Source: Octopus vulgaris (taxonomy: Eukaryota). Taken from it: a stretch of DNA of 64,000 nt. The stretch is from the NCBI GenBank assembly GCA_951406725.2, contig OX597818.1, forward strand, positions 38,316,001 through 38,380,000. The letters are read 5' to 3'. Both the position numbers and the translations under genes were made by a program. Under the pieces are notes generated by a model, which worked only from the letters and a program-made list of their open reading frames with translations, was not told where the DNA came from and searched no databases. Below, in pieces: positions 1 through 64,000 of the stretch. Positions within the stretch are counted from its first letter, which is position 1; the number at the start of each line of letters is the position of its first letter.

Positions 1-381
1 TCTTCCACCAGGATAATGCTTGGCCACATACAGTGAGGATGACATTCCAAAGACTGGAGCAACCTGAATGGGTAACGATGCACCACCCACCATATTCATC
101 AGGCATTGCCCCATCTGATTATAATTTATTCTGCAGTCTTCAAAATCATTTGGATGGTAAAAATATGAATTCTGTAGACAAGGTCCAAACAGTACTGGAG
201 GAATATATTTCATCACAGACAAATGAATTTTGAAAGAGGGGCCTTGCAAGTCTACCAGATAGATGGAAGAGCATTGTAGAAAATTAAGGAGAGTATATTT
301 TAGATTAAAAAGGAACTTCACTTTAATTTTGAAAAATAAAAAGAAGTATAAAAAAACTGCATCATTTATGGGACGACCCAA
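1..381 (+). mobile_element. 3' end of a decayed mariner (Tc1/mariner) transposon
   Basis: Translates to FHQDNAWPH...HPPYSSGIAPSDYNLF (mariner catalytic motifs). Ends in TIR-like TTTATGGGACGACCCAA followed by TA. Confidence 0.85.
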
Positions 382-1114
382 TATATGTGTGTGGGGGTGT
401 CTGTGTATTTGTTTGTCCCATAGCACTACCTGATAACCAGTGTTAGTTTGTTTTTGTCGTTGAAACTTATTGGTTTGATAAAAAAGACCAACAGAAGAGG
501 TACCAGGCTTAAGGCAAAATAAGTACTGGAGTCCCTTTGTTCGACTAAAACCCTACAAGATGGTGCTCCAGTATGGCCACAGTCCAATGACTGAAACAAG
601 TAAATGATAAAAGATAGTAAAAATAGATTGCATCATATGTAAACAAATATAAATTTGTTTTTGAAGCATTGAAATGTATAGTAGAATAAGTAGAAAGATA
701 TATTTCCAACGCATAAATACTGAACAGTGTATATGCAGGATAAAATCCTTTTAAGGGCAGAAAAAAATGCATCAAAAATATATCTACTTGTTCTATAATA
801 AAAATAGTCAAGAATAGTTTGAGTGATATTTGTTACAAGTCTTGATTACAGAAACTTGTATTTTCCTTTTGTAAAGTTGTATTGTCCAAGAACTAACTTG
901 ACTAAAAATAAATCCAAATTTTAGTAACACCCAAACAGTAAGTGTAATAGCTTCACTTTTAAAAGAGGTAATTTAAATTACATAAAATACACAGGAGAAA
1001 TAGGCTGGCTGTATCTTGCTAAATGAACTGTTATAGTGTTAAGAAAGTATATGTGACACCAAACCAAATCCTCAACCAAAGTTCAAAAGAAAGAAGTATG
1101 AAGAAATCAGTGGA

Positions 1115-1472
1115 CGCACCATTCAAGCATGATCGTTACTAGCATCGCCCTACTGGCACTTGTGCTGGTGGCATGTGGAAATACATTCAAGCGAGGTCAT
1201 TGCCAGTGCCGCTGGACTGGCTCCTGTGTAGGTAGCATGTAAAAAACACAATTTGAGTGTGGCTGCTGCCAGTACTGCCTAACTGGCCCTCGTAAAGCAT
1301 GTAAAAGCACCCACTACACTCTCAGAGTGGTTGGCATTAGGAAGGGCATCCAGCTGTAGAAACTCTGCCAGATCAGATTGGAGCCTGGTGCAGCCATATG
1401 GTTCACCAGTCCTCAGTCAAATCATCCAACCCATGCTAGCATGGAAAGCGGACATTAAATGATGATGATGAT
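1115..1472 (+). mobile_element. RTE LINE 3' UTR fragment
   Basis: Matches the 3' UTR of the RT-encoding copy at 11695-13619 (GGTTGGCRTTAGGAAGGGCATCCAGCTGTAG core) and ends in a (GAT)n tail. Confidence 0.85.
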
Positions 1473-1771
1473 GACATGAAGTTAAGACAAATAGAAACCT
1501 TCAAGTTTCAACCCTTTAGCATTTAAACTGGTCATATCTAGCCAAAATATTCTACCTGCTTTGTGTTCAAACTGGCCAATCTGGCCCCTCATACCTATCA
1601 TAAAATAAAGTATGTCATCAGAATCTCGAACCTACAAGAGAGTGCATGATTAATTCGAAACAATATGAATAAATAAGTATTACCTTTAACAGAATAATCT
1701 GATCTGAACCCTAAAAGTGGGTCACAAAAAAAAAAAAAATTAGTGAGTAAAATTTGGCAAAATCATCTTAC

Positions 1772-1921
1772 TTTTGATTCAACACGACGAAATGGAAGGA
1801 CAGTGTCTGCTGAGTCAGTTTTACTGGATTTACTGCTACTTGATGCCATTACAAAACTCTTACTGCTTTCCATTGTGTTTGTGAGTGAAGAAGACTTGAT
1901 AGGCTTTGGAGGTTTAGTGGC
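1772..1921 (-). CDS. INTS12: INTS12 coding exon 5 (gene continues beyond the left edge)
   Basis: tttcag acceptor and gtaag donor, 150 nt, phase 0/0. Encodes ATKPPKPIKSSS...VLPFRRVESK, resembling the Ser-rich region and FKR-x-E-x-K motif after the INTS12 PHD. Confidence 0.8.
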
Positions 1922-2019
1922 CTGAAATGTAAAGAGAAATTATAGTATAAAAACACCAATTCTAAATATATATATAAATACAATATATAAATATATATGT
2001 GGATGTGTCATGTTAGTAT

Positions 2020-2832
2020 GCATGTTTGATAGAGTGTAAGCATCTTGAGAGAAAAGTTAGGCATAAGAGGAATCAAATGTGATGTGCAAGGGAGACGACT
2101 GAGCTAGTATGGTCATGTGGCGCCTATGGACGAGGACAGCTGTGTAAAGAAGTGCTGATATTTAACTGTAGAGGGAACCTGTGGTAGAGGTAGACCCAGG
2201 AAGATATGGGATGAGGTGGTGAAGCATGATCTTCAAACTCTGAGCCTCACAAAGGCAATGACTGGTAACTGAGACCTTTGGCGATGTGCTGTACTTGAGA
2301 GGACCTGTCAAACCATGTGCACCTGTGCTGGTGGCACATAAAGTACATCCTTTGAATGTTGTGCAAAATGGCTGAGTTCCTTTGGAGCGTTGGGCCTGGC
2401 AGAGGCAAAGTGGCTGAGTTCCTTTCAAACGTCAGGCCTCACGAAAACAAAGTGGCTGAGTTCTTTTCAAGTGTTGGGCCCCACGGAGGCAATGACCAAG
2501 ACTTTTGGCATTATGTCATACTTGAGAAGAATACCCATCAAACCAAGCAAAACTGCAGTCATGGCAGATAACAATGTCACGCAAATTGGCACATAAATGC
2601 ACCCCAGTGTCACACAAATGGCACTCATGCCGGTAGCATGTAAAAGCACCCATTACACTCTCAGAGTGGTTGGTGTTAGGATGGACATCCAGCCATAGAA
2701 AACCATGCCAGATCAGACTGGAGTCTGGTGCAGCCGTCCAGTGTGCCTGCTCAGTAAAACCATCCGACCATCCAACCCATGCCAGCATGGACAACGAACG
2801 TTAAATGATGATGATGATGATGATGATGATGA
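2020..2832 (+). mobile_element. Decayed RTE LINE 3' portion (ORF C-terminus plus 3' UTR)
   Basis: Homologous to the 439-aa RT ORF C-terminus (EGTCGRGRPRKIWDEVVKHDL), followed by the UTR core and a (GAT)n tail. Confidence 0.85.
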
Positions 2833-3199
2833 TATAATTATCTATATATTATCGTCACTAATTGTGATTGAGGGTGCTGAAGCACCTGTATTGTAAGAAA
2901 TAAGAATTAAAAACTCTTAATGCTCTATGAAGCGCACAAGATATATACACTGACAAGGGAGATAACCACCAGATGAGTAATTCTAGGATCACTGGACTAG
3001 ACTAGTTTCAGACAATAAAAAAAAATTTTAAAGAGACATATACTAGGAAATAAATAACAATTAACAATACAGTAATACAGTACATATTCAGCACAATGAG
3101 AGCTATTGGAAAGAAAGAGAGACACTGTTAAGTAGATCATCATCATCATCAGTGTATGCTGCAAGAGTGAAACACTTATTCAAAGTTGTTTGAACTTTT

Positions 3200-4770
3200 C
3201 AACAGAGCATCTCTTTGTATATAGTTCATTATATGAAATGAGCTCATTTTGACTCTTTATGATTTCCTCAAATCTTATTTCCTTTGCTAGTGTCATGATA
3301 TTTTGCTGAACGTGATATAGAATTTCTGTTGAGTCATGGATCCAATCTGGTGCCCATATGTTTTGCCAAATACCATTCACAAATGAGGGTTTCATTTTAT
3401 CCCATCATTCAACTGTGTGATACACTGTATCATGTTGAGCTTTTACTAGAAGTCTCTAACTGTACATTTATTCTCCCTATAAATTGCTTTTAGGAATTAC
3501 TGCAAAGTTTGTCTTTCAAGTTAGCTATCAAACCTAGATCCATTGGCTGGAGTATTTTAAAGGATATATTTCCACTCTCACATTATCAGAAAGATCATTG
3601 AAGTTCACTGGTTGGCTTGGTGCATTGTCTAAAAGGAGCACTGTACCTTTTTTATTTTTTTTACAGCAGAGAAAAAAAAACAATTGCCAAACAGTTTTGG
3701 AACAAGCTTGTAGTCATCCAAGCCAAATGATTTGAAGGCCAAATCCCAGGTTGAGTAAACTTCACATAACTCTTGAAAGCTATTGGATTTTGGGAGTGAC
3801 ACACAAGAAGCAGGCTTTAATTTCACTTCTCCAAGTGGTATTTCCTACCACAAAATGTGTCAGACAATTTTGAATGTTTTAAAACCTGGTGTTGAGTTTT
3901 CTTCATCAGAAATGAATGTCCTTGTAGGCATGTCATCATCATCATCCTCATTTAATGTCTGCTTTCCAAGCTAGCTAGGGTTGGATGATTTGACTGAGGA
4001 CTAGCGAACCAGATGGCTGTGCCAGGCTTCAATCTTGATCTGGCAGAGTTTCTACAGCTGGATGCCCTTCCTAACACCAACCACTCCGAGAGTGTAGTGG
4101 GTGCTTTTACGTGCCACTGGCATGAGGTCCAGGCAGGCAGTACTGGCAACGGCCACGCTCAAATGGTGTTTTTTTACGTGCCACCTACACAGGAGCCAGT
4201 CCAGCGGCACTGGCAACAACCTCGCTCGAATGTTTTTTCACATGTCACCGGCACAAGTGCCAGTAAGGCAATGTAGGTAACGATCACACTCAAATGGTGC
4301 ATTTTATGTGCCACCAGCATAGAAACCAGTTAGCCACTCTGGCAACGATCACGCATGTACTTCTAGAAAATCTTAATTTTATCAATTTGTGCACTTCCAG
4401 TGTATAACCTCCTTCAACAATAATTTTCAGCATATCAGCACTGGCACCTTCACTGGTCATTTTAATGCTGTGCAAAAAGAAGCACTTCTTCAACCTTTTA
4501 AACCAGCCTTTACTGGGAAGAAATAATTTGCAACTAGCAATACAAACGTTTAGCTTTTGTTTAAATAACCATCATATTTATTAATATGTTAAGCCCAATC
4601 TGATTGTCAGTACACACACTTAAAAGATGTTCTGTTTTAAGTATCACTTCAGATATTTTTCGGAAACAAAAAAAATTATGTTGGAGTGTTTAACAGTGAA
4701 GCTGCTGGAACATTTGACCTAATTTTATCTGTATTGTCACATATTGTTCCCATTGTAGATGCCACAAATA
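3200..4770 (-). mobile_element. Decayed Tigger/pogo-like transposase, interrupted by an RTE 3' end at about 3933-4350
   Basis: Fragments ..GWFKRLKKCFFLHSIKMTSEGASAD.., ..LDNAPSQP..LQPMDLG.. and ..NGIWQNIW.. with stops and frameshifts. Boundaries approximate. Confidence 0.65.
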
Positions 4771-5149
4771 TTCAAGTTCGGCAAAAGAGACTGATAGAAT
4801 AAGTACTAGGCTTACAAAGAATAAGTCCTGGGGTCGATTTGCTCGATTAAAGGCGGTGCTCCAGCATGGTCGCAGTCAAATGACTGAAACAAGTAAAGAG
4901 TAAAGAGAGCATCTAAATAGCCTTTACAGGGTGCTGTTTGTGAACCACTGCTCTAACTAGATGCAACATGAAATGTCTTCAGCCACTTGTTTCTATAAGT
5001 GAATTGAAAGTAACTATCTGTACAATATAGTTAACAGGGAAAGTCAACGAGAGAGCCCTACACAGTGAGTGGTCAGCTAGCAGAAATAGCTACCAAATCT
5101 CAAGCTAATAAAAGCAGCCTTTGCACGGTCATTTGATCAATTAGAAATG

Positions 5150-5592
5150 GCGTGCCAGTGGCACTTAAAGGGCACCATTCGTGCGTGATCGTTACTGGCA
5201 CTTGTGCCTGTGCTAGTAGGGTGCCAAGAGCACCATCCGAGTGTGCTCGTTGCCAGAGCAACCAACTGGCTTCCATGCCAGTGGGCACGTAAAAGGGCAC
5301 CATTCGAGCGTGATCGTTACCAACGTCGCCTTACTGGCACCTGTGCTGGTGGCATGTGTAAAAGGATTCGAGAGAGGTCATTGCCAATACCGCCTGAGTG
5401 ACACCCGTGCCGGTGGCACGTAAAAAGCACCCACTACACTCTTGGAGTGGTTGGCGTTAGGAAGGGCATCCAGCAGTAGAAACTCTGCCAAATCAAGATT
5501 GGAGCCTGGTGCAGCCATCTGGTTCGCCAACCCTCAGTCAAAATCGTCCAACCCTTGCTAGCATGGAAAGCAGACGTTAAACAATGTTGATG
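5150..5592 (+). mobile_element. RTE LINE 3' UTR fragment
   Basis: Several GTGC-N-GGTGGCAC-RTAAAARCACC units, then the conserved core and a short TGA tail. Confidence 0.85.
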
Positions 5593-6028
5593 ATATATTG
5601 AAAAATGTAGTCCAAAGTACACAATATTTGAATAAAAATTGGGTTGGTCATGGCTAGAATATCTATGGTCATGACCCTGTTGGATCAGTGCTGACTTGAA
5701 TAAGGACTGGTTTCATTTCTCCTTTATGATTGATAGATTAGCATTAGGAACAGTATTTAGCCGTACATGCAATTGCCCTAACAAGCAAACTCTCACACCT
5801 ACATAATCATGAAAAATGCCTGTAAAACAAAAAAAAAAAAAATTTTTTTTTCTAAGGCAGGGAATATAAGGGAACTGAGAGATCAGACAGTTACAAAAGC
5901 TTTCAGCTATAATGGGCAAGCACAGGATGTAGCTTTGGAGATTCTGATGTGTATTCAAAATGTACAACATCTGCTATGGAGTGAAAAATGGTGTTGATAG
6001 TGGAAAATATGTGACAGATTAAGATTAA

Positions 6029-6251
6029 CCCTTTGGTGTTTAAGCCAGCCATATCTGGCCCAAATATCTTACATGTTTTTACATTCAAACTGGCCATATC
6101 TAGCCCCTCACACCTAACCTACATTGACATTCTAAGAATAAACTATCACACCATTGAAACTTCAAAGCTGTAAGATAATGTGTGATTAATTCAAAACAAT
6201 TTGAGTGACAAAAAGAATTACATTTAACAGAGTAATTTGAACACTAAAGGG
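6029..6251. mobile_element. piggyBac-type MITE
   Basis: TTAA|CCCTTT...AAAGGG|TTAA termini. A related partial copy lies near 1510-1715. Confidence 0.75.
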
Positions 6252-6383
6252 TTAAAAATCATCTGGAAAGAAATCCTGATGTCAAATCTCAGACTATTAA
6301 ACAAACATGCAAAATATGTTAGATGGGTTCATCAAAAATTTAGTATTGTGAAAGCTACGTTTAAGTGTAAGATGTATATAGAG

Positions 6384-6602
6384 CAGTGGTTTTCAACCAG
6401 GGTTCCACGGAACCTTAGGGTTCCACCAGTACAGTGCAGGGGTTCTGCAAGAAGTGACAAAACTGCTAAAATCGGCAGTAATTTTAAATTCTCCTGTGCA
6501 GATATGTGTGCATAAGTCTATTAAATTATTGCACAGGGGTTCCTCGAGCCAGTGGAATGTTTCCTTGGGGTTCCGCTCCGGCAAAAATGTTGAAAAGCAC
6601 TG
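6384..6602. mobile_element. hAT (Charlie-like) MITE
   Basis: TIRs CAGTGGTTTTCAAC / GTTGAAAAGCACTG with a perfect 8-bp TSD ATATAGAG (6376-6383, 6603-6610). Confidence 0.85.
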
Positions 6603-7689
6603 ATATAGAGGAAGCTGTAGGTGAGTGGTGTGAAAGTATTTTATGGGTTAGAAGATGTGTTGCATGGAGAAGGTAACTGTGGCTGAGTGACATACTAATG
6701 AGGATGGAAACATTGCTGAAATTGAAGGGAAAGTTGTGTACGGTATGTGTGAAGTGCTATAATTCATGGGAATAAGATATGGGTATGTGGAATAGCAGAA
6801 AGAGCTGGAAAGAATGGAAATAAAAATACTTCAGTGAATAAGCAAAATAATACTGAGAAAAAAGGTAGACAATGACTTGCAGAAGATGGTAAGAATAGAG
6901 GCAATTATGAATGTTCTGGTAAAATATAGGATGAGGTAGCTGGGTCATGTGATAAGGAAAGATGTTAATGACTGGGTGAGAGGTGCGACGGAAATGAATG
7001 TAGAAGAAAATAGAGGAAGTAGATCAAAAAGACATGGTGTGGAATGAATAAAGGAGAGCAGTTGGGTTGGTGAGGGGGAAGTAAAGGATGAGGCAAAAAA
7101 GAGAAATGTCATGAGACCCTCTAGGTTAACTTCAGCTTGGGAAATGTTATTCACAGTCCACAAACTCATATTTTGCAACAGTCATTCAAATGTCCTTCTG
7201 AATAAGGCAAACTCATGAGTGATACTCTACATGGTCACCCAATCAACTAGAAATAACAGCCAAAACTTCTTCAAATCATACCTCATCATCTAAAAAATTA
7301 GGAGGTCGAGGTGCTATTGTAGTGACAGACACACTATGTCTGGGAAAAAGATAATTGGTTGCTTGGTCATGGCTGGACTGCTTTGGCCATAGGTTACTCA
7401 ACTGAGACTGATCAAAGTCTAAACAACAACATCAGCTCAAACAACAACAACAACAGCTAAATCTCGTCCCCTATCACAATTCACCATCTTAAAAAAGAAA
7501 GTACACAGCAAATAATATAAAACCAGAGGTAAATGAGTTGATCATGGTTAGAATGCCTTAAAGCAGAGGTTTATGCAAGAATTGCTGACCTGGGGTTAGA
7601 GTCAATCAAAGCCATCTGCAAGAAATTTTGGTGCATAGAGTTTGTGAGGAAGTATATAAGAAGTACTGTTTCTGCTGCTGAGTGGTATA

Positions 7690-8204
7690 CCGTAAATCCT
7701 CGAGTATAGTCCGCATTTTTTTCCCAAAATTTAAAGGTCAAAATCCCTAATGCTTACTATATACGAGGTTAAAAATGAAAATTATTTTCTAAGCAATGTC
7801 CGAGTCTCTATTTGCTGTCTGGCTATGTTTATTCAGATGCATTTTGTGATGTTGGGCGTGAAAATACCTTAAGCTAAGCCTGAAAGCAATGAAACCATAA
7901 AAGAATCAACCATAACATGCAGTAAGCAACATTTATTAAACGTTATTAGTGTTACTTCTTTATTTTCTGCAAACAAAATGCACAAAAAAGCTACACGTTT
8001 GCATTATGTTATATATACAATAATAATAATAAAGGACATTACCGTATACATTTTTACAAACCAAGGACATTATATAGACCTCCTTGACTTAAGTTAGAGA
8101 AGGGGTGCGTATTATACACAAAGTTTAGGTTTTTCAGAGGTACAGCCCCCAAAAAATCCCCTGCGTATTATACTCAAGAGTGGACTATACTCGAGGATTT
8201 ACGG
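7690..8204. mobile_element. Tc1/mariner-superfamily (pogo/Tc2-like) MITE
   Basis: TIRs CCGTAAATCCTCGAGTATAGTCC / GGACTATACTCGAGGATTTACGG flanked by TA, with sub-terminal repeats. Confidence 0.85.
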
Positions 8205-8497
8205 TACTTAATACACTGCCCTGCTGCAAGCATCCAGGCCAAGCTGCTGATCTGTGAAAAAATTTTCCCCCTCTCCCACCATTCATAGAGGTCCTAAAAA
8301 GGGCCATAGGTAATACCATTCCTCTTCTGGCAAAGCCATTGAAGGAAAACAACATATAGTAAAAAAATCTTCTTTTTTTAATTTACAAAATAAAAACAAA
8401 AATATGTTTAAAGAAAACTTTTGGTCTTTGAAGACCAAAAGTTTTCTTTAAACATATTCTCCGAGTTTTCTTTCCCCCACATAATAAATTAACTCAC

Positions 8498-8590
8498 CAT
8501 TTTTTCTAGACTTTTTACACATCTTGTACAATACCACACAAACCTTGGGTCATTTACATCCTGTCCTATAACGGGTGGTTTGTGGCATTC
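8498..8590 (-). CDS. INTS12: INTS12 coding exon 4 (C-terminal half of the PHD finger)
   Basis: tag acceptor and gtgag donor, 93 nt. Encodes ECHKPPVIGQDVNDPRFVWYCTRCVKSLEKM, matching the INTS12 motif CHKP...NDPR-VWYC-RC. Confidence 0.95.
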
Positions 8591-9422
8591 CTATATAAAT
8601 AAATAAAAAATAAAAAGAACAATTAAACATGAAATAAAGCACACAAAAATAGATAAATAACATTAGAAAAGACATAAGTATACAGCAAGGCTTAAGATGG
8701 ATAAAGCTACTTAAAAAACAAGCATGAAGATTAAATACTGCAGTTGTCATGAATGGTGACAGATCACTAACTATTACAACTGTTTTTATTAATAGTCATG
8801 CCTGGAAAATATAAAGAAAAGGTTGAAAAAAATTTAATAATAATAACGCTTTCTACTATAGGTACAAGGCCTGAAATTGCAGGGGAGGGGCTAGTCAATT
8901 ACATCAACCCCAGTGCATAACTGGTACTCATTTTAGCAACCCTAAAAGTATGAAAGGCAAAGTCGACCTCATCGGAATTTGAACTCAAAGTGTAAAGACA
9001 GACAAAATACTGCAAAGCATTTTGACTGGCATGCTAACAATTCTGCTGCTGCTGCTGCCAACTAGCCCATTCCCCAGCAGCAGCCGGATTGCATTATTTC
9101 CTCTTTAATTGTTGGATACAGTGTAATAGTTTGTACATGTTATTATATGGTACTTGTATGATAGAGGAAATGAGACAAAGAATTTCCATCTGCCAACTAA
9201 ATATAAATGGTCCCACACTCCAATAAGGACTTCTAAATCAATTTAATACCTGTATGAGGTGCATAGTTGTGTAGTTTAAGAAGTCTGGTTCAGTGTCTAA
9301 TCCCAAAGCATGATACTTTGAACTGCGTCTTTTGGGGTAATCAATACTTTGTAAGTGGAATTTGAAATGTGCAGAAGCCTCTTGTGTTATATGTCTGTCT
9401 TCATGCCTACGTTTATAGTTAT

Positions 9423-9628
9423 TGGCAGAATCGTTAGCACGCCGGGTGAAATGCGTAGCCGTATTTCGTCTGCCGCTACGTTCTGAGTTCAAATTCCGCC
9501 GAGGTGGACTTTGCCTTTCATCCTTTCAGGGTCGATTAAATAAGTACCAGTTACGCATTGGGGTTGATATAATCGACTTAATCCGTTTGTCTGTCCTTGT
9601 TTGTCCCCTTGTGAGTAGTAAAGAAATA
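9423..9628 (+). mobile_element. tRNA-derived SINE, family A
   Basis: TGGCAGAATCGTTAG head, GAGTTCAAATTCC B-box and GTAAAGAAATA end. Further copies at about 8850-9045(-), 11193-11281, 15649-15846, 20127-20286, 22614-22834, 26528-26672(-), 46075-46290(-), 51185-51400 and 55392-55530. Confidence 0.8.
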
Positions 9629-10162
9629 GGTTATCTATGTATTCAGTTGTGTCCCTTTATGGGCAGACATGGTTGGCTAAAATGCTTTTCCCCAACATGG
9701 CACAATGATTGAAGCCATTCAAAAAATGAAGACAAATAGACTATAAAAAAGCAAATTACACCAAAAGATGAGTTGAAGGAATTTCATTTTGGTGCTACCA
9801 TTAAAAAAAAATGCATACCTTAAGTATAAGGATAAAAGCTAAGATAGCACAGAAAATGCCTGAAGAGTATGAAGGAAAAACATCCTGGATTTTCACAAAT
9901 ATATTATCAGTACCTGGATGGAAATAAATTATGAGCTAGAGCAGCGATTCTCAACCATTTTTTTTTTGCTTATGGACCCCTTTGATTCCTATTTTACTCA
10001 GGTGGGACCTCCAAGCCATTCTATGTTTAAAAACTCCTATAATTAGATATTAGGAATTGTGTAAAAAAAATTATTAAAATATCTTGTGTATTGTAGAAGT
10101 ATAAGCAATTTATTTCATATAGATTTTCAAAATTCATACGAACCCCAGTAAGCTAGAGAAAG

Positions 10163-10490
10163 GTGGAGGTGTGTGGCTTAGCACCATGATCGTAAGGTTG
10201 TGGTTTCGATTCCTGGACTGGGCGATGCGTTGTGTTCTTGAGCAAAACACTTCATTTCACGTTGCTCCAGTCCACTCAGCTGGCAAAAATGAGTAATGCT
10301 GCGATGGACTAGCGTCCCGTCCAGCTGGGGAACATATACGCCATAGAAACTGGGAAACTAAGCCCATGAGTCTGGCTAGGCTTTAAAAAGGGTGCAGCTG
10401 TGATGGACTGGCTGGGAGGAACACATACACCACAGAAACTGGGCCCATGAGCTTGGCTAGGCTTGAAAAGGGCAATGTTTATCGTTTTTT
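10163..10490 (+). mobile_element. tRNA-derived SINE with 14-bp TSD
   Basis: GTTTCGATTCC B-box and GCGATGGACT..CCCGTCCAG tail motif. Direct repeat TAAGCTAGAGAAAG at 10149-10162 and 10491-10504. Confidence 0.8.
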
Positions 10491-11694
10491 TAAGCTAGAG
10501 AAAGAGCATTGAGCTTCACAGATGCAAGGTAGCTGATGCCAGCAGTACATGAAAAGCACCTTTTGAGTATTGGGTCTCACAGAGGCAATGACAAATGACC
10601 ATGACCTTTGGCATTATGCCATGCTTGAGAAGACCCATCAAGACAAGTGAAATCGTAGACATGGCAGATATTGGTGTCACACAAATGGCACCCATGCCAG
10701 TGGCATGTAAAAGCACCCATTACACTCTCAGATTGGTTGGTATAAGGAAGGGCATACAGCTGCAGAAACTATGCCAAATCAGACTAGAGTCTGGTACAGC
10801 CTTCCAGCTTGCCAGCCCTGGTCAAGTCATCCAACTCATGCCAGCATGAACAACAGACATTAAATGTTGATGATGATGATGATGATGAAGAAATGCTGTT
10901 AAAATTCAATGTTCAATCAAACAAAACTATCAAAGCTAGTGACTTTAAAAGCAACTGTGCATGAAAAACCTTACTATGCTGCTGTTATAGCCTATTGTAT
11001 AGATGGTACATAACTCCTGGCTTTACTTATCTTTAAATGAAAAACAATGGTGAAGGCAATTATCCCATGTAGTTTTCTTGCCTACATTTATCAGAAAAGC
11101 GAATGGACAAAAGTGGTGTGAAACTAGGTAAGGAAAGTATGGTTACAACATCCAAGTGTCATTTGAAGAAACTACCATTACCAGAACGATTTATGGCAGC
11201 GAGCTGGCAGAAACATTAGCACGCTGGGTGAAATGCTTAGCAGTATTTCGTCTGCCGTTACGCTCTGTGTTCAAATTCCATGGAATCAGTAATGCAATGA
11301 ATGAATGGTACCAAAGATGACCTTCTCTTTGAAGTTGGCAATGTTGCAGAAACATCAAATAACAGTGATGATGATGTAGCTGACAGTAGTGATTGATATG
11401 TTGGTCATATTTAATAAACAATAAATTAAACACAAAGTTTTCGGCTATTTTTGGCTTTCTTGAATGGAATGTTGGAATGTTGAAAATCATTGTGGACAAT
11501 TTTTAGCAATCATGTTCAGTAGTTAATGCACAACTATTTTGTTCTAAATTTGAAAATACTTCAACAAAATAAATCTTTGGTATATGATCATAAATTGTAA
11601 AAAATTCTTCTCTTTTTTTTTTTGAGAAAATATACTTTGCTAATTATATGGTGTAACTTATCACCTGCAGCATCTTATGAGCAAGAATATATAT

Positions 11695-13619
11695 CATCAT
11701 CATCATCATCATTTAGCGTCCGTTTTCCATGCTAGCATGGGTTGGACGGTTCTACTGGGGTCTGTGAAGCCAGAAGGCTTCATCAGGCCCAGTCAAATCT
11801 GGCAGTGTTTCTACGGCGGGATGCCCTTCCTAACGCCAACCACTCCGTGAGTGTAGTGGGTGCTTTTTACGTGCCACCCGCACTGGTGCCAGACAGAGCT
11901 GGCAAACGGCCACGAACGGATGGTGCTTTTTATGTGCCACCGGCACGAGGGCCAGGCGAGGCTGGCAACGGACACGAAACGGGGCGGTGCTGGCAACGGT
12001 CGCGAAACGGAAAGTTCTCTTACATGCCACCGGCACTGGTAACACATCTGCAATTTCCATTGATCGATTTCGATTCTGATCCTCACTTGCCTCAATGGGT
12101 CTTCACAAGCAGAGTTTCGACATGCCACCGGCACTGGTAGCACATCCGCAATTTCCATTGATCGATTTCGATTCTGATCCTCACTTGCCTCAACACGTCT
12201 TCACAAGTAGAGTTTTGTGTCCCAAGAAGGGAAGGTATGCATACGTAGGCTGGCTCCATCCCATGTAGAAGGCCACGGGTTGTGGACTCACTTGTCCTGC
12301 CGGGTCTTCTCGCGCACAGCACACTTCCAGAGGTCTCGGTCTCTAGTCATTTCCTCAGTGAGACCTAAAGTTCGAAGGTCGTGCTTCACCACCTCGTCCC
12401 AGGTTTTCCTGGGTCTGCCTCTTCCACAGGTTCCCTCAACCGCTAGGGTGTGGCACTTTTTCACACAACTATCTTCATCCATTCTCGCCACATGACCATA
12501 CCAGCGCAAACGTCTCTCTTGCACACCACAACTGATGCTTCTTAGGTCCAGCTTTTCTCTCAAGGTACTTACACTCTGCCGAGTGTGAGTACCGGCATTA
12601 CACATCCATCGGAGCATACTGGCTTCATTTCTAGCGAGCTTACGCATATCCTCAGCAGTCACGGCCCATGTTTCACTGCCATGTAGCATGGCTGTTCGTA
12701 CACACGCATCATACAGTCTGCCTTTCACTCTGTGCGAGAGGCCTTTTGTCACCAGCAGAGGTAAGAGCTCTCTGAACTTTGCCCAAGCTATTCTTACTCT
12801 AGCAGTTACACTTTCAGCACACCCGCCCCCGCTGCTGACTTGGTCACCTAGGTAACGGAAACTATCAACTATTTCTAGTTTTTCTCCCTGGAAAGTGACG
12901 GAAGTTGGTCTCAGAGCATTTTCAGTGTTTATTGTTCCTGAGCATCTGCCACATACAAAAACCATCTTCCTAGTTAGCCTTCCTTTGACATTGCTGCATC
13001 TCTTATGTGTCCATAGCTTACACTTGGTGCATCTTATAGAGTTTCTACCTACACCTTTTCTACAGATCGAGCAGGGCCATCTACCTGAAGGTGTTTGTGA
13101 TTTGTCTACCTTCCTACTGATTACGACTTTGGTTTTAGCTAGATTGACTCTGAGGCCCTTCGATTCTAATCCTTGTTTCCACACCTGAAACTTCTCCTCC
13201 AGTTCTGATAGCGACTCAGCAATTAGAGCAAGGTCATCAGCATAGAGGAGCTCCCAAGGGCATCCTGTCTTGAATTCCTCCGTTATTGCCTGGAGGACTA
13301 TGATAAATAGGAGGGGGCTGAGTACTGAGCCTTGGTGGACCCCTACCTCTACCCGGAATTCTTCACTGTACTCATTTCCAACCCTCACCCTACTAGCAGC
13401 GTCCCTATACATGGCCCGCACAGCTCTCACTAACCATTCATCTATCCCTAGTTTTCTCATTGCCCACCAGATAAGGGATCGGGGGACCCTGTCGAAGGCT
13501 TTCTCCATGTCAACAAAAGCCAGGTACAGGGGCTTATCTTTGGCTAGGTATTTCTCCTGCAGCTGCCTTACCAGGAATATAGCATCAGTAGTACTTTTCC
13601 CTGGCACAAACCCAAACTG
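11695..13619 (-). mobile_element. Young 5'-truncated RTE-clade LINE in the INTS12 intron between coding exons 3 and 4 (same strand as the gene)
   Basis: Uninterrupted RT frame starting at QFGFVPG, about 590 nt of 3' UTR and a (GAT)n tail. No clear TSD seen. Confidence 0.92.
12288..13607 (-). CDS. RTE reverse transcriptase ORF (N-terminally truncated, 439 codons) with an internal PHD-type zinc finger
   Basis: FVDMEKAFD, GVHQGSVLSPLLF, YADD and FRYLG motifs, plus the RTE-typical RRLRWYGHVAR..GRGRPRKTW C-terminus. The endonuclease is missing, so it is non-autonomous. Confidence 0.85.
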   Translation of the reverse strand: MPGKSTTDAIFLVRQLQEKYLAKDKPLYLAFVDMEKAFDRVPRSLIWWAMRKLGIDEWLVRAVRAMYRDAASRVRVGNEYSEEFRVEVGVHQGSVLSPLLFIIVLQAITEEFKTGCPWELLYADDLALIAESLSELEEKFQVWKQGLESKGLRVNLAKTKVVISRKVDKSQTPSGRWPCSICRKGVGRNSIRCTKCKLWTHKRCSNVKGRLTRKMVFVCGRCSGTINTENALRPTSVTFQGEKLEIVDSFRYLGDQVSSGGGCAESVTARVRIAWAKFRELLPLLVTKGLSHRVKGRLYDACVRTAMLHGSETWAVTAEDMRKLARNEASMLRWMCNAGTHTRQSVSTLREKLDLRSISCGVQERRLRWYGHVARMDEDSCVKKCHTLAVEGTCGRGRPRKTWDEVVKHDLRTLGLTEEMTRDRDLWKCAVREKTRQDK

Positions 13620-13747
13620 TTTTAAATAATTTAAATAATTATAATATAGTAAATTATAATTATTTAAAGTTCTTACAAACTTCTAATACAATGAAATAAA
13701 GTATATGTTGATAATATAGTGGAGTCAGTCAAATTGATGATTGTCTT

Positions 13748-14300
13748 TCATCATCATTATCATCGTTTAACGTCCGCTTTCCATGCTAGCATGGGTTGGA
13801 CGATTTGACTGAGGACTACTTGCAAACCATATGGCTGTGCCAGGGTCCAATCTCATCTGGCATAGTTTCTACAGCTGGATGCCCTTCCTATATGCCAACC
13901 ACTCTGAGAGTGTAGTGGGTGCTTTTAAAGTGCCAGTCTGGTGGTACTGGTAACGGCCACGCTTGAAAATGGTGTCTTTTACGTGCCACCTGCACAGGAG
14001 TCAGTCCAGCAGCACTGGCAACGACCTCACTCGAATGTTTTGTTCACATGCCAGTGAGGAAAGGCTGACAGGATCATGCTCAAATGGTGCACTTTACGTG
14101 CCAGACAGCTGCTCTGGCAGTGATCCTGCTTGGATGGAGCTGTGAGCGCTCCACTGGCATGGGTGCCAGTCATCAAATTTGGTTCGATTTCGATTTCACT
14201 TGCCCCAACAGGTCTTTGCAAGCAGAGTTTAGTGTCCAGTGAAGTGAGGTTGGCATGGGTGCCAGTCGACGAATTTGGTTCGATTTCAAATTCAATTTCG
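13748..14300 (-). mobile_element. RTE LINE 3' UTR fragment
   Basis: (CAT)n on plus followed by the reverse complement of the conserved UTR core. Similar copies at about 10520-10887(+), 17095-17374(+), 21315-21560(-), 33242-33731(+), 42027-42318(-), 42629-43035(-), 43957-44433(-), 46303-46915(-), 49873-50041(-) and 50220-50702(-). Confidence 0.85.
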
Positions 14301-14637
14301 ATTTTTTTTTTCTTTCTCTTCAAAAAATGCAGCCTTGTGTTGCAGTAAAAAAAATTACTGAATAAATAAAAATGTCATATAGGAAACTACTGATCAACAC
14401 ATAAGAAATATAGCACTATATGATAAAGGCTGATAGAAAAATCAACTCTTTAACAGTAATATATGCTAAGTTAGTGATGAGATATAACAAAATATCTTAC
14501 AACCTTGGTCAAAAAGCCAATTCAGCCACCTGCAAATATTTTGTATGGTATTGAGACATATAACAAGTGTGAAATATTACAGTTGTTAGAGAAAAGTAGA
14601 ATTTAAGGTAATGGCTAGTTCATTAAATTGCTCTTAC

Positions 14638-14704
14638 CTGGTGATATAAGTTATGACACTCTTGACATTCAATTAGCTGGTTACCTGAAGTTACTTCAAA
14701 TTGC
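14638..14704 (-). CDS. INTS12: INTS12 coding exon 3 (PHD finger, central part)
   Basis: ttacag acceptor and gtaag donor, 67 nt, phase 2/0. Encodes [22 protein letters not shown], close to the INTS12 [16 protein letters not shown] motif. Confidence 0.95.
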
Positions 14705-15129
14705 CTGTAATTTAAGGAAAATACATAATTGGTTTGAAGGGAATAACGGTTTACATGCCAAGTAAAGATTATAAAAACAATCATATAGAAAAGTTTAATC
14801 GCAATCAAGATTTTTAAACCGTAGAAAAAAAAAAGAATAAATCCATAAATATTAATTTATTTTGACTAAATACATTAATTTTCCTTTAAATTAGCAGTAT
14901 ATTTATCCAACAGTTATTGATGCCCGCTATTCCTAGAAGGGTTGTAGAAGTAGAGTCTCCAAGTAGCTTCTCTACAAGGTCCTATCAGAAACAATTGCCA
15001 TGAAACTTTCTTGTTGGATTGCCAAGTGTGACTGACTGTCTAATGAATATGTATTTCATTTGACAGAGTAATCTGAATGCTAAAGGGTTGAAGATATAGC
15101 CAGCAGTCAGAAATTTAGAGAAGTACCAG

Positions 15130-15620
15130 TTGAAGCATTTGATGATAAGGAGGAGTAAATAGAAACTTAAAGCATAAAGAACAGCTGAAAGTTCCAACAG
15201 GACAACCCAGCTGACGGCTACTGTGACTAGTGCATGGTTCCAACATGACATGGTGGTGGAACAGTGAAGGAGGAGAACTATAGGAGCAAAGTGACGGACA
15301 AGAAATAGGTGAAGCAAGGATGCTCCACTGGCTGTGCAATGTCAGTGTGCATGGACAACAAAATAGAAGTGTTGTGAGAAAAGCTGGACATACGAGGAAT
15401 CAGATGCAGTGTACAAGACAGAAGACAGCTTTGGTTTGGCTATGTGATGCATAGGGATGAGGAGGAGAGTTGCATATAGAAGTGCCAATTGTTTACAGCA
15501 TGCACAACCTGTGGAAAAGGGAGACCAAGGATATGGAATGAGGTAGTGAAGGCTGATCTCAGGATGTTGAGTCTTACAGAGAAGATGATGACAGACCTAG
15601 ATTTTCAATACATGAGAAGA
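15130..15620 (+). mobile_element. Old decayed RTE ORF C-terminal remnant
   Basis: Degenerate ..EARMLHWLCNVSV..GIRCSVQDRRQLWFGYV..TCGKGRPR.. sequence. Boundaries approximate. Confidence 0.6.
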
Positions 15621-16279
15621 TCTATCCAGCTATGTTAGTATGGCATAAGGCGGTGAGCTGGCAGAAACGTTAGCATGCCAGGCGAAATGCTCAGCAGTAT
15701 TTCATCTGCCGCTACGTTCTGTGTTCAAATTCCACCGAGGTCCACTTTGCCTTTCATCCTTTCGGGGTCGATGTAATCGACTTAATCCCTTTGTCTGTCC
15801 TTGTTTGTCCCCTCTGTGTTTAGCCCCTTGTGGGCAGTAAAGAAATATATGTTAGTGTGGCATAACTGAAGTTCTGAAAGTATAATGTTTATGCAAACAA
15901 CTGAGGTTTTGGAAGCATGTGCTTACACACTATGCACAAAATAAGGTCTCTCGCCTGGTGTTATCATCAAGTCTACAACTGCTGCTTTTTTCATTCTTTT
16001 CTTTTCAAGACAACTGGATCTACCCTCTGAGTCACTTCCGACTGAGATCCATTGTTCATGCTTAGCATCGTCACCCCACACCCAAGAAAAAATACTGAAA
16101 TAGGCTTTGACTCTAGGGAAGCTTTTCAATAAACAAACCACAAAAATATTTCTTACTATATAACTCTTTAATATATCAAATGACTAGAATGTTAGCATAG
16201 CCTAATTAGCAAGAAAGGCTTATTTTACCTTGTTCTACAATTGTGATTTCTCTTACTTTCTCAAACAAAATAGACAAGA

Positions 16280-16670
16280 GCGTAGGAGTGGCTGTGTGGT
16301 TAGTAGCTTCCTTACCAACCACATGGTTCCGGGTTCAGTCCCACTGTGTGGCACCTTGGGCAAGTGTCTTCTATTATAGCCTCGGGCCGACCAAAGCCTT
16401 GTGAGTGGGTTTGGTAGACGGAAACTGAAAGAAGCCTGTCATATATATGTATGTGTGTTTATATGTTTGTGTGTCTGTGTTTGTCCCCCCAACATCGCTT
16501 GAGAACCAATGCCGATGTGTTTACGTCCCTGTAACTTAGCGGCTCGGCAAAAGTGACCGATAGAATAAGTACGAGGCTTACAAAGAATAAGTCCTGGGGT
16601 CGATTTGCTCGACTAAAGGCGGTGCCCCAGCATGGCCACAGTCAAATGACTGAAACAAGTAAATGAGTAA
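16280..16670 (+). mobile_element. tRNA-derived SINE, family B (internal TA/TG microsatellite)
   Basis: GGAGTGGCTGTGTGGT A-box, GGGTTCAGTCCC B-box-like motif and GAAACAAGTAAA(AGAGT) tail. Near-identical copies at 31923-32324, 35827-36216 and 53188-53587; partial copies at about 400-620, 4775-4908 and 62775-62930(-). Confidence 0.85.
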
Positions 16671-17403
16671 GAGCACCATGAAATGTTTTATAGATCAACT
16701 TGGTTTGTACAGGACTGGTTTCAGGTTCAATCCCACAGCTTAACACATTGGGCGAGTGTCTTCTACTACAGTCCTGGGCTGACCAATGCATTCTAAGTTG
16801 ATTTGGTAAACAGAAACTGAAAGAATCCCCTTGTATATGCACATATATGCATAGATATGAGTATTTATATGCATGAGTGTGTGCACGTTCATGTGTGTGT
16901 GTTTACTTGTCTTAGCATCGCACCATACAAACTGTGCCATCCATTTCCAATATTCTACAAAAACATATCTGGTCATGGAGAAATATTACCTAGCTTGGAA
17001 ACAGGTGAGGGTGAGCAGCAGGAAGGACATCCAGCCGTAGAAAATTTGCTTTGTCCAACCCATGCAAATATGGAAAAGCAGATATTAAAAAATGACCGCC
17101 GCCCCGACTGGCCTCATGCCGGTGGCATGTAAAAAGCACCATCTGATCGTGGCCATTTGCCAGCCTCGTCTGGCACCTGTGCCGGTGGCATGTAAAAAGC
17201 ACCCACTACACTCACGGAGTGGTTGGCGTTAGGAAGGGCATCCAACCGTAGAAACATTGCCAGATCAGTCTGGGCCTGGAGCAGCCTTCTGGTTTCCCAG
17301 ACCCCAGTTGAACCGTTCAACCCATGCTAGCATGGAAAGCGGACGCTAAACGATGATGATGATGATGATGATGATAACAAGGAACAATTTCAAAGATACT
17401 TAC

Positions 17404-17768
17404 TGACAGTTAACACATGCTATACCAAGATCAAGAATAAAATCAGCAGTGTCCATATTATCATCACTGGAACCTAAAGCTTCTGGTTCCTTGAAAGAAG
17501 ATGATTTCTCAACAACCACTGCTGATTTTTCTGTCTTTTCTGCAGTTGCTGCCGTCGCAGCAGCTTTTTCTGACATAGCCTTTTCTCTCCTTTCCTTGTC
17601 TTCTTTATCTTTCAGTTCACGTTCTTTTCTACTCCTTTCTTTCTCTCGTTCTTTTTCCATCTCTCGCTCTTTCTCTTTATTCGGTTTTTCTTCCTTCTCT
17701 AGTGACGAAAATAAATCCAGTCTAGGTTTCTTGCTTTCTTGAAGAGTTTCCATGAAGTCATGTTTCAC
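17404..17768 (-). CDS. INTS12: INTS12 coding exon 2 (charged linker to start of PHD)
   Basis: ttcag acceptor and gtaagt donor, 365 nt, phase 0/2. Encodes VKHDFMETLQ...DFILDLGIACVNC, matching the INTS12 DF-..-.G-ACV.C motif. Confidence 0.92.
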
Positions 17769-19092
17769 CTGAAGAATAAAATATGAAAACAACCTAAGAA
17801 TTAAACAAAATATGCAAAGCAACCTTGAAGAACCCCATCTCCTAAATTTGAAGACCAATACAGCTGGTGTATAATTATACTCATAGGTGCTGGTGGCACA
17901 TAAAAAGCACCAGCCGATTGTGGCCATCTCAGTTAATCTACATCATCCCGATAATCTTCCTTATGTTTGTAAGCTCTAAGATGACTCTTAAGACCTGATA
18001 ACCTGCAAGGCTTCAAACATGTGACAGATAAGATACGAAACTTCAACATGGTTTATATAGCTTACTTGTGATATAATAATTTTATCCACTTTCATGTGCC
18101 TTTTCACACTAGGATTACTCCAAAAGATTTTTCTTCACATACTACACAGACATGACCATAAAAAGGGGCAAATAACTGTTTGATGCAGCATAATTTTGCA
18201 AATTGCTGTGTGATTTCATGTGGCATATGTAACCAGCTTTTGATAGATGTCAATCACAAAGACTACATTTCCAACTCTTAACCTCATCTGGTATGTCCAT
18301 GATGCCTACCTTTTTCAGAATACATTTTAACTGCATGCCACCTTATGGCTAACTCAAAACAAGCAATACCTTCCTTCACCAGAGACCTCCAGTCATTTCT
18401 ATCAATTGTTTTCTCTTGTCAGAATTGAACATCTATTTTCAAATTCACTAAGGTTCAACGAATAGTCTGTATAACAAGTTTTTTTGGGGGGAGTGGGGCT
18501 TATGCTGTGGTCATTTTCCCGGCTGTACCTCCCCATAAAATAACTGCTTGGGTGGTCCCAAAGCTGGCATACCAACAAGATACTCTGTCCATTGCATTTG
18601 ATTTGATATCATGTATGACTCAGTAGACAGGATCTACACAATAGTACATACATACAAATATAGTGTTCAAATGATTTAAACTTAGACTCCAATGTTCTTA
18701 CAAGGAACCAATTTTACAGGGTAAAGAGTTGTCCCTTGTAAAGACATTGCAGAATTGGTCTTTCGTAAAAACATCAGAGTCTAAGTTTGAATGAAAATGA
18801 ATAGATGTTTTTTTGAGTGTTAAAACTGACAGAATCAACGGGGTATTCAGTTACCAGTCAATAGGTTGACCCATCAAGTACTACATCTTCTTAGTAAAGA
18901 TACTTATATGATAATTGCCATTTCAGCCTAGTGTAAATAAGAACAATATAAGTAATTAATGACTGTAGATTGTATCAACAGGGTCATTGTATAAATGATT
19001 TGTATTTTGTTAGGCTGAAGTTGTTGAGATTAAATTTTTTATAGACTAAAAGAAGGCAACAAGAAACCACTCTAGCATGTTATGTCACTTAA

Positions 19093-19294
19093 CCCTTTCA
19101 TTACTGTATTTATTTTGAGATGCTCTGTGTTTCTTTCAACTACTTTAAATATAGCAAAGAATTTAGTAAAATAACTTAGTTATCATTCAGCTAGTGTTAG
19201 GAACATAAATTGTGACTAAGGGTTTGATGGAAAATTTTAATTCAAAATTTATGAAAACAAGACATTTGTTTCAGCCGGGTTGGTAATGAAAGGG
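19093..19294. mobile_element. piggyBac-type MITE
   Basis: TTAA|CCCTTTC...GAAAGGG|TTAA. Sister copies at 45605-45824 and, more diverged, 49651-49854. Confidence 0.8.
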
Positions 19295-19895
19295 TTAAAC
19301 ACTGAAACACTGTTTGAATATAAAGCCTTCAGTGTCCATTGGTTAACAGGATGTTACTTTAGATTCATTTATTTTCATATTAAGCAAACAACTTCCGGTG
19401 TTTATTCACACAACGTCTGTATGTCTTTGCAGTCATCTTATTGTTTGGTAAGTACTGGTAAAGAAGATTCTTTACAGAAGAACCGCAACATGTCCAGAAT
19501 TGTCACTGTATATACCAAAGCTCAGGCCCATTCTTCAATCATCATCATCACCGTTTAACGTCTACCTTCCACGTTAGCATGGGTGGGAAATTCAATTTTT
19601 CATTAATTTAACTTAAATTTCAGAATTGCCTCCCCTATCTTGCACTTGAATTAATCATCACGCTACTATTTTCTTCAGCCAGCTGCTAGTTCACCAAAGA
19701 TCTGTTTAGGAAGTGTGGAGTGCTACATGACCACTCCAGCACAGCTGGAACTTATTTAGGAAAGCATACATGCTTAACATATTATCTCTCTGTATTGGGA
19801 ATTTTGTCCTGCCACCTGCACCTATAACTTACAAAATTGTTATAAAGAACAATAAGGTTACAGAAACAAGTACTTGAATCAAAATATAAACTTAC

Positions 19896-20024
19896 TGGAA
19901 GGCCTTTCCGTTGGGCAACAACTTCCTCAACCATTAGTCTGAGTTGATATTCTGCATCTTTACTTTTGGAATAAAGTAGCTTAAGCGCTTTTGTGAATAA
20001 TGGATCCAGTTCTAGAGTAGCCAT
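19896..20024 (-). CDS. INTS12: INTS12 first coding exon (integrator complex subunit 12)
   Basis: MATLELDPLFTKALKLLYSKSKDAEYQLRLMVEEVVAQRKGLP matches the INTS12 N-terminal LELDP-F-KAL--L-SKSKD motif. gtaag donor. A tttcag acceptor 13 nt upstream of the ATG (exon starts at 20037) implies a non-coding first exon. Confidence 0.93.
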
Positions 20025-20807
20025 TTTATTTGGGAGCCTGAAATTAGAAGATTAATTAGAAGTGAGAAGAATTTTTAACAAACAAAAGATCATCAACATA
20101 ATTTAATACAACTATAAATAACATATGTGTGTTCAAATTCCGCCAAGGTCGACTTTGCCTTTCATCCTTTCGGGGTCGATAAATTAAGTACTAGTTATGC
20201 ATTGGGGTCGATGTAATCGACTTAATCCCTTTGTCTGTCCTTGTTTGTCCCCTCTGTGTTTAGCCCCTTGTGGGCAATAAAGAAATAAATAACATATGTG
20301 TGTCATTTGAAAGTGGAGAGGCCAGCATGTCTAGTGGATTATGAAAGGATACTGGCAAGATATAGGATCACCCAAATTGGTAAGAGTGAGAACAAGAAAC
20401 CAGATAAAGCTAAAGACTACAAAAGGGTGTTTTAACACATTCTGTAATAATTACATAAGTCTAAAACTGGCCTCAGAGTAACCAGTAAACAATCTCTAAA
20501 TAAAGAATAAAGTTACCTCAATATCTCTTCCTAATACAGGATCATAAAACCAAAGTACAAAACAGCCAGAGTATTGTAATATTAATTAATGTTTTGGAAG
20601 GCATTAATAAATCTCCGAACGAGATGTAAACAGTAACCGCTCGACAACGTAAAGTGTACTAGCCATCTCAATGTGGCTAGCCACTGGGGGTGGGTGTTAC
20701 TGAAGCTTTTAGTCCCAGGAGATCATCGTCTCCAGCTGGCTTTAGACACACTTTCTGTGCCCTTCTGATATTCGCAAAGGGAGGTCATCCCCTCTCGAAA
20801 AACCAAA

Positions 20808-20866
20808 GTGATATATACAGACTATAGTTTCGAGGTTTTTGCCTTTCGTCAACGTATGGTAATCAC
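20808..20866 (-). ncRNA. Type I hammerhead ribozyme (U3.G8 core), family 1, minus copy
   Basis: GTGAT TAC CATACG TTGACGA AAGG CAAAAA CCTC GAAAC TATA GTC TGTATA T ATCAC. One mismatch each in stems I and II. Confidence 0.7.
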
Positions 20867-21019
20867 CAGTTTTCGATTTACGTTGTCGAGCAGTTACTGT
20901 TTACATCTTGTTCAGAGATTTATTAATGCTTTCAGACAGTTTTTCTAAATCAGTGACAGTGGTTGCTGGGAAAAACATTAAATAGATATTCGCAAACAGG
21001 TCTCCCCAATTGAAAACCG

Positions 21020-21078
21020 GTGATTACCATATGTTGACGAGAGGCAAAAACCTCGAAACTATAGTCCGTATGTATCAC
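21020..21078 (+). ncRNA. Type I hammerhead ribozyme (U3.G8 core), family 1, plus copy
   Basis: GTGAT TAC CATATG TTGACGA GAGG CAAAAA CCTC GAAAC TATA GTC CGTATG T ATCAC. All stems pair. Predicted cleavage after C21066. Confidence 0.8.
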
Positions 21079-22844
21079 TTAGGTTTTTCAAGAGGGGATG
21101 ACCTCCCTTTGAGAATATCAGAAGGGCACAGAAAGTGTGTCTAAAGCCAGCTGGAGACGATGATCTCCTGGGGCTAAAAGCTTCAGTAACACCCACCCCC
21201 AGTGGCTAGCCACATTGAGATGGCTAGTACGCTTTACGTTAAATTAATGTTTTGTTCTCTTGGAATACTGAACTCAATCACATAAAAACAAGAATTTAAG
21301 TGTTGAAGAAGTATCATCATCATCATCATCATCTTTTAACATCCTCTTTCCATGCTGGCATGGGTTGGATGGTTTAACTGATGACTGGCAAGCCAGGAGG
21401 CTGCACCAGACTCCAATCTATTCTGGCATGGTTTCTACAGCTGGATGCCCTTTCTAACAGCAACCACTCCAAGAATGTAGTGGGTGCTTTTTATGTGCCA
21501 CTGGCATAGGGGCCAGTCAGGTGGTACTGGCATCGACCATGCTTGAATGGTGCTTTTTACGCCATGCCAAACTAAATAATATGAAAATAAATATGGTGAT
21601 GAAATCATCATCATCATCATCGCTTGGTCTGTCTGTTACCATGACGACTGTTCCAGTCGATCCAATCAACTGAACGTCCTGATTGAGAAATTAATGTGCA
21701 AGTGGCTGAGCATGCCACAGACATGCATATCCTTCACATAGTTCTCAGGAAGATTCAGTGTGACACAGAATGTGACAAAGCGGTCTTCATAAGTTATTAT
21801 GATGATTGAATGCGGATCCCTATGACCCCAGGAGATAAAGCTGATCATTAAATGAGTCCTGGCAAGGGTAAGTATCCCCTCAATTCTGAAGGCAGTGGAT
21901 TGTTCAATGATGATAGGAAAACACCCAAAGAACTTGCTCTTTACCTTTGGGGTTAGAGACAGATACTGCATACAAAGCATTGTTAGCAACTCTTTTGCTC
22001 CATTACAATTCCTTAATACTGTTGAGCCAATGAGGAAGCATCTACTTGGTCATTCTACCTGCTAGAAATAGAAGCCAAAATTCCTTCAAATCAATGCTAT
22101 TGCCCTAAAAAAAAAAGGCAACAACACATTAAGCTATATAGTACTAGACATCCCTAAAAAGACAGAAAGGTCACAAATGGGATGTTTTTGATCATAGGTC
22201 TCTCCAACCAGGGCTAATATAGGACTAAACATCAGAAGGGATGACTGCATCTGAACTGAATAAGACACTGAAATACTGTAATCTGTTGATAAATTACATA
22301 CAGCCTAAGGCTTTTGAGATGTTCAGGTGGGGAGCTAGACCTCAGACAAAGAGGTTTTTGACTTCGTTTGGATCTCTGAAGTGAAATATGATGTTCAGAA
22401 GAGTGTCCAGCTGTTCTAATACCCTAACTTCACAGTCACCAGTAGGTTTGGCTGTTCTAAAACCTCAACCTCACAATCACTTGCAGTAATGCTGTGAGAG
22501 TTTTAGGTTGTCTGAAAAATATTTTAGTGTCCTTTTGAACAATGAAGGAATGTGCACGCCTCTCTTTGATCATTGACTGATTTCATGCTTTTTCTATTTA
22601 TTCCTTTTCTTACTGGCAGAAACGTTAGCACGCCGGGCGAAATGCTTAGCAGTATTTCGTCTGCCGCTATGTTCTGAGTTCAAATTCCGCCAAGGTTTAC
22701 TTTGCCTTTCATCCTTTCGGGGTTAATAAATTAAGTACCAGTTACACACTGGGGGTTGATGTAATCGACTTAATCCGTTTGTCTATCCTTGTTTGTCCCT
22801 TCTGTATTTAGCCCCTTGTGGGTAGTAAAGAAATAGATAATTTT

Positions 22845-24288
22845 GAACATCAATGGAATTTGTATCTTTGTGGTACCAGTGCCGGTGGCACACAAGAGAA
22901 AACCATCCGAAAGTGGCCGTAGCCAGTACCGCATCGACTGGCCTCCGTGCTGTGGGCACATGACAAACACCATCCGATCGTGGCCGTTCGCCAGCCTCAT
23001 CTAGCACCTGTGTCGGTGGCACATAAAAACACCATCCGAAGACCCGGCAAGACTAGTCAGGCCATAACCCATGGCCCCTACCTGGGACGTAGTCAGTCCA
23101 CCTGTGCATTCCTTCCTTCTTGTGACACTTGTGAAGACCTGTTGAGGCAAGTGAAAATCAAATCAAAATCAAAACAAATCAAAATAGATGAACATCAATG
23201 GAATCTGTATCTTTGTGGTACCAGTGCCGGTGGCACACAAGAGAACCATCCGAACGTGGCCGTAGCCAGTTCCGCATAGACCGGCCTCCGTGCTGTGGGC
23301 ACGTAACAAACACCATCCGATCATGGCCGTTCGCCAGCCTCATCTGGCACCTGTGTCGGTGGCACATAAAAACACCTTCCGAAGACCCGGCAAGACTAGT
23401 CAGTCCACCTGTGCATACCTTCCCTCTTGTGACACTTGTGAAGACCGGTTGAGGCAAGTGAAAATCAAATCAAATCAAATCAAAATAGACAAAATAGATG
23501 AACATCAATGGAATTTGTATCTTGTGGTACCAGTGCCTGTGGCACACAAGAAATCCATCAGTGCTGTAGTCAGTGCGGTGGGCACATGACAAACACCATC
23601 CGATCGTGGCCGTTCGCCAGCCTCATCTAGCACCTGTGTCGGTGGCACATAAAAACACCATCCGAAGACCCGGCAAGACTAGTCAGGCCATAACCCATGG
23701 CCCCTACCTGGGACGTAGTCAGTCCACCTGTGCATACCTTCCTTCTTGTGACACTTGTGAAGACCTGTTGAGGCAAGTGAAAATCAAAACAAATCAAAAT
23801 AGATGAACATCAATGGAATTTGTATCTTTGTGGTACCAGTGCCGGTGGCACGTGGCACACAAGAAAACCATCTGAACGTGGCCGTAGCCAGTACCGCATC
23901 GACTTGCCTCCGTGCTGTGGGCACGTAACAAGCACCTTCCGATCGTGGCCGTTTGCCAGCCTCATCTGGCACCTGTGTCGGTGGCACATAAAAACACCAT
24001 CCGAGCGTGGCCGTCTGCCAGCCTCGTCTGGTACCTGTGTCGGTGGCACATAAAAAACACCATCCGAGCGTGGCCATTTGCCAGCCTCGTCTGGCACCTG
24101 TGTCGGTGGCACATAAAATCACCCACTACACTCTTGGAGTGGTTGGCGTTAGGAAGGGCATCCAGCTGTAGAAACACTGCCAGATCTGACTGGACTGGTG
24201 CAGCTTTCGGGCTCCCCAGACCCCAGTTGAACCGTCCAACCCATGCTAGCATGGAAAGCGGACGTTAAATGATGATGATGATGATGAT
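22845..24288 (+). repeat. Tandem array of four 305-345 bp RTE 3' UTR segments ending in one RTE 3' terminus
   Basis: Units begin GAACATCAATGGAAT near 22845, 23190, 23500 and 23805. Single terminal core and (GAT)n tail. Confidence 0.85.
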
Positions 24289-24925
24289 GTTCTTTTCTCG
24301 TAGTGAAAGTAGTGGGAGCATGTGGTTTAGTGGTTGGGTATTTGGTTCACGATTGTAAGGTCGGGAGTTCGATAACTGGCAGCATGTTGTGCCCTTGAGC
24401 AAGATATTTTATTTCACGTTGCTCTTGTCAACTCAGCTGGCAAAAATGAGTTGCATCTGTATTTCAAAGGACCAGCTTTGTTACAATGTGTCACGCTGAA
24501 CTTCCCTGAGAACTACATGAAGGGTATGCATGTCTGGGGTGCTCAGCCACTTGAATATTAATTTCTCAAACAGGTTATTCCGTTGATCAGCTCAACTGGA
24601 ATCCTTGTCATCGTAATTGACAGAGTGCCAGTTCTTTAAGACTCAGAAACGAAATTTCTTAATTATCACACAAGTTATAACAATATCTTTTAAAAAGTAT
24701 TTCTCAACAATCACTCACAGATACACTGTATGAGGCAATAATCATTTAAGTATACAGTTTAACAGAACTATGTATGAAAAGGCAGATTAACAATTCCCTC
24801 CTACATTGATCCTCCAACCTATATGCACCTAGAACACTTATTGACATCTGACAACAATAAAATCAAACCTAGAAGCATTTAAATTCAGAATGGAGGGTAT
24901 TATATATATATATGCAGCACGAAGC

Positions 24926-24976
24926 TTTGTCAGTGAACAGGTCGCGGTCTCAAAGCGACAAAAATATTTTGACAAA
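24926..24976 (+). ncRNA. Putative degenerate minimal hammerhead with G3-C8 core, in an about 200-bp insert within (TA)n
   Basis: TTTGTCA GTGAACA G GTCGC GGTCTCAAA GCGAC AAAA A TA TTT TGACAAA. 7-bp stem I and 5-bp stem II; the G12 position is A in this copy. Confidence 0.5.
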
Positions 24977-25115
24977 TTAAATTTAAATGTTGAAGTGAAC
25001 CTAACGGTTTTGTATGTTTCTTAAATGGCTTATAAACACCTTCTATGCTGCAATTGTTTTTGTTCCAGCACAGGATCTCAGATCAAGTCACTCACTATGC
25101 AAGTACATCTCCGTA

Positions 25116-25147
<32 letters not shown>

Positions 25148-25863
25148 ATGTATGTAAATATGTATGTATATGCATATATATAAAATCCTTTGTCTGTTTG
25201 TTCCCAATGCATTCTCAAACAGGTCAACCAAATCAAATCAAATTTTACATGGTAATAGTATCAAACCCCGTAAGTGTCAACATGTAATTTTATTTTTATA
25301 TTTCAATTGAAACAATGGTATTACATGTCAAAAGTGAAAGAATAACATCTATATTGTAATGTGATATAATATTGTTTCACTTTTATTCTGTCACTTTAGT
25401 TCTAATGTGATAAACCTATAATATTGTTTCACTTTTAATTCTAATTATATCCTGTCAAATAATGTTATTCCACTTTTATTTTTTTTCACTTTTAATTCAT
25501 ATTATATCCTAATATCAACAACATTACACATCAGTAACTTTACAGCCATGATAGTGGAATGGTTTGTCAAGTGACCTGCTAAAAATGGCAGTCGTGTCTC
25601 CTTCAAATTATATCCTACTCTCCTAAAAATGAAAGAACGCAATGGATAATGAAGTCCAACACACCATGGAATTTAGACGGGACGGTCGCAGTAGGTACAC
25701 CTTTGATAATAGGCTTGCGCGATCAAGACGACAACTAAATAATATAGAGCCAATAGGGGAGTATCTACGTGTCGCTCGACCTGCTTGAAAAAGATGTCAA
25801 ATCAGCTTCAAATTACATCCTATTATCTACAAACAAAAATGGGGGATATACATTACCTGTCCC

Positions 25864-26039
25864 GGTACTAGTCGTGATTAGTCGATCCTTACTTCGTGTT
25901 TTTGTGTATTATTTACAAAAATGATTTATTTTGTGTTTTATTTACTTTGCTAGGTTGTCGTTATAGGATCGACTAGTCACGACCAGCTAGCTCGGATGCG
26001 CGAGTATACGCACCGGGACCACTCTTCTTAAATAGTACC
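25864..26039. mobile_element. Merlin-like MITE, internally deleted copy of the 60763-61030 family
   Basis: GGTAC...GTACC termini with an 8-bp TSD CCTGTCCC / CATGTCCC (1 mismatch). Confidence 0.7.
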
Positions 26040-26884
26040 CATGTCCCTTAAAAGACAGCATGGACAAGATAGGAACATGTTCGATCATGGGTTTCCTCCA
26101 CCAGGGTCGAACTGGGGCTAAACAACAACTAAAACTAAGAGGAACGTCACATCAACGAATCGAATCCGATCGCTTATCACTTCTGTTTTAAAATTGAACT
26201 TGAAAAGAACAAATTCCTTTTCTCGTGTAAATTTGGGACGTGTAATTTAAGAAATTGATATCACAGAATCACAAAGCAAATTACTCTCCTATACAAATTT
26301 AAATATATACAAACTAAAGCATCCCAGAAGTGAATAGAATTATAGAAGATATAGAGTTAGCTCACATGTCAAGTTTGGAGTAAATTACCAAGAGATTTAT
26401 AAAAGCAAAGGTTATTGTTATTGTTTAGCCCCTGATGACTCCTGACTGAGCTAACATACTGATCAAAGGCATTTCAGCTACGACTACCCGCCGTCCTTTT
26501 CTGAAAAATCTCATTATCAAAATGTATATTTCTTTACTACCCACAAGGGGCTAAAGACAGAGGGGACAAACAAGGACAGACGAAGGGATTAAGTCGATTA
26601 CATCGACCCCGGTGCGTAACTGGTACTTAATTTATCGACCCCGAAAGGATAAAAGGCAAAGTCGACCTCGGCGTGGTCTTAACATGTCACTTTCAAGACA
26701 AATGACAAAGAAACATCAGCCTTATAATAAATAACAGCGATGGTAGAAGACAACAGTGGACATGTAAGAACTTAAACGACCAAATAAAATTAGAGGTATC
26801 CTTACAAAGATCTCTTAATTCCAGTTTCAATTTTATTTTGCCTCTCAAAGACGATCCGTCTCTCACCAGAAGTTTACATGAAAA

Positions 26885-27022
26885 CAACTTTACCGGAAGT
26901 AGCTACCAATAATTTGCTACTACTTCCGATATTCGCGTAGTTTCTAATGAAGTGTCTTCAGTTTCAGCATTGGACCCCAATCCGTACATCTCTGTTCTAC
27001 TTATAAATTACTCAGTCTCAAG
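26885..27022. promoter_or_regulatory. Probable bidirectional promoter of HIKESHI (+) and INTS12 (-)
   Basis: Inverted ETS-type motifs CCGGAAGT (26893-26900) and ACTTCCG (26922-26928) about 100-130 bp upstream of the HIKESHI ATG. Locally CpG-retaining. Minus-strand donor-like CG|GTAAAG at 26894/26893. Confidence 0.5.
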
Positions 27023-27052
27023 ATGTTTGGTGTGATTGTTGCTGGACGATTT
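27023..27052 (+). CDS. HIKESHI: HIKESHI (OPI10 family, Hsp70 nuclear import carrier) exon 1
   Basis: ATG...MFGVIVAGRF followed by a gtgagt donor. Matches the Hikeshi N-terminus MFG-.VAGR. Confidence 0.92.
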
Positions 27053-30000
27053 GTGAGTCTGATTATACTTGGTTAATTTTTTTTTTACTTTTCATGAAAA
27101 CTACTGTAATGTTTTATGTTCATAATTTCCTTTATTTATCATTATTATTATTATTATTACTGCGGTATTAGTTGCACGTTTCTAATTGTTGATTATGTCC
27201 CGTTTGGCGGAGTTGAAAAAAAATAATGAAACTGAAATTGCACACACACACTATCTCTCTCTCTCTCTACCGAGTGCAATATCAAATTATCAGTAAAATT
27301 AAAGATATAGATTCGAACAACGTTATCGGAGCCAATTACATAACTTATTTACAAATTTGTTTAAAGTTATCACTATGTCTAATAACTACCGGAATAGTTT
27401 TACTTCAATTAATATTAATTAATAATAGTATTCGACTTTGCCTTTCATCCATCCATACGGGAGTTGATAAAATAAGTACCAGTTGAGCACAGGGGTCGAT
27501 GTAATCGACTTACTCCCTCCCCCTTATTTTGCTAGCCTTGTGGCAAAACTTGACTCCAATAGCAATTGATGGTGATGAAAGCAGCAACGGTAGAGTACCG
27601 GACAAAATAAGTTGTGTTATTTACTTACATGCCTTTGCATTCTGAGTTCAAATTCCACTGGTCGACTTTGTCATTCCTTATTCACTGGAGTCGATTTCGT
27701 CGACAGTACCCTTCTCACAAAAGTTTGAAAGTGATGTGCTTAACTATAAGATCACCAAATGTTGGCTTCTCCCTATGTCAGAATAATAATTATTTTAATT
27801 CGTGAAAATCTAAATTAGTTTCATAACATTTTGCTATATTCTTAACTGCTTTTGATCTAATAATACTCCACTCCCTTCGGTTTGGAAAAAAAAGTAAAAA
27901 ATAAAAAAACACCCTCTCTGATATTTGTGATGCTGTTCATGGGGTGCTGTATTTATTTTGCCTAATTACATTATCAGGTTTGTGAAAACAAACGAGCTTG
28001 TGAGCTTTTTGAGAAAGCTTATTCAGGATTTCACAATCTGCACAAAAGGCTGAATAATTTAAGATATTTCGTTTCCTCGGAACTTAAATTTTGAGAATTA
28101 AGTTTCTTAGTAGTAAACCAAGAGTTACATAATCTATTTTTGGTAAAACTAAATTGCCTGTCAGTAAAGATATTTCACATTTTATCTACTTAATTGGTAT
28201 GTTTATTATTGACACACATTTTGTTTTGTAGGTTGTTTTCCTTTCTTTGTAAATTTTGTTTTTTAGCTATAATTTTTTTTAAAAAGTTTTCCCCAAAATA
28301 CTTTGCCTATCTGTGTCAACAAGTACAATTAACAGCCAAAGAACCATCCGGCTTCAAAATAAAAATAAATTTCACATTAGATAAACGTATCCGCCTCTCC
28401 AAAAAGGGATAACCATGGCTGCAACTGCTCGATCAGTATCGAATAAAACGAAAAAAATTCTCACTCTATTTATGCTAAACCATTTCAAACTATTCTTGAG
28501 CTTCTCTCTTTTAACCACCGCTTTGGCCCAAAATTAAGTTTAACATTCTTTTGACATCTACAGTTCTCTTCGTGATCACTCCTTAGAACAACCAATCAAA
28601 GAATCTCTCGGGAATTTAATAGAAAATTACTCTAAAGAAATTAATGATGAATTTATTTATTTTGTTTCACTTCCTTGTCAGTCTCCGCTCAAAAGTTTAC
28701 GTATAAATGTAAACTGCTTACCATGCAATTTTACTGTTTTAATCGAACTAGAGGGAACTTTTCTGTACAGTCGTTTGATCTCGAAGAAATAACCTCCAAG
28801 TCACGAACTATCGTCTTTAAAAAATGAATAACACCGGATAATGTAGTCCTAGCTATACAAAGCTAAAGATGAGATGGTCACGCCTTCAGTCCGCTCCAGT
28901 AGGTTTGAACCTGGAGCTACTCAACAACTATTGACATATTCGACTCCCATACATACAATTTAATGTTACATTTTATAACTTAACTGTACTCAGTATACTT
29001 CAAATGAAGCAGTTCAAAGAACAATCCAGTCGTGACCATCTCGTCTTTTGTTTTTCGGATTCATCATACCAAGAATCATATTCAAAGTGTCTGTTTTTTT
29101 ATTTAGACCTAGACAATAGTGTGTGATCGGAAGGAGGGTTATTTGGCTTCTCTTTTTAGCAGGTCTTGCTATCACGTAGAAGCTCTCCTCTAATTCCAAC
29201 TTCATAGTAACCAATTAAGACAGAATTAGTATCGTGAGTGTATAAAACATATTTAACTCTCAAATCCTTCTGCTTATTAAATCTATCGGTTGTTAAGTCG
29301 CTTCGGTCACCTTAGATTAGCTTCAAATCGGTGTGAATACTCGGGTAGCAATCACGGTAATAACCACATGTAGTCAAAATAAACGTAAATAAATCTCACT
29401 TCGTCCGTGCGACAAGTACAGTGGCTATTGTGGGATCGTTTCGGTTTGAACGGCAGTTTGTAAACCGAAAATATTCCCTATTGTGAATACATTACAAATT
29501 ATTTAAACAATTACAAGCACACCAAATTGTGTGTATACGCACGTCACACACTCACAAGCATGTACACACATTGATAAGTATGTTTTCCCTCTGATACATC
29601 ATATTGTTTACACTCAAGTGAACTGCATATATTCCAGAAAATTGCCTCAATTCCAATATGTACTGTATTTCTTAAATATATGTATGCAGATTTGTTTGCG
29701 TACACGGAGAGAGTATTCAAAAACACACTTTACCGTGGCAAATCTGTTTTGCGAGCTTTCTATTATTAAGATGCACTTTTTCTTTTTGAATTGTGAAAAC
29801 GGACAGACAGGACAAAGTTGTCACAGCTTCATGTATGGGTGAACTATGCGACAAAACTAGTCAACGTGCCACTACCCAACAATGATTCTATGATGAATAG
29901 GTTCTGGGAAATAGTTCAACTATCAAGTTGATCCGTTCTGTGCCTGGCTTCTATCTCTTCCCCAACCGTCACTGTGAAACTAAAACTAGCTAGTCATTAT

Positions 30001-30709
30001 GAAGTTGCAGAAATTCAACAATTTGTCTCTGAGCTGAGCATCAAAGTAACAGATATTAAAGCTAAAATTAATGCAGAATTACACAATGAGAGAATCATAT
30101 TAGAATGTTTTGCTTGCAAACCTACCTGCAGCTATTGTCCAATCCACAAGCAATGCTAAAGCCACTGAATCTGCTATGCATGGTATAATTGCTTTTGGTG
30201 TATCTGAAGAAATATTTGATCTATGGATATTTGCGACAACTCGTCCAAGAATTTGACAGTGTTCCTCTGCAAAAATTTTGTCCCTCTCCACCTTCATCGC
30301 CAGTACCCAGACAAGTCAAACTGACCTTTTCAAGTTCTATCAAGGCATGTTCATACTGATTAACCTCCGATAAGGCTAAGTGTGAAAATCAAATTGCTTA
30401 TCAAAGTCACCCTGGTTTATCACCCAATATACACCCAAAGCTTCTTATTGTAGCTTCCTTGAATCATGATTCAGCACCGCATGTGAGTGTTAGCTTACTC
30501 AATAATAGGTAGATATTAGTCTGGGGATACTAGCTAGTTTGAAGATATCAAACCAAAACTAGGCAGCAATGAAAAAGATCCAGAACAATATGTTATCCCA
30601 CTAAGAGTGATGATAAGCTTAAATCCAGATAAAAATTATTGCTTTTGAAGAAGATCCACCTTTTTGACTTCTATGTTAAGAGTAATGACCTTGATGATTT
30701 TATTACAGA

Positions 30710-31103
30710 CTAGCAGTATCGCCTGGTGTTGCTCAGGTTTGTTTTGACTCTTTAGAATTGGAATTTTTGAAAAGTAAAAATTTTGCATTATGTAGCTTGT
30801 TATTCTCTTTAAGTGAACATTTTCCTGGTTGAAATACACTGAAAAATGGTGATACAGCAGTCAAAAAATCGTAAAAAATAGGGATTTTCATAGAAAAAAA
30901 AGCACTTTTTTTATGCAAATAATTTTTGGTGTTAACATGGTCCAATTTGAATTTTTTTCTTCTACAGAAAGAAGAGCAAGCCTTCGTCTATCATACTCTC
31001 AATTTTGGTCAACTTGCGCCGCAGGGTCTCAGAGAAGAGATAGTGTTGGTTGAAGGCTACCAAACCTGTCATACACAGATAACTTCAGCTTTATATATAT
31101 AGA
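30710..31103 (-). mobile_element. Non-autonomous Helitron-like element
   Basis: On minus it starts TCTATATATATAAAG and ends in a sub-terminal GC hairpin (CCTGAGCAACACCAGG) plus CTAG, inserted between A and T. Sister copy at 34797-35235. Confidence 0.65.
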
Positions 31104-31922
31104 TATAGAAGCCTGAGCATGTTCTTTTCTCTGCATTGATGTTTTTAGCATGGCTGGCTACACCTTGTTTTACAAAGACTGCTTTAATTGCTGTGGGGTG
31201 GGTATGATTGGTCTATGTTCACTTGAGCTTTTTAGCAAATCTTTGTAATGATTTCAACTAGTTGCAACAAGAAATATTTTTCTATGACAACTATATAAGC
31301 ACTTATAATTCACCCCCAAACTACTGTTATGACACAGCTTTTTGACATCCTCAAAACTGCATCAGTAAAAACAGCTACTTATGTTTTCATTGCTGGTAAT
31401 TTCAACTACCCAGAGATTAATCGAGAAACTTTTCACTGGCCCCAAAATGTAAATAATTTCCTTGATTTAGTGCTGGATTCAAGCTGGTCTCAAGTAATCA
31501 AATCCCCCATAAGAGGTAACAACACTTTGGATCTTCTATTTGTTTATCACTGCTCCTGAAAGTGTTATCAACATCCCTGCTGAAGAACATTTAGATATCT
31601 CCAGTCACGCTATGTCCATTGGCAATCTGTGTCTTATTGGCTGAAAGGAAAGCTGCCACCATCACAAACTGCTCACTTCAACTGGAATTCTTACTGTTCT
31701 GTGTTAAAGCACCAAAATTGACTTGAACTTACAATTGCAAAGATGTTGATACTTTCCTCTAGTACATTTTTAATTCAATCTGGGCTGCATGTGAAGTATC
31801 AGTGCTATTTCAGCTTGTTAGAAACCCAGAAAATGCAATTTAGGGAACTGCAACAATCTGCCTTTCCAAGAGAGAACAGCAAGATATTGACTGTGAATTA
31901 CATAGAACAGAGAATAACAGAA

Positions 31923-32324
31923 GGCGCAGGAGTGGCTGTGTGGTAAGTTGCTTGTTTACCAACCACATGGTTCCGGGTTCAATCCCACTGCGTGGCACCT
32001 CGGTTAAGTGTCTTCTACTTTAGCCTCGGGCCGACCAAAGCCTTGTGAGTGGATTTGGTAGACGGAAACTGAAAGAAGCCCATCGTATATATGTATATGT
32101 ATGTGTGCATGTATGTTTGTGTGTCTGTGTTTGTCCCATCCAACATCGCTTGACAACCGATGCTGGTGTGTTTATGTCCCCGTCACTTAGCGGTTCGGCA
32201 AAAGAGACCGATAGAATAAGTACTAGGCTTACAAAGAATAAGTCCCGGGGTCGAGTTACTTAATTAAAGGCGGTGCTCCAGCATGGCCGCAGTCAAATGA
32301 CAGACAAGTAAAAGAGAAAAGAGA
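31923..32324 (+). mobile_element. tRNA-derived SINE, family B
   Basis: Full-length copy highly similar to 16280-16670. Confidence 0.85.
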
Positions 32325-34157
32325 AAGGCACAATAGCCATATCAAACAGGTAACTAAAAAGACAGTACTTAAAGTTGAAGAGTGCTTAGCAACAAAACTG
32401 GAAAACAAAATGTTCTGGAAATATATGCAATCAAAACAAAGACCTCATTCCAATCAGTTGGCTCCTTCCACAATCCCTACACAGATTACTTATAACCTCA
32501 AAGAGTATGCTGAGCTTATTGCCAAATGCTAACATTTTTTACTTTTGAAAATCCAAACATACCATCTTGACACTACTAACACCAAATTCCATAAAATCTG
32601 TTAAATTTACTCCTGCAATGTCGTGATGCCATTTCAAATATTGACACAATTCTCTACAATCCATGTTCTGGAAGGAGTTATTTTTCTACTTTCCAAATGC
32701 AGTGACCTTCTTCTGTTGCACCAGCTTTTATTCCTCTTCCAGTTCTGCTTTAATAATTGTGTTACCTAGAACAGGGGAAAATTTCAAGTATTATCCTCCT
32801 GATCAAAACTGGTAAATGTATACCACCTGTCAATTATCAACCAGTCAATCTCATTAGCTGTACCACCAAATTGATGGAGTTCTGCCAGAGAGACATTCTG
32901 GAACTCTCATAATCTTGTTCTTGAATGTTTTGTTTCTCAGGGCAATAACATGTTAATGCTTTGATATATGCCCAGGAGATTATCCACCCTATTTCCAACA
33001 ACTTTGACTGCCTTTTTGAATTCATTATCTCTGTCACCCATGGACGTTCTTATAAAATCAAAAAACAGTACAGCACCTGTGACATTCAGAAACATTTTTC
33101 TTCATGCTCAGAATTGTCAAAGCATTGGTTAAAATACCCACATTGGTTGATTAGCTGTCAGGACACTATCCTTTGAAAATCTGTGCTTCCCAAAACTCGC
33201 TTACACTATTCCTGACATGCCTATACACCTTTATATATATGAGAAGACCTGGCAGGACAAGTGAGACCATAACCCGTGGCCTCTACCTGGGATGTAGCCA
33301 GTCCACTTATGCATACCTTTCCTTCTTGGGACACAAAACTCTACTTGTGAAGACCTGTTGAGGCAAGTGAAAATCAAAATCAAAATCGATCAACATCAAT
33401 GGAAATTGTAGCTGTGATACCAGTGCCAGTGGCACATAAGAGAACCATCCGAACGTGGCCATTGCCAGCGCTGCCCTGACTGGCCTCCATGCCGGTGGCA
33501 TGTAAAAAGCACCATCCGACCGTGGCCATGGCCAGCCTCGCCTGGCACCTGTGCCTGTGGCATGTAAAAAGCACTCACTACACTCATGGAGTGGTTGGCG
33601 TTAGGAAGGGCATCCAGCCGTAGAAACGTTGCCAGATCAGACTGGGCCTGGTGCAGCCTTCTGGCTTCTCAGACCCCAGTTGAACCATCCAACCCATGCT
33701 ATCATGGAAAGCGAACGCTAAACGATGATGATATATATATAAAGAACTTTTTGTAAAAGTTCCTACCGATAATGGTTATATTTCCATACCGAAAACTACT
33801 AGGTAATAATTATTAATTTTAAAATTAATAATTATTTACCCTTATATTATTAATATATATATATATATGACACTTCTTTCAGTTTCCGTCTACTAAACCC
33901 ACTCACAAAGCTTTAGTCAGCCTGGGGCTATAATAGAAGACACTTGTTCAAGGTGTTATGCAGTGGGACTGAATCCACACCATGTAGCTGGCTGTGCATA
34001 TAGTAATTATGAAAATAGATTTAATTATAATGCTGTTCTTTGGTGGGAGTGGGGGGGGGGAGCAGGATCTGATTTTATCATTTCAGCTGAAAAAATAATA
34101 TTAAACTGCATATACTTTGGTCAGCTTCTAATTCTGATTCCGGAATTCTAATTCTAG

Positions 34158-34287
34158 GTCCAAACAAACTGTGAACAGGTAACCGAAAACCAGTTTCTGT
34201 TTAATATTTTGGAGTCCGAAAACATCAACCACATAGTAGTTTTCCTTACAGGACAAATTCCTTTCCCTGATGGTTATGGTGGAGCTG
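34158..34287 (+). CDS. HIKESHI: HIKESHI exon 2
   Basis: ttctag acceptor and gtaag donor, 130 nt. Encodes VQTNCEQVTENQFLFNILESENINHIVVFLTGQIPFPDGYGGA. Confidence 0.95.
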
Positions 34288-34796
34288 GTAAGATTGTGCA
34301 TTTATTTGTGATTTTTGTGATTAAATGATTTTGATGGTTAAAATTTTTACATTAAATTAAAAACATTAGTTAAAGTCTTTCAAATATTGATCTTTGCTTT
34401 AGTAAAATCTCATTGACAATTTTATTGATTTTTGCCAAAAATAAATCTCCATTGCCTTATTTATTACAAATTTGCTTGAAGTATATAGTTTTATTTATAT
34501 AGTTATATAAATAAATATATATAAAGCCCTATATATTTATTTGTATAGTTATTATGTTTATAATATTCAACCATGTGGAAGATTAATCTACTATTTTAGA
34601 TATGCCACAGTTGGTGTCAGTATCAAAATAAAAGTCAAAAATTCACAGCCAATGACATGATAGACCAATTACTACTGCTAAAGCTCTCTGTCTCTAATAC
34701 TATTTTGGTTTGTAATATCAGCTTCAGAGTGATTAATATCTTTTATACAGCTTAAGATTATAGTAATCAGTGGTTTACTTACATTATATCAATGTA

Positions 34797-35235
34797 CTAG
34801 CAGTATAGCCTGGCGTTGCTCAGGTTTGTTTTTTAGTTGCGCTTAAAATGGCAGACTTTGATGTCACATTAACAAAGTTTTGACATAGTTTCAATCTTTT
34901 TTGAAAAGTAAAAATTTTGCATTATGTAGCTTGTTATTCTCTTTAAGTGAACATTTTTCTGGTTGAAATAACCAAACAATGGTGACACAGCAGTAAAAAA
35001 ATCGTAAAAAATAGGGATTTTCTTAGAAAAAAAAAGCACGTTTTTGATGTAAATAATTTTTGGTCTTAACATGGTCCGATTTGAATTTTTTCTTCTACGG
35101 AATGAAGAGCAAGCCTTCTTCAATCATACTTTCAATTTTGGTCAACTTGCACCACAGGGTCTCGGAGGAAATAGTGTTAGTTGAAGGCTACCAAACCTGC
35201 CACACACACACACACAGACAACATCAGCTTTATAT
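34797..35235 (-). mobile_element. Non-autonomous Helitron-like element
   Basis: Homologous to 30710-31103, with the CTAG terminus and hairpin. Confidence 0.6.
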
Positions 35236-35826
35236 GTATTGTATCAATACATTGATACAATACAATCTTGACACAAATGCACAGCAAAAATTACAAACAG
35301 TATAAGAAGATTTAGAGAAGACTTTCATACTTTAAATAAATTTCCTATTTACAATATGTTGTCGATTATAATAATATATGATCTTCATTTGAATAAGATT
35401 AAAACAGCTTTTCTTTGTTAATCCCCACAAAAGTTTACTCTTGAGTGACAGACATAGTTATTTTTAACTGGTTCTGATATAGAAACAAAATTCCAGTAAA
35501 AAAGATTTCAGGAGAATTTCAATTTCGTGTTTACAGTTTCAAAAAAATCATTCAAAAATTATCTTAATTAATTTATGTAGAAATCAAAACAGCAAAGTTA
35601 TCAGTTAGTTCAGTATCTGAAAGAGTATTTAAACACACACACACATACTTCCCTCACCCCTCTCTCCCCTTTCACTCTCAAGTGGTTTGTGTTAAGAGGG
35701 CATCCAGCCATAGAAAGCATGTCAAAGCAGGCAGTAGAGCTTGGTGCAGTCTTGTGGCTCTCCAGCTCATGTCAAACTGTCCATTTGGTGCCAGCACGGA
35801 AAAACAGATGTTAAATAATGATAATT

Positions 35827-36216
35827 GCAGGAGTGGCTGTGTGGTTAGTAGCTTGCTTACCAACCACATGGTTTCGGGTTCAGTCCCACTGCGTGGCACC
35901 TTGGGCAAGCGTCTTCTACTATAGCCTCGGGCCGACGAAAGCCTTGTGAGTGGATTTGGTAGGCGGAAACTGAAAGAAGCCCGTCGTATATATGTATATA
36001 TATATATGTATGTTTGTGTGTCTGTGTTTGTCCCCCTAGTATTGCTTGACAACCGATGCTGGTGTGATTATGTCCCCGTCATTTAGTGGTTCGGCAAAAA
36101 GAGACTGATAGAATAAGTACTGGGCTTACAAAGAATAAGTCTTGGGGTCGAGTTGCTCGATTAAAGGCGGTGCTCCAGCATGGCCGCAGTCAAATGACTG
36201 AAACAAGTAAAAGAGT
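35827..36216 (+). mobile_element. tRNA-derived SINE, family B
   Basis: Near full-length copy of the 16280-16670 family. Confidence 0.85.
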
Positions 36217-37443
36217 AATGATATATATTTCATAAAATTTATCTTGTCAAATTAACTGCTTTCAGTTTGACATTTATACAGAGATAGTCGAAAGTAATGA
36301 TGTCTCCATGACAATATTTGGTAAGGTAAGGAATTTTGTAGCAGTCACCTGGAAGTGATAATGGTGAGAGGTGGTGGTGATGTGTTTAGTTGCTAAGGAG
36401 ACTTAAGCATTTAGAACAATATAAGTGAAAGGAAAGACATAGACGAATCTGTTTGCTTCACTTATATTTAGCACAGCTTCTATTTCCCATCTCCCTTGAA
36501 GTCAGTTTGGCAAATTATATACATTGCTGACAATTACCGGTTATGGATAGTTAAGCAGAAAATGGAAATATTCTGTGGGGAAAGAAAAGCTGTAAAATAT
36601 ATTATTCTTCATAACGCACTAATCTCTCTCTATCTTTTCTTTTTTTTTTTTTCTTGACTGTCCAACCCTTACCTGTATGGAATAAAAAATTGTGATGATA
36701 TTGATTATTTTACCTGTATGTGAAATAACTTAACTCTCTGTTTTTCTTTTTTTGTTCAACAAATATTCAGCTACAAAATTTGTAGACTTCATTTCATTTC
36801 TACTTTTTAACATTGTATAATATTAATGACAACATACTCCAGTCTGATGCATTATATTGTCAGCACTAGCTGAATGCTGTCATACTTTGACTGATGCTGC
36901 ATGTAATATAGTACATTGCTCCACCTAAAGGGTAGCAACATGTGGAATAAGACACTATAATTAAAAAACAAAACCATAGACTGACTTTACATGACAAATT
37001 ATTGTATGGCCTATATCACTGTATCAAACAAACTATCAGATGTTATACACCACTGGTTACAATGCACTTCTCTGCATTGGTATAGCTATCAAATAATGTC
37101 ATCCCATTGGCTAGGCAAGCAGGCCAACATTCCCCTTGATTGGAATGCCAGTCTGTCACAGGGTTAACCATTTACAGCTGAGTGGACTGAAGCATCATGA
37201 AATGAAGTGTCTTGCTTAAGAACACAACATGCTGCTGGTCTGGGAATCAAAACCATGATCACATAACCTATAAAGACAAACAAATATTTATGACTGACTT
37301 AACTCTATTAAGAATCTTATATTATTGTAACCTTACTGAGAGACAGCCATCATCTTACCATTTGAAAAATTTTGTGGTGGGGGTAGTTTTTTTTAATCTT
37401 TTGTTGCCTTGTATAAAACTAGTTTTTATTTGATTATTTACAG

Positions 37444-37548
37444 TATACTTTTCTTGGCCCAGTCTTACTGGACCCAGCTGGATTCTCCTTGGTCACATCA
37501 CTAATATTAAACCAAGTGCCATCTTTAAAGTATCTAAATTAAAATCAA
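37444..37548 (+). CDS. HIKESHI: HIKESHI exon 3
   Basis: ttacag acceptor and gtaagt donor, 105 nt, phase 1/1. Encodes [35 protein letters not shown] (conserved W-LLG--TN-KPSAIFK). Confidence 0.95.
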
Positions 37549-37909
37549 GTAAGTTTCCTTTTGTTAGTGGTCTATATTATTTTTCTGTTTTTTCAGTGTT
37601 TTATATTTAGTATGTAAGAATAGTGATGGATAATTGCCTCTTTTAACCATGAAAATTGGAACCTGTGTCAAAAATGTTGAAAGTGAACTATATTCAGCAT
37701 GAGAAATTACTACCAGTATCCAAGTTTTGAACTGTTTAGTTAAAAAAAAATAATTTAAAAAATCTGTGAGTGAAACTATAACGATCCATATTTTCTTTAT
37801 CTGTTCAAAACATGCTTGTTATAGCATCTTAAGTTTATTATTGTTTTTGACAAGACTTTACTTCTCAACATACTTTTTGATCTAAATTTCTTTCCTTATT
37901 TTATTTCAG

Positions 37910-38223
37910 CGGAAGCATCTCTAAATCCATTTGGAGTTATGGCGAGTCAACCAGTAAATGTATCACAAATTGGAATATCTGTTGAACCACTTCAAGACTT
38001 ATCTCAGCAGACACCTGCAACATCTGCAGCAGTGTCAAACCTTGAACCATTTATGGATTTCTCAAAGAAAATGGTTGAAAATCTGTTCAATTTTGCTTCG
38101 TCATTTGCTTCTAAAACTCCTATGAATCCATCCGAATCATATATTCCATTTAGTACTCTTGAAAAGTGGTACAATAACTTTCTTCGAAAGATGGAGCAAG
38201 ATCCCTATTTCTGGCGATCGTAG
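37910..38223 (+). CDS. HIKESHI: HIKESHI exon 4 (last coding exon)
   Basis: tttcag acceptor. Encodes ..QIGISVEP..KMVENLFNFASSF..YIPFSTLEKWYNNFLRKMEQDPYFWRS*. Total CDS 579 nt, 192 aa. Confidence 0.95.
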
Positions 38224-39325
38224 TATTGTATCTCCTAGCAATTATAAATTAATTTAACTTTTTATATTATTGCTACTGAGTTCATTTTATTATCTCTTCC
38301 CCACCCCCATTATGGCTGCAAAATGTTTTGACAAGAATAATGCAAGAAAATTCAAGCTTCCTTAAATTTAATTTTAATCTGTTGAGCTTTAAAGCTTAAT
38401 ACATTTGAAAGGTCATTAGTAAATAAGTTACTAAAACAAGGAAACAAATAAAAATAGGTGTTTATTCAGTTGCAAGCTTTGCTTTTGTATGGGACATCAT
38501 TTTCTTACATGTTTATTTTTTTCTAAAGACCAGTCTACTCTTAACAGACTTAACTACCATTTCATCTATTTCTTTAATGACACCAGTTTCACACAAATTA
38601 GTCATTTTTTTGTTTTTTTTGTTTTTTACTCATGTCACATTACTTTCTTAAGAATAACTTAAAGTCTATAAATGTCTCACCCAATACTTTTTCTGTTAAG
38701 AAAATCCAATTGTGATTGAAATCAATAGTACACATTAATACTGGGAGATAAATTTTTGTATGACTTTTGACATACTGCATTTTAAAAGGCTCCTTGAAAC
38801 TATATTTTATAAAGTTTGATCCTATTCATCTAATAAACAGAAATTTTTACACCATGTTAATTGGGAGACTTAAATGTACTTTTTGTTTTAAAAATTTTTT
38901 TAAATATGTTGTTGATTTGGTTTCTTGTTATCAGGTGTCAACTACTAATGCTGACCTTTCTGGGCATTTGAAAGCATGCATTTTTAATGTGCTTTTACTG
39001 CTGACTCCTGTGCAGCTACTATATATGAAATCTTCCTCTTTCAGCCTGTCTGTGACCTCACTGCATCTTTTGTGCCCATAGTTCATCATCATCATCCTCA
39101 TCATTTAATGTCTGTTTTTGACATTGGATATTTGATATAGAGTTCCTACCTACTCCTTTTCTGCATATTATGCTAGGCTTCTTTCCAGACAGTTGTAGAG
39201 TTCTGTTTTCTCACCTACTAACTAAAGCTTTTATCCTGAACATGTTTACTTTTAAGTCTCTTGATTCTAGGCACAGCCTCCACATTCAGAATTTTTCCTC
39301 TAATTCTTCAACTGCTTCTGCTATT

Positions 39326-39712
39326 GTTGGAAGCACTCCGTCGGTTACGACGACGAGGGTTCCTGTTGATCCAAATCAACGGAACAGCTTGCTCGTGAAA
39401 TTAACGTGTAAGTGGCTGAGCACTCCACAGACACGTGTACCCTTAACGTAGTTCTCGGAGATATTCAGCGTGACACAGAGAGTGACAAGGCCGGCCCTTT
39501 GAAATACAGGTACAACAGAAACAGGAAGTAAGAGTGAGAGAAAGTTGTGGTGAAAGAGTACAGCAGGGATCACCACCATCCCCTGCCAGAGCCTCGTGGA
39601 GCTTTAGGTGTTTTCGCTCAATAAACACTCGCAACGCCCGGTCTGGGAATCGAAACCACGATCCTATGACCGCGAGTCCGCTGCCCTAACCACTGGGCCA
39701 TTGCGCCTCCAC
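39326..39712 (-). mobile_element. Young tRNA-derived SINE, family C, with 12-bp TSD
   Basis: Minus-strand head GTGGAGGCGCAATGGCCCAGTGGTTAGG...GGTTTCGATTCCC. TSD GCTTCTGCTATT at 39314-39325 and 39713-39724. Older relatives at about 21640-21780, 24315-24630 and 54870-55155. Confidence 0.88.
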
Positions 39713-40118
39713 GCTTCTGCTATTAAAAACTAAGTTGTTAGCATACAGCAATTCCAATGCCTATCTTGAACTTCTCATTTGTAGTCCGGTGGATTATAAT
39801 AAACAAGCAGACTGCAAGCCAAGCATTGATGGACGTCTGCCTTTATGCTAATTTCATTACTGAACTTGTTGCCTACTCTCCTTCTGTTGACAGCAACCCT
39901 GTACAGGGTTTTCACAACTCTCATAAGCCATTTTTTTGCATCCTGTTTTCGTAGTGGCCACCAAATTGTAGTTGTCTCTCACAGAAAAAAGGTATCAGTA
40001 GTTTGCTGTACTGGTACAAACCTGAACTGCATCACATTTAAGCTAATTCTTCTCAATTAATTGTGCTATGTTGAATTGTTCCTCAATTCAAAACCTCTTC
40101 GTTACATTTAGCTTTGTA

Positions 40119-41507
40119 TCAGGTCGTTAAGAATGAAATGTCCAATTTTCTTAAGCACCAAGTTTGACAGTTGTTAACTCTAATGACAATTCTTTATTTT
40201 ACAACATTGAAGAGTTACATCGTCACTTTTTGAAATGCAATTCATGGTGTCTGATTATATTGTGAGTTTTCTCTTGTAAATCAATTTTTGTGAATCCGGG
40301 TGGCACGTAAAAAGCACCCACTACACTCACGGAGTGGTTGGCGTTAGGAAGGGCATCCAGCCGTAGAAACACTGCCAGATCTGACTAGGCCTGATGAAGC
40401 CTTCCGGCTTCACAGACCCCAGTTGAACCGTCCAACCCATGCTAGCATGGAAAACGGACGCTAAACGATGATGATGATGGATAGATCAAAAATTCGTGTT
40501 GTTTATGAATATGAGTTCCATCATGGAGCCAATGCATCTCAGACAGCTCAAAACATGTGGCAAATGAGCACACTGTACATTTGAGAAGTTCCGGTCTGGT
40601 GACTCTACTCTTAAAAATCAGTCCTGTGGTAGCCGAGACCAAGATGGATAATGATGAGCTGGAAACTGTAGCAGATACATCTCAAGCTGAGTTAGCAGCA
40701 AGGTTTGATGTTTTGAATCCAACTGTATTGGACCGTCTGAAACAAATTGGCAAGGTAAAGAAGCTGGACAAGAGGATACCACATAAACTGAACAAGCATC
40801 AAATGACACATCATCTTGAAACTTGCTGTTCTTCACTTTCATAGCATAAAAGCAGACCATTTTTGCATCATATTGTTATATGTGATGAAACATGGATTCT
40901 TTTCAATAATAGCAAGGATTCTGCATGGTGGTTGGATAGAGACAAAGTGTCAAAACGCAATCCAAAAAAGAATATTCACCAAAAAACTCTAATGGTGTCT
41001 GACTGGTAGTCCAGTGCTGGTGTCATCCACTACAGCTTCATGAGACCTGGTAAGTCAATTACAGCAGATGCATACATCAACCAATTGCATGAAATGATGA
41101 GTGAACTTACAAGTAAACAACTGATGCTGGTCAATAGAGACAGGCCAATGCTCGACCACATGTTGCACAAAGAATGCTACTCAAGTTACAGGAACTAAAT
41201 TTGGAGGTACTCTGTCAGCCACCATATTTACCAGACCTTATACCAACTGACTATCACATTTTCCAGGCATAAGACAACTTTTTTCAAAAAAAACTTCAAA
41301 TCTGAAGATGCTAAAACAGCCTTTCGTGATTTCATCACCTCTTGCTCTCCAGAATTCTTCATTGCTGGCATAAATAAGCCACCGATAAAATGGCAAAATT
41401 GTATTGATAATTTAGGTGCATACTTTGATTAACTACATTACTTTTTGTCGAGATAAATAAAATAAACTTTCGATTCAAATTCAGATATTTCATTCTTAAT
41501 GACCTGG
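40119..41507 (+). mobile_element. Full-span decayed mariner transposon with a nested RTE 3' end (about 40295-40478)
   Basis: TA-flanked TIRs TCAGGTCGTTAAGAATGAAAT / ATTTCATTCTTAATGACCTGG. Broken transposase with RIPHKL, IVICDETWI and PPYLPDLIPTDYHIF motifs. Confidence 0.88.
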
Positions 41508-41877
41508 TATGTGTAGAAATCTATATCTCTTAAATCCTTGACAGAGAAAAAAAAGTTATGCTAGTTAATATTAGCTCTTTTAAGCGGAAGTAAAACAAAG
41601 TTTTAAGTTAAACAATAAAATACTCTGTTTACAAATTTACTGTAATGGAACTGTGTAAGAAAGGACATCAATTATATAAGACATATTTCATGAGTAAATT
41701 AACATATTTAATAAGTTGTAAATTTAGATATTTATATAAAGTATCTACAGAAATTATCAAAAATTTACAATGAATGTAGATGTACATCTCAGTCACATGA
41801 GTTATGAATGATGTTAGGCCATCAAACTTTAATGGGATAAGACATACAGAAAGAAAAGTTTTCAAATTTTTGTTTGC

Positions 41878-41963
41878 CTAATAACGTCTCATTTGTTTCT
41901 TAAATCTTTCATAATGGAAGTCATCAGTTGCCTTTTCCTCAGGTTCGACTGCAACTCTTCTAG
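41878..41963 (-). CDS. C9orf78: C9orf78 (Tls1 homolog, spliceosome-associated) exon 9, last coding exon
   Basis: ttacag acceptor. Encodes RRVAVEPEEKATDDFHYERFKKQMRRY*, matching the conserved EKATDD-HYE-FKK..RRY C-terminus. Confidence 0.95.
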
Positions 41964-44668
41964 CTGTAAAATAGAATACAAGTGAAATGTTTACAATAAA
42001 ATTAGCTTCAATAAGATTTCAGACAATCATCATCGTTTAACGTCCATTTTCTGTGCTAGCATGGGTTAGACGGTTCGACCGGGGTCTGGGAAGCCAGGAG
42101 GCTGCACCAAGCTCCAGGCTGATCTGGTAGTGTTTCTACAGCTGGATGACCTTCCTAGCGCCAACCACTCCATGAGTGTAGTGAGTGCTTTTTTACGTGC
42201 CATCAGCACAGGTGCCAGGGGAAGCCGGCAGTGGCCACAATTGGTTGGTGCTTCTTACGTGCCACTGGCACGGAAGCCAGTCAAGGTGGCGCTGGCATCA
42301 GCCACGTTCAGATGGTGCTGACATTGTTTGACAGTTGTGTCATTGTCATACAAGCAGTGTCAGTCATTTCCAATATTCTGCATAATCATGTCTGATCATG
42401 GGCAAATATTATCTTGCATGGAAACAAATGAGTGTTGGTGACAGGGTGGGCATCCAGATGTAGAAAATCTGCTTCAATAAACTCTCTCTAACCCATGCAA
42501 GCATGGAAAAGTAAACATAAAAATTATATTGATGTATGTTTAATCAGAGTCCTAAGCCATCTCTAATCAAACAGGCCTATAATCAAAGGTATTCCAGCCA
42601 TAATCATTCTATCTTTTTTGTCAGACATATCATCATCATCATCATCATCATTTAACGTCTGCTTTCTATGCTAGCATGGGCTGGCGAACCAGATGGCTGC
42701 ACCAGGCTCCAGTCTTGATCTGGCAGAGTTTCTACAGCTGGATGCCCTTCCTAACACCAACCACTCCAAGAGTGTAGTGGTGCTTTTACATGTCACCGGC
42801 ACGGGAGCTAGTCAGGCGGTACTAGCAACGACCTCGCTCGAATTTTTTACACATGCCAATGGCACGGGTACCAGTAAGGCGATGCTGGTAACGATCCCGC
42901 TCGAATGGTGCCTCCTACATGCCACCAGCACGGAAGCCAGTTGGCCGCTCTGGCAAGGATCACGCTCAGATGGTGCTCTTAGCACCCTACTAGCACGGGG
43001 CACAAGTGCCAGTAAAGCGAAGCTGGCAAAGATCATGTCAAAAACTATATTCTTGTGTATCTTCTTTTAAGATTTAGCTGTTATACTTAGCAGGTTAAGC
43101 AACCACACACAAATCCTTTGCAGGCGTTTGTATTAAATTTACTGGAGAGTTGTGTGATAGATACACTGCTTAGAGAAAAGCTAACCATATTCAATTTATC
43201 TCTTTAAATTGCTATGCTTCACACTAAGTTTGAAAATATAACTTTTCACTTTTCTAAGCGACAGAAGAAAACAAAAGACATGAAGAACCAGGTGAATACC
43301 TTCAACTGGAAGTTTATAAAAGTTCCTGATTCCACAAGATTATTATTATTAGTCAATAAAACAGAGCTTAAATTTAGAAAGAGGACTTCAAATCTTCCCT
43401 TCTTATTTTTTCTTTCTTTTGTTCAATGTTTATACAGATTCTCACTCTCCCACCCTTTCTCCACCACATAAACAGAAAATATATTTTATTCATATGAAAA
43501 ATAGGATTAGTTCATTTTTGGTTGAAAGTACACAAGATTCTCTCTTCATGTGCCATGCTTATTGGCATTGATAATCATGTGCTTTCATGCCATCTTGTTC
43601 TACACACAACTTTGCATGTTGCTAAGCTGGTTTTTCTGAAGCCAACTGTTAATGTCATCTATATCTTCTTTCTCTCTCTTCCCCAACCTATTTTTTTTTC
43701 TTTTCATTTTCTCAGTTGTCACAAATGCTTTCTAACCAACAGTCAGAAAAATCATTTGTTCATATACGGTAATTGGTCCTGCAGTGTGTTACTTGCAAAA
43801 ATATGATAAAAAAAACAACATTCTCAATGGTTCAATTGATTTAACTGTAAAACAGACACCACAGTGAGATACAATCCATTGTTGGGAGGCAACATAACCT
43901 CTGTAAATGAGGGTTTCATTAGTTCACAGAGCTGAGCTTAAATTGTTCCATGAACCATCATCATCGTCATCATTTAACATCCACTTTCCATGCTAGCATG
44001 GGTTGGACGATTTAACTGAGGACTGGCGAACCAGATGGCTGCACCAGGCTCCAATCTGATCCGGCAGAGTTTCTACAGCTGGATGCCTTTCCTAACGCCA
44101 ACCACTCCGAGAGTGCAGTGAGTGCTTTTACATGCCACTGGCATGAGGGCCAGACTCAGGCGGTACTGGCAACAGCCACACTCAAATGGTGTTTTTATGT
44201 GCCACCTGCACAGGAGTCAGTCCAGCGGCACTGGCAACGACCTCGCTCAAATGTTTTGTTCATGTGCCACTGGCACAAGTGCCAGTAAGGCGATGCTTAG
44301 TAATGATCACGTTCAAATGGTGCTTTTAATGTGCCACCGGCACGGAAGCCAGACAGCTGCTCTGGCAGTGATCCCACTCGGGTGGAGCTGTTAGCGCTCC
44401 ACTGGCATGGGTGCCAGTCATCGAATTTGGTTCAAAACATATAAATATAAATAATTACAGAAAGTTACTAATGTATATGTCCATTTTATCAATGTTACCT
44501 CACACAAAAATTATCTACCAAAATATCAATATTTGCCATTTTCATATATTTTATTATTTAACTTGCTTCATAATGCTATCACCCATCTAACCAGCTTTAT
44601 TAAAATTTTATTTAGCTCTAACTTACACAGATACCATTGTATGATAAAATAAATGAATTACAACTCAC

Positions 44669-44776
44669 ATTTTTTATCCATTTCACCAATTTTCTCAGCA
44701 TCTCCCACTCTGAGAAGCTTTGGTTTCAGAAGTAAATGCTTGTCTTTTAATCGCGGTCCACTTTCTTCAATTGTAA
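44669..44776 (-). CDS. C9orf78: C9orf78 exon 8
   Basis: ttatag acceptor and gtgagt donor, 108 nt, phase 1/1. Encodes FTIEESGPRLKDKHLLLKPKLLRVGDAEKIGEMDKK (LRVGD-EK motif). Confidence 0.9.
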
Positions 44777-45604
44777 CTATAAATAGAAACAGGAAAAAAA
44801 GCAAAGAATGACAAAATATGGTTTTAAACATTTCAGTGTTTATATATTACCAATACTTTAAGCATTTGATATTACCAATACTTTAAGCAATTTTCATAAA
44901 ATAACAAATGTTTGTGCATAAAATAAACAGAAATTAATAATTCTTCATTCAATGCTGCTAATAATTTTGGTAAAAGACCAATTTCACATTCCATTTTCCT
45001 TTTCCCTATGAATCTGGGGTCTTTTGCCTGCTTAAAAAATATTCATATGACATCATGCAGGTGCAGACATAGTAGTATTATTAAGATTGCTTGCCACCTA
45101 AATGGCTTCAGGTTCAATCTCAGGGCATGGCACCTAAGGCAAGTGTCTTATAGCTCAGGGCCAACCAAAGCCTTGCCAGTGTATTTGATAGATGGGAACT
45201 GAAAGAAGAAGCCCATTGAGCATGTGTGAGTGTGTGTTTGTGTCTTAATGTCTTGATATTGTGTGACAGTAGTAAATGAATGCTGCTGTGATATTCATTC
45301 ATTTCCAAATTTTCTGTGAAAACGTGTCTGGCTGGCCATGGCGCAATATTACCTTGCTTGGAAATAGGTGATGGTGGGTGACAAGAAGGACATCTGGCCA
45401 CTAAAAATCTACCTCATAGAACTCCATTTGATCCATGCAAGCATGGAAAAGTGAACATTAAAACGATGAAGACATACATAAACATTCTTTTACTGTTAAG
45501 CAAGGAAACATGAATATCACAGGTTTTAAAAAGCACAACATAGAGGAGATTTTTGAAAAATATTTAGTTTCTAAACAAAAACAAGTACAGAGCAAATTAA
45601 TTAA

Positions 45605-45824
45605 CCCTTTCGTTACAGTATTTATTTTGAGATGTTCTGTGTTTCTTTCAATTATTTTAAATATAACAAAGAATTTAGTCAAATAACTTGGTTATCATTA
45701 AGCTAGTGTTAGGAACGTAAATTGTGACTGAGGCTTGGTGGAATATTTTAATTCAAAACTTATGAAAACAAGACATTTTACCACAGAGCCAGAGCCGGTT
45801 TTGACTGGGTTAGTAACAAAAGGG
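45605..45824. mobile_element. piggyBac-type MITE
   Basis: TTAA TSD and CCCTTT/AAAGGG termini. Homologous to 19093-19294. Confidence 0.8.
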
Positions 45825-45910
45825 TTAAGGCAGTCACTCATACTTTAGTCATGCTGAAATGAGAATGTAGGAGGAAAAAGATAAACAAAGAAATAACTTT
45901 GGATATTTAC

Positions 45911-46047
45911 AGCGATTGTGTTGTACAAAATTCACAGCCATATTTGTAGGAACAAATTCAGAGACTTCACTGTCTTTCTTCTTCATCATTTCTTGAACAA
46001 GCTTCTGTTTGGCATCTTCTGTATGTTCAATGTTTCTGATTTTAGCA
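45911..46047 (-). CDS. C9orf78: C9orf78 exon 7
   Basis: 137 nt, phase 2/1. Encodes AKIRNIEHTEDAKQKL...FVPTNMAVNFVQHNR, a highly conserved block. Confidence 0.95.
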
Positions 46048-47967
46048 CTGTAAAAAATAATACAAGTGAAATACTGGTTTCAAATTTTGGCATCACACCA
46101 GCAAGTCTGAGGGAGGGAGTAAGTTAATTACATTGACCCCATTGCTTAGATAGTACTAATTTTATTGACCCCAAAAGGATGCAAAGTAAAGTCAACCTCA
46201 GTGGGATTTGAACTCAAAACATGAAGATGGATGAAACGCTGCTAAGCATTTTGCTTGGCATGCTAACAATTCTGCCAGCTCGCTGCTTTATGCAAGTGAA
46301 TTCATCATCATCGTCATTGTTTAACATCCGCTTTCCATGCTAGCATGGATTGGACGATTTGACTGAGGACTGGCAAACCAGATTGCTGCACCAGACTCCA
46401 ATCTGGTCTGGCAGAGTTTCTACAGCTGGATGCCCTTCCTAACGCAAACCACACCAAGAGTGTAGTGGGTGCTTTTATGTGCCACCGGCACGAGGGCCAG
46501 TCAGGCAGTACTGACAACGACCATGCTCAAATGGTGTCTTTTACATGCCACCTGCACAGGAGCCAGTCCAGCAGCACTAGCAACGACCTCGCTCGAATGT
46601 TTTTCATGTGCCAGTAAGTCAATGCTGGTAACGATCATGTTTGAATGGTGCTTTTTACGTGCCACCAGCACAGAAACCTGGCAGCGATCATGCTTGGATA
46701 GTGCTCTTAGCACTCCACTGGCACAGGTGCCAGTCATCGAACTTGTGAATTTGGCTTGATTTCGATTTCACTTGCCTCAACAGGTCTTTGCAAGCAGAGT
46801 TTAGTGTCCAATGAAGGAAAGGTATGCATAAGTGGGCTGGTTACACCCATGATGTAGGCCACCGATTATGGTCTCACTTGGCTAGCCGGGTCTTCTCAAG
46901 CACTGCATATTTCCAAAATATTAACAAAAGAGATAGTTATGTTTAAAAGGTGCAGAAATAGAACTGATTTTGTTATCTACGGATTTAATTTAGTGTGTCT
47001 TTCTTTCTTTTTATTACTTAATCAAGAAGTAAGTACTGTCTTGAGTCTGAGGACTCACAAGGGCCACTTTCCATGGCATGCAAGTGACTCGAGTCACAAA
47101 ATTTCCCCAGAACAGGATGCCAGTCCATCACATGGTTATCCTTTACAGCTGAGTGGACTGGAGCAATGTGAAATGAAGTGTTTTGCTCAAGAACACAATG
47201 CACCACCCAGTACAGGAATTGAAACCATGATCTTGAAATCGTGAGTACAACATGTAAACAACTAGGCCATGCACCTTCACTTAGTCAAGAAGTGCCAATG
47301 TCCTTTTTTTCAGAGCCTCTAAGACTGGCAAGAGGGAGAAAAGTTATCTCTAAACTAGAAACATAGCATGACTGCTAGCTACAGAATGGACTCCATTAAA
47401 GGCACCCAAGAGCCAGGTCAGATATGAGGGTATATGCATGTCTGAGTCAGTGTGAATGTTTACACTCTGCACTGAGCTGAACTAGGGTTGCTGTTATCTG
47501 TTGATATTTCCAGGTCAACAAATTGTCCAGTGGTTCTGTTCTTTTGAAGATGAGTGGAACAAAAAAAAATCTCTTACTAAAAAAACAGTAAAGAAATAGT
47601 GACAGAAAGGCCATCCAGGTAAAAACAATGCCTTGATAATATGTTTTCATTTAACCTATGTTGCAATGGAAAGAAAAACATGCATAAAATGAGCAAAGGA
47701 TCTCAGATATTCACAATAAATATACTAGAACCATAATTACAAAGAATAACTTGATAGGTATTTCAAGGAAGGCAGTTAAATTTTCATTACAATATATATA
47801 TATATATAACAACTAATGTAGGATAAAATTTTTTCGAGAAAAAAATTTTATCAATTTTCGGGGTTAATTCATAAGAATTTTCCCCTCTTCAGCGATAAAT
47901 ACGTGAGACATAAATGAAATACTTACTCATACCCATGGAAAAAGCAAGCACTAAGACCTAAGTACCC

Positions 47968-48022
<55 letters not shown>

Positions 48023-48052
48023 ATATATAAAGAATTTAAATTTGCCACATAC

Positions 48053-48184
48053 TCAATTCCAAGGTCAATTTCTGGAATCCCAGACAGCATCTGATTTGAC
48101 AACATGTCTTCACTTTTCTTTGTAGATGATTCAACTTTTAGGTTTTCAGGAAGTTGGTAAAGTGCATCTTCGGCATGAGCTTGT
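48053..48184 (-). CDS. C9orf78: C9orf78 exon 6
   Basis: 132 nt, phase 2/2. Encodes AEDALYQLPENLKV...KKSEDMLSNQMLSGIPEIDLGI, a conserved block. Confidence 0.95.
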
Positions 48185-49037
48185 CTGTTCACAAAAAAAA
48201 AATTTTTAATTTAAGATTAAATTGAAAGAAAAATGACAACTAGAAATTGTAAAAATTTTATAAACCCACTAAAATAAATTGTGATAAATAATTCTAAAAT
48301 TATCGCAATTCTTAAAATGAGCTTAGGTAAATATCTACTCACTTAAGCCCTTTGCTCAAAATGGTTTTTTAGGCCATCAGTGAGTTTTTCCTGCTGTTCT
48401 TAGACTCTGAGTTGTACCGTCCTTCCCATTTTATACATTGTCTTTATGTTCTTGAGGAAAAGCTTCCCTCTCTCTGATTATGCTGGTTTTGAATTGTCAT
48501 TGATGCTTTTGTAACTTTGTTTTCTCTTAAGTAGAGGTGTAAGCCCTACACAAACCCCATTTTGACCTTTGGGAAGATGGGGTCCATATTAGTCTGGCCT
48601 CTGTTATTTGACCTGTCCAACACAGGAGCCCTTCTGGGAGATTGCACTCTTCTGGTATAGCTCTCAGTGATCTGAACACCACAAAAAGGACAAGACTTTG
48701 TGTTGGAAGTCAATCTCTGGCTTACTTGATGCAGTTCATGAAATTTTTATTACATATATTATAATTAGAATGATAAGCAACAAACAACTTTTCAAATATT
48801 TTCATGTTTAGAACAACAGGAGCAAACGTGGCTGTATGGCAAGAAGTTTGCTTCTCCACCAGTGCTGGATTAACCATTAAGCAAAATAAGCACATGCTTA
48901 GGGCATCAAGGGAAGGGCGACTCCACAGAAATGGTAAATGGCTTACAGTACAAAAGAAATCACATTAAACTTGCTAAAATAATATTCAAAGTGTTTTATG
49001 TGATCAGAAATATAATTTCGAAATGTTCATGGTGTCA

Positions 49038-49217
49038 TAGGGAGGAGGAGGGGAGGGGGGGAAGAATAATAAAGCAGAAGAGGAGGAGGAGGAAGAAGAG
49101 GAGAAAGAGGAGGAGGAGAGGAAGAAGAGGAGGAGGAGAGAAAGAAGAGAAGGGGAGGAGGAGAGAGAGAGGTAGAAGAGGAGGAGATTGAAGAGGAGGA
49201 GGGGGGAGGAAGAGGAG
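49038..49217. repeat. Purine-rich (GAG/GAA) low-complexity tract next to a short RTE 3' end
   Basis: About 180 bp of almost pure purines on the plus strand, intronic. Confidence 0.8.
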
Positions 49218-49459
49218 CTGTCATCTTCATCATCGTTTAACTTCCGTTTTCCATGCTGGCATGAGTTGGACGGTTTGACTGGGGTCTGAGAAGCCAGGAG
49301 GCTGCACCAGGCCAAACGTTATTTTCCACCTTACTATTAGTTTTGCTTCATTCTGAAAAGTAAAACTATTCTATAATTTAGTATTGTTATCAAGTTGGTG
49401 CCCCAGCATGGTCACAGTCTAATGACTGGAACAAGTGAAAAAAAACCCAAAAAACTTAC

Positions 49460-49525
49460 TTCTCTTGGCTTTTTTCTGTAACATGCCCTTTCTTCTTGGC
49501 CAATTCTTCCTCTACATATTTCAAC
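49460..49525 (-). CDS. C9orf78: C9orf78 exon 5
   Basis: 66 nt, phase 2/2, gtaagt donor. Encodes MLKYVEEELAKKKGHVTEKSQE. Confidence 0.92.
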
Positions 49526-51561
49526 CTATCAAAAAATGGAAAAAAAAAAAAAGGCACAAAAGTCACTAAATAAAATATTTCATTTTCCATAAACCCTATA
49601 ATATTACTGCATTACAATTTTCAAGTGACACAAGCAAAAAAAAGTGTTAATCCTTTTCTTACCATATTTCTTCATTTCGACTAATTTTGAAAATGATAAA
49701 GAATTCATAAAATAACCTGATTATTATTGAACCAGGGTTTAGAACATAAATTAACATGGAATTTTGATTGAAGGTTTTAATTTAGATCACTTTAAAACAG
49801 GGAGCTTGTATCATGGAACAAGGGGCAGTCTTGGGCAGGTTAATAACAAAAGGGTTAAAACATTTCGTATACATCATCATCATCATTTAACATCCGTTTT
49901 CCATGCTAGCATGGGTTGGATGGTTCGACCGAGGTCTGCGAAGCTAGGAGGCTGCACCAGACTCCAATCTGATCTGGCAGCGTTTCTACAGCTGGATGCC
50001 CTTCCTAATGCCAACCACTCCGTGAGTGTAGTGGGTGCTTTTGTGCTAGTGAAGGTACATACATACATATATAAGTATTACCTGTTTAAAATTTTACCTG
50101 ATGATGGTGGATTATTATATATTATGATGTAATCTTTTATGACTGCATTAAATAAACAAGGTTGTACCAAAACAGCTGTCATAAATTTTAAATGCCATTT
50201 ATGTTTACTTTATATATATATCATCATCATCATCATCATTTAACATCTGCTTTCCATGCTAGCATGGGTTGGACGATTTCACTGAGGTCTGGCGAACCAG
50301 ATGGCTGCACGAGACTCCAATCTGATCTGGCAGAGTTTCTACAGCAGGATGCCCTTCCTAACGCCAACTGCTCCAAGAGTGTAGTGGGTGCTTTTACATG
50401 CCACCAGCATGAGAGCCAGTCAAGCAGTACTGGCACCGGCCACACTCAAATGGTACTTTTTATGTGCCACCTGCACAGAAGTTAGTCCAGCGGCACTGGC
50501 AATGAACTCGCTCGAATGTTTTTCGCATGCCACCAGCACAAGTGCAGGTAAGGTGAAGCAGGTAACAAACATGCTCGAATGGTGTTTTTTACGTGCCACT
50601 GGCACTGAGGCCAGCTTGTTGCTCTGACAACGATCACGCTCGTATGGTACTCTTAGCGCTCCACTAGCACAGATGCCAGTCATTGAATTTGATTTCGATT
50701 TCGATATATTCAGTAGTTAAACAAAAGGTGCATGACTCAGTACTTAGAGTGTTGGGCTCACAATCATGAGGTAGTGAGTCCGATTCCCAGACTGAGCTGT
50801 GTGTTGTGTTTTTGAGCAAGACATTTTATTTCACATTGCTTCAGTTCACTCAGCTGTAGAAATGAGTTGCAATGACACTGATGCCAAGTTGTATCAGTCT
50901 TTGCCTTTCCCTTAGATAACATTGGTAGCATGGACAACTGCTGGTGGTCTTCCATAAACAACCTTGCCTGGACTTGTGCCTCAGAGAGAAACTTTGTAAG
51001 TGCAATTCCATAGTCATTTATGACCAATGGGTTTCTTTATCCTTTGCTTGTTTTAGTTAAAAAAAGAGAGAAGACAAAATATTTCAGCTCTTTACAGACA
51101 TCAAATGCATTATTTTGGGCAAAAATGTAATCAAGATAGAAACAGTAAATACAAGATTAAAAGCCTTGCAATATTTAGCTTGAAGGCAGCGAGCTGGCAG
51201 AAACGTAAGCACGCCGGGCGAAATGCTTTGTGGTATTTCGTCCGCCGCTGCGTTCTGAATTCAAATTTTGCCAAGGTCTACTTTGCCTTTCATCCTTTCG
51301 GGGTCGATAAATTAAGTACCAGTTGCGTACTAGGGTCGATTTAATCAACTGACCCCCTCCCCAAAAATTTCAGGCCTTGTGCCTAGAGTAGAAAAGAATA
51401 TTTAGCTTGATCCAGCAAACATCTGCCTATAGATGTCCGAACTAAGTGTCAACTACATGGCCTCAGAAGTGTGGTAAGCCTTAAAGACCATTGGCACTAC
51501 CATTCTTCTTCTGACTAACACACATGCATACACACACAAAAAACATTAAAATAATGCTTAC

Positions 51562-51642
51562 ATTTCCGCATCTTCGTCTCGAATGTTTGTCTCAGCAGCA
51601 AAAGCTGTTCCTATTGATTCTATGTCACCTCCTTGCAGTGAT
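51562..51642 (-). CDS. C9orf78: C9orf78 exon 4
   Basis: 81 nt, phase 2/2. Encodes SLQGGDIESIGTAFAAETNIRDEDAEM (GT-F-AETN-RDEDA-M motif). Confidence 0.95.
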
Positions 51643-52135
51643 CTGAAGATGAAATGTATAAAAAATCAATCAGATATTACCATAGTAGTTATTAAATTAC
51701 TTTAGTTTGTATTTTGCTCTGATAAAGCAATAATAATTAAATCATTATTGAAATAAATACTATTTTGCTAAAATCAATAAAATAGTTAAAAAGTACTAAC
51801 TTATTATTACTATATCGCTCAAAATATATAATTCATATTTTTTTTTAATATAACCAATGAAACCGATATGAACAATTAAACAAAAATTAATCAATTACAA
51901 ACATTTCTAAATATAGGGAGAGTTTACGAAAAAACAAAAAACAAAGACAGGTGGTGTACAAAACAAACAGATATATTAGTATAAAGCTCAGGGATAGAAA
52001 AAGTCTTTTACATTTCAAGCCTACGCTCTTCTACGGAAAGGGACACAGAAAAAACAAGGAGAGAAAAAAATGTGTGTAGTGGCTGACGATCTATCACGGC
52101 AACTCATGATTGACATAAATTGAGATTGTGCTTAC

Positions 52136-52197
52136 ACGCTGTTCTTTAAAGCTTTCATATCAACAATTCCACCAGTTTTCATTTTGAACGGGTCACT
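52136..52197 (-). CDS. C9orf78: C9orf78 exon 3
   Basis: 62 nt, phase 0/2. Encodes SDPFKMKTGGIVDMKALKNS (DPF-MKTGG-VDMK motif). Confidence 0.95.
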
Positions 52198-53187
52198 CTG
52201 GAAATGCATGGAAAGTGGTGATTAATTTCCTAAAGACCTTTACAAATTATCGAACATTTTCAATGAACAAATTCCATAAATATGTTATGCTGTGTGTAAA
52301 TATACATATAAATCTTTAGTTAAATATATTCAATGAGAATATTAAATACTGAATTTATATTGAGTGCTCAATTGTATCAAAGTATTAATACTATTGAAGT
52401 ATTTATGTATTTGATACGAGCGATTATATATATATATATAATATATATATATATATATTTAATAATAATAGTATATTATTAAAAAATATATATATATATA
52501 CATATAAATTAAATACCAATTTAATGAAACTGATAACAAAAATATCATTTGACTTGCATACCTATTTGATTTTGTTTTCAGATTTCTAATGGTTGTGTGG
52601 TTAAGAATTTGCTTTGAAAGCACATAGTATTGAGTTCAGTACCACTACATGACACTGTGAGAAACTGTGTTCTATAGTCTCAGGTTGACCAATATGAGAG
52701 AAACTGGTAGGTAGAAACTATACAGAGTGTTGTCATATATAAGTACATATGAACGTATGGAGGTAGGTATGTATGTACATACATTATGTGTGTGTGTGTG
52801 TGTGTGTGTGCGTGTGTGTGCGTGCGTGCGTGTGTGTGTGTTCCCATCTGTGTCTTGACATTAATCATTTAACAGAGACAATGTCATTACTAATATGGTA
52901 AGGCTAATCATTGTTGGTGTCTGTATTAAGAGCACGTCTAACCATTCAATAGTATGTTACCAATCCTTACTTAGAAATGAGTAAGGACTGGCAAAAGGAA
53001 AGACATCCAAACATAGAATTCTGCCTCAGCAAATCTCATCTAATCCACGTTAGGTGTGGAAAAAGCTAACACCATGACAATGATCTCCTCAAATATTCAA
53101 ACTAGAAAATGTTTATTCGTAGATGTTTAACCAATGATGGGAAGATTAAAAAAAAAATAAAAGAAATTATTAAGAGTAAATTATTAG

Positions 53188-53587
53188 GCATAGGAGTGGC
53201 TGTGTGGTAAGTAGCCTGCTTACCAACTGCATGGTTCTGAGTTCAGTCCCACTGCATGGCACCATGGGCAAGTATCTTCTACTATAGCCTTGGGCCAACC
53301 AAAGCCTTGTGAGTTGATTTGGTAATGGAAACTGAAAGAAGCCCATCGTATATATGTATATATATATATGTATGTGTGTGTATATGTCTGTGTTTGTCCC
53401 CTCAACATCGCTTGACAACTGATGCTGGTGTGTTTACATCCCTGTAATTTAGTGGTTCAGCAAAAGAGACCGATAGAATAAGTACTAGGCTTACAAAGAA
53501 TAAGTCCTGGGGTCGATTTGCTCGACTAAATGCGGTGCTCCAGCATGGCCACAGTCAAATGACTGAAACAAGTAAAAGAGAGTAAAA
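53188..53587 (+). mobile_element. tRNA-derived SINE, family B
   Basis: Full-length copy of the 16280-16670 family. Confidence 0.85.
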
Positions 53588-53638
53588 GAAAAAAAAGAGA
53601 GTATTTAAAAGAATAAATAAGTAAACAGTTACACTTAC

Positions 53639-53750
53639 AGCTTCAATTTCATCCTTTTTTGTACTTTTACCAAAGGCTAAACTGGCTGCATTAACTCCTC
53701 TTGGTTTTTCTCTCAACTTCTGAAGCAATTTTATATCAGTCATACTGCTT
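53639..53750 (-). CDS. C9orf78: C9orf78 exon 2
   Basis: ttgtag acceptor and gtaagt donor, 112 nt, phase 2/0. Encodes SSMTDIKLLQKLREKPRGVNAASLAFGKSTKKDEIEA. Confidence 0.92.
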
Positions 53751-54079
53751 CTACAATAAAATCCATATAACATTTCTAAGTGAATATCACAGAAAACATT
53801 TTAAAAATATAATTACATAGTGTTTGTGTGTATATGTTGATATGCATGTCAAAAACTAAAGCAATTATACTTTCAGTTGGTGTTTTTGTATTTTCTTAGT
53901 TTTAAATTTTTATCCAATTATTTAATATTTTCCTATTGGTGCTTTATGTTTTAAATAAATAAATAAATGCGCCCTTTTAAAGCCTAGCCAGGCTCAAGGG
54001 CCCGGTTTCCTGGTTTCAATGGCGTGTTCCCCAGCTGGACGGGACGCCAGTCCATCGCATTTCAACTTTTCTTTTCTGA

Positions 54080-54858
54080 GAATTTGTGAGGGACCCATAC
54101 ATTATAGCAAGAAATGTACCCCAGTTTCAGTAGGTGTTCATGAGCTGTACTTTTAGAAACTTCCAACTCCTCTGCAAGTTCTCAAGTCATGATATTTGAG
54201 TTTTCTTTCATTTTTGCCTTCAAAACATCATCCAATTTTGAAAGTCTACCACTGCAACTGTCATCTTCCAAGCAAAACTCTCCAGCTTTAAATTTTGCAA
54301 ACCACCTTTGAACAGTTGATTCCCCTACAGCATCATCACCATAAACTTTACAAATGCTTTTGCAAATCTTTGCAGCATTTACTCCTTTTTTAAAAAAGAT
54401 AAGCATTACAACACGAATATGAAATTTTGGGGTATCCATTTTAAATGTCAATAAAGGGTAACCAGAATGAAGGAAGGAATTACAACCGTGTTTCGTGGTC
54501 TGCTACCACAACAGCTCCTTTATAGGATCCAGTTAGCTCAATACATCATCAGGAGGAACCACGTCCGGTTTCAACCCCTACTCCTCTACCGTTTTGACGT
54601 GGGGGGCCCCCTTTCGGATGTGTCTTCAGCTCTGGTGTTGGGTGCATGTCTTCTTTCTTCTGTTCCCTGGCCTCTTCGATGTATCGTCAGCGAGTGTCAG
54701 CCGGTGACTGACTGTCTTGTCAAATTTCTATTTTTAGTGAGGAACAAAGAGATGCACTACCACTTCAAGCAACGCCAAAGTGTTACATTCCAGGTGTGTT
54801 CAATGAATCATTAAAAGATTTAGCTTAAAAATGCTCACAACTTTCCAGACAACCTAAT
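54080..54858 (-). mobile_element. 5' part of a mariner element (HTH region), with a 266-bp insert upstream of the ORF
   Basis: HIRVVMLIFFKKG..ICKVYGDDAVGESTVQRWFAKFKAG..LEDDSCSGR (mariner HTH). TIR-like TATTAGGTTGTCTGGAAAGTT near 54858. Confidence 0.8.
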
Positions 54859-56323
54859 ATTTCTAAAATTGGCACTCCATGTTACAACGATGAGGTTTCC
54901 AGTTGATACTGCATGTGAAATTAACATGCAAATGGCTGAGCACTCCATAGTCATGCATAGTTTTCAGGGTAATACAGAACCTGACAAGGTTGGCACTTTG
55001 AAATACAGGTACTACTTATTTTTGTCAGAAGAGTGGACTGGAGCAACGTGAAATAAAGTGTCCTGCTCAAGGACAAAGCATGCCACCAGGAATCAAACAC
55101 ACGACCATATGATTGTGAGCCGATTGCCTTAACCACTAAGCCACGTGCCTTCACACTACTTCTAATATCAAATTATATAAGCATAATAATAATATTTAAT
55201 GAAAGATTGCAACAAGAAACTAAAATAAGATGCGTACTATTTACATTAAAAGAAAATTATGCTGCAACACTTTCTGTTGCATAGAGTAAAAGAGCTTTTC
55301 ATGGCTTGTTTTATTAACTAACCATACTCCTTACATATAGTTATGTATAAAGTGCAAAGGGGTCCACAGCATTATCATTATTATTATTATAAGGAGGTGA
55401 GCTGGCAGAATCATTAACATGCCAGGCGAAATGCTTAGAGGCATTTCGTCCATCTTTACGTTATGAGTTCAAATTCTGCTGAGGTCGACTTCGCCTTTCA
55501 TCCTCTTGAGGTCAATAAATTGAGTACCTGTGAAACATTGGTCGTCTCTTTTGATACAAAATCTGTCTTAGTTTTAATAGACTTGGCTGAAGAGGATCTT
55601 AGTCTTGCTGGCTGCATGACAGCTTCACTAGTGCTGGTGCCTTGAAGAAAAGCATTTAATGTACATTGTAAAGTGGTTGACATTAGGAAGGGCATCAAGC
55701 TGTAGAAAACATACTAACGCAGACAGTGAAGCATAATGCAGTCTGCAGACCTCGTAGATCTTGGGACGTTAAATGATGATGTTGATGATATATAGTATCA
55801 TCATCATCATCATCATTTAACGTCTGCCTTCCATGCTGGCATGGATGGGATGGTTTGACAGGAACCGGCCTGGCAGAAGCCTGCACCAGACTTTTGTGAC
55901 TGTTTTAGCAGGATTTTTACAGCTGGTCGATATAATTGACTAGTCTCCTCCCCACAAATTTCAAGCCTTGTGCATTTAGTAAAAAGGATTATTATTATTA
56001 TTATTATTATTATTGCTTAGTTAGGGGAAAAGATTAGTATCCATAATTTCAGGACTGATGGAGTGAGAGGGAGAACTATTCTCAAAATCAGGGACAGGCC
56101 TCAAATACTTATGTATTACAAATATATGTATATACATTTGTGTGTGTGTGTGTGTTGTTTATCCCCCCACCCCTGTCTTTCTCCATTCCTAAACAGTTGA
56201 CAGCATTCCTAGTGATCAATCACATTTACAGAAGCCCAATCTGGCAGCATATTTGTGGTCACTCGACTTGTTTGAAATAGCAGCCAAACAGCCAACGATT
56301 CTCAAACTATATAATGTATTTTT

Positions 56324-56508
56324 GGCGTAACTTCGGTATAAGTACCGGATACATTTCAAGAAAGTGTTGTTTTTTTTATATATATATGGGGGGTTAGGGT
56401 TAGGACTAGGGTTAAGGTTTGTGTTAGGGTTAGGAGTGAGAGAAAAGTGTTTGTTATCTTCAGAAATGTAAACAAAGCCACTTCCGGTACTTATACCGAA
56501 GGATCACC
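56324..56508. mobile_element. Merlin-like MITE with internal TTAGGG-like repeats
   Basis: GG...CC termini, TIR core CTTCGGTATAAGTACCGGA / TCCGGTACTTATACCGAAG and a perfect 8-bp TSD GTATTTTT. Confidence 0.8.
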
Positions 56509-56716
56509 GTATTTTTTAATACATAATAGCGCAAAAAGAATGAGATGCCCAAAAGTTAAATATGCTTTTGATTATAGATATGTTCAATCCGCAAGCTTGG
56601 AGCTAAAAACATTTCGTTAGAGTATCAAGAATACATGAACATGTATTCCGTAATTAAATAACAACCTCCACCGACAGGTTCATTTACATTTTGCCAGATA
56701 ATAATTCGCATAAATG

Positions 56717-57171
56717 AGATCTTTTCGGTATGAACACCAAATAATTCTCGTGTGTATATATTCGTCTCCTCCATGGCATTTATACATTTTCGGTTTGAAC
56801 GGCAGTTTTTTCTAGCGTCACTCATAATTATGACCTTAGTATCGATCTATTGCATTTCAATCTGTTTTAGGGTTAGGGTTAGTTAGGGTTGGGGGGAAAG
56901 GGTATCTTTTTTTTTCTTCACAAATGTAAATAAACCCAATTTGTTTCTTAAACGAGGGACATATTCATACGGCACAGAATGCTTTTTAACTCAATAGACG
57001 TCACTGATTGGTTGAAATTGCAGAAATTAAAAACAACAAACATCTTACAAACTATAGAATTTTCTCAATAAAGCCAAGAGAAAAAGATGTTTTATAAACA
57101 CATTCTACCAGTATACGAAGTTTTAAATATTTTAGTAACGCTAGAAAAAACTGCCGTTCAAACCGAAAATG
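56717..57171. mobile_element. Merlin-like MITE (second family, TTAGGG-containing), rearranged copy
   Basis: Body nearly identical to 57832-58252 and flanked by an ATAAATG direct repeat. The left end is interrupted by an inverted copy of the right flank. Confidence 0.75.
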
Positions 57172-57291
57172 TATAAATGCCATGGAGGAGACGAATATAT
57201 ACACACGAGAATTATTTGGTGTTCATAACTTCTTGTAAGCTTTCGAATAATTACATTCCCAAGTAAACTATAAGATACTTAATAGACTTAC

Positions 57292-57395
57292 GCAACTTGA
57301 TCCGTATTCCCAGATTCAGCATCTTCATCAGCACTTTCAGATGACGATGAACATCGCCGTTTGCGAAAATTACGTTTTTGTTTACTAGAAGACAT
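57292..57395 (-). CDS. C9orf78: C9orf78 exon 1 (start codon)
   Basis: MSSSKQKRNFRKRRCSSSSESADEDAESGNTDQV followed by a gtaagt donor, phase 2. Basic-then-acidic N-terminus typical of the family. The nine exons total 888 nt, 295 aa. Confidence 0.88.
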
Positions 57396-57831
57396 GTTAA
57401 TATTTCTAATTTAACTTATTGACAGAAGATTGACTTCAATTCTTGCGGTGTCAGCAAATCTCAATTCCTATTGTATATATTATCCGCAATTCCTTTACTT
57501 GAATTTTATTCTATTCTGTTTAATGTAGCCTGTTGACATTGACTATGAATAATAACAGAAGAATAACAGAACAGTTCTTCACGGACTGCAGTGGGATGCA
57601 TAGATTGTATCATCACTGATATCGCAAAGACGTGTACTAGATAGAGCTAAGTCAAAAGGAGAAAACGTAATATAGTTCAAGATGCATTATGCCAGAGAAA
57701 GACAAAGTAGTCATGATCGGGAAACTTTGATCAGCCAGGACTGATCTGGAACTAAACAACAGTCATAACCCACAAAATCTGGAGTTAAAGAACAAAAAGT
57801 ATTCCACGTAACATACAATAGTAAACTGTTG

Positions 57832-58252
57832 GGATCTTTTCGATTTGAACGGCAGTTTTTTCTAGCGGTGTCATGAAATTGTCACCCATAATTACGACCC
57901 TAGTATCGATCTATTGCATTTCAATCTGTTTTAGGGTTAGGGTTAGGGTTGGGGGAAGGGTATCATTTTTTTCTTCACAAGTGTAAATAAACCCAATCTG
58001 TTTCTTAAACGAGGGACATATTCATACGGTACAGAATGTTTTTTTTTTACCTCAATAGACGTCAGTGATTGGTTGAAATTGCAGAAATTGAAGAAAAACA
58101 CAACAACAAATATCTTACAAACTATAGAATTTTCTCAATAAAGCCAAGAGAAAAAGATGTTTTATTAACACATTCTACCAGTATACGAAGTTTAAAATTT
58201 TTTAGTTACCTAGAAATTATGTTAAAAACTGCCGTTCAAACCGAAAAGATCC
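57832..58252. mobile_element. Merlin-like MITE (second family) upstream of C9orf78
   Basis: TIRs GGATCTTTTCGATTTGAACGGCAGTTTT / AAAACTGCCGTTCAAACCGAAAAGATCC with internal (TTAGGG)3. No TSD evident here; the 8-bp TSD is seen on the mini-copy at 29433-29477. Confidence 0.75.
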
Positions 58253-58261
58253 TAAAATAAC

Positions 58262-58294
<33 letters not shown>

Positions 58295-58295
58295 A

Positions 58296-58455
58296 ACACA
58301 AGCTGTTTATCTGCATCACTATCTCCATATCAACTCACCTGGATTTCTCTTATAGCCACTCTTTACCCCGTGGACCTAGTCTTCATGGGGTGTAAGTTCA
58401 AATCATTTAAACTTACACTTCTACATGTGTTCTATATTGAGCATTTAACCTGTTG

Positions 58456-58530
<75 letters not shown>

Positions 58531-58692
58531 CACAAGCTGTTTATCTGCATCACTATCTCCATATCAACTCACCTGGATTTCTCTTATAGCCACTCTTTAC
58601 CCCGTGGACCTAGTCTTCATGGGGTGTAAGTTCAAATCATTTGAACTTACACTTCTACATGTGTTCTATATTGAGCATTTCACCTGTTGATT
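58296..58692. repeat. Tandem duplication of an about 162-bp unit separated by (TA)n(GA)n
   Basis: 58296-58457 and 58530-58692 differ at only a couple of bases. Confidence 0.85.
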
Positions 58693-59537
58693 ATATATAT
58701 ATATATGCTTGTGTCCATATGTACATGGAGATAAAGGTATGTGTGCATGTGTATCTGAGCACATGCATGTGCCTTCATCTGTGTGTGTTTGAATGTACAT
58801 CTAAGCACACATATACACTCGTATAAGTATGGATGTATACACACAGATATATGGACATCACACACACAGATATATATGCCACCACATCTGCTCCTTCCCA
58901 CTTACCCCAGCCACACAACCAATTTCTTGTCCACCATGTGGTCGATTTCCTGCTCACTATGTGATATTTTCCAACTAATTGTTGTCCCTGAAATACTGAC
59001 ATCAAACTGTTATACGACATGACTTTTCTTGACCAATTGCAGGCTTAACATCCAGCAATAAACATTGACTTTCTTCAATCAAACTTTTATTCAGACCCCA
59101 ATGCCCAAAGACTAGCTATACACCTGAAACTCAGAGTACCAAGGTGTCTGAATCAAACTTTTGATCTATCTATCTATCTATATAACAATTTATATTAATG
59201 TTTTTTTAATAACGATTTGTATTCTTATCTTAAATGTATTGAATTTTATACTGTATATATGTATGTTATTATGGTTGTAGTTCTGTTAATTAAATAAAAC
59301 AAACATTCTAATATCCTAAAGCTGATAAACCAACTAATGTGTTTCTCCATTTTCTTATTTGTAATATAAATTAATGGTAAAATATTTCTTTACCTTCACC
59401 CATTTAATACAATAAGTGAGTTCATTGCATTGCAATTAAAAACACTTGTGTATTAATAATTTGGGTATTATACCAACAGTATATTGGATAAGTATTATCC
59501 CTTAGAGGGTTGGATCCACAACCCCTAACTCATTTGG

Positions 59538-59573
<36 letters not shown>

Positions 59574-59857
59574 TCCTATCCTGGTTCATTATCTGTGAAT
59601 CACCTGTACTATATCAACCTCAGAGTTTATAAATTGTGTGTAAGAGAATTGCTTGCCATCCTCTGCCACTGCAACTTCCCATGACTCAATAAATTCTCAG
59701 ATGTAATCCTTTCATGAAAACACAAATTTTATTCATTGTTTGCCTTATTAAATAAAATCTAATATAACTCCCCTAATTATGATACAACCTTAAATTACAA
59801 GTTAGTTGTGCTAGCAACACATCCCTTCTACTTATACCTTCCCTATATATATGTATG

Positions 59858-59892
<35 letters not shown>

Positions 59893-60762
59893 ATACACAC
59901 ACACTGATTCTCTTTACACATTCCTCCTATCTAGCACATCCTCCTATACTGTTGGCTCTCATACTTGAAATTCCTTCTGCACCTCCTCCTAGCTTTCCTT
60001 GCCATTGTTTACCAAGTTATCCCTCCCTTTCTGTCTATTTGTCCACTTTTCTCTGTTTACTCTCATACCTTCCTACCTACTTCAATATTCTCCCTCTGCC
60101 ACCAATCCCCCCTTCATTCTTCGAATTTCCCCTTCACCTCCTTGTTGGCATCTATAACTAGATCCCTTCCCTTCATTTCAAGACCCATCTGGCCCTTCTC
60201 TCATTGTACCTGCTTCCTTTTCTCAGTTCTATAGCCTCCATCATTCCTGATGAACAATATCTGTTGTCAAACCCAACACCACCACCACCACCCTTCACAA
60301 TACTCCCATCCCACGCTTTCAAATCACTTCTGCTTCTCTCAATCTCCTTCTCCTCTTGCCCTTCCTGCTCCCACACTTTCATCACCCCCAAACAGCCAAC
60401 TTCCTCCTACCTCTATTTACCTTCTTCAACTGTTCCACCCTTAAATTCTCTGTATTATGACATGAAATGTTAAATGCCAATCTCTCCACCCCCAAGACAG
60501 ACGCTGGATTTACAGTATTGTTTATATGTATCCACTACTGGTTGCATATTCTTAAAATCCTTAAAAATGTTTTAGCCCGAAGGCCGCGGCTATGCTGGGG
60601 CACCGCCAACATTACAACTATTACATAATTCCGAGCCACAAGAAACAACTATCAGGCCTGAATTACCATGCTCTCTCTCCCCTTAGTCTTCTTATCTTTT
60701 GTACTCATTGTAAATCTGTTCTGTAAATATATGAATATCTATATGCTTATACATGAATGTTT

Positions 60763-61030
60763 GGTACTATTTAAGAAGAGTGTGCGCTCTCGCGTACTCG
60801 CGAATCCGTGCTAGCTAGTCGTGACTAGTCGATCCTTACTTTGTGTTTTATTTACTTTGTTTAAAAACTTATTTGTGTTTTATTTACTTTGTGTAAAAAA
60901 ATTATTTATTTTGTGTTTTATTTACTTTGCTAGGTAGTCGTTGTAGGATCGACCAGTCACGACTAGCTAGCGTGGATGTGCGAGTACGCCGCAAGTGCGT
61001 GCACCGGGACCACTCGTCTTAAATAGTACC
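60763..61030. mobile_element. Merlin-like MITE (third family)
   Basis: Long imperfect TIRs GGTACTATTTAAGA / TCTTAAATAGTACC, a perfect 9-bp TSD TGAATGTTT and internal TTTGTGTTTTATTTAC tandem repeats. Confidence 0.85.
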
Positions 61031-61313
61031 TGAATGTTTACCTTTTGAATATTTTCAGTTTTTGTTTCTCTCTCTATGTATCCCTAAATATATTTACATG
61101 TATATAAGTATGTAAGGGCAGCTGCATCAAACTCTCTCATGCACCAAATGTCAATTGCTAAAAAGCATTTGAGAAGTAAAATCATGTAGCAATACCGAAT
61201 GGCGGTGCCCCAGCATGGCCATAGCTCGTGAGCTGAAACTAGATGAAAATGAAAAAAAATGAAAAATGAAATGTACATGCCGAAACATGTTTATTTGTTT
61301 ATTTTCATTATTA

Positions 61314-61376
<63 letters not shown>

Positions 61377-61378
<2 letters not shown>

Positions 61379-61588
61379 CACAATCAAGGAACGGCCATAA
61401 TAGGCCATTCACCCACTAGAAATAACAGCCAAAGCTTCAACCGCAAAATAACATTAATTCCGTAAACCAGGAGAAAATTAAAAAACATTTTTCTCCTGGT
61501 TTACGGAATAATGTTATTTTGCGGTTGAAGCTTTGGCTGTTATTTCTAGTGGGTGAATGGCCTATTATGGCCGTTCCTTGATTGTGAT
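61377..61588. repeat. Near-perfect palindrome, about 100-bp arms and 11-nt spacer
   Basis: 61377-61477 is the reverse complement of 61489-61588 except for one extra A. Confidence 0.92.
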
Positions 61589-61677
61589 GTTGAACTTTAA
61601 AATGGTCTTTGACTATTTAATTTTTTTCCACTATGGTGGCAAAAAATTCTACAAAATTTTTGCCACCCTATATTGAT

Positions 61678-61716
<39 letters not shown>

Positions 61717-61721
<5 letters not shown>

Positions 61722-62610
61722 CATCATCAAGCATTCATTTTCCATGCTGGCACAGGTTGAACAGCTTGAGAGGAACTGGCAAGGTCAAGGGCTGCCAGAT
61801 TCCATAGTTTTAGCTTGGTTTCTATGGTTGGATGCCCTTCCTAACGCCAACCACTTTGCAGAGTGTACTGGGTACTTTTTACATGGCACCATCACCAGTG
61901 ATTTTTACATAGCACCAACACCAATGCTTTTTATATGACACCAGCATCTATACCAATGGTTTTCATGTGGCACCTTGATTCTAGGATCTCAATTCTGTTG
62001 TGGTAAGCAGGTCTTCTTGAGTACAGCAATCTGCCACAATATCTTGGTCCTGTCATCTCCTTTGTAAGGCTCATCATTTTGAGATTAGCCTTCAATACTT
62101 CATCCCATGTCTTCCTCTTCCACAACTTCCTTCTACTTTAAGTGATCAGTATTTCATAAAGCAACTGTCGGCATCCATCCGCATCATATAACCACACCAG
62201 CACAGTCCCCTCTCTTGCACACTGCATATAATTCCTCTTATGCCCAACATCACTCTCATTACACCAGTACTGACATTGCACAACCAGCAAAGCATACTAG
62301 CTTTGTACCACTCTTGCCTTTGTATGTCCTTTGCATTTAGGGTCCATGTATCACTACCATACTGCATACAATCTTCCCTTTAATTAGAGAGAGAGAGAGA
62401 CCATTGGTTGCCAACAGAGGTAAAAGCTGTCAGAACTTTTTCCATCTTATTCTAGAATGTACACTTTCTGAACAACCTCCTCCACTGCTACTTATGTTAT
62501 CTAGGTAGCAAAACTTATCTACAATTCCAGAGAACCACTGGGACATTCAAGGAAAGAGGTTTCCTGTGTATCTTTGGGTTTTATGACTCCCATACATCTT
62601 CCACATACAT
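61717..62610 (-). mobile_element. Old decayed RTE 3' portion
   Basis: MQYGSDTWTL..ASMLCWLCNV..QERGLCWCGY..KTWDEVLKANL fragments, then a degenerate UTR core and (GAT)n tail. Confidence 0.7.
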
Positions 62611-62942
62611 ATGTATACATATTTATATATGTTTTTATGTTAAGCTGTATATAAAAACAACTTAACATTAAACCAAAGGATTACTGAATACTTTTTTTTG
62701 TAGAGTACATGCTTATTAAAATTTTACAAGGTTGACATTTCAGCTTACTCATCTGCATATATATATATATATTATTTTACTTGTTTCAGTCATTTGACTA
62801 CAGCCATGCTGGAGCACCACCTCTAGTTGAACAGATCGACACTAGCACTTATTCTATCAGTCACTTTTGCCAAACCATTAAGTTACAGGGTGTAAACACA
62901 CCAACATCGATTGTCAAGCAATGGTGGTAGGGAGGAACACAA

Positions 62943-62984
<42 letters not shown>

Positions 62985-63141
62985 GTTATCGCCATACTAA
63001 TATGGCATTCTTATAAAAATAAGAATAAAGCTGTCCGCTTATTAGCTCCATGAGGCCATCGCCTTAAGTTAGCTATTTGATACACAAACTGTATCCATAT
63101 AACCTTCGAACAAGGGAGGTCAGTCGCTCCACACTACTTGA

Positions 63142-63197
63142 CCGGTAGCTACAGACGCGTTTCGGGGTATTGCCCCTTTTCAATGCAGCGTAGCCAG
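63142..63197 (-). ncRNA. Type I hammerhead ribozyme (U3-A8 core), family 2, minus copy
   Basis: CTGGC TAC GCTGCA TTGAAAA GGGG CAATA CCCC GAAAC GC GTC TGTAGC T ACCGG. Confidence 0.8.
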
Positions 63198-63593
63198 ACC
63201 AGTAGGTGTCGCTTCTGACAATCTCTGTTCAAAGGTTTTATTTACCTAGCTTCGGTGGAATACATCCACTTGTTTTCAATAATAGAAATATTAAATATTA
63301 AAATTATTATAACCTTGTTCGAAGGTTATATGGATACAGTTTGGTTATCAAATAGCTAACTTAAGGCGATGGCCTCATGGAGCTAATAAGCGGACAGCTT
63401 TATTCTTATTTTTATAAGAATGCCATATTAGTATGGCGATAACTATTATTTTCCGGGAACGCTGCCGTTGTTCTCTTTTAGAGAGACTTAGTAATTTTAA
63501 TATTTCTATTATTGAAAACAAGTGGATGTATTCCACCGAAGCTAGGTAAATAAAACCTTTGAACAGAGATTGTCAGAAGCGACACCTACTGGT

Positions 63594-63649
63594 CTGGCTA
63601 CGCTGCATTGAAAAGGGGCAATACCCCGAAACGCGTCTGTAGCTGCCGG
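63594..63649 (+). ncRNA. Type I hammerhead ribozyme (U3-A8 core), family 2, plus copy
   Basis: CTGGC TAC GCTGCA TTGAAAA GGGG CAATA CCCC GAAAC GC GTC TGTAGC T GCCGG. All stems pair. Predicted cleavage after C63637. Confidence 0.82.
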
Positions 63650-64000
63650 TCAAGTAGTGTGGAGCGACTGACCTCCCTTGTTCGAAGGTTATATGGATAC
63701 AGTTTGTGTATCAAATAGCTAACTTAAGGCGATGGCCTCATGGAGCTAATAAGCGGACAGCTTTATTCTTATTTTTATAAGAATGCCATATTAGTATGGC
63801 GATAACTATTATTTTCCGGGAACGCTGCCGTTGTTCTCTTTTAGAGAGACTTAGTAATTTTAATATTTCTATTATATATATATAATTAATTGTTATCGCC
63901 ATATTAATATGGCATTCTTATAGATATAAGAATAATCACTGCCGCTGGTCAGCTCCATGAGGCCACCGCCTTAAGATAGCTATTGATACACACTGTTGTA

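Follow-up and report, generated by a model that had tools for sequence, protein, structure and literature searches.

A dispersed 356-nt hammerhead repeat of Octopus vulgaris, a likely non-LTR retrozyme likely mobilized by Penelope-like elements

The retrozyme class, a mollusc example of the same size as the repeat described here and a link between retrozymes and Penelope-like elements (PLEs) are already published. Mobilization of retrozymes by the PLE machinery is proposed, mainly for vertebrates, in sections of a recent preprint (Li, Clavereau and Pollet 2026, bioRxiv 10.64898/2026.07.22.740005), and a 2020 review states, in its passage on the subject, that retrozyme repeats show no motif indicating an autonomous partner (PMC7761336). 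For EN+ PLEs, the relevant part of Craig 2021 (PMC8557442) lists a 30–40-bp tail at one end, inverted arms and a bias for microsatellites, and the corresponding parts of Frangieh 2024 (PMC11167929) place the tail between two internal start sites of reverse transcription, describe it as unique to PLEs, and have both target strands nicked and extended at AT-rich DNA. As regards cephalopods, the giant squid genome paper, where it mentions hammerheads, simply counts 235 loci. Literature searches on octopus and cephalopods gave no description of such a family; repeat databases, subscription papers and supplements could hold one. Arguments about which autonomous element moves animal retrozymes still draw on co-occurrence and pLTR homology; the octopus family described here shows a PLE-specific tail at many insertions.

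The locus lies in a 64,000-nt stretch of Octopus vulgaris DNA (GCA_951406725.2, OX597818.1:38316001-38380000), the whole of which we call the window. We read it, with a probability of about 0.84, as a dispersed copy of a non-coding 356-nt type I hammerhead family that is likely a non-LTR retrozyme and likely mobilized by PLEs. The insertion is bracketed by a 13-bp TSD, AATTAATGTTTTG, whose left copy (20584–20596, plus strand) is 100% identical to the right copy (21242–21254, plus strand), as an earlier note made from the sequence alone had proposed; one additional A at 21241 stands ahead of the right copy. Between them, an inverted, 5'-truncated arm on the minus strand (20597–20878, monomer positions 132 through 356 to 57) has its 3' end facing outward, and a forward arm on the plus strand (20877–21240, monomer positions 1 through 356 to 8, i.e. 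a full 356-nt monomer plus 8 nt, 364 bp) finishes at what we call the short 3' end. The two arms are 94.7% identical (267/282), and their coordinates overlap slightly, by a few bases, where they meet. The inverted copy had been recognized as partial in the earlier note but was ended at 20874; arm mapping carries it to 20878 and reproduces the monomer period of 356. The same note saw no credible ORF, and the longest ATG ORF in the tripled monomer is indeed 37 aa. The GC content is 0.40 across the hammerhead stretch and the surrounding 2 kb (retrozymes lie below 50%), and the predicted 356-nt circle would be strongly self-paired (z = −5.1). An Rfam match to MIR821 at the locus was discarded as an artefact of the long inverted repeat.

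The forward arm contains a type I hammerhead at 21020–21078 (plus strand), recognized by Rfam HH9 and by covariation, in which three helices are closed by stem I, with a UAC/U internal loop in stem I and a CAAAAA loop on stem II providing the loop I/II contact motifs; the cut is predicted after C21066. The segment matched the whole Rfam Hammerhead_HH9 model (E 6.1e-9) at 38.5 bits, below the gathering score of 52, and a scan of the longer stretch 20400–21500 against Rfam did not report the forward hammerhead. In the comparison with RF02275 and RF00163, the further scores of 21.7 and 13.3 were likewise under the gathering threshold of 34, while the UUACC bulge and the CAAAAA loop agree with the HH9 (RF02275) consensus. 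The fold has a z-score of −2.63, equaled by 2 of 200 shuffles, with pair probabilities of 0.77–1.0 in stems I and II. The core, UUGACGA (21034–21040, plus strand), carries a U3.G8 wobble in place of C3-G8, a feature of 44 rows from 40 loci; the 3-8 pair of the window subfamily is thus not Watson-Crick, and the remaining core positions are canonical. Stem III (21058–21065, plus strand) is palindromic, forming two pairs and a tetraloop in the monomer, where its predicted probability is near zero, and an 8-bp duplex between two units. Such a stem had been taken to imply dimeric cleavage. The conserved palindrome is confirmed, but obligatory dimers do not follow, as two pairs with a tetraloop is the invertebrate type of stem III and, in the published accounts concerned, cleavage as a monomer is reported for most invertebrate motifs; dimer formation is likely to help cleavage and need not be obligatory. 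The earlier statement that each copy has a hammerhead fold holds for the forward arm. The second hammerhead (20808–20866, minus strand) is damaged: stem II has an A10.1.C11.1 mismatch at its base, stem I has a C.A mismatch, and with z = −0.62 the copy folds no better than chance.

The insertion had also been placed in the presumed first intron of INTS12. Its intronic position stands: contigs of all four runs are spliced across, joining 20036 to 26805, and define a 5' UTR intron of about 6.8 kb on the minus strand (20038–26805, with CT..AC ends), between the 5' exon and the first coding exon, whose start codon is at 20024. The gene name fared less well, as searches of PDB and Atlas for it returned nothing relevant, and INTS12 is a putative assignment by motif resemblance. 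Because the intron is on the minus strand, the host pre-mRNA carries the damaged hammerhead in sense and the intact one in antisense orientation; with the intact ribozyme antisense and the intron spliced out, the insertion is probably neutral for the host gene. Elsewhere in the window, an exon of a Hikeshi-like gene lies at 37825–38223 on the plus strand (Pfam PF21057, E 6e-20), and a 464-aa open frame at 12288–13682 on the minus strand encodes a reverse transcriptase of LINE type in which a PHD-like finger is embedded.

A first look at the 2.8-Gb genome gave 2,790 candidate copies, 40 of which were scored. Exact motif matches numbered 144 for the hammerhead pattern and 566 and 2,110 for two tail patterns, with no match for any reversed control, which puts the family at two thousand copies or more. 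The analyzed set comprises 107 loci (119 fetched, minus 11 duplicates and one array locus). Copies are dispersed and nearly throughout 0.2–2.4 units long, and 47 of the 167 arms exceed one unit, in a sample whose length and 5'-end statistics are biased because loci were picked by full length, hammerhead or tail motifs. The tandem arrays that the earlier note had asked after exist, as seen in these arms and in a ten-unit array at L151:771-4380, which belongs to a U3-A8 subfamily, has units 99.2% identical on average and is a candidate source locus. The family combines several of the features by which non-LTR retrozymes are recognized: a 150–450-bp unit with a type I hammerhead, tandems, no coding capacity, GC below 50% and TSDs of more than 4 bp. 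For a sister family, whose unit is about 70% identical throughout, there are 2,646 candidates, and further subfamilies have the tail in common. At L080:902-7977, about 7 kb of other sequence lies within a retrozyme arm, with an element duplication of about 14 bp at the break. The window itself holds a second hammerhead repeat family of the same anatomy (62979–63875, period 363) within (TA)n, with an inverted arm at 62979–63300 and a forward arm at 63313–63875 that are 99% identical, a tail of about 63 nt at one end only and a U3-A8 core; its homology to the main family is distant (profile E 6e-13).

Over the 107 loci, 3' ends cluster at monomer positions ~8 and ~55, about 47 nt apart. The 53 two-arm inverted insertions have one tailed and one short end in 40 cases, two short ends in one and two tailed ends in none, the other 12 having one irregular end; 40 of the 41 scorable cases therefore have one end of each kind. 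Among 60 single arms, 39 are short, 14 tailed and 7 irregular. A hand count of the loci that had not been chosen by their tail found 27 of 28 scorable two-arm cases mixed (P ~1e-7), and 50 further loci, retrieved with tail-containing queries, added 17 two-arm cases, 11 mixed, 6 irregular and none alike (11/11 scorable). In the window, the segment between the two fixed 3' ends of the histogram, monomer 9–57, occupies 20597–20645 on the minus strand and consists of a small hairpin followed by TTATTAAT/TTATTATT; among diverged relatives, the tail bin 41–60 has an identity of 0.84, the highest of the 18 monomer bins. As judged from these sequences, the read-through of the inverted arm to position 57 is the Penelope tail, a putative second fixed priming site, and this points to PLE enzymes. 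The 107 loci also show the PLE-type traits of an inverted 5'-truncated arm, partial tandems and AT-rich or microsatellite targets: a (TA)5 flank accompanies 36 of 113 insertions against 145 of 2,140 controls, and among insertions outside (TA)n, 36 of 77 have a TSD of at least 8 bp, mostly 10–15 bp, against 10 of 297 controls.

The relatives also allowed us to follow the ribozyme through time. The covariation alignment holds 101 of 144 extracted hammerhead segments, mostly identical and a few gapped rows having been left out. The core and stems are retained across the family, with 94.1% of cells paired (slid controls, 23–52%) and double changes in 11 of 20 pairs, counts that are not independent events because the copies are related. 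Distinct rows have C-G at the 3-8 pair in 36 cases, U-A in 35, U.G in 26 and no pair in two, and the center of the stem III palindrome varies between G-C, A-U and C-G. A tree of 134 hammerhead segments, rooted at the midpoint between the two families and with bootstrap values not fully settled, is ladder-like, with C3-G8 first, then U3-A8 (96/95), and all 44 U3.G8 copies inside (98/88). On this tree the core series is C3-G8, U3-A8, U3.G8, and as the U3.G8 copies are nested within the U3-A8 group, the window type appears derived and subfamily-wide (44 rows, 40 loci); the variant U3 core that the earlier note had seen in the window is therefore real, and instead of being confined to one insertion it is the derived state of a whole subfamily. 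CpG decay as the source of U3.G8 was ruled out on account of the same nesting and because A8>G8 creates a CpG. In the youngest U3.G8 sub-branch, distal stem I contains a T.T mismatch, perhaps a sign of decay. The available parts of the literature describe U3-A8 as a known natural covariation (PMC3088659, PMC4209133) and cite a UUGACGA core with a two-base insertion from halophiles (PMC7151607); in contrast to that example, the octopus family has three 3-8 states in succession in one repeat lineage. Six loci (L130, L131, L135, L138, L141 and L149) represent intermediate subfamilies with cores CCGACGA, CTGAAGA or CCGAAGA and, like the sister family, a basal C.A mismatch in stem II. U3 cores recur in this genome across several PLE and retrozyme families that are unrelated to one another.

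The earlier note had argued that the template was circular or tandem. In the sample described above, 5' ends are spread round the unit: 4 of 166 lie near the predicted cut, where 6.1 would be expected. Of 167 arms, 125 run across that cut, 8 of them twice. The indifference of 5' ends to the cut leaves a circle or an uncut multimer as template, and both fit the crossings alike; a cut linear monomer cannot have templated the arms that cross, in a sample that favors hammerhead-bearing copies. We put the circle at slightly better than even odds and the uncut multimer at slightly worse. Repeats within an insertion are usually of one subfamily, which fits a circle and a homogeneous array or uncut multimer alike: rare variants are shared within 17 of 53 loci, and diagnostic differences amount to 11% in tandem and 8.5% in inverted repeated parts, compared with 33% between loci. 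The mixed exception, L005:1501-2076, is a single arm that joins units of an old C3 and a young U3.G8 subfamily, which differ at 26 of 42 diagnostic sites. Joins of unit end to unit start occur in contigs of three of four runs, and genomic tandems give an identical join; contigs of the presumed-RNA runs cover all 28 bins, and strand, ends, level and circularity are unreadable from them. Part of the stretch occurs in runs that carry five organism codes, none of those listed being recorded as RNA.

These data suggest the following route. A tandem source locus would be transcribed and its hammerheads would cut between units, aided by pairing of the palindromic stem III, after which monomers would be closed into circles by ligation, as with the retrozymes of mussel and axolotl. 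A PLE protein would then bind near the tail and nick the two strands of AT-rich DNA at points about 12 bp from each other, and reverse transcription would be primed internally, at monomer ~8 for one strand and at ~55 for the other; where both cDNAs were kept and joined at their truncated 5' ends, an inverted two-arm insertion would result. Compared with its ancestral cores, U3.G8 likely cleaves at a lower rate, a loss that would not have stopped the spread of the subfamily. More tentatively, at somewhat less than even odds, we suggest that the 356-nt RNA is itself the whole cis-signal for two-site priming by PLEs, with one site per target strand and without homology to a partner pLTR, and that the youngest subfamily spread after the core had slid from C-G through U-A to U.G.

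The indifference of the 5' ends to the cut, together with the many arms that cross it, is equally what would be seen if the repeat were a PLE-dependent, SINE-like element with a vestigial hammerhead, copied only from uncut tandem transcripts and with no U3.G8 circles. This alternative differs from the active-ribozyme reading in ribozyme activity alone. The arm at L005 that joins two subfamilies is in its favor, as are the part of Frangieh 2024 (PMC11167929) in which PLE insertion in vitro is independent of ribozyme cleavage and the portion of a preprint in which just one of nine Xenopus dimers cleaved. Arms that cross the cut are, however, also expected from a circle, and the palindrome of stem III was kept through a double change immediately before U3.G8 arose, with both inner stem I pairs retained in 44 of 44 U3.G8 rows, where some of the changes are at CpG sites. 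We therefore regard a vestigial hammerhead as unlikely.

If PLE enzymes move the family, an autonomous partner might be sought next to it. No PLE protein match was found beside 122 family loci, and the three matches at 60 more are neighbors or a mid-ORF junction; the copies hence do not all flank a PLE ORF, which the earlier note had set down as the mark of a Penelope pLTR. The contrast it drew between retrozyme and Penelope is in fact largely false, as a tail footprint without an adjoining ORF makes the family likely both. Its broader description, of a retrozyme-like, non-autonomous element that entered by target-primed insertion with inversion, agrees with the copy number, the tandem arrays, the 10–15-bp TSDs and the lack of an adjoining PLE ORF, and the RT and GIY-YIG ORF between pLTRs of an autonomous EN+ PLE is not part of the family. 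The genome does have young PLEs with intact 781-aa RT plus GIY-YIG ORFs, whose linker, as judged by eye without a tree, has a cysteine motif of the Neptune/Nematis type, and its PLEs have minimal hammerheads and tails of their own of about 28–38 nt. When 98 PLE loci (78, then 20) from the three main families were searched with the family profile, no pLTR homologous to the monomer was found, and profile matches near these loci were independent neighboring insertions only. The two youngest PLE families sampled have (TA)n at 47 of 50 ends, a far stricter targeting than that of the retrozyme.

The copies could nonetheless be 5'-truncated pLTR fragments of an unsampled autonomous PLE, with the tandem units as partial-tandem artefacts. 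Their tail and inversion anatomy is the same as that of autonomous PLEs, PLE sampling was thin (150 of 6,136 GIY-YIG candidates scored), and in the relevant part of a preprint 24 of 57 Xenopus retrozyme families matched annotated TEs, 21 of 22 of these being PLEs. This origin is nevertheless improbable: what lies upstream of a unit is the end of another unit and no ORF, in arms that exceed one unit in 47 of 167 cases, up to 2.4 units, and in the ten-unit array; the 122 loci are free of PLE matches, those at the 60 more being of the kinds described; and the family hammerhead is of the canonical loop-loop type, whereas the sampled pLTRs have minimal ones.

Several candidate partners were set aside. 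A match behind the PLE ORF at L161 (74% identity) is an independent sister-family insertion, since the other 29 copies of that PLE end ~600 bp earlier, and L175, considered as a PLE-retrozyme two-arm chimera, is a complete insertion separated by (TA)n. At L223:886-1740, a fragment with residues 363–508 of an older PLE runs straight into the 5' end of a sister-family copy; a (TA)n tract lies on either side, and the 3' part of the PLE is missing after the fusion; this single case is possibly a template-switch chimera, or else an insertion plus a deletion. The PLE family from which that fragment comes has a pLTR unrelated to the monomer and was dropped as partner. As further observations, a very young PLE family (L161:4295-4350 and L171-L200; 1,283 candidates, best copies ~100% identical over 511 bp) has in its pLTR a minimal hammerhead-like motif with core CCGAAGA (U4C) and a tail of about 28 nt, a second young family (L153-L160) has intact 781-aa ORFs and a U3-A8 minimal hammerhead, and the retrozyme tail appears to resemble one PLE tail loosely (hairpin, then TTATTAT).

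Inversions and 10–15-bp TSDs occur with LINEs too, and LINE reverse transcriptase fragments are present in the window, so a LINE (e.g. the RTE-type element there) might have mobilized the family by L1-style twin priming. We consider this very improbable, because twin priming by L1 leaves arms that do not overlap and a single fixed 3' end, as opposed to the overlapping arms and two fixed ends, one per arm, seen here, and the unit has no poly(A) or simple-repeat 3' end. Spread of a satellite at the DNA level with an incidental hammerhead, for which the one long homogeneous array might speak, is scarcely credible given covariation far above the slid controls and dispersed insertions of 0.2–2.4 units that have TSDs, stop at fixed 3' ends and vary at their 5' ends, barring an artefact of sampling in these end statistics.

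The near-strict rule of one site per arm narrows the range of models for the formation of PLE tails and inversions, and the octopus retrozyme could serve the existing in vitro PLE assay as a minimal RNA substrate. Ready constructs for asking how much ribozyme activity retrozymes need are available in the C3-G8, U3-A8 and U3.G8 subfamilies. Were the two-site cis-signal reading true, the insertions would amount to proof by footprint that the retrozymes of animals use PLE enzymes to move, and the subfamilies a natural allelic series testing the need of cleavage and circles for mobility.

Compared with EN+ PLEs as described in the relevant parts of PMC8557442 and PMC11167929, the octopus family has the same partial tandems, inverted 5'-truncated arm, one-end tail, two internal priming sites and AT-rich and microsatellite targets; it differs in having no RT/GIY-YIG ORF, a tail of about 47 nt as against 30–40, and a canonical instead of a minimal hammerhead. 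The retrozymes of the Li 2026 preprint likewise include monomers, dimers and multimers side by side, with many copies intronic, in the sections concerned. The case made there is one of co-occurrence and pLTR homology, with no mollusc among the classes named in those sections, whereas here it is one of an insertion footprint without a pLTR homologue. With the metazoan non-LTR retrozymes of Cervera and de la Pena 2020 (PMC7229834), as far as that account characterizes them, the octopus family shares a unit close to that of the mussel (~350–390 bp), GC below 50%, a canonical type I hammerhead whose stem III is short and palindromic, a tandem arrangement of copies, long TSDs, the lack of an ORF and a predicted circle with strong self-pairing; it is set apart from them by its U3.G8 core, its mostly dispersed insertions of one to two units and its explicit PLE tail.

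Follow-up and report, generated by a model that had tools for sequence, protein, structure and literature searches.

The motif shared by the hammerhead retrozyme families A and B in the window (the whole stretch of 64,000 nucleotides of Octopus vulgaris DNA that was analyzed) is the front half of a larger fold, composed of a sequence box, hairpins P2 and P3, a long-range helix P4 and hairpins P5 to P7. The fold was common to at least ten subfamilies of a clan of 354-364 nt hammerhead retrozymes in this genome, and sequence comparison indicates that the domain is a conserved structured RNA, with covariation beyond relatedness for P2, P3b and P4, not for P5-P7. The clan carries the footprint of Penelope-type elements (PLEs), i.e. 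variable 5' ends, an inverted 5'-truncated arm, two fixed 3' ends and AT/TA targets. The reading that we somewhat favor is that the domain would act as a docking and positioning signal for a PLE reverse transcriptase (RT)/endonuclease supplied in trans.

The shared motif in the window

Exact matches to TGACCTCCCTT in the window were restricted to 21099 and 63669 on the forward strand, and to 20787 and 63122 on the reverse strand, in inverted arms. The same box was therefore confirmed downstream of both hammerheads, as described in the earlier note, yet the distance of 20 nt given there needs correction: the box starts 32 nt (A) and 31 nt (B) past the predicted cleavage site, since the hammerhead cores span 21034-21066 and 63608-63637. 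Both hairpins and both bulged stem-loops described in that note were present and repeated in the inverted arms, and the monomer lengths of 356 nt (A) and 363 nt (B) were reproduced. No open reading frame of at least 130 codons overlapped A or B. The features of the family A copy are the following:

20597..21240, two-armed insertion (left arm 20597-20878, minus strand; right arm 20877-21240, plus strand)
20604..20767, minus strand, complete P2-P7 domain of the left arm (covariance model match, 146 bits)
20905..20933, plus strand, P7 hairpin, AGATTTA and fixed 3' end 2 (end 2 at approximately 20927-20933, the PLE tail end)
20985..21119, plus strand, predicted long rod carrying the hammerhead at its end (strands 20985-21033 and 21067-21119 paired in the circular fold)
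21034..21066, plus strand, type I hammerhead core, U3 variant with palindromic loop III (predicted cut after 21066)
21099..21109, plus strand, box TGACCTCCCTT (GACCT predicted paired to 20998-21002, CCC bulged)
21124..21142, plus strand, P2 hairpin, loop variable
21145..21175, plus strand, P3 bulged stem-loop (P3a, 4x3 internal loop, P3b, GATG loop at 21159-21162)
21184..21190, plus strand, 5' strand of P4 (partner GTTACTG downstream of site 1 in tandem or circular RNA; at 20893-20899 here)
21193-21205, plus strand, P5 hairpin, within the P4 loop
21206-21227, plus strand, P6 hairpin, within the P4 loop
21240, plus strand, fixed 3' end 1 (putative RT start site 1), 82 nt from the loop G and 174 nt past the cut

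In this copy the left arm ends at site 2 and the right arm at site 1, and the insertion is flanked by a 13-bp target duplication (20584-20596 and 21242-21254). The family B copy shows the reverse arrangement, with the left arm ending at site 1 and the right arm at site 2; the U3-A8 form of its hammerhead core is reported as a PLE variant (PMC4209133). Its features are:

62979..63875, two-armed insertion in (TA)n (left arm 62979-63300, minus strand; right arm 63300-63875, plus strand)
63608..63637, plus strand, type I hammerhead core, U3-A8 variant (predicted cut after 63637)
63669..63875, plus strand, domain (covariance model match, 123.8 bits)
63669-63679, plus strand, box
63696-63712, plus strand, P2
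63716-63748, plus strand, P3
63752-63761 with 63824-63832, plus strand, P4
63765-63784, plus strand, P5
63785-63800, plus strand, P6
63812, plus strand, site 1
63836-63846, plus strand, P7
63875, plus strand, site 2
63884..64000, minus strand, diverged B-type copy abutting B, GGTG loop, approximately 86% identical

The earlier note had placed the limits of the module at 21099-21181, which proved too narrow, as the conserved fold extends past 21181 into P4-P7. Folded alone, this 83-nt piece was not unusually stable (z of -1.4 and -1.3 for A and B, respectively), while the circular monomers were (z of -5.8 and -6.5). Thermodynamic folding predicted the same topology for the circular A and B monomers, in the order hammerhead-tipped rod, with the box as its partly bulged 3' strand, P2, P3, P4 enclosing P5, P6 and site 1, P7 and site 2. 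Over the circular monomers of A, B, G and H, z ranged from -5.3 to -9.6, and the hammerhead strand folded better than the opposite strand in all four families.

The two families had been considered otherwise dissimilar, a view not supported by global comparison: whole monomers shared 208 of 372 positions (56% identity vs. 46 ± 1.4% in 200 shuffles), and A and B are therefore homologous throughout, in agreement with the suggestion that they are ancient relatives. The similarity also exceeded that of shuffled sequences locally (score of 30 vs. a shuffled mean of 19, p 0.001, 2000 shuffles), and blastn returned one significant block (60/86 identity, E 4e-4).

Other features were observed around these copies. 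A further minimal motif resembling a hammerhead (CTGAAGA core), with a TA run at its end, lies at 47853-47892 (minus strand) and also at L122 (minus strand, 1272), and represents a different family without the module. The window also contains a 464-aa open frame resembling a reverse transcriptase (LINE fragment; 12291-13682, minus strand) and two host-exon-like open frames, one with a charged KE/RE-rich stretch (17403-17942, minus strand) and one with a conserved-looking segment ending in WYNNF (37825-38220, plus strand). A co-oriented LINE-like element with a zinc-knuckle ORF1 was found to interrupt A and B monomers at corresponding bases, which lie 46-47 nt upstream of the cut (A: L011, ~1-1237, and L022, ~1-1193; B: L055, ~1-1347; all on the minus strand, equivalent to window positions 21019/21020 in A and 63591/63592 in B). 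A motif of the type T(C/T)RCTGGAAAAA, possibly a promoter element, recurs approximately 45-60 nt upstream of this LINE site, at window positions ~20960-20976 and at the equivalent positions of D, D3, E and F.

Covariation of the fold

In order to compare the fold among subfamilies, 20 long-arm copies (one or two top copies of each subfamily, and singletons) were chosen from 232 anchored copies and aligned with MAFFT. RNAalifold run on this sequence-only alignment recovered P2, P3a, P3b, P4, part of P5, and P6. In the 36-pair structure, 90.5% of the cells paired, compared to 28-51% in slid controls, and 16 of the 36 pairs were changed on both sides. The claim that the stems covary was upheld on a tree for P2, P3b and P4. 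Using Fitch parsimony on a FastTree tree, with a branch-weighted null counting every co-occurrence, 18 compensatory events were detected over the whole structure against a null mean of 4.1 (p 2e-4), including 7 in P3b (1.5 expected, p 2e-4), 6 in P4 (0.9 expected, p 2e-4) and 3 in P2 (0.5 expected, p 0.01). In this tree-aware test covariation was not significant for P3a, P5, P6 and P7; at P5, where B and C are misaligned, it was not significant after a one-column register shift either. A-C mismatches occur in P3b and P4 of both A and B. A pseudoknot between the CCC bulge and the UGG of P3 was also considered and set aside, as there was no covariation by which to assess it.

The covariance model was further applied to families G, H and J, which had not been included in it, and scored 91, 58 and 97 bits, respectively. 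These families keep P2, P3, P4, P6 and P7, with P6 changed on both sides in H and J, and differ in their P3 loops. The conservation of the GATG and ARCT/TGG loops stated in the earlier note thus holds in A-F, although for C-F it is partly circular because the search patterns required the P3 loop letters, and it does not extend to G, H and J, where the loops vary.

The retrozyme clan in the genome

The searched genome comprised 2.8 Gb. A 31-place P3 pattern had 4064 exact matches, compared to 0 for the reversed control. Further patterns, which demanded a difference at one P3b pair and fixed the letters of the P3 loop, extended the clan: one that ruled out A, B and C by a single pair yielded 378 matches, leading to subfamilies D, D3, E and F, and pairing at that position, altered on both sides by design, was retained in 64 of 71 copies (70 loci fetched). 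A second exclusion pattern at a P3b pair produced only 6 matches, 4 of which were paired. Families G, H and J were found by a profile scan of PLE flanks, without the P3 pattern. Since further families exist and the covariation is significant on a tree, neither of the outcomes that the earlier note had named as counting against its proposal was found.

Monomer lengths across the clan were 356, 363, 361, 364 and 354 nt (361 in G and 364 in H), with tandem arrays of up to 6 units in family B. H and J were abundant families, and B and H were young, with copies approximately 99% identical. Hammerhead cores were present in A, B, D, D3, E, F, G, H and J, mostly as minimal or U3 variants, and scored below Rfam thresholds. 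The box varied among families (GACCTCCC, TAGCTCCC, TATCTCCC and TGTCTCCC). Two repeat copies matched the box, P2 and P3a weakly and partially (L173:5800-6060 and 7500-7830), possibly representing a decayed or more distant member of the clan, and a 5S rRNA-like match above the Rfam gathering score adjoined an E-family copy (L194:138-255, minus strand).

Outside this genome, a metagenome scan with a strict P2-P3 pattern covering A-F gave 0 matches in a dataset where animals are poorly represented, and bears only weakly on range. Family B words occurred in sequencing runs coded as 7 organisms; contigs from 4 runs presumed to be RNA showed neither ends nor strand, and argue neither for nor against expression.

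Fixed 3' ends and two-armed insertions

Copies of the clan had variable 5' ends, a frequent inverted second arm, tandem units, two fixed 3' ends and AT/TA targets. The structure of A and B copies was examined in the 30 top-scoring loci of each family, with end positions measured from the first G of the P3 loop. Among the 42 distinct ends of family A, 22 fell at 72-85 (14 at 82) and 17 at 120-132, the remaining ones being 2 at 217 and 1 read-through. Family B showed 52 distinct ends, with 20 at 79-86 (13 at 82), 24 at 125-154 (13 at 145), 6 read-through and 2 others, and family H showed 44, with 22 at 71-81 (18 at 81), 20 at 130-138 and 2 others. Site-1 modes of 81-83 were obtained in C, D, D3 and F as well, from small samples and in an analysis whose site-2 values are unreliable, while the ends of E were scattered, with no constant site 1. 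Overall, six of the seven subfamily clusters, and H as well, had site 1 at a distance of 81-83 nt from the P3 loop, inside the loop closed by P4 in the predicted fold; the spacing of site 2 varied (129, 136 and 145). The constant spacing of site 1 could also result from homology alone. Many ends showed TA microhomology, which blurs their position by up to 3 nt; in family A the ends were sharp at 82, and microhomology there did not exceed 1 nt.

The two ends were distributed between arms in a regular manner. Among 27, 29 and 29 distinct loci of A, B and H, 13, 13 and 17 had one scorable end per strand, and 41 of these 43 two-armed insertions combined one site-1 arm with one site-2 arm (12/13 in A, 12/13 in B and 17/17 in H). 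Clan copies and PLEs were often stacked in one TA run (L292:5141-5452, L299:6743-7100, L236, and window positions 63875-64000), which demonstrates a shared target preference.

Search for an autonomous partner

Candidate partners were obtained with a GIY-YIG family search and a second PLE protein search, and 40 flank fetches plus 10 long fetches were taken; as the best 150 of 6136 and the best 150 of 10838 candidates were scored, a PLE partner may be unseen. The sharing of the module with the terminus of an autonomous element, expected in the earlier note, was not found in the protein-coding PLEs examined: in 74 + 20 sources, including intact 781-aa and 884/1008-aa families, the covariance model retrieved only independent clan insertions, and no clan-domain match was obtained in the pLTRs of the fetched PLE families, an incomplete list. 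PLE fragments lying beside clan copies were also evaluated as partners and rejected, as they correspond to separate insertions, split by TA repeats or unrelated DNA (L060/L172, L041/L171, L155, L236, L292 and L299).

Two young intact PLEs could be described. The first has a 781-aa RT/GIY-YIG frame, overlapped on its upstream side by a 479-aa frame without Pfam match (L124:568-4268, L121 and L140), and its pLTR contains CCAAT/TGACGTC repeats and what looks like an intron that ends at the hammerhead. The second (884/1008 aa) is very abundant and C-rich, with 6.2-kb tandems and a (CA)-rich 3' region of approximately 2 kb (L290-L299; C10:97804000-97830000). The pLTRs of both contain hammerhead-like motifs, and both insert at TA targets. 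The 781-aa PLE showed two fixed ends, 72 and 106-112 nt past the predicted cut (20 of 25 ends at 61-72, 4 at 106-112 and 1 read-through), and in the 884-aa PLE 4 of 7 ends were located at 99; in both elements the fixed ends are predicted inside a long-range helix. The 5' strand of this helix in the 781-aa PLE matched the clan P4 at 9 of 10 nt, a post hoc match expected at ~0.012 per 120 nt, uncorrected for the families examined, and with a different spacing to the start sites. The resemblance may be regarded as a weak lead towards the partner.

Comparison with known systems

The module was suggested to be an undescribed motif, and no Rfam family matched it at the gathering score; a snoRNA match (13.9 bits, E 8.3) and a lncRNA match over P3 (10.4 bits, E 5.9) were at chance level, and the remaining Rfam matches fell in simple repeats or on the inverted-repeat junction. 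No description of the domain was found in the literature searched, although the supplementary folds of PMC7229834 may show similar ones. The element class is already known; what is added here is the tree-aware covariation test, the constant site 1 within P4, the distant families G, H and J and the negative search for a partner.

Mussel non-LTR retrozymes have been reported with monomers of 350-390 nt, and retrozyme circles in general have been described as highly self-paired (Cervera and de la Peña 2020, PMC7229834). Animal retrozymes form circles, probably via tRNA ligase, an activity shown in vitro for those of mussel and axolotl, and PLEs have been proposed as the mobilizer (PMC7229834; bioRxiv 10.64898/2026.07.22.740005), with the mechanism of mobilization left open by Li, Clavereau and Pollet (bioRxiv 10.64898/2026.07.22.740005). 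The clan resembles metazoan non-LTR retrozymes in that its tandem monomers of 354-364 nt are non-coding and low in GC, contain a type I hammerhead, form a stable predicted circular fold and co-occur with PLEs. It differs from them in its mostly minimal or U3 hammerheads and in that no homologous protein-coding PLE pLTR was found among the families fetched; a conserved non-catalytic domain across families and RT start sites are likewise absent from the published descriptions, as far as the portions consulted extend.

PAc, a PLE of the Poseidon type from Anolis, encodes a protein that cleaves both strands and initiates at two internal positions past its hammerhead, and for which RNA spanning the start sites, to +172, is needed (Frangieh et al. 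2024, PMC11167929). Two internal RT starts past the hammerhead (putative in the clan), a tail signature, AT-rich targets, extension of both strands and RNA flanking the starts on both sides (required in PAc) are common to PAc and the clan. In contrast, the RNA required by PAc is the first 172 nt of the ORF, its site 1 lies approximately 85-92 nt past the cut (174-175 in the clan), the use of its start sites did not differ between strands in vitro, whereas each clan insertion uses one site per arm, and no covarying structure is defined for it in the sections consulted of that study. Like EN+ PLEs and non-autonomous Chlamys such as MRC1, the clan shows truncation at the 5' end, partial tandems, an inverted copy that is itself 5'-truncated, a tail on one side and a (TA)n bias (Craig et al. 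2021, PMC8557442); its tails are longer (47-63 nt vs. 30-40 nt, PMC8557442), and it shares no 3' sequence with an identified autonomous family.

Proposed function and alternative explanations

According to the proposed model, tandem copies would be transcribed from a start approximately 46-47 nt upstream of the hammerhead cut, and the hammerhead would free monomers of ~360 nt, probably circularized by tRNA ligase. A PLE protein, acting as a dimer as predicted for the anole element, would bind P2/P3/P4 and cut both strands of an AT- or TA-rich target; one cDNA would be initiated at site 1, in the unpaired region that P4 encloses, and its counterpart at site 2, immediately 3' of P7, and the two 5'-truncated cDNAs would then join head to head. 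Among the roles suggested in the earlier note, RT recognition would fit the fixed spacing to start site 1 and its enclosure by P4, whereas a promoter is unlikely because the module is located ~80-160 nt downstream of the LINE insertion site in A and B, the putative transcription start. The module may still contribute to ligation, but the cleaved ends would be joined by the rod, not by P2/P3.

There is an appreciable, though clearly minor, chance that the fold serves instead the life of the circular RNA (compactness, evasion of nucleases or immunity, ligation, localization or binding of a host protein), with local unpaired AU-rich sequence matching the TA target and setting the RT starts. Conservation of the fold over the whole monomer, beyond the module, is consistent with this possibility, as are the absence of P2/P3 from the protein-coding PLEs examined, the TA microhomology at many ends and the self-paired retrozyme circles reported in PMC7229834. 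However, general stability predicts neither a fixed branched topology nor the retention of internal loops, and site 1 is constant across families that differ in their local site-1 sequence, family A ending sharply almost without microhomology.

We consider it improbable that shared ancestry without selection on the module accounts for the pattern, compensation having arisen by template switching at quasi-palindromes or by selection on hairpins of single-stranded cDNA. The homology of A and B throughout and their A-C mismatches in P3b and P4 are compatible with such an origin, and template switching at hairpins could yield compensated double mutants such as those found in 4 of the 6 single copies retrieved at one P3b pair. 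Yet the strands of P4 are separated by ~60 nt and flank site 1, and still accumulated several times the expected compensatory events, and the better folding of the hammerhead strand in every family evaluated also argues against this explanation.

Very unlikely, in our view, is that the conserved letters are DNA elements for the promoter or 3'-end formation of an snRNA-type transcription unit: the co-oriented LINE inserted at matching bases of A and B, 46-47 nt before the cut, would agree with a transcription start there, but the module lies downstream of that site, a DNA element is not expected to show base-pair covariation, and the box itself varies among families. Finally, P3 or P2-P3 has the layout of a minimal ribozyme, with a conserved internal loop between covarying stems (PMC11620745), but a second small ribozyme, cleaving or ligating, is hardly credible given the lack of an Rfam ribozyme match, the 4x3 P3 loop without the conserved CA (vs. 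a twister-sister-like 5x6 loop with a scissile CA, PMC11620745) and the change of loop letters in G, H and J.

Implications for retrozyme mobilization

The docking and positioning reading has a more specific form, offered tentatively, in which the arrangement would be telomerase-like: the P4 loop would hold the template start and P2/P3 would bind the PLE enzyme, one RNA serving a dimer at two sites, one per target strand, and the domain would be the first defined cis-acting one recruiting a PLE RT to a circular retrozyme. SINE 3' stem-loops bound by the RT of the partner LINE, the 3'UTR of R2 and the template loop of telomerase RNA are known cases in which an RNA structure recruits an RT. The clan domain would likewise recruit an RT and set the start of copying, by analogy only, and it differs from these RNAs in lacking sequence or Rfam similarity to them, and in having an internal start spanned by a helix. 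PLE RTs are reported to be sister to telomerase RT (PMC8557442).

If the fold merely stabilizes the circle, the gain would be modest and confined to retrozyme annotation. If the telomerase-like reading is correct, the clan would mimic its partner in structure without having to match it in sequence, and the domain could be used to have cargo RNA inserted by PLEs at TA repeats. The sole in vitro study of a PLE found internal initiation and left the RNA element undefined, and the clan supplies a structure of ~210 nt, from the box to site 2, supported by covariation. With start sites mapped in young families and intact young PLE ORFs in the same genome, binding and initiation become directly testable.

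Follow-up and report, generated by a model that had tools for sequence, protein, structure and literature searches.

A hammerhead retrozyme family of Octopus vulgaris with paired short and long insertion ends of the Penelope-like type

Introduction

The last kilobase of a 64,000-nt stretch of the Octopus vulgaris genome (contig OX597818.1, positions 38,316,001 to 38,380,000; hereafter the window, whose numbering is used below) contains direct and inverted copies of a short repeat carrying a hammerhead motif, set in (TA)n. The locus raises the question of what kind of element left such opposed copies, and from which template and by which enzyme they were made. An earlier note on this DNA had taken it for a recently active, non-autonomous ribozyme retroelement, probably moved by a Penelope-like element (PLE).

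Our reading, to which we give a probability of roughly 0.7, is that of a protein-free hammerhead retroelement that uses the reverse transcriptase (RT) and GIY-YIG endonuclease of a PLE, both cut TA ends being primed on one RNA, at two internal positions that are fixed and lie 63 nt from each other.

Two adjoining insertions at the right end of the window

On the left, the sequence begins with the (TA)n target run (62946..62981). It is followed by a minus-strand arm (62979..63300) that spans unit 180-363-1-137, and whose 3' end, at 62979, lies on CTATTAT. This is the short end (S), which has no tail. The head-to-head (5'-to-5') junction consists of about 12 nt of AT-rich filler (63301..63312). 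Beyond it lies a plus-strand arm of 563 nt (63313..63875) with 1.55 units (1-363, 1-200), the 3' end of which, at 63875, is likewise on CTATTAT. This is the long end (T). The 63-nt 'tail' that separates the two 3' ends is unit 138-200 (63813..63875, +). Immediately before it, unit 109-137 (63784..63812, +) holds a hairpin and the putative S priming site, with the CTATTAT of the site at 63806-63812 and also at 63443-63449 (+). Both this stretch and unit 165-224, around T, are identical in the majority sequences of the young and old subfamilies.

A short TA spacer (63876..63883), common to the younger and the older insertion, leads to a second, older-subfamily insertion (63884..64000, minus then plus, running past the window edge). 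It is two-armed, with one S end and one T end, and has no hammerhead. Its minus arm (63884-63996, 113 nt) runs from unit 139 to 24 at 85% identity. Its plus arm, a 48-nt forward piece of unit 155-200, starts after 63996 and crosses the window edge; inspection of the sequence to the right showed that it stops in (TA)n 42 nt outside.

The direct repeat described in the earlier note (63313/63676, period 363) was recovered over 200 nt at 99%, and so was the (TA)n setting, on the left of the locus and beyond the right edge. The near-identical inverted copy held at 99.4% over 322 nt against the plus arm, but it is an incomplete monomer that lacks unit 138-179. The 'more diverged inverted copy' is inverted, at 85%, but proved to be the hammerhead-less piece of the separate older insertion.

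The 363-nt unit has a GC content of 41%. As had been reported, it is ORF-less: no ORF of at least 120 aa overlaps the locus, and stops interrupt all six frames of the doubled unit. A resemblance of its minus-strand translation to the N-terminus of PLE ORF2 was faint and unsupported, and was set aside.

Each strand carries one hammerhead, and there is no same-strand pair. Because there is only one per strand, the locus, judged by its sequence, cannot itself release ribozyme-to-ribozyme, unit-length RNA. In a read-through transcript both ribozymes would be buried in a predicted hairpin of ~320 bp, which together with the single ribozyme per strand makes the locus an unlikely source. It is probably a daughter copy (a product) of a retrozyme family, dropped beside an older insertion, and a dead end rather than a source.

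Elsewhere in the window, the last exons of Hikeshi were recognized at 37443-38223 (+) by Pfam and a splice joint; the retrozyme locus lies ~25 kb downstream of the Hikeshi stop. An exon at 17400-17942 (-) may belong to INTS12, which it resembles, and a 464-aa LINE-type RT fragment with a PHD-like finger lies at 12288-13682 (-). A 234-nt tandem unit (58276-58706, 1.8 copies) in (TA)n(GA)n, in which no hammerhead was found, may be a further non-autonomous PLE passenger. An 80-bp perfect inverted repeat beside (TA)n (61377-61588) and a 45-bp inverted repeat around a short tandem (60792-60989) could each be a two-armed mini-insertion or a MITE.

A type I hammerhead with a U3-A8 core

The type I hammerheads lie at 63594..63649 on the plus strand (U3 = 63608, A8 = 63613, C17 = 63637) and at 63142..63197 on the minus strand (U3 = 63183, predicted cut after the C at 63154). 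The parts named in the earlier note (core TTGAAAA, stem II GGGG/CCCC, palindromic ACGCGT, and C17 at 63637 on the plus strand) were found on both arms. The plus-strand molecule has a 6-bp stem I followed by a TAC/T bulge and a distal stem, a 4-bp stem II with a 5-nt loop, and a 1-bp stem III with a palindromic loop, which is predicted to need dimer formation.

A strict hammerhead descriptor gave two matches in the 64 kb, with U3 at 63608 (+) and 63183 (-). A looser one added family 1, a second hammerhead family, at 21034, and one chance-like match at 49000. The ribozyme region was more stable than its shuffled versions (z = -3.7, 0/200 shuffles as stable), and so was the whole 363-nt unit (z = -6.5, equalled by 0/100 shuffles).

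The hammerhead consensus comprises a 3-8 Watson-Crick pair, G5, A6, A9, G12-A14, A15.1-U16.1 and H17 (PMC7151607). In the octopus ribozyme the 3-8 pair is U3-A8 in place of C3-G8, and the remaining positions are canonical. The Rfam hammerhead models gave no match at E<=1 over the whole window, or at E<=10 over 161-nt stretches. The swap is fixed in the family: G8 occurred in two copies, both of them U3.G8. No canonical C3-G8 ancestor was found in the genome under the flanks tested.

Type I hammerheads form a tertiary contact between loop II and the stem I bulge. The TAC/T bulge in stem I was nearly invariant in 19 aligned copies including family 1, which bears out the remark that the two families share it.

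For a test of selection, the majority sequences of the young and old subfamilies were compared on the fold of the young row alone, the old row being a mixture of subfamilies. They differed at 50 of 363 sites and at none of 12 core positions. There were five two-sided compensations against 0.96 expected (p 0.002), and 8 broken pairs against 20 expected. The covariation score of the named structure in 19 real copies, whose kinship inflates it, beat 500/500 shuffles and all slid controls, and covariation was detected in stems I and II among family copies.

Stem III has stayed palindromic through sequence changes. It does not fold within one molecule, and a 6-bp self-duplex is predicted. This indicated dimeric cleavage, as in amphibian retrozymes (PMC7229834). 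On these comparisons, the ribozyme core and stems are under selection, and self-cleavage is predicted.

Family 1 (20636-21240) is a distant homologue of the present family, family 2 (score 104.5; 300 shuffles gave a mean of 45 and a maximum of 73.5). Its core has a U3.G8 wobble, fixed in 11/11 genome matches. Its copy in the window has two arms whose 3' ends are unequal, and lies outside (TA)n. A C3-G8 hammerhead is present in another resident PLE (L106). A stepwise core-swap path within one genome, from C3-G8 (L106) through U3.G8 (family 1) to U3-A8 (family 2), is likely from these sequences. Two other stretches, L144:277-440 and L152:5076-5317, hold additional retrozyme-like families akin to families 1 and 2.

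A young family without a constant PLE reading frame

In the 2.8 Gb of the genome surveyed, a 38-nt ribozyme pattern had 856 exact matches (reversed control 0). Of the first 100 matches listed, all but the last three were used; these 97 fell into 61 loci, or 1.6 matches per locus, from which ~540 young loci were estimated (856 / 1.6). An older set, which carries A at position 10.1 and has another palindrome, had 562 matches. Young copies differed by 2.0% from their majority and fell into at least six haplotypes.

At least two tandem same-strand ribozymes were present in 22/61 family loci, against 0 such pairs at the window locus. The prediction of a unit-length circle would therefore fit the family, not the window locus.

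Family repeat pieces were present in three runs of spliced RNA at modest summed depth, in assembled contigs that carry no ends, strand or level. That the runs are spliced RNA was seen from a GT..AG joint in Hikeshi nearby; circles may be lost in poly(A) selection. The contigs of the three runs gave no sign of very abundant family RNA.

The unit might instead be the pLTR of an undiscovered autonomous PLE, with the loci as its 5'-truncated ends. All the insertion features are indeed those of PLE ends, and most hammerheads of animal genomes sit in truncated PLEs (PMC4209133). However, constant linkage to a PLE ORF, which the earlier note had named as grounds for reclassification, was not seen: no shared junction to such an ORF occurred in 61 young and 50 older-subfamily stretches. 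Upstream of every ribozyme there was another 363-nt unit without an ORF, for up to 5.5 rounds, and the ribozyme is full-length, not minimal. This reading is largely refuted, and we consider it very improbable.

PLE fragments adjoined 4/84 young loci, and no two of these had a junction in common. The old-subfamily ribozymes that lie far apart (L186-L190), examined as candidate pLTR pairs, had no ORF between them. At L161:800-1040 and 1740-1960, an old-subfamily piece fused to an internally deleted PLE ORF2 N-terminus forms an inverted duplication.

With ~540 young loci, PLE-type ends and no constant ORF linkage, the proposal of a recently active non-autonomous hammerhead element moved by a PLE was sustained by the genome-wide survey. 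On the features that can be tested, the family, known here from sequence alone, is a non-LTR retrozyme with a PLE insertion signature.

Two fixed 3' ends and their pairing

The ends were scored at 84 young loci (22 top matches, 61 in genome order, and L133). Because every locus was found via the ribozyme region, a single crossing of the cut site is built in, and short arms are under-represented. The outer 3' ends fell in two windows in 133/145 cases: 65 at S (unit ~137) and 68 at T (unit ~200), 63 nt apart and both on CTATTAT. (TA)3 was found within 12 nt of 122/133 of these standard ends; such a setting would mask any target-site duplication.

Two arms were present at 61/84 young loci. In the 52 of these in which both ends were standard, the pairing was S+T in every case (52/52), with 0 S+S and 0 T+T (p = 2e-16 against a coin toss); 36/52 came from the loci in genome order, and the nine young two-armed loci with one non-standard end were left out. 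The older subfamilies gave S+T in 18/19 scorable two-armed loci, with 10/29 old loci left out. Partial tandems, head-to-head arms, a tail at one end and a microsatellite target were thus all present, as in a PLE-type insertion product.

The two arms of a locus were alike in haplotype. In 50 pairs (2/52, under 90% identity, were left out), they agreed in 276/283 comparisons of polymorphic sites, against 154 expected. The divergence was 0.78% between arms within a locus and 2.2% between loci. Differences private to one arm numbered 83 and shared rare ones 17; the persistence of the former shows that gene conversion is incomplete.

Arm lengths were uncorrelated (rho -0.12, p 0.42). The T arm ran past S in 49/52 pairs, and overlaps at the arm junction were mostly 0-7 nt. 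Single-armed loci comprised 12 with T and 8 with S. Alternative registers 3 nt apart occurred at both sites, S ends at 134/137 and T ends at 197/200, as would be expected if both ends were primed. The best reading of these sequences is that both arms came from one RNA template and were synthesized independently. Priming at S and T is probable; the end positions themselves were observed.

The main rival for the pairing rule is a single priming at T, after which the cDNA folds its 3' end back and serves as its own template. The endonuclease would then resolve the other end at S, and later asymmetric deletions at the palindrome centre would blur the lengths. S+T pairing and identical haplotypes would follow automatically, self-priming and endonuclease-mediated tail resolution have been proposed for PLEs (PMC3846280, PMC8557442), and the hot spot of junctions contains a palindromic hexamer (unit 6-11). 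Yet among 50 pairs, 16 fitted a fold-back from the T arm, 16 one from the S arm and 18 neither. The uncorrelated lengths also speak against it, as do the S ends that stand alone in eight single-armed loci and the 134/137 registers that mirror the 197/200 of T. We regard this course as improbable.

The RNA template

Arms longer than one unit were common (85/133; maximum 5.5 units), and 39/133 crossed the predicted cut site twice or more. The 5' ends, mapped on a multimer reference with fragments under 20 nt kept, showed no significant pile-up at the predicted cut site (7 against 4.0 expected, p 0.11). A cleaved linear monomer is not the template, because the arms are multi-unit and the cut site shows no enrichment of 5' ends.

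At unit 1-8 there were 15 5' ends against 2.9 expected. This pile-up could be an RNA 5' end, which would favour linear templates over a circle. The hot spot at unit 1-16 (63313-63328) also includes single-armed copies, and overlaps a 12-bp predicted stem and the palindromic hexamer; it may be a pause site or an RNA 5' end.

Adjacent units differed by 0.68%, and their haplotypes agreed in 566/580 comparisons. Rare alleles were in all copies of a locus in 11 cases, in one copy in 79 and in some copies in 8 (one of the 8 in matched register), the last mostly at loci with later local duplication. Such local tandem duplication after insertion was seen at L069 and L096. No inherited junction was shared among 50 loci. 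The junction and rare-allele evidence leans to a circle that was read repeatedly, with limited power against young homogeneous multimers.

The same PLE machinery and two-site priming could also have used a linear, uncleaved multimer from tandem loci, the hammerhead serving for release or trimming and circles being absent or by-products. A purified PLE worked mainly on uncleaved RNA and could do without the ribozyme in vitro (PMC11167929), a preference that keeps this alternative alive. The pile-up at unit 1-8 could be its transcription start, 8/9 Xenopus retrozyme dimers were uncleaved in vitro (10.64898/2026.07.22.740005), and the RNA data here, being contigs, are uninformative on circles. 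Against it stand the arms of up to 5.5 units, the lack of inherited junctions in 50 loci and the all-or-one rare alleles (of modest power if arrays are young and homogeneous), as well as the selection on the ribozyme core and stems. We consider such multimers an unlikely but serious candidate. Our analysis slightly favours circles as the main template, with uncleaved multimers as the alternative.

A candidate partner

A search of the genome for GIY-YIG yielded many intact frames of 781 aa, here called PLE-A. In the copy at L145:481-5272 (G000:C5:1040000-1046500), a 479-aa ORF1 lies upstream of, and overlaps in another frame, the 781-aa RT-endonuclease ORF2. ORF2 has an RT, a CX4CX2C linker and, at its C-terminus, GIY-YIG. 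PLEs of the Neptune/Nematis type are defined by an RT, a CX2-5CxxC linker and GIY-YIG at the C-terminus, the clade being assigned by RT phylogeny (PMC8557442). At the level of domains, PLE-A agrees with this type. Its named relatives come from bivalve-associated assemblies.

PLE-A is young (599 exact pLTR matches, 99% pairwise). It uses (TA)n targets, and has two 3' ends with a tail of ~30-40 nt that ends in CTATTAT like that of the retrozyme. Two-armed copies paired a tail end with a no-tail end in 9/9 scorable cases; two further loci (L206, L239) were unscorable, and five of the eleven had been chosen for inverted matches. The minimal hammerhead of PLE-A is of the U3-A8 kind, and in the core and stem III it matches the old retrozyme subfamily letter for letter. 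The two 3' ends of PLE-A lie inside a long predicted stem that takes in an ORF1 ATG.

Some observations ran against PLE-A as partner. Outside the ribozyme core and the end motif, no homology between the retrozyme unit and its terminal repeat was found by blastn or by a profile search of 50 PLE stretches. The two-armed share also differed, with 61/84 for the retrozyme against 7 inverted pairs among the first 100 PLE-A matches.

PLE-B (L289:1303-4662; G000:C1:35009500-35015500) is C-rich, young and intact, with an open frame of 1119 aa and 3147 exact pLTR matches. A single 3' end was seen in 20 loci, and 0 inverted pairs among the first 100 matches. The core of its minimal hammerhead is apparently changed, and was read as A6U or U3.G8. 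PLE-B is ranked below PLE-A, because of its one 3' end and the absence of inverted pairs in these samples. Other PLE lineages also occur in the genome. The young two-ORF PLE-A of L145 is rather likely to be the best partner.

Chimeric loci were rejected as proof of a partner. A retrozyme/PLE-A fusion (L133) is within chance, as ~0.1 secondary insertions are expected in 84 loci. Three loci adjoining PLE-B (L048, L090, L098) are compatible with secondary insertion and deletion.

The arrays could also have arisen at the DNA level, as a satellite, a fold-back or a rolling-circle DNA element, or as a fold-back artefact of assembly, with the ribozyme as a passenger. This would suit the tandem and inverted copies, set as they are in (TA)n, which is unstable, and also the local duplications at L069 and L096. 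It is countered by fixed 3' ends with ragged 5' ends, by unique flanks and junctions, by a strand-specific RNA structure with compensations, and by a pairing rule that matches an RT-encoding element. An assembly artefact is opposed by the many different head-to-head joints in a DNA run, which may be the assembly's own sample. We find amplification of this kind scarcely credible.

Discussion

The proposed course starts from loci with two tandem ribozymes, whose transcripts would undergo dimeric hammerhead self-cleavage and ligation to a 363-nt circle, as conservation and other retrozymes suggest. A PLE protein would bind the invariant S-T region of the RNA, and its endonuclease would cut a TA microsatellite. 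One DNA end would then prime within unit 134-140 (S) and the other within unit 197-200 (T), each by way of 2-3 nt of TA microhomology. Each reverse transcription would proceed independently, often for more than one round of the unit, in keeping with the observed arm lengths. The two cDNAs would be joined head-to-head via 0-7 nt of microhomology or filler, as in the observed joints, and extension of one end alone would give a single-armed copy. A purified PLE, predicted to be dimeric, cuts and extends both strands, and its two internal start sites delimit the tail (PMC11167929).

A broader version, which we hold tentatively and at somewhat less than even odds, is that PLE integration is intrinsically asymmetric: a dimeric RT-endonuclease, one RNA, one fixed site per DNA end and rolling-circle copying. 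The 363-nt ribozyme circle would then be the minimal cis-signal that hijacks it.

The family is like the animal non-LTR retrozymes (PMC7229834; 10.64898/2026.07.22.740005) in its ORF-less tandem unit (150-450 nt; 350-390 in mussel) of GC below 50%, in the full type I hammerhead with a weak palindromic stem III, and in the highly self-paired unit. There too, PLEs coexist in the genome, and mobilization by PLEs has been proposed. In those retrozymes circles have been shown; for the octopus family they are predicted. An 'active' retrozyme locus is defined as one with at least two consecutive ribozyme-bearing units (10.64898/2026.07.22.740005).

Unlike them, the octopus family is U3-A8 throughout, and is therefore missed by standard descriptors and Rfam; this shows that whole families of retrozymes can escape the usual hammerhead searches when their core is swapped. 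Its insertions are dispersed, of 1-5 units, and mostly two-armed. The retrozyme papers, in their accessible text, base the link to PLEs on co-occurrence and on similarity to pLTRs; priming sites at fixed positions, tails and paired ends are not described there. The octopus family has no detectable pLTR homology outside the core, but an explicit insertion signature.

Endonuclease-bearing PLEs (PMC3846280, PMC8557442, PMC11167929) likewise insert in (TA)n, with partial tandems, 5'-truncated arms that stand head-to-head, a tail at one end and two internal 3' ends. The tail of autonomous PLEs is described there as a 30-40-bp extension found 'optionally' or 'often' at one end, whereas in the octopus retrozyme it is 63 nt, belongs to a non-coding RNA, is strict (52/52) and is of one haplotype with the other arm.

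The U3-A8 core is already described, with the same covariation, in the minimal hammerheads of the Schistosoma mansoni PLE Cercyon (PMC4209133). Those hammerheads are minimal and sit in PLE terminal repeats, whereas the octopus ones are full-length, with an extended stem I, and sit in a retrozyme, paralleled by the minimal U3-A8 motif of PLE-A.

In LINE-1 twin priming, both target strands prime on one RNA, the 5' part is inverted and the parts are joined by microhomology. The second site is variable there, and each of the two cDNAs is a copy of another part of the RNA. In the octopus retrozyme, by contrast, both sites are fixed, and the tail arm recopies the stretch of the short arm in 49/52 pairs.

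The element class and the core swap thus have precedent; the strict end-pairing rule may be new. Such a rule, with same-template arms on a non-coding passenger, did not appear in the literature searched; most subscription papers lay outside it, as did supplements such as Fig. S2 of PMC11167929, and the rule may have been noted before.

The origin of the tandem and inverted ends and tails of PLEs has been called undefined (PMC8557442), and the enzyme and template of animal retrozymes have been argued from co-occurrence (10.64898/2026.07.22.740005; PMC7229834). A young, haplotype-marked, short passenger provides hundreds of natural insertion records on the geometry of PLE integration. The pairing rule makes both questions directly testable, since a 363-nt RNA with exactly predicted start sites can be combined with an intact protein of 781 aa and a TA target. 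If the reading is true, asymmetric two-site priming would explain the PLE tail, the inverted pLTR and the partial tandems by one rule, and this would be the first retrozyme with its priming sites and mobilizing enzyme pinned down.
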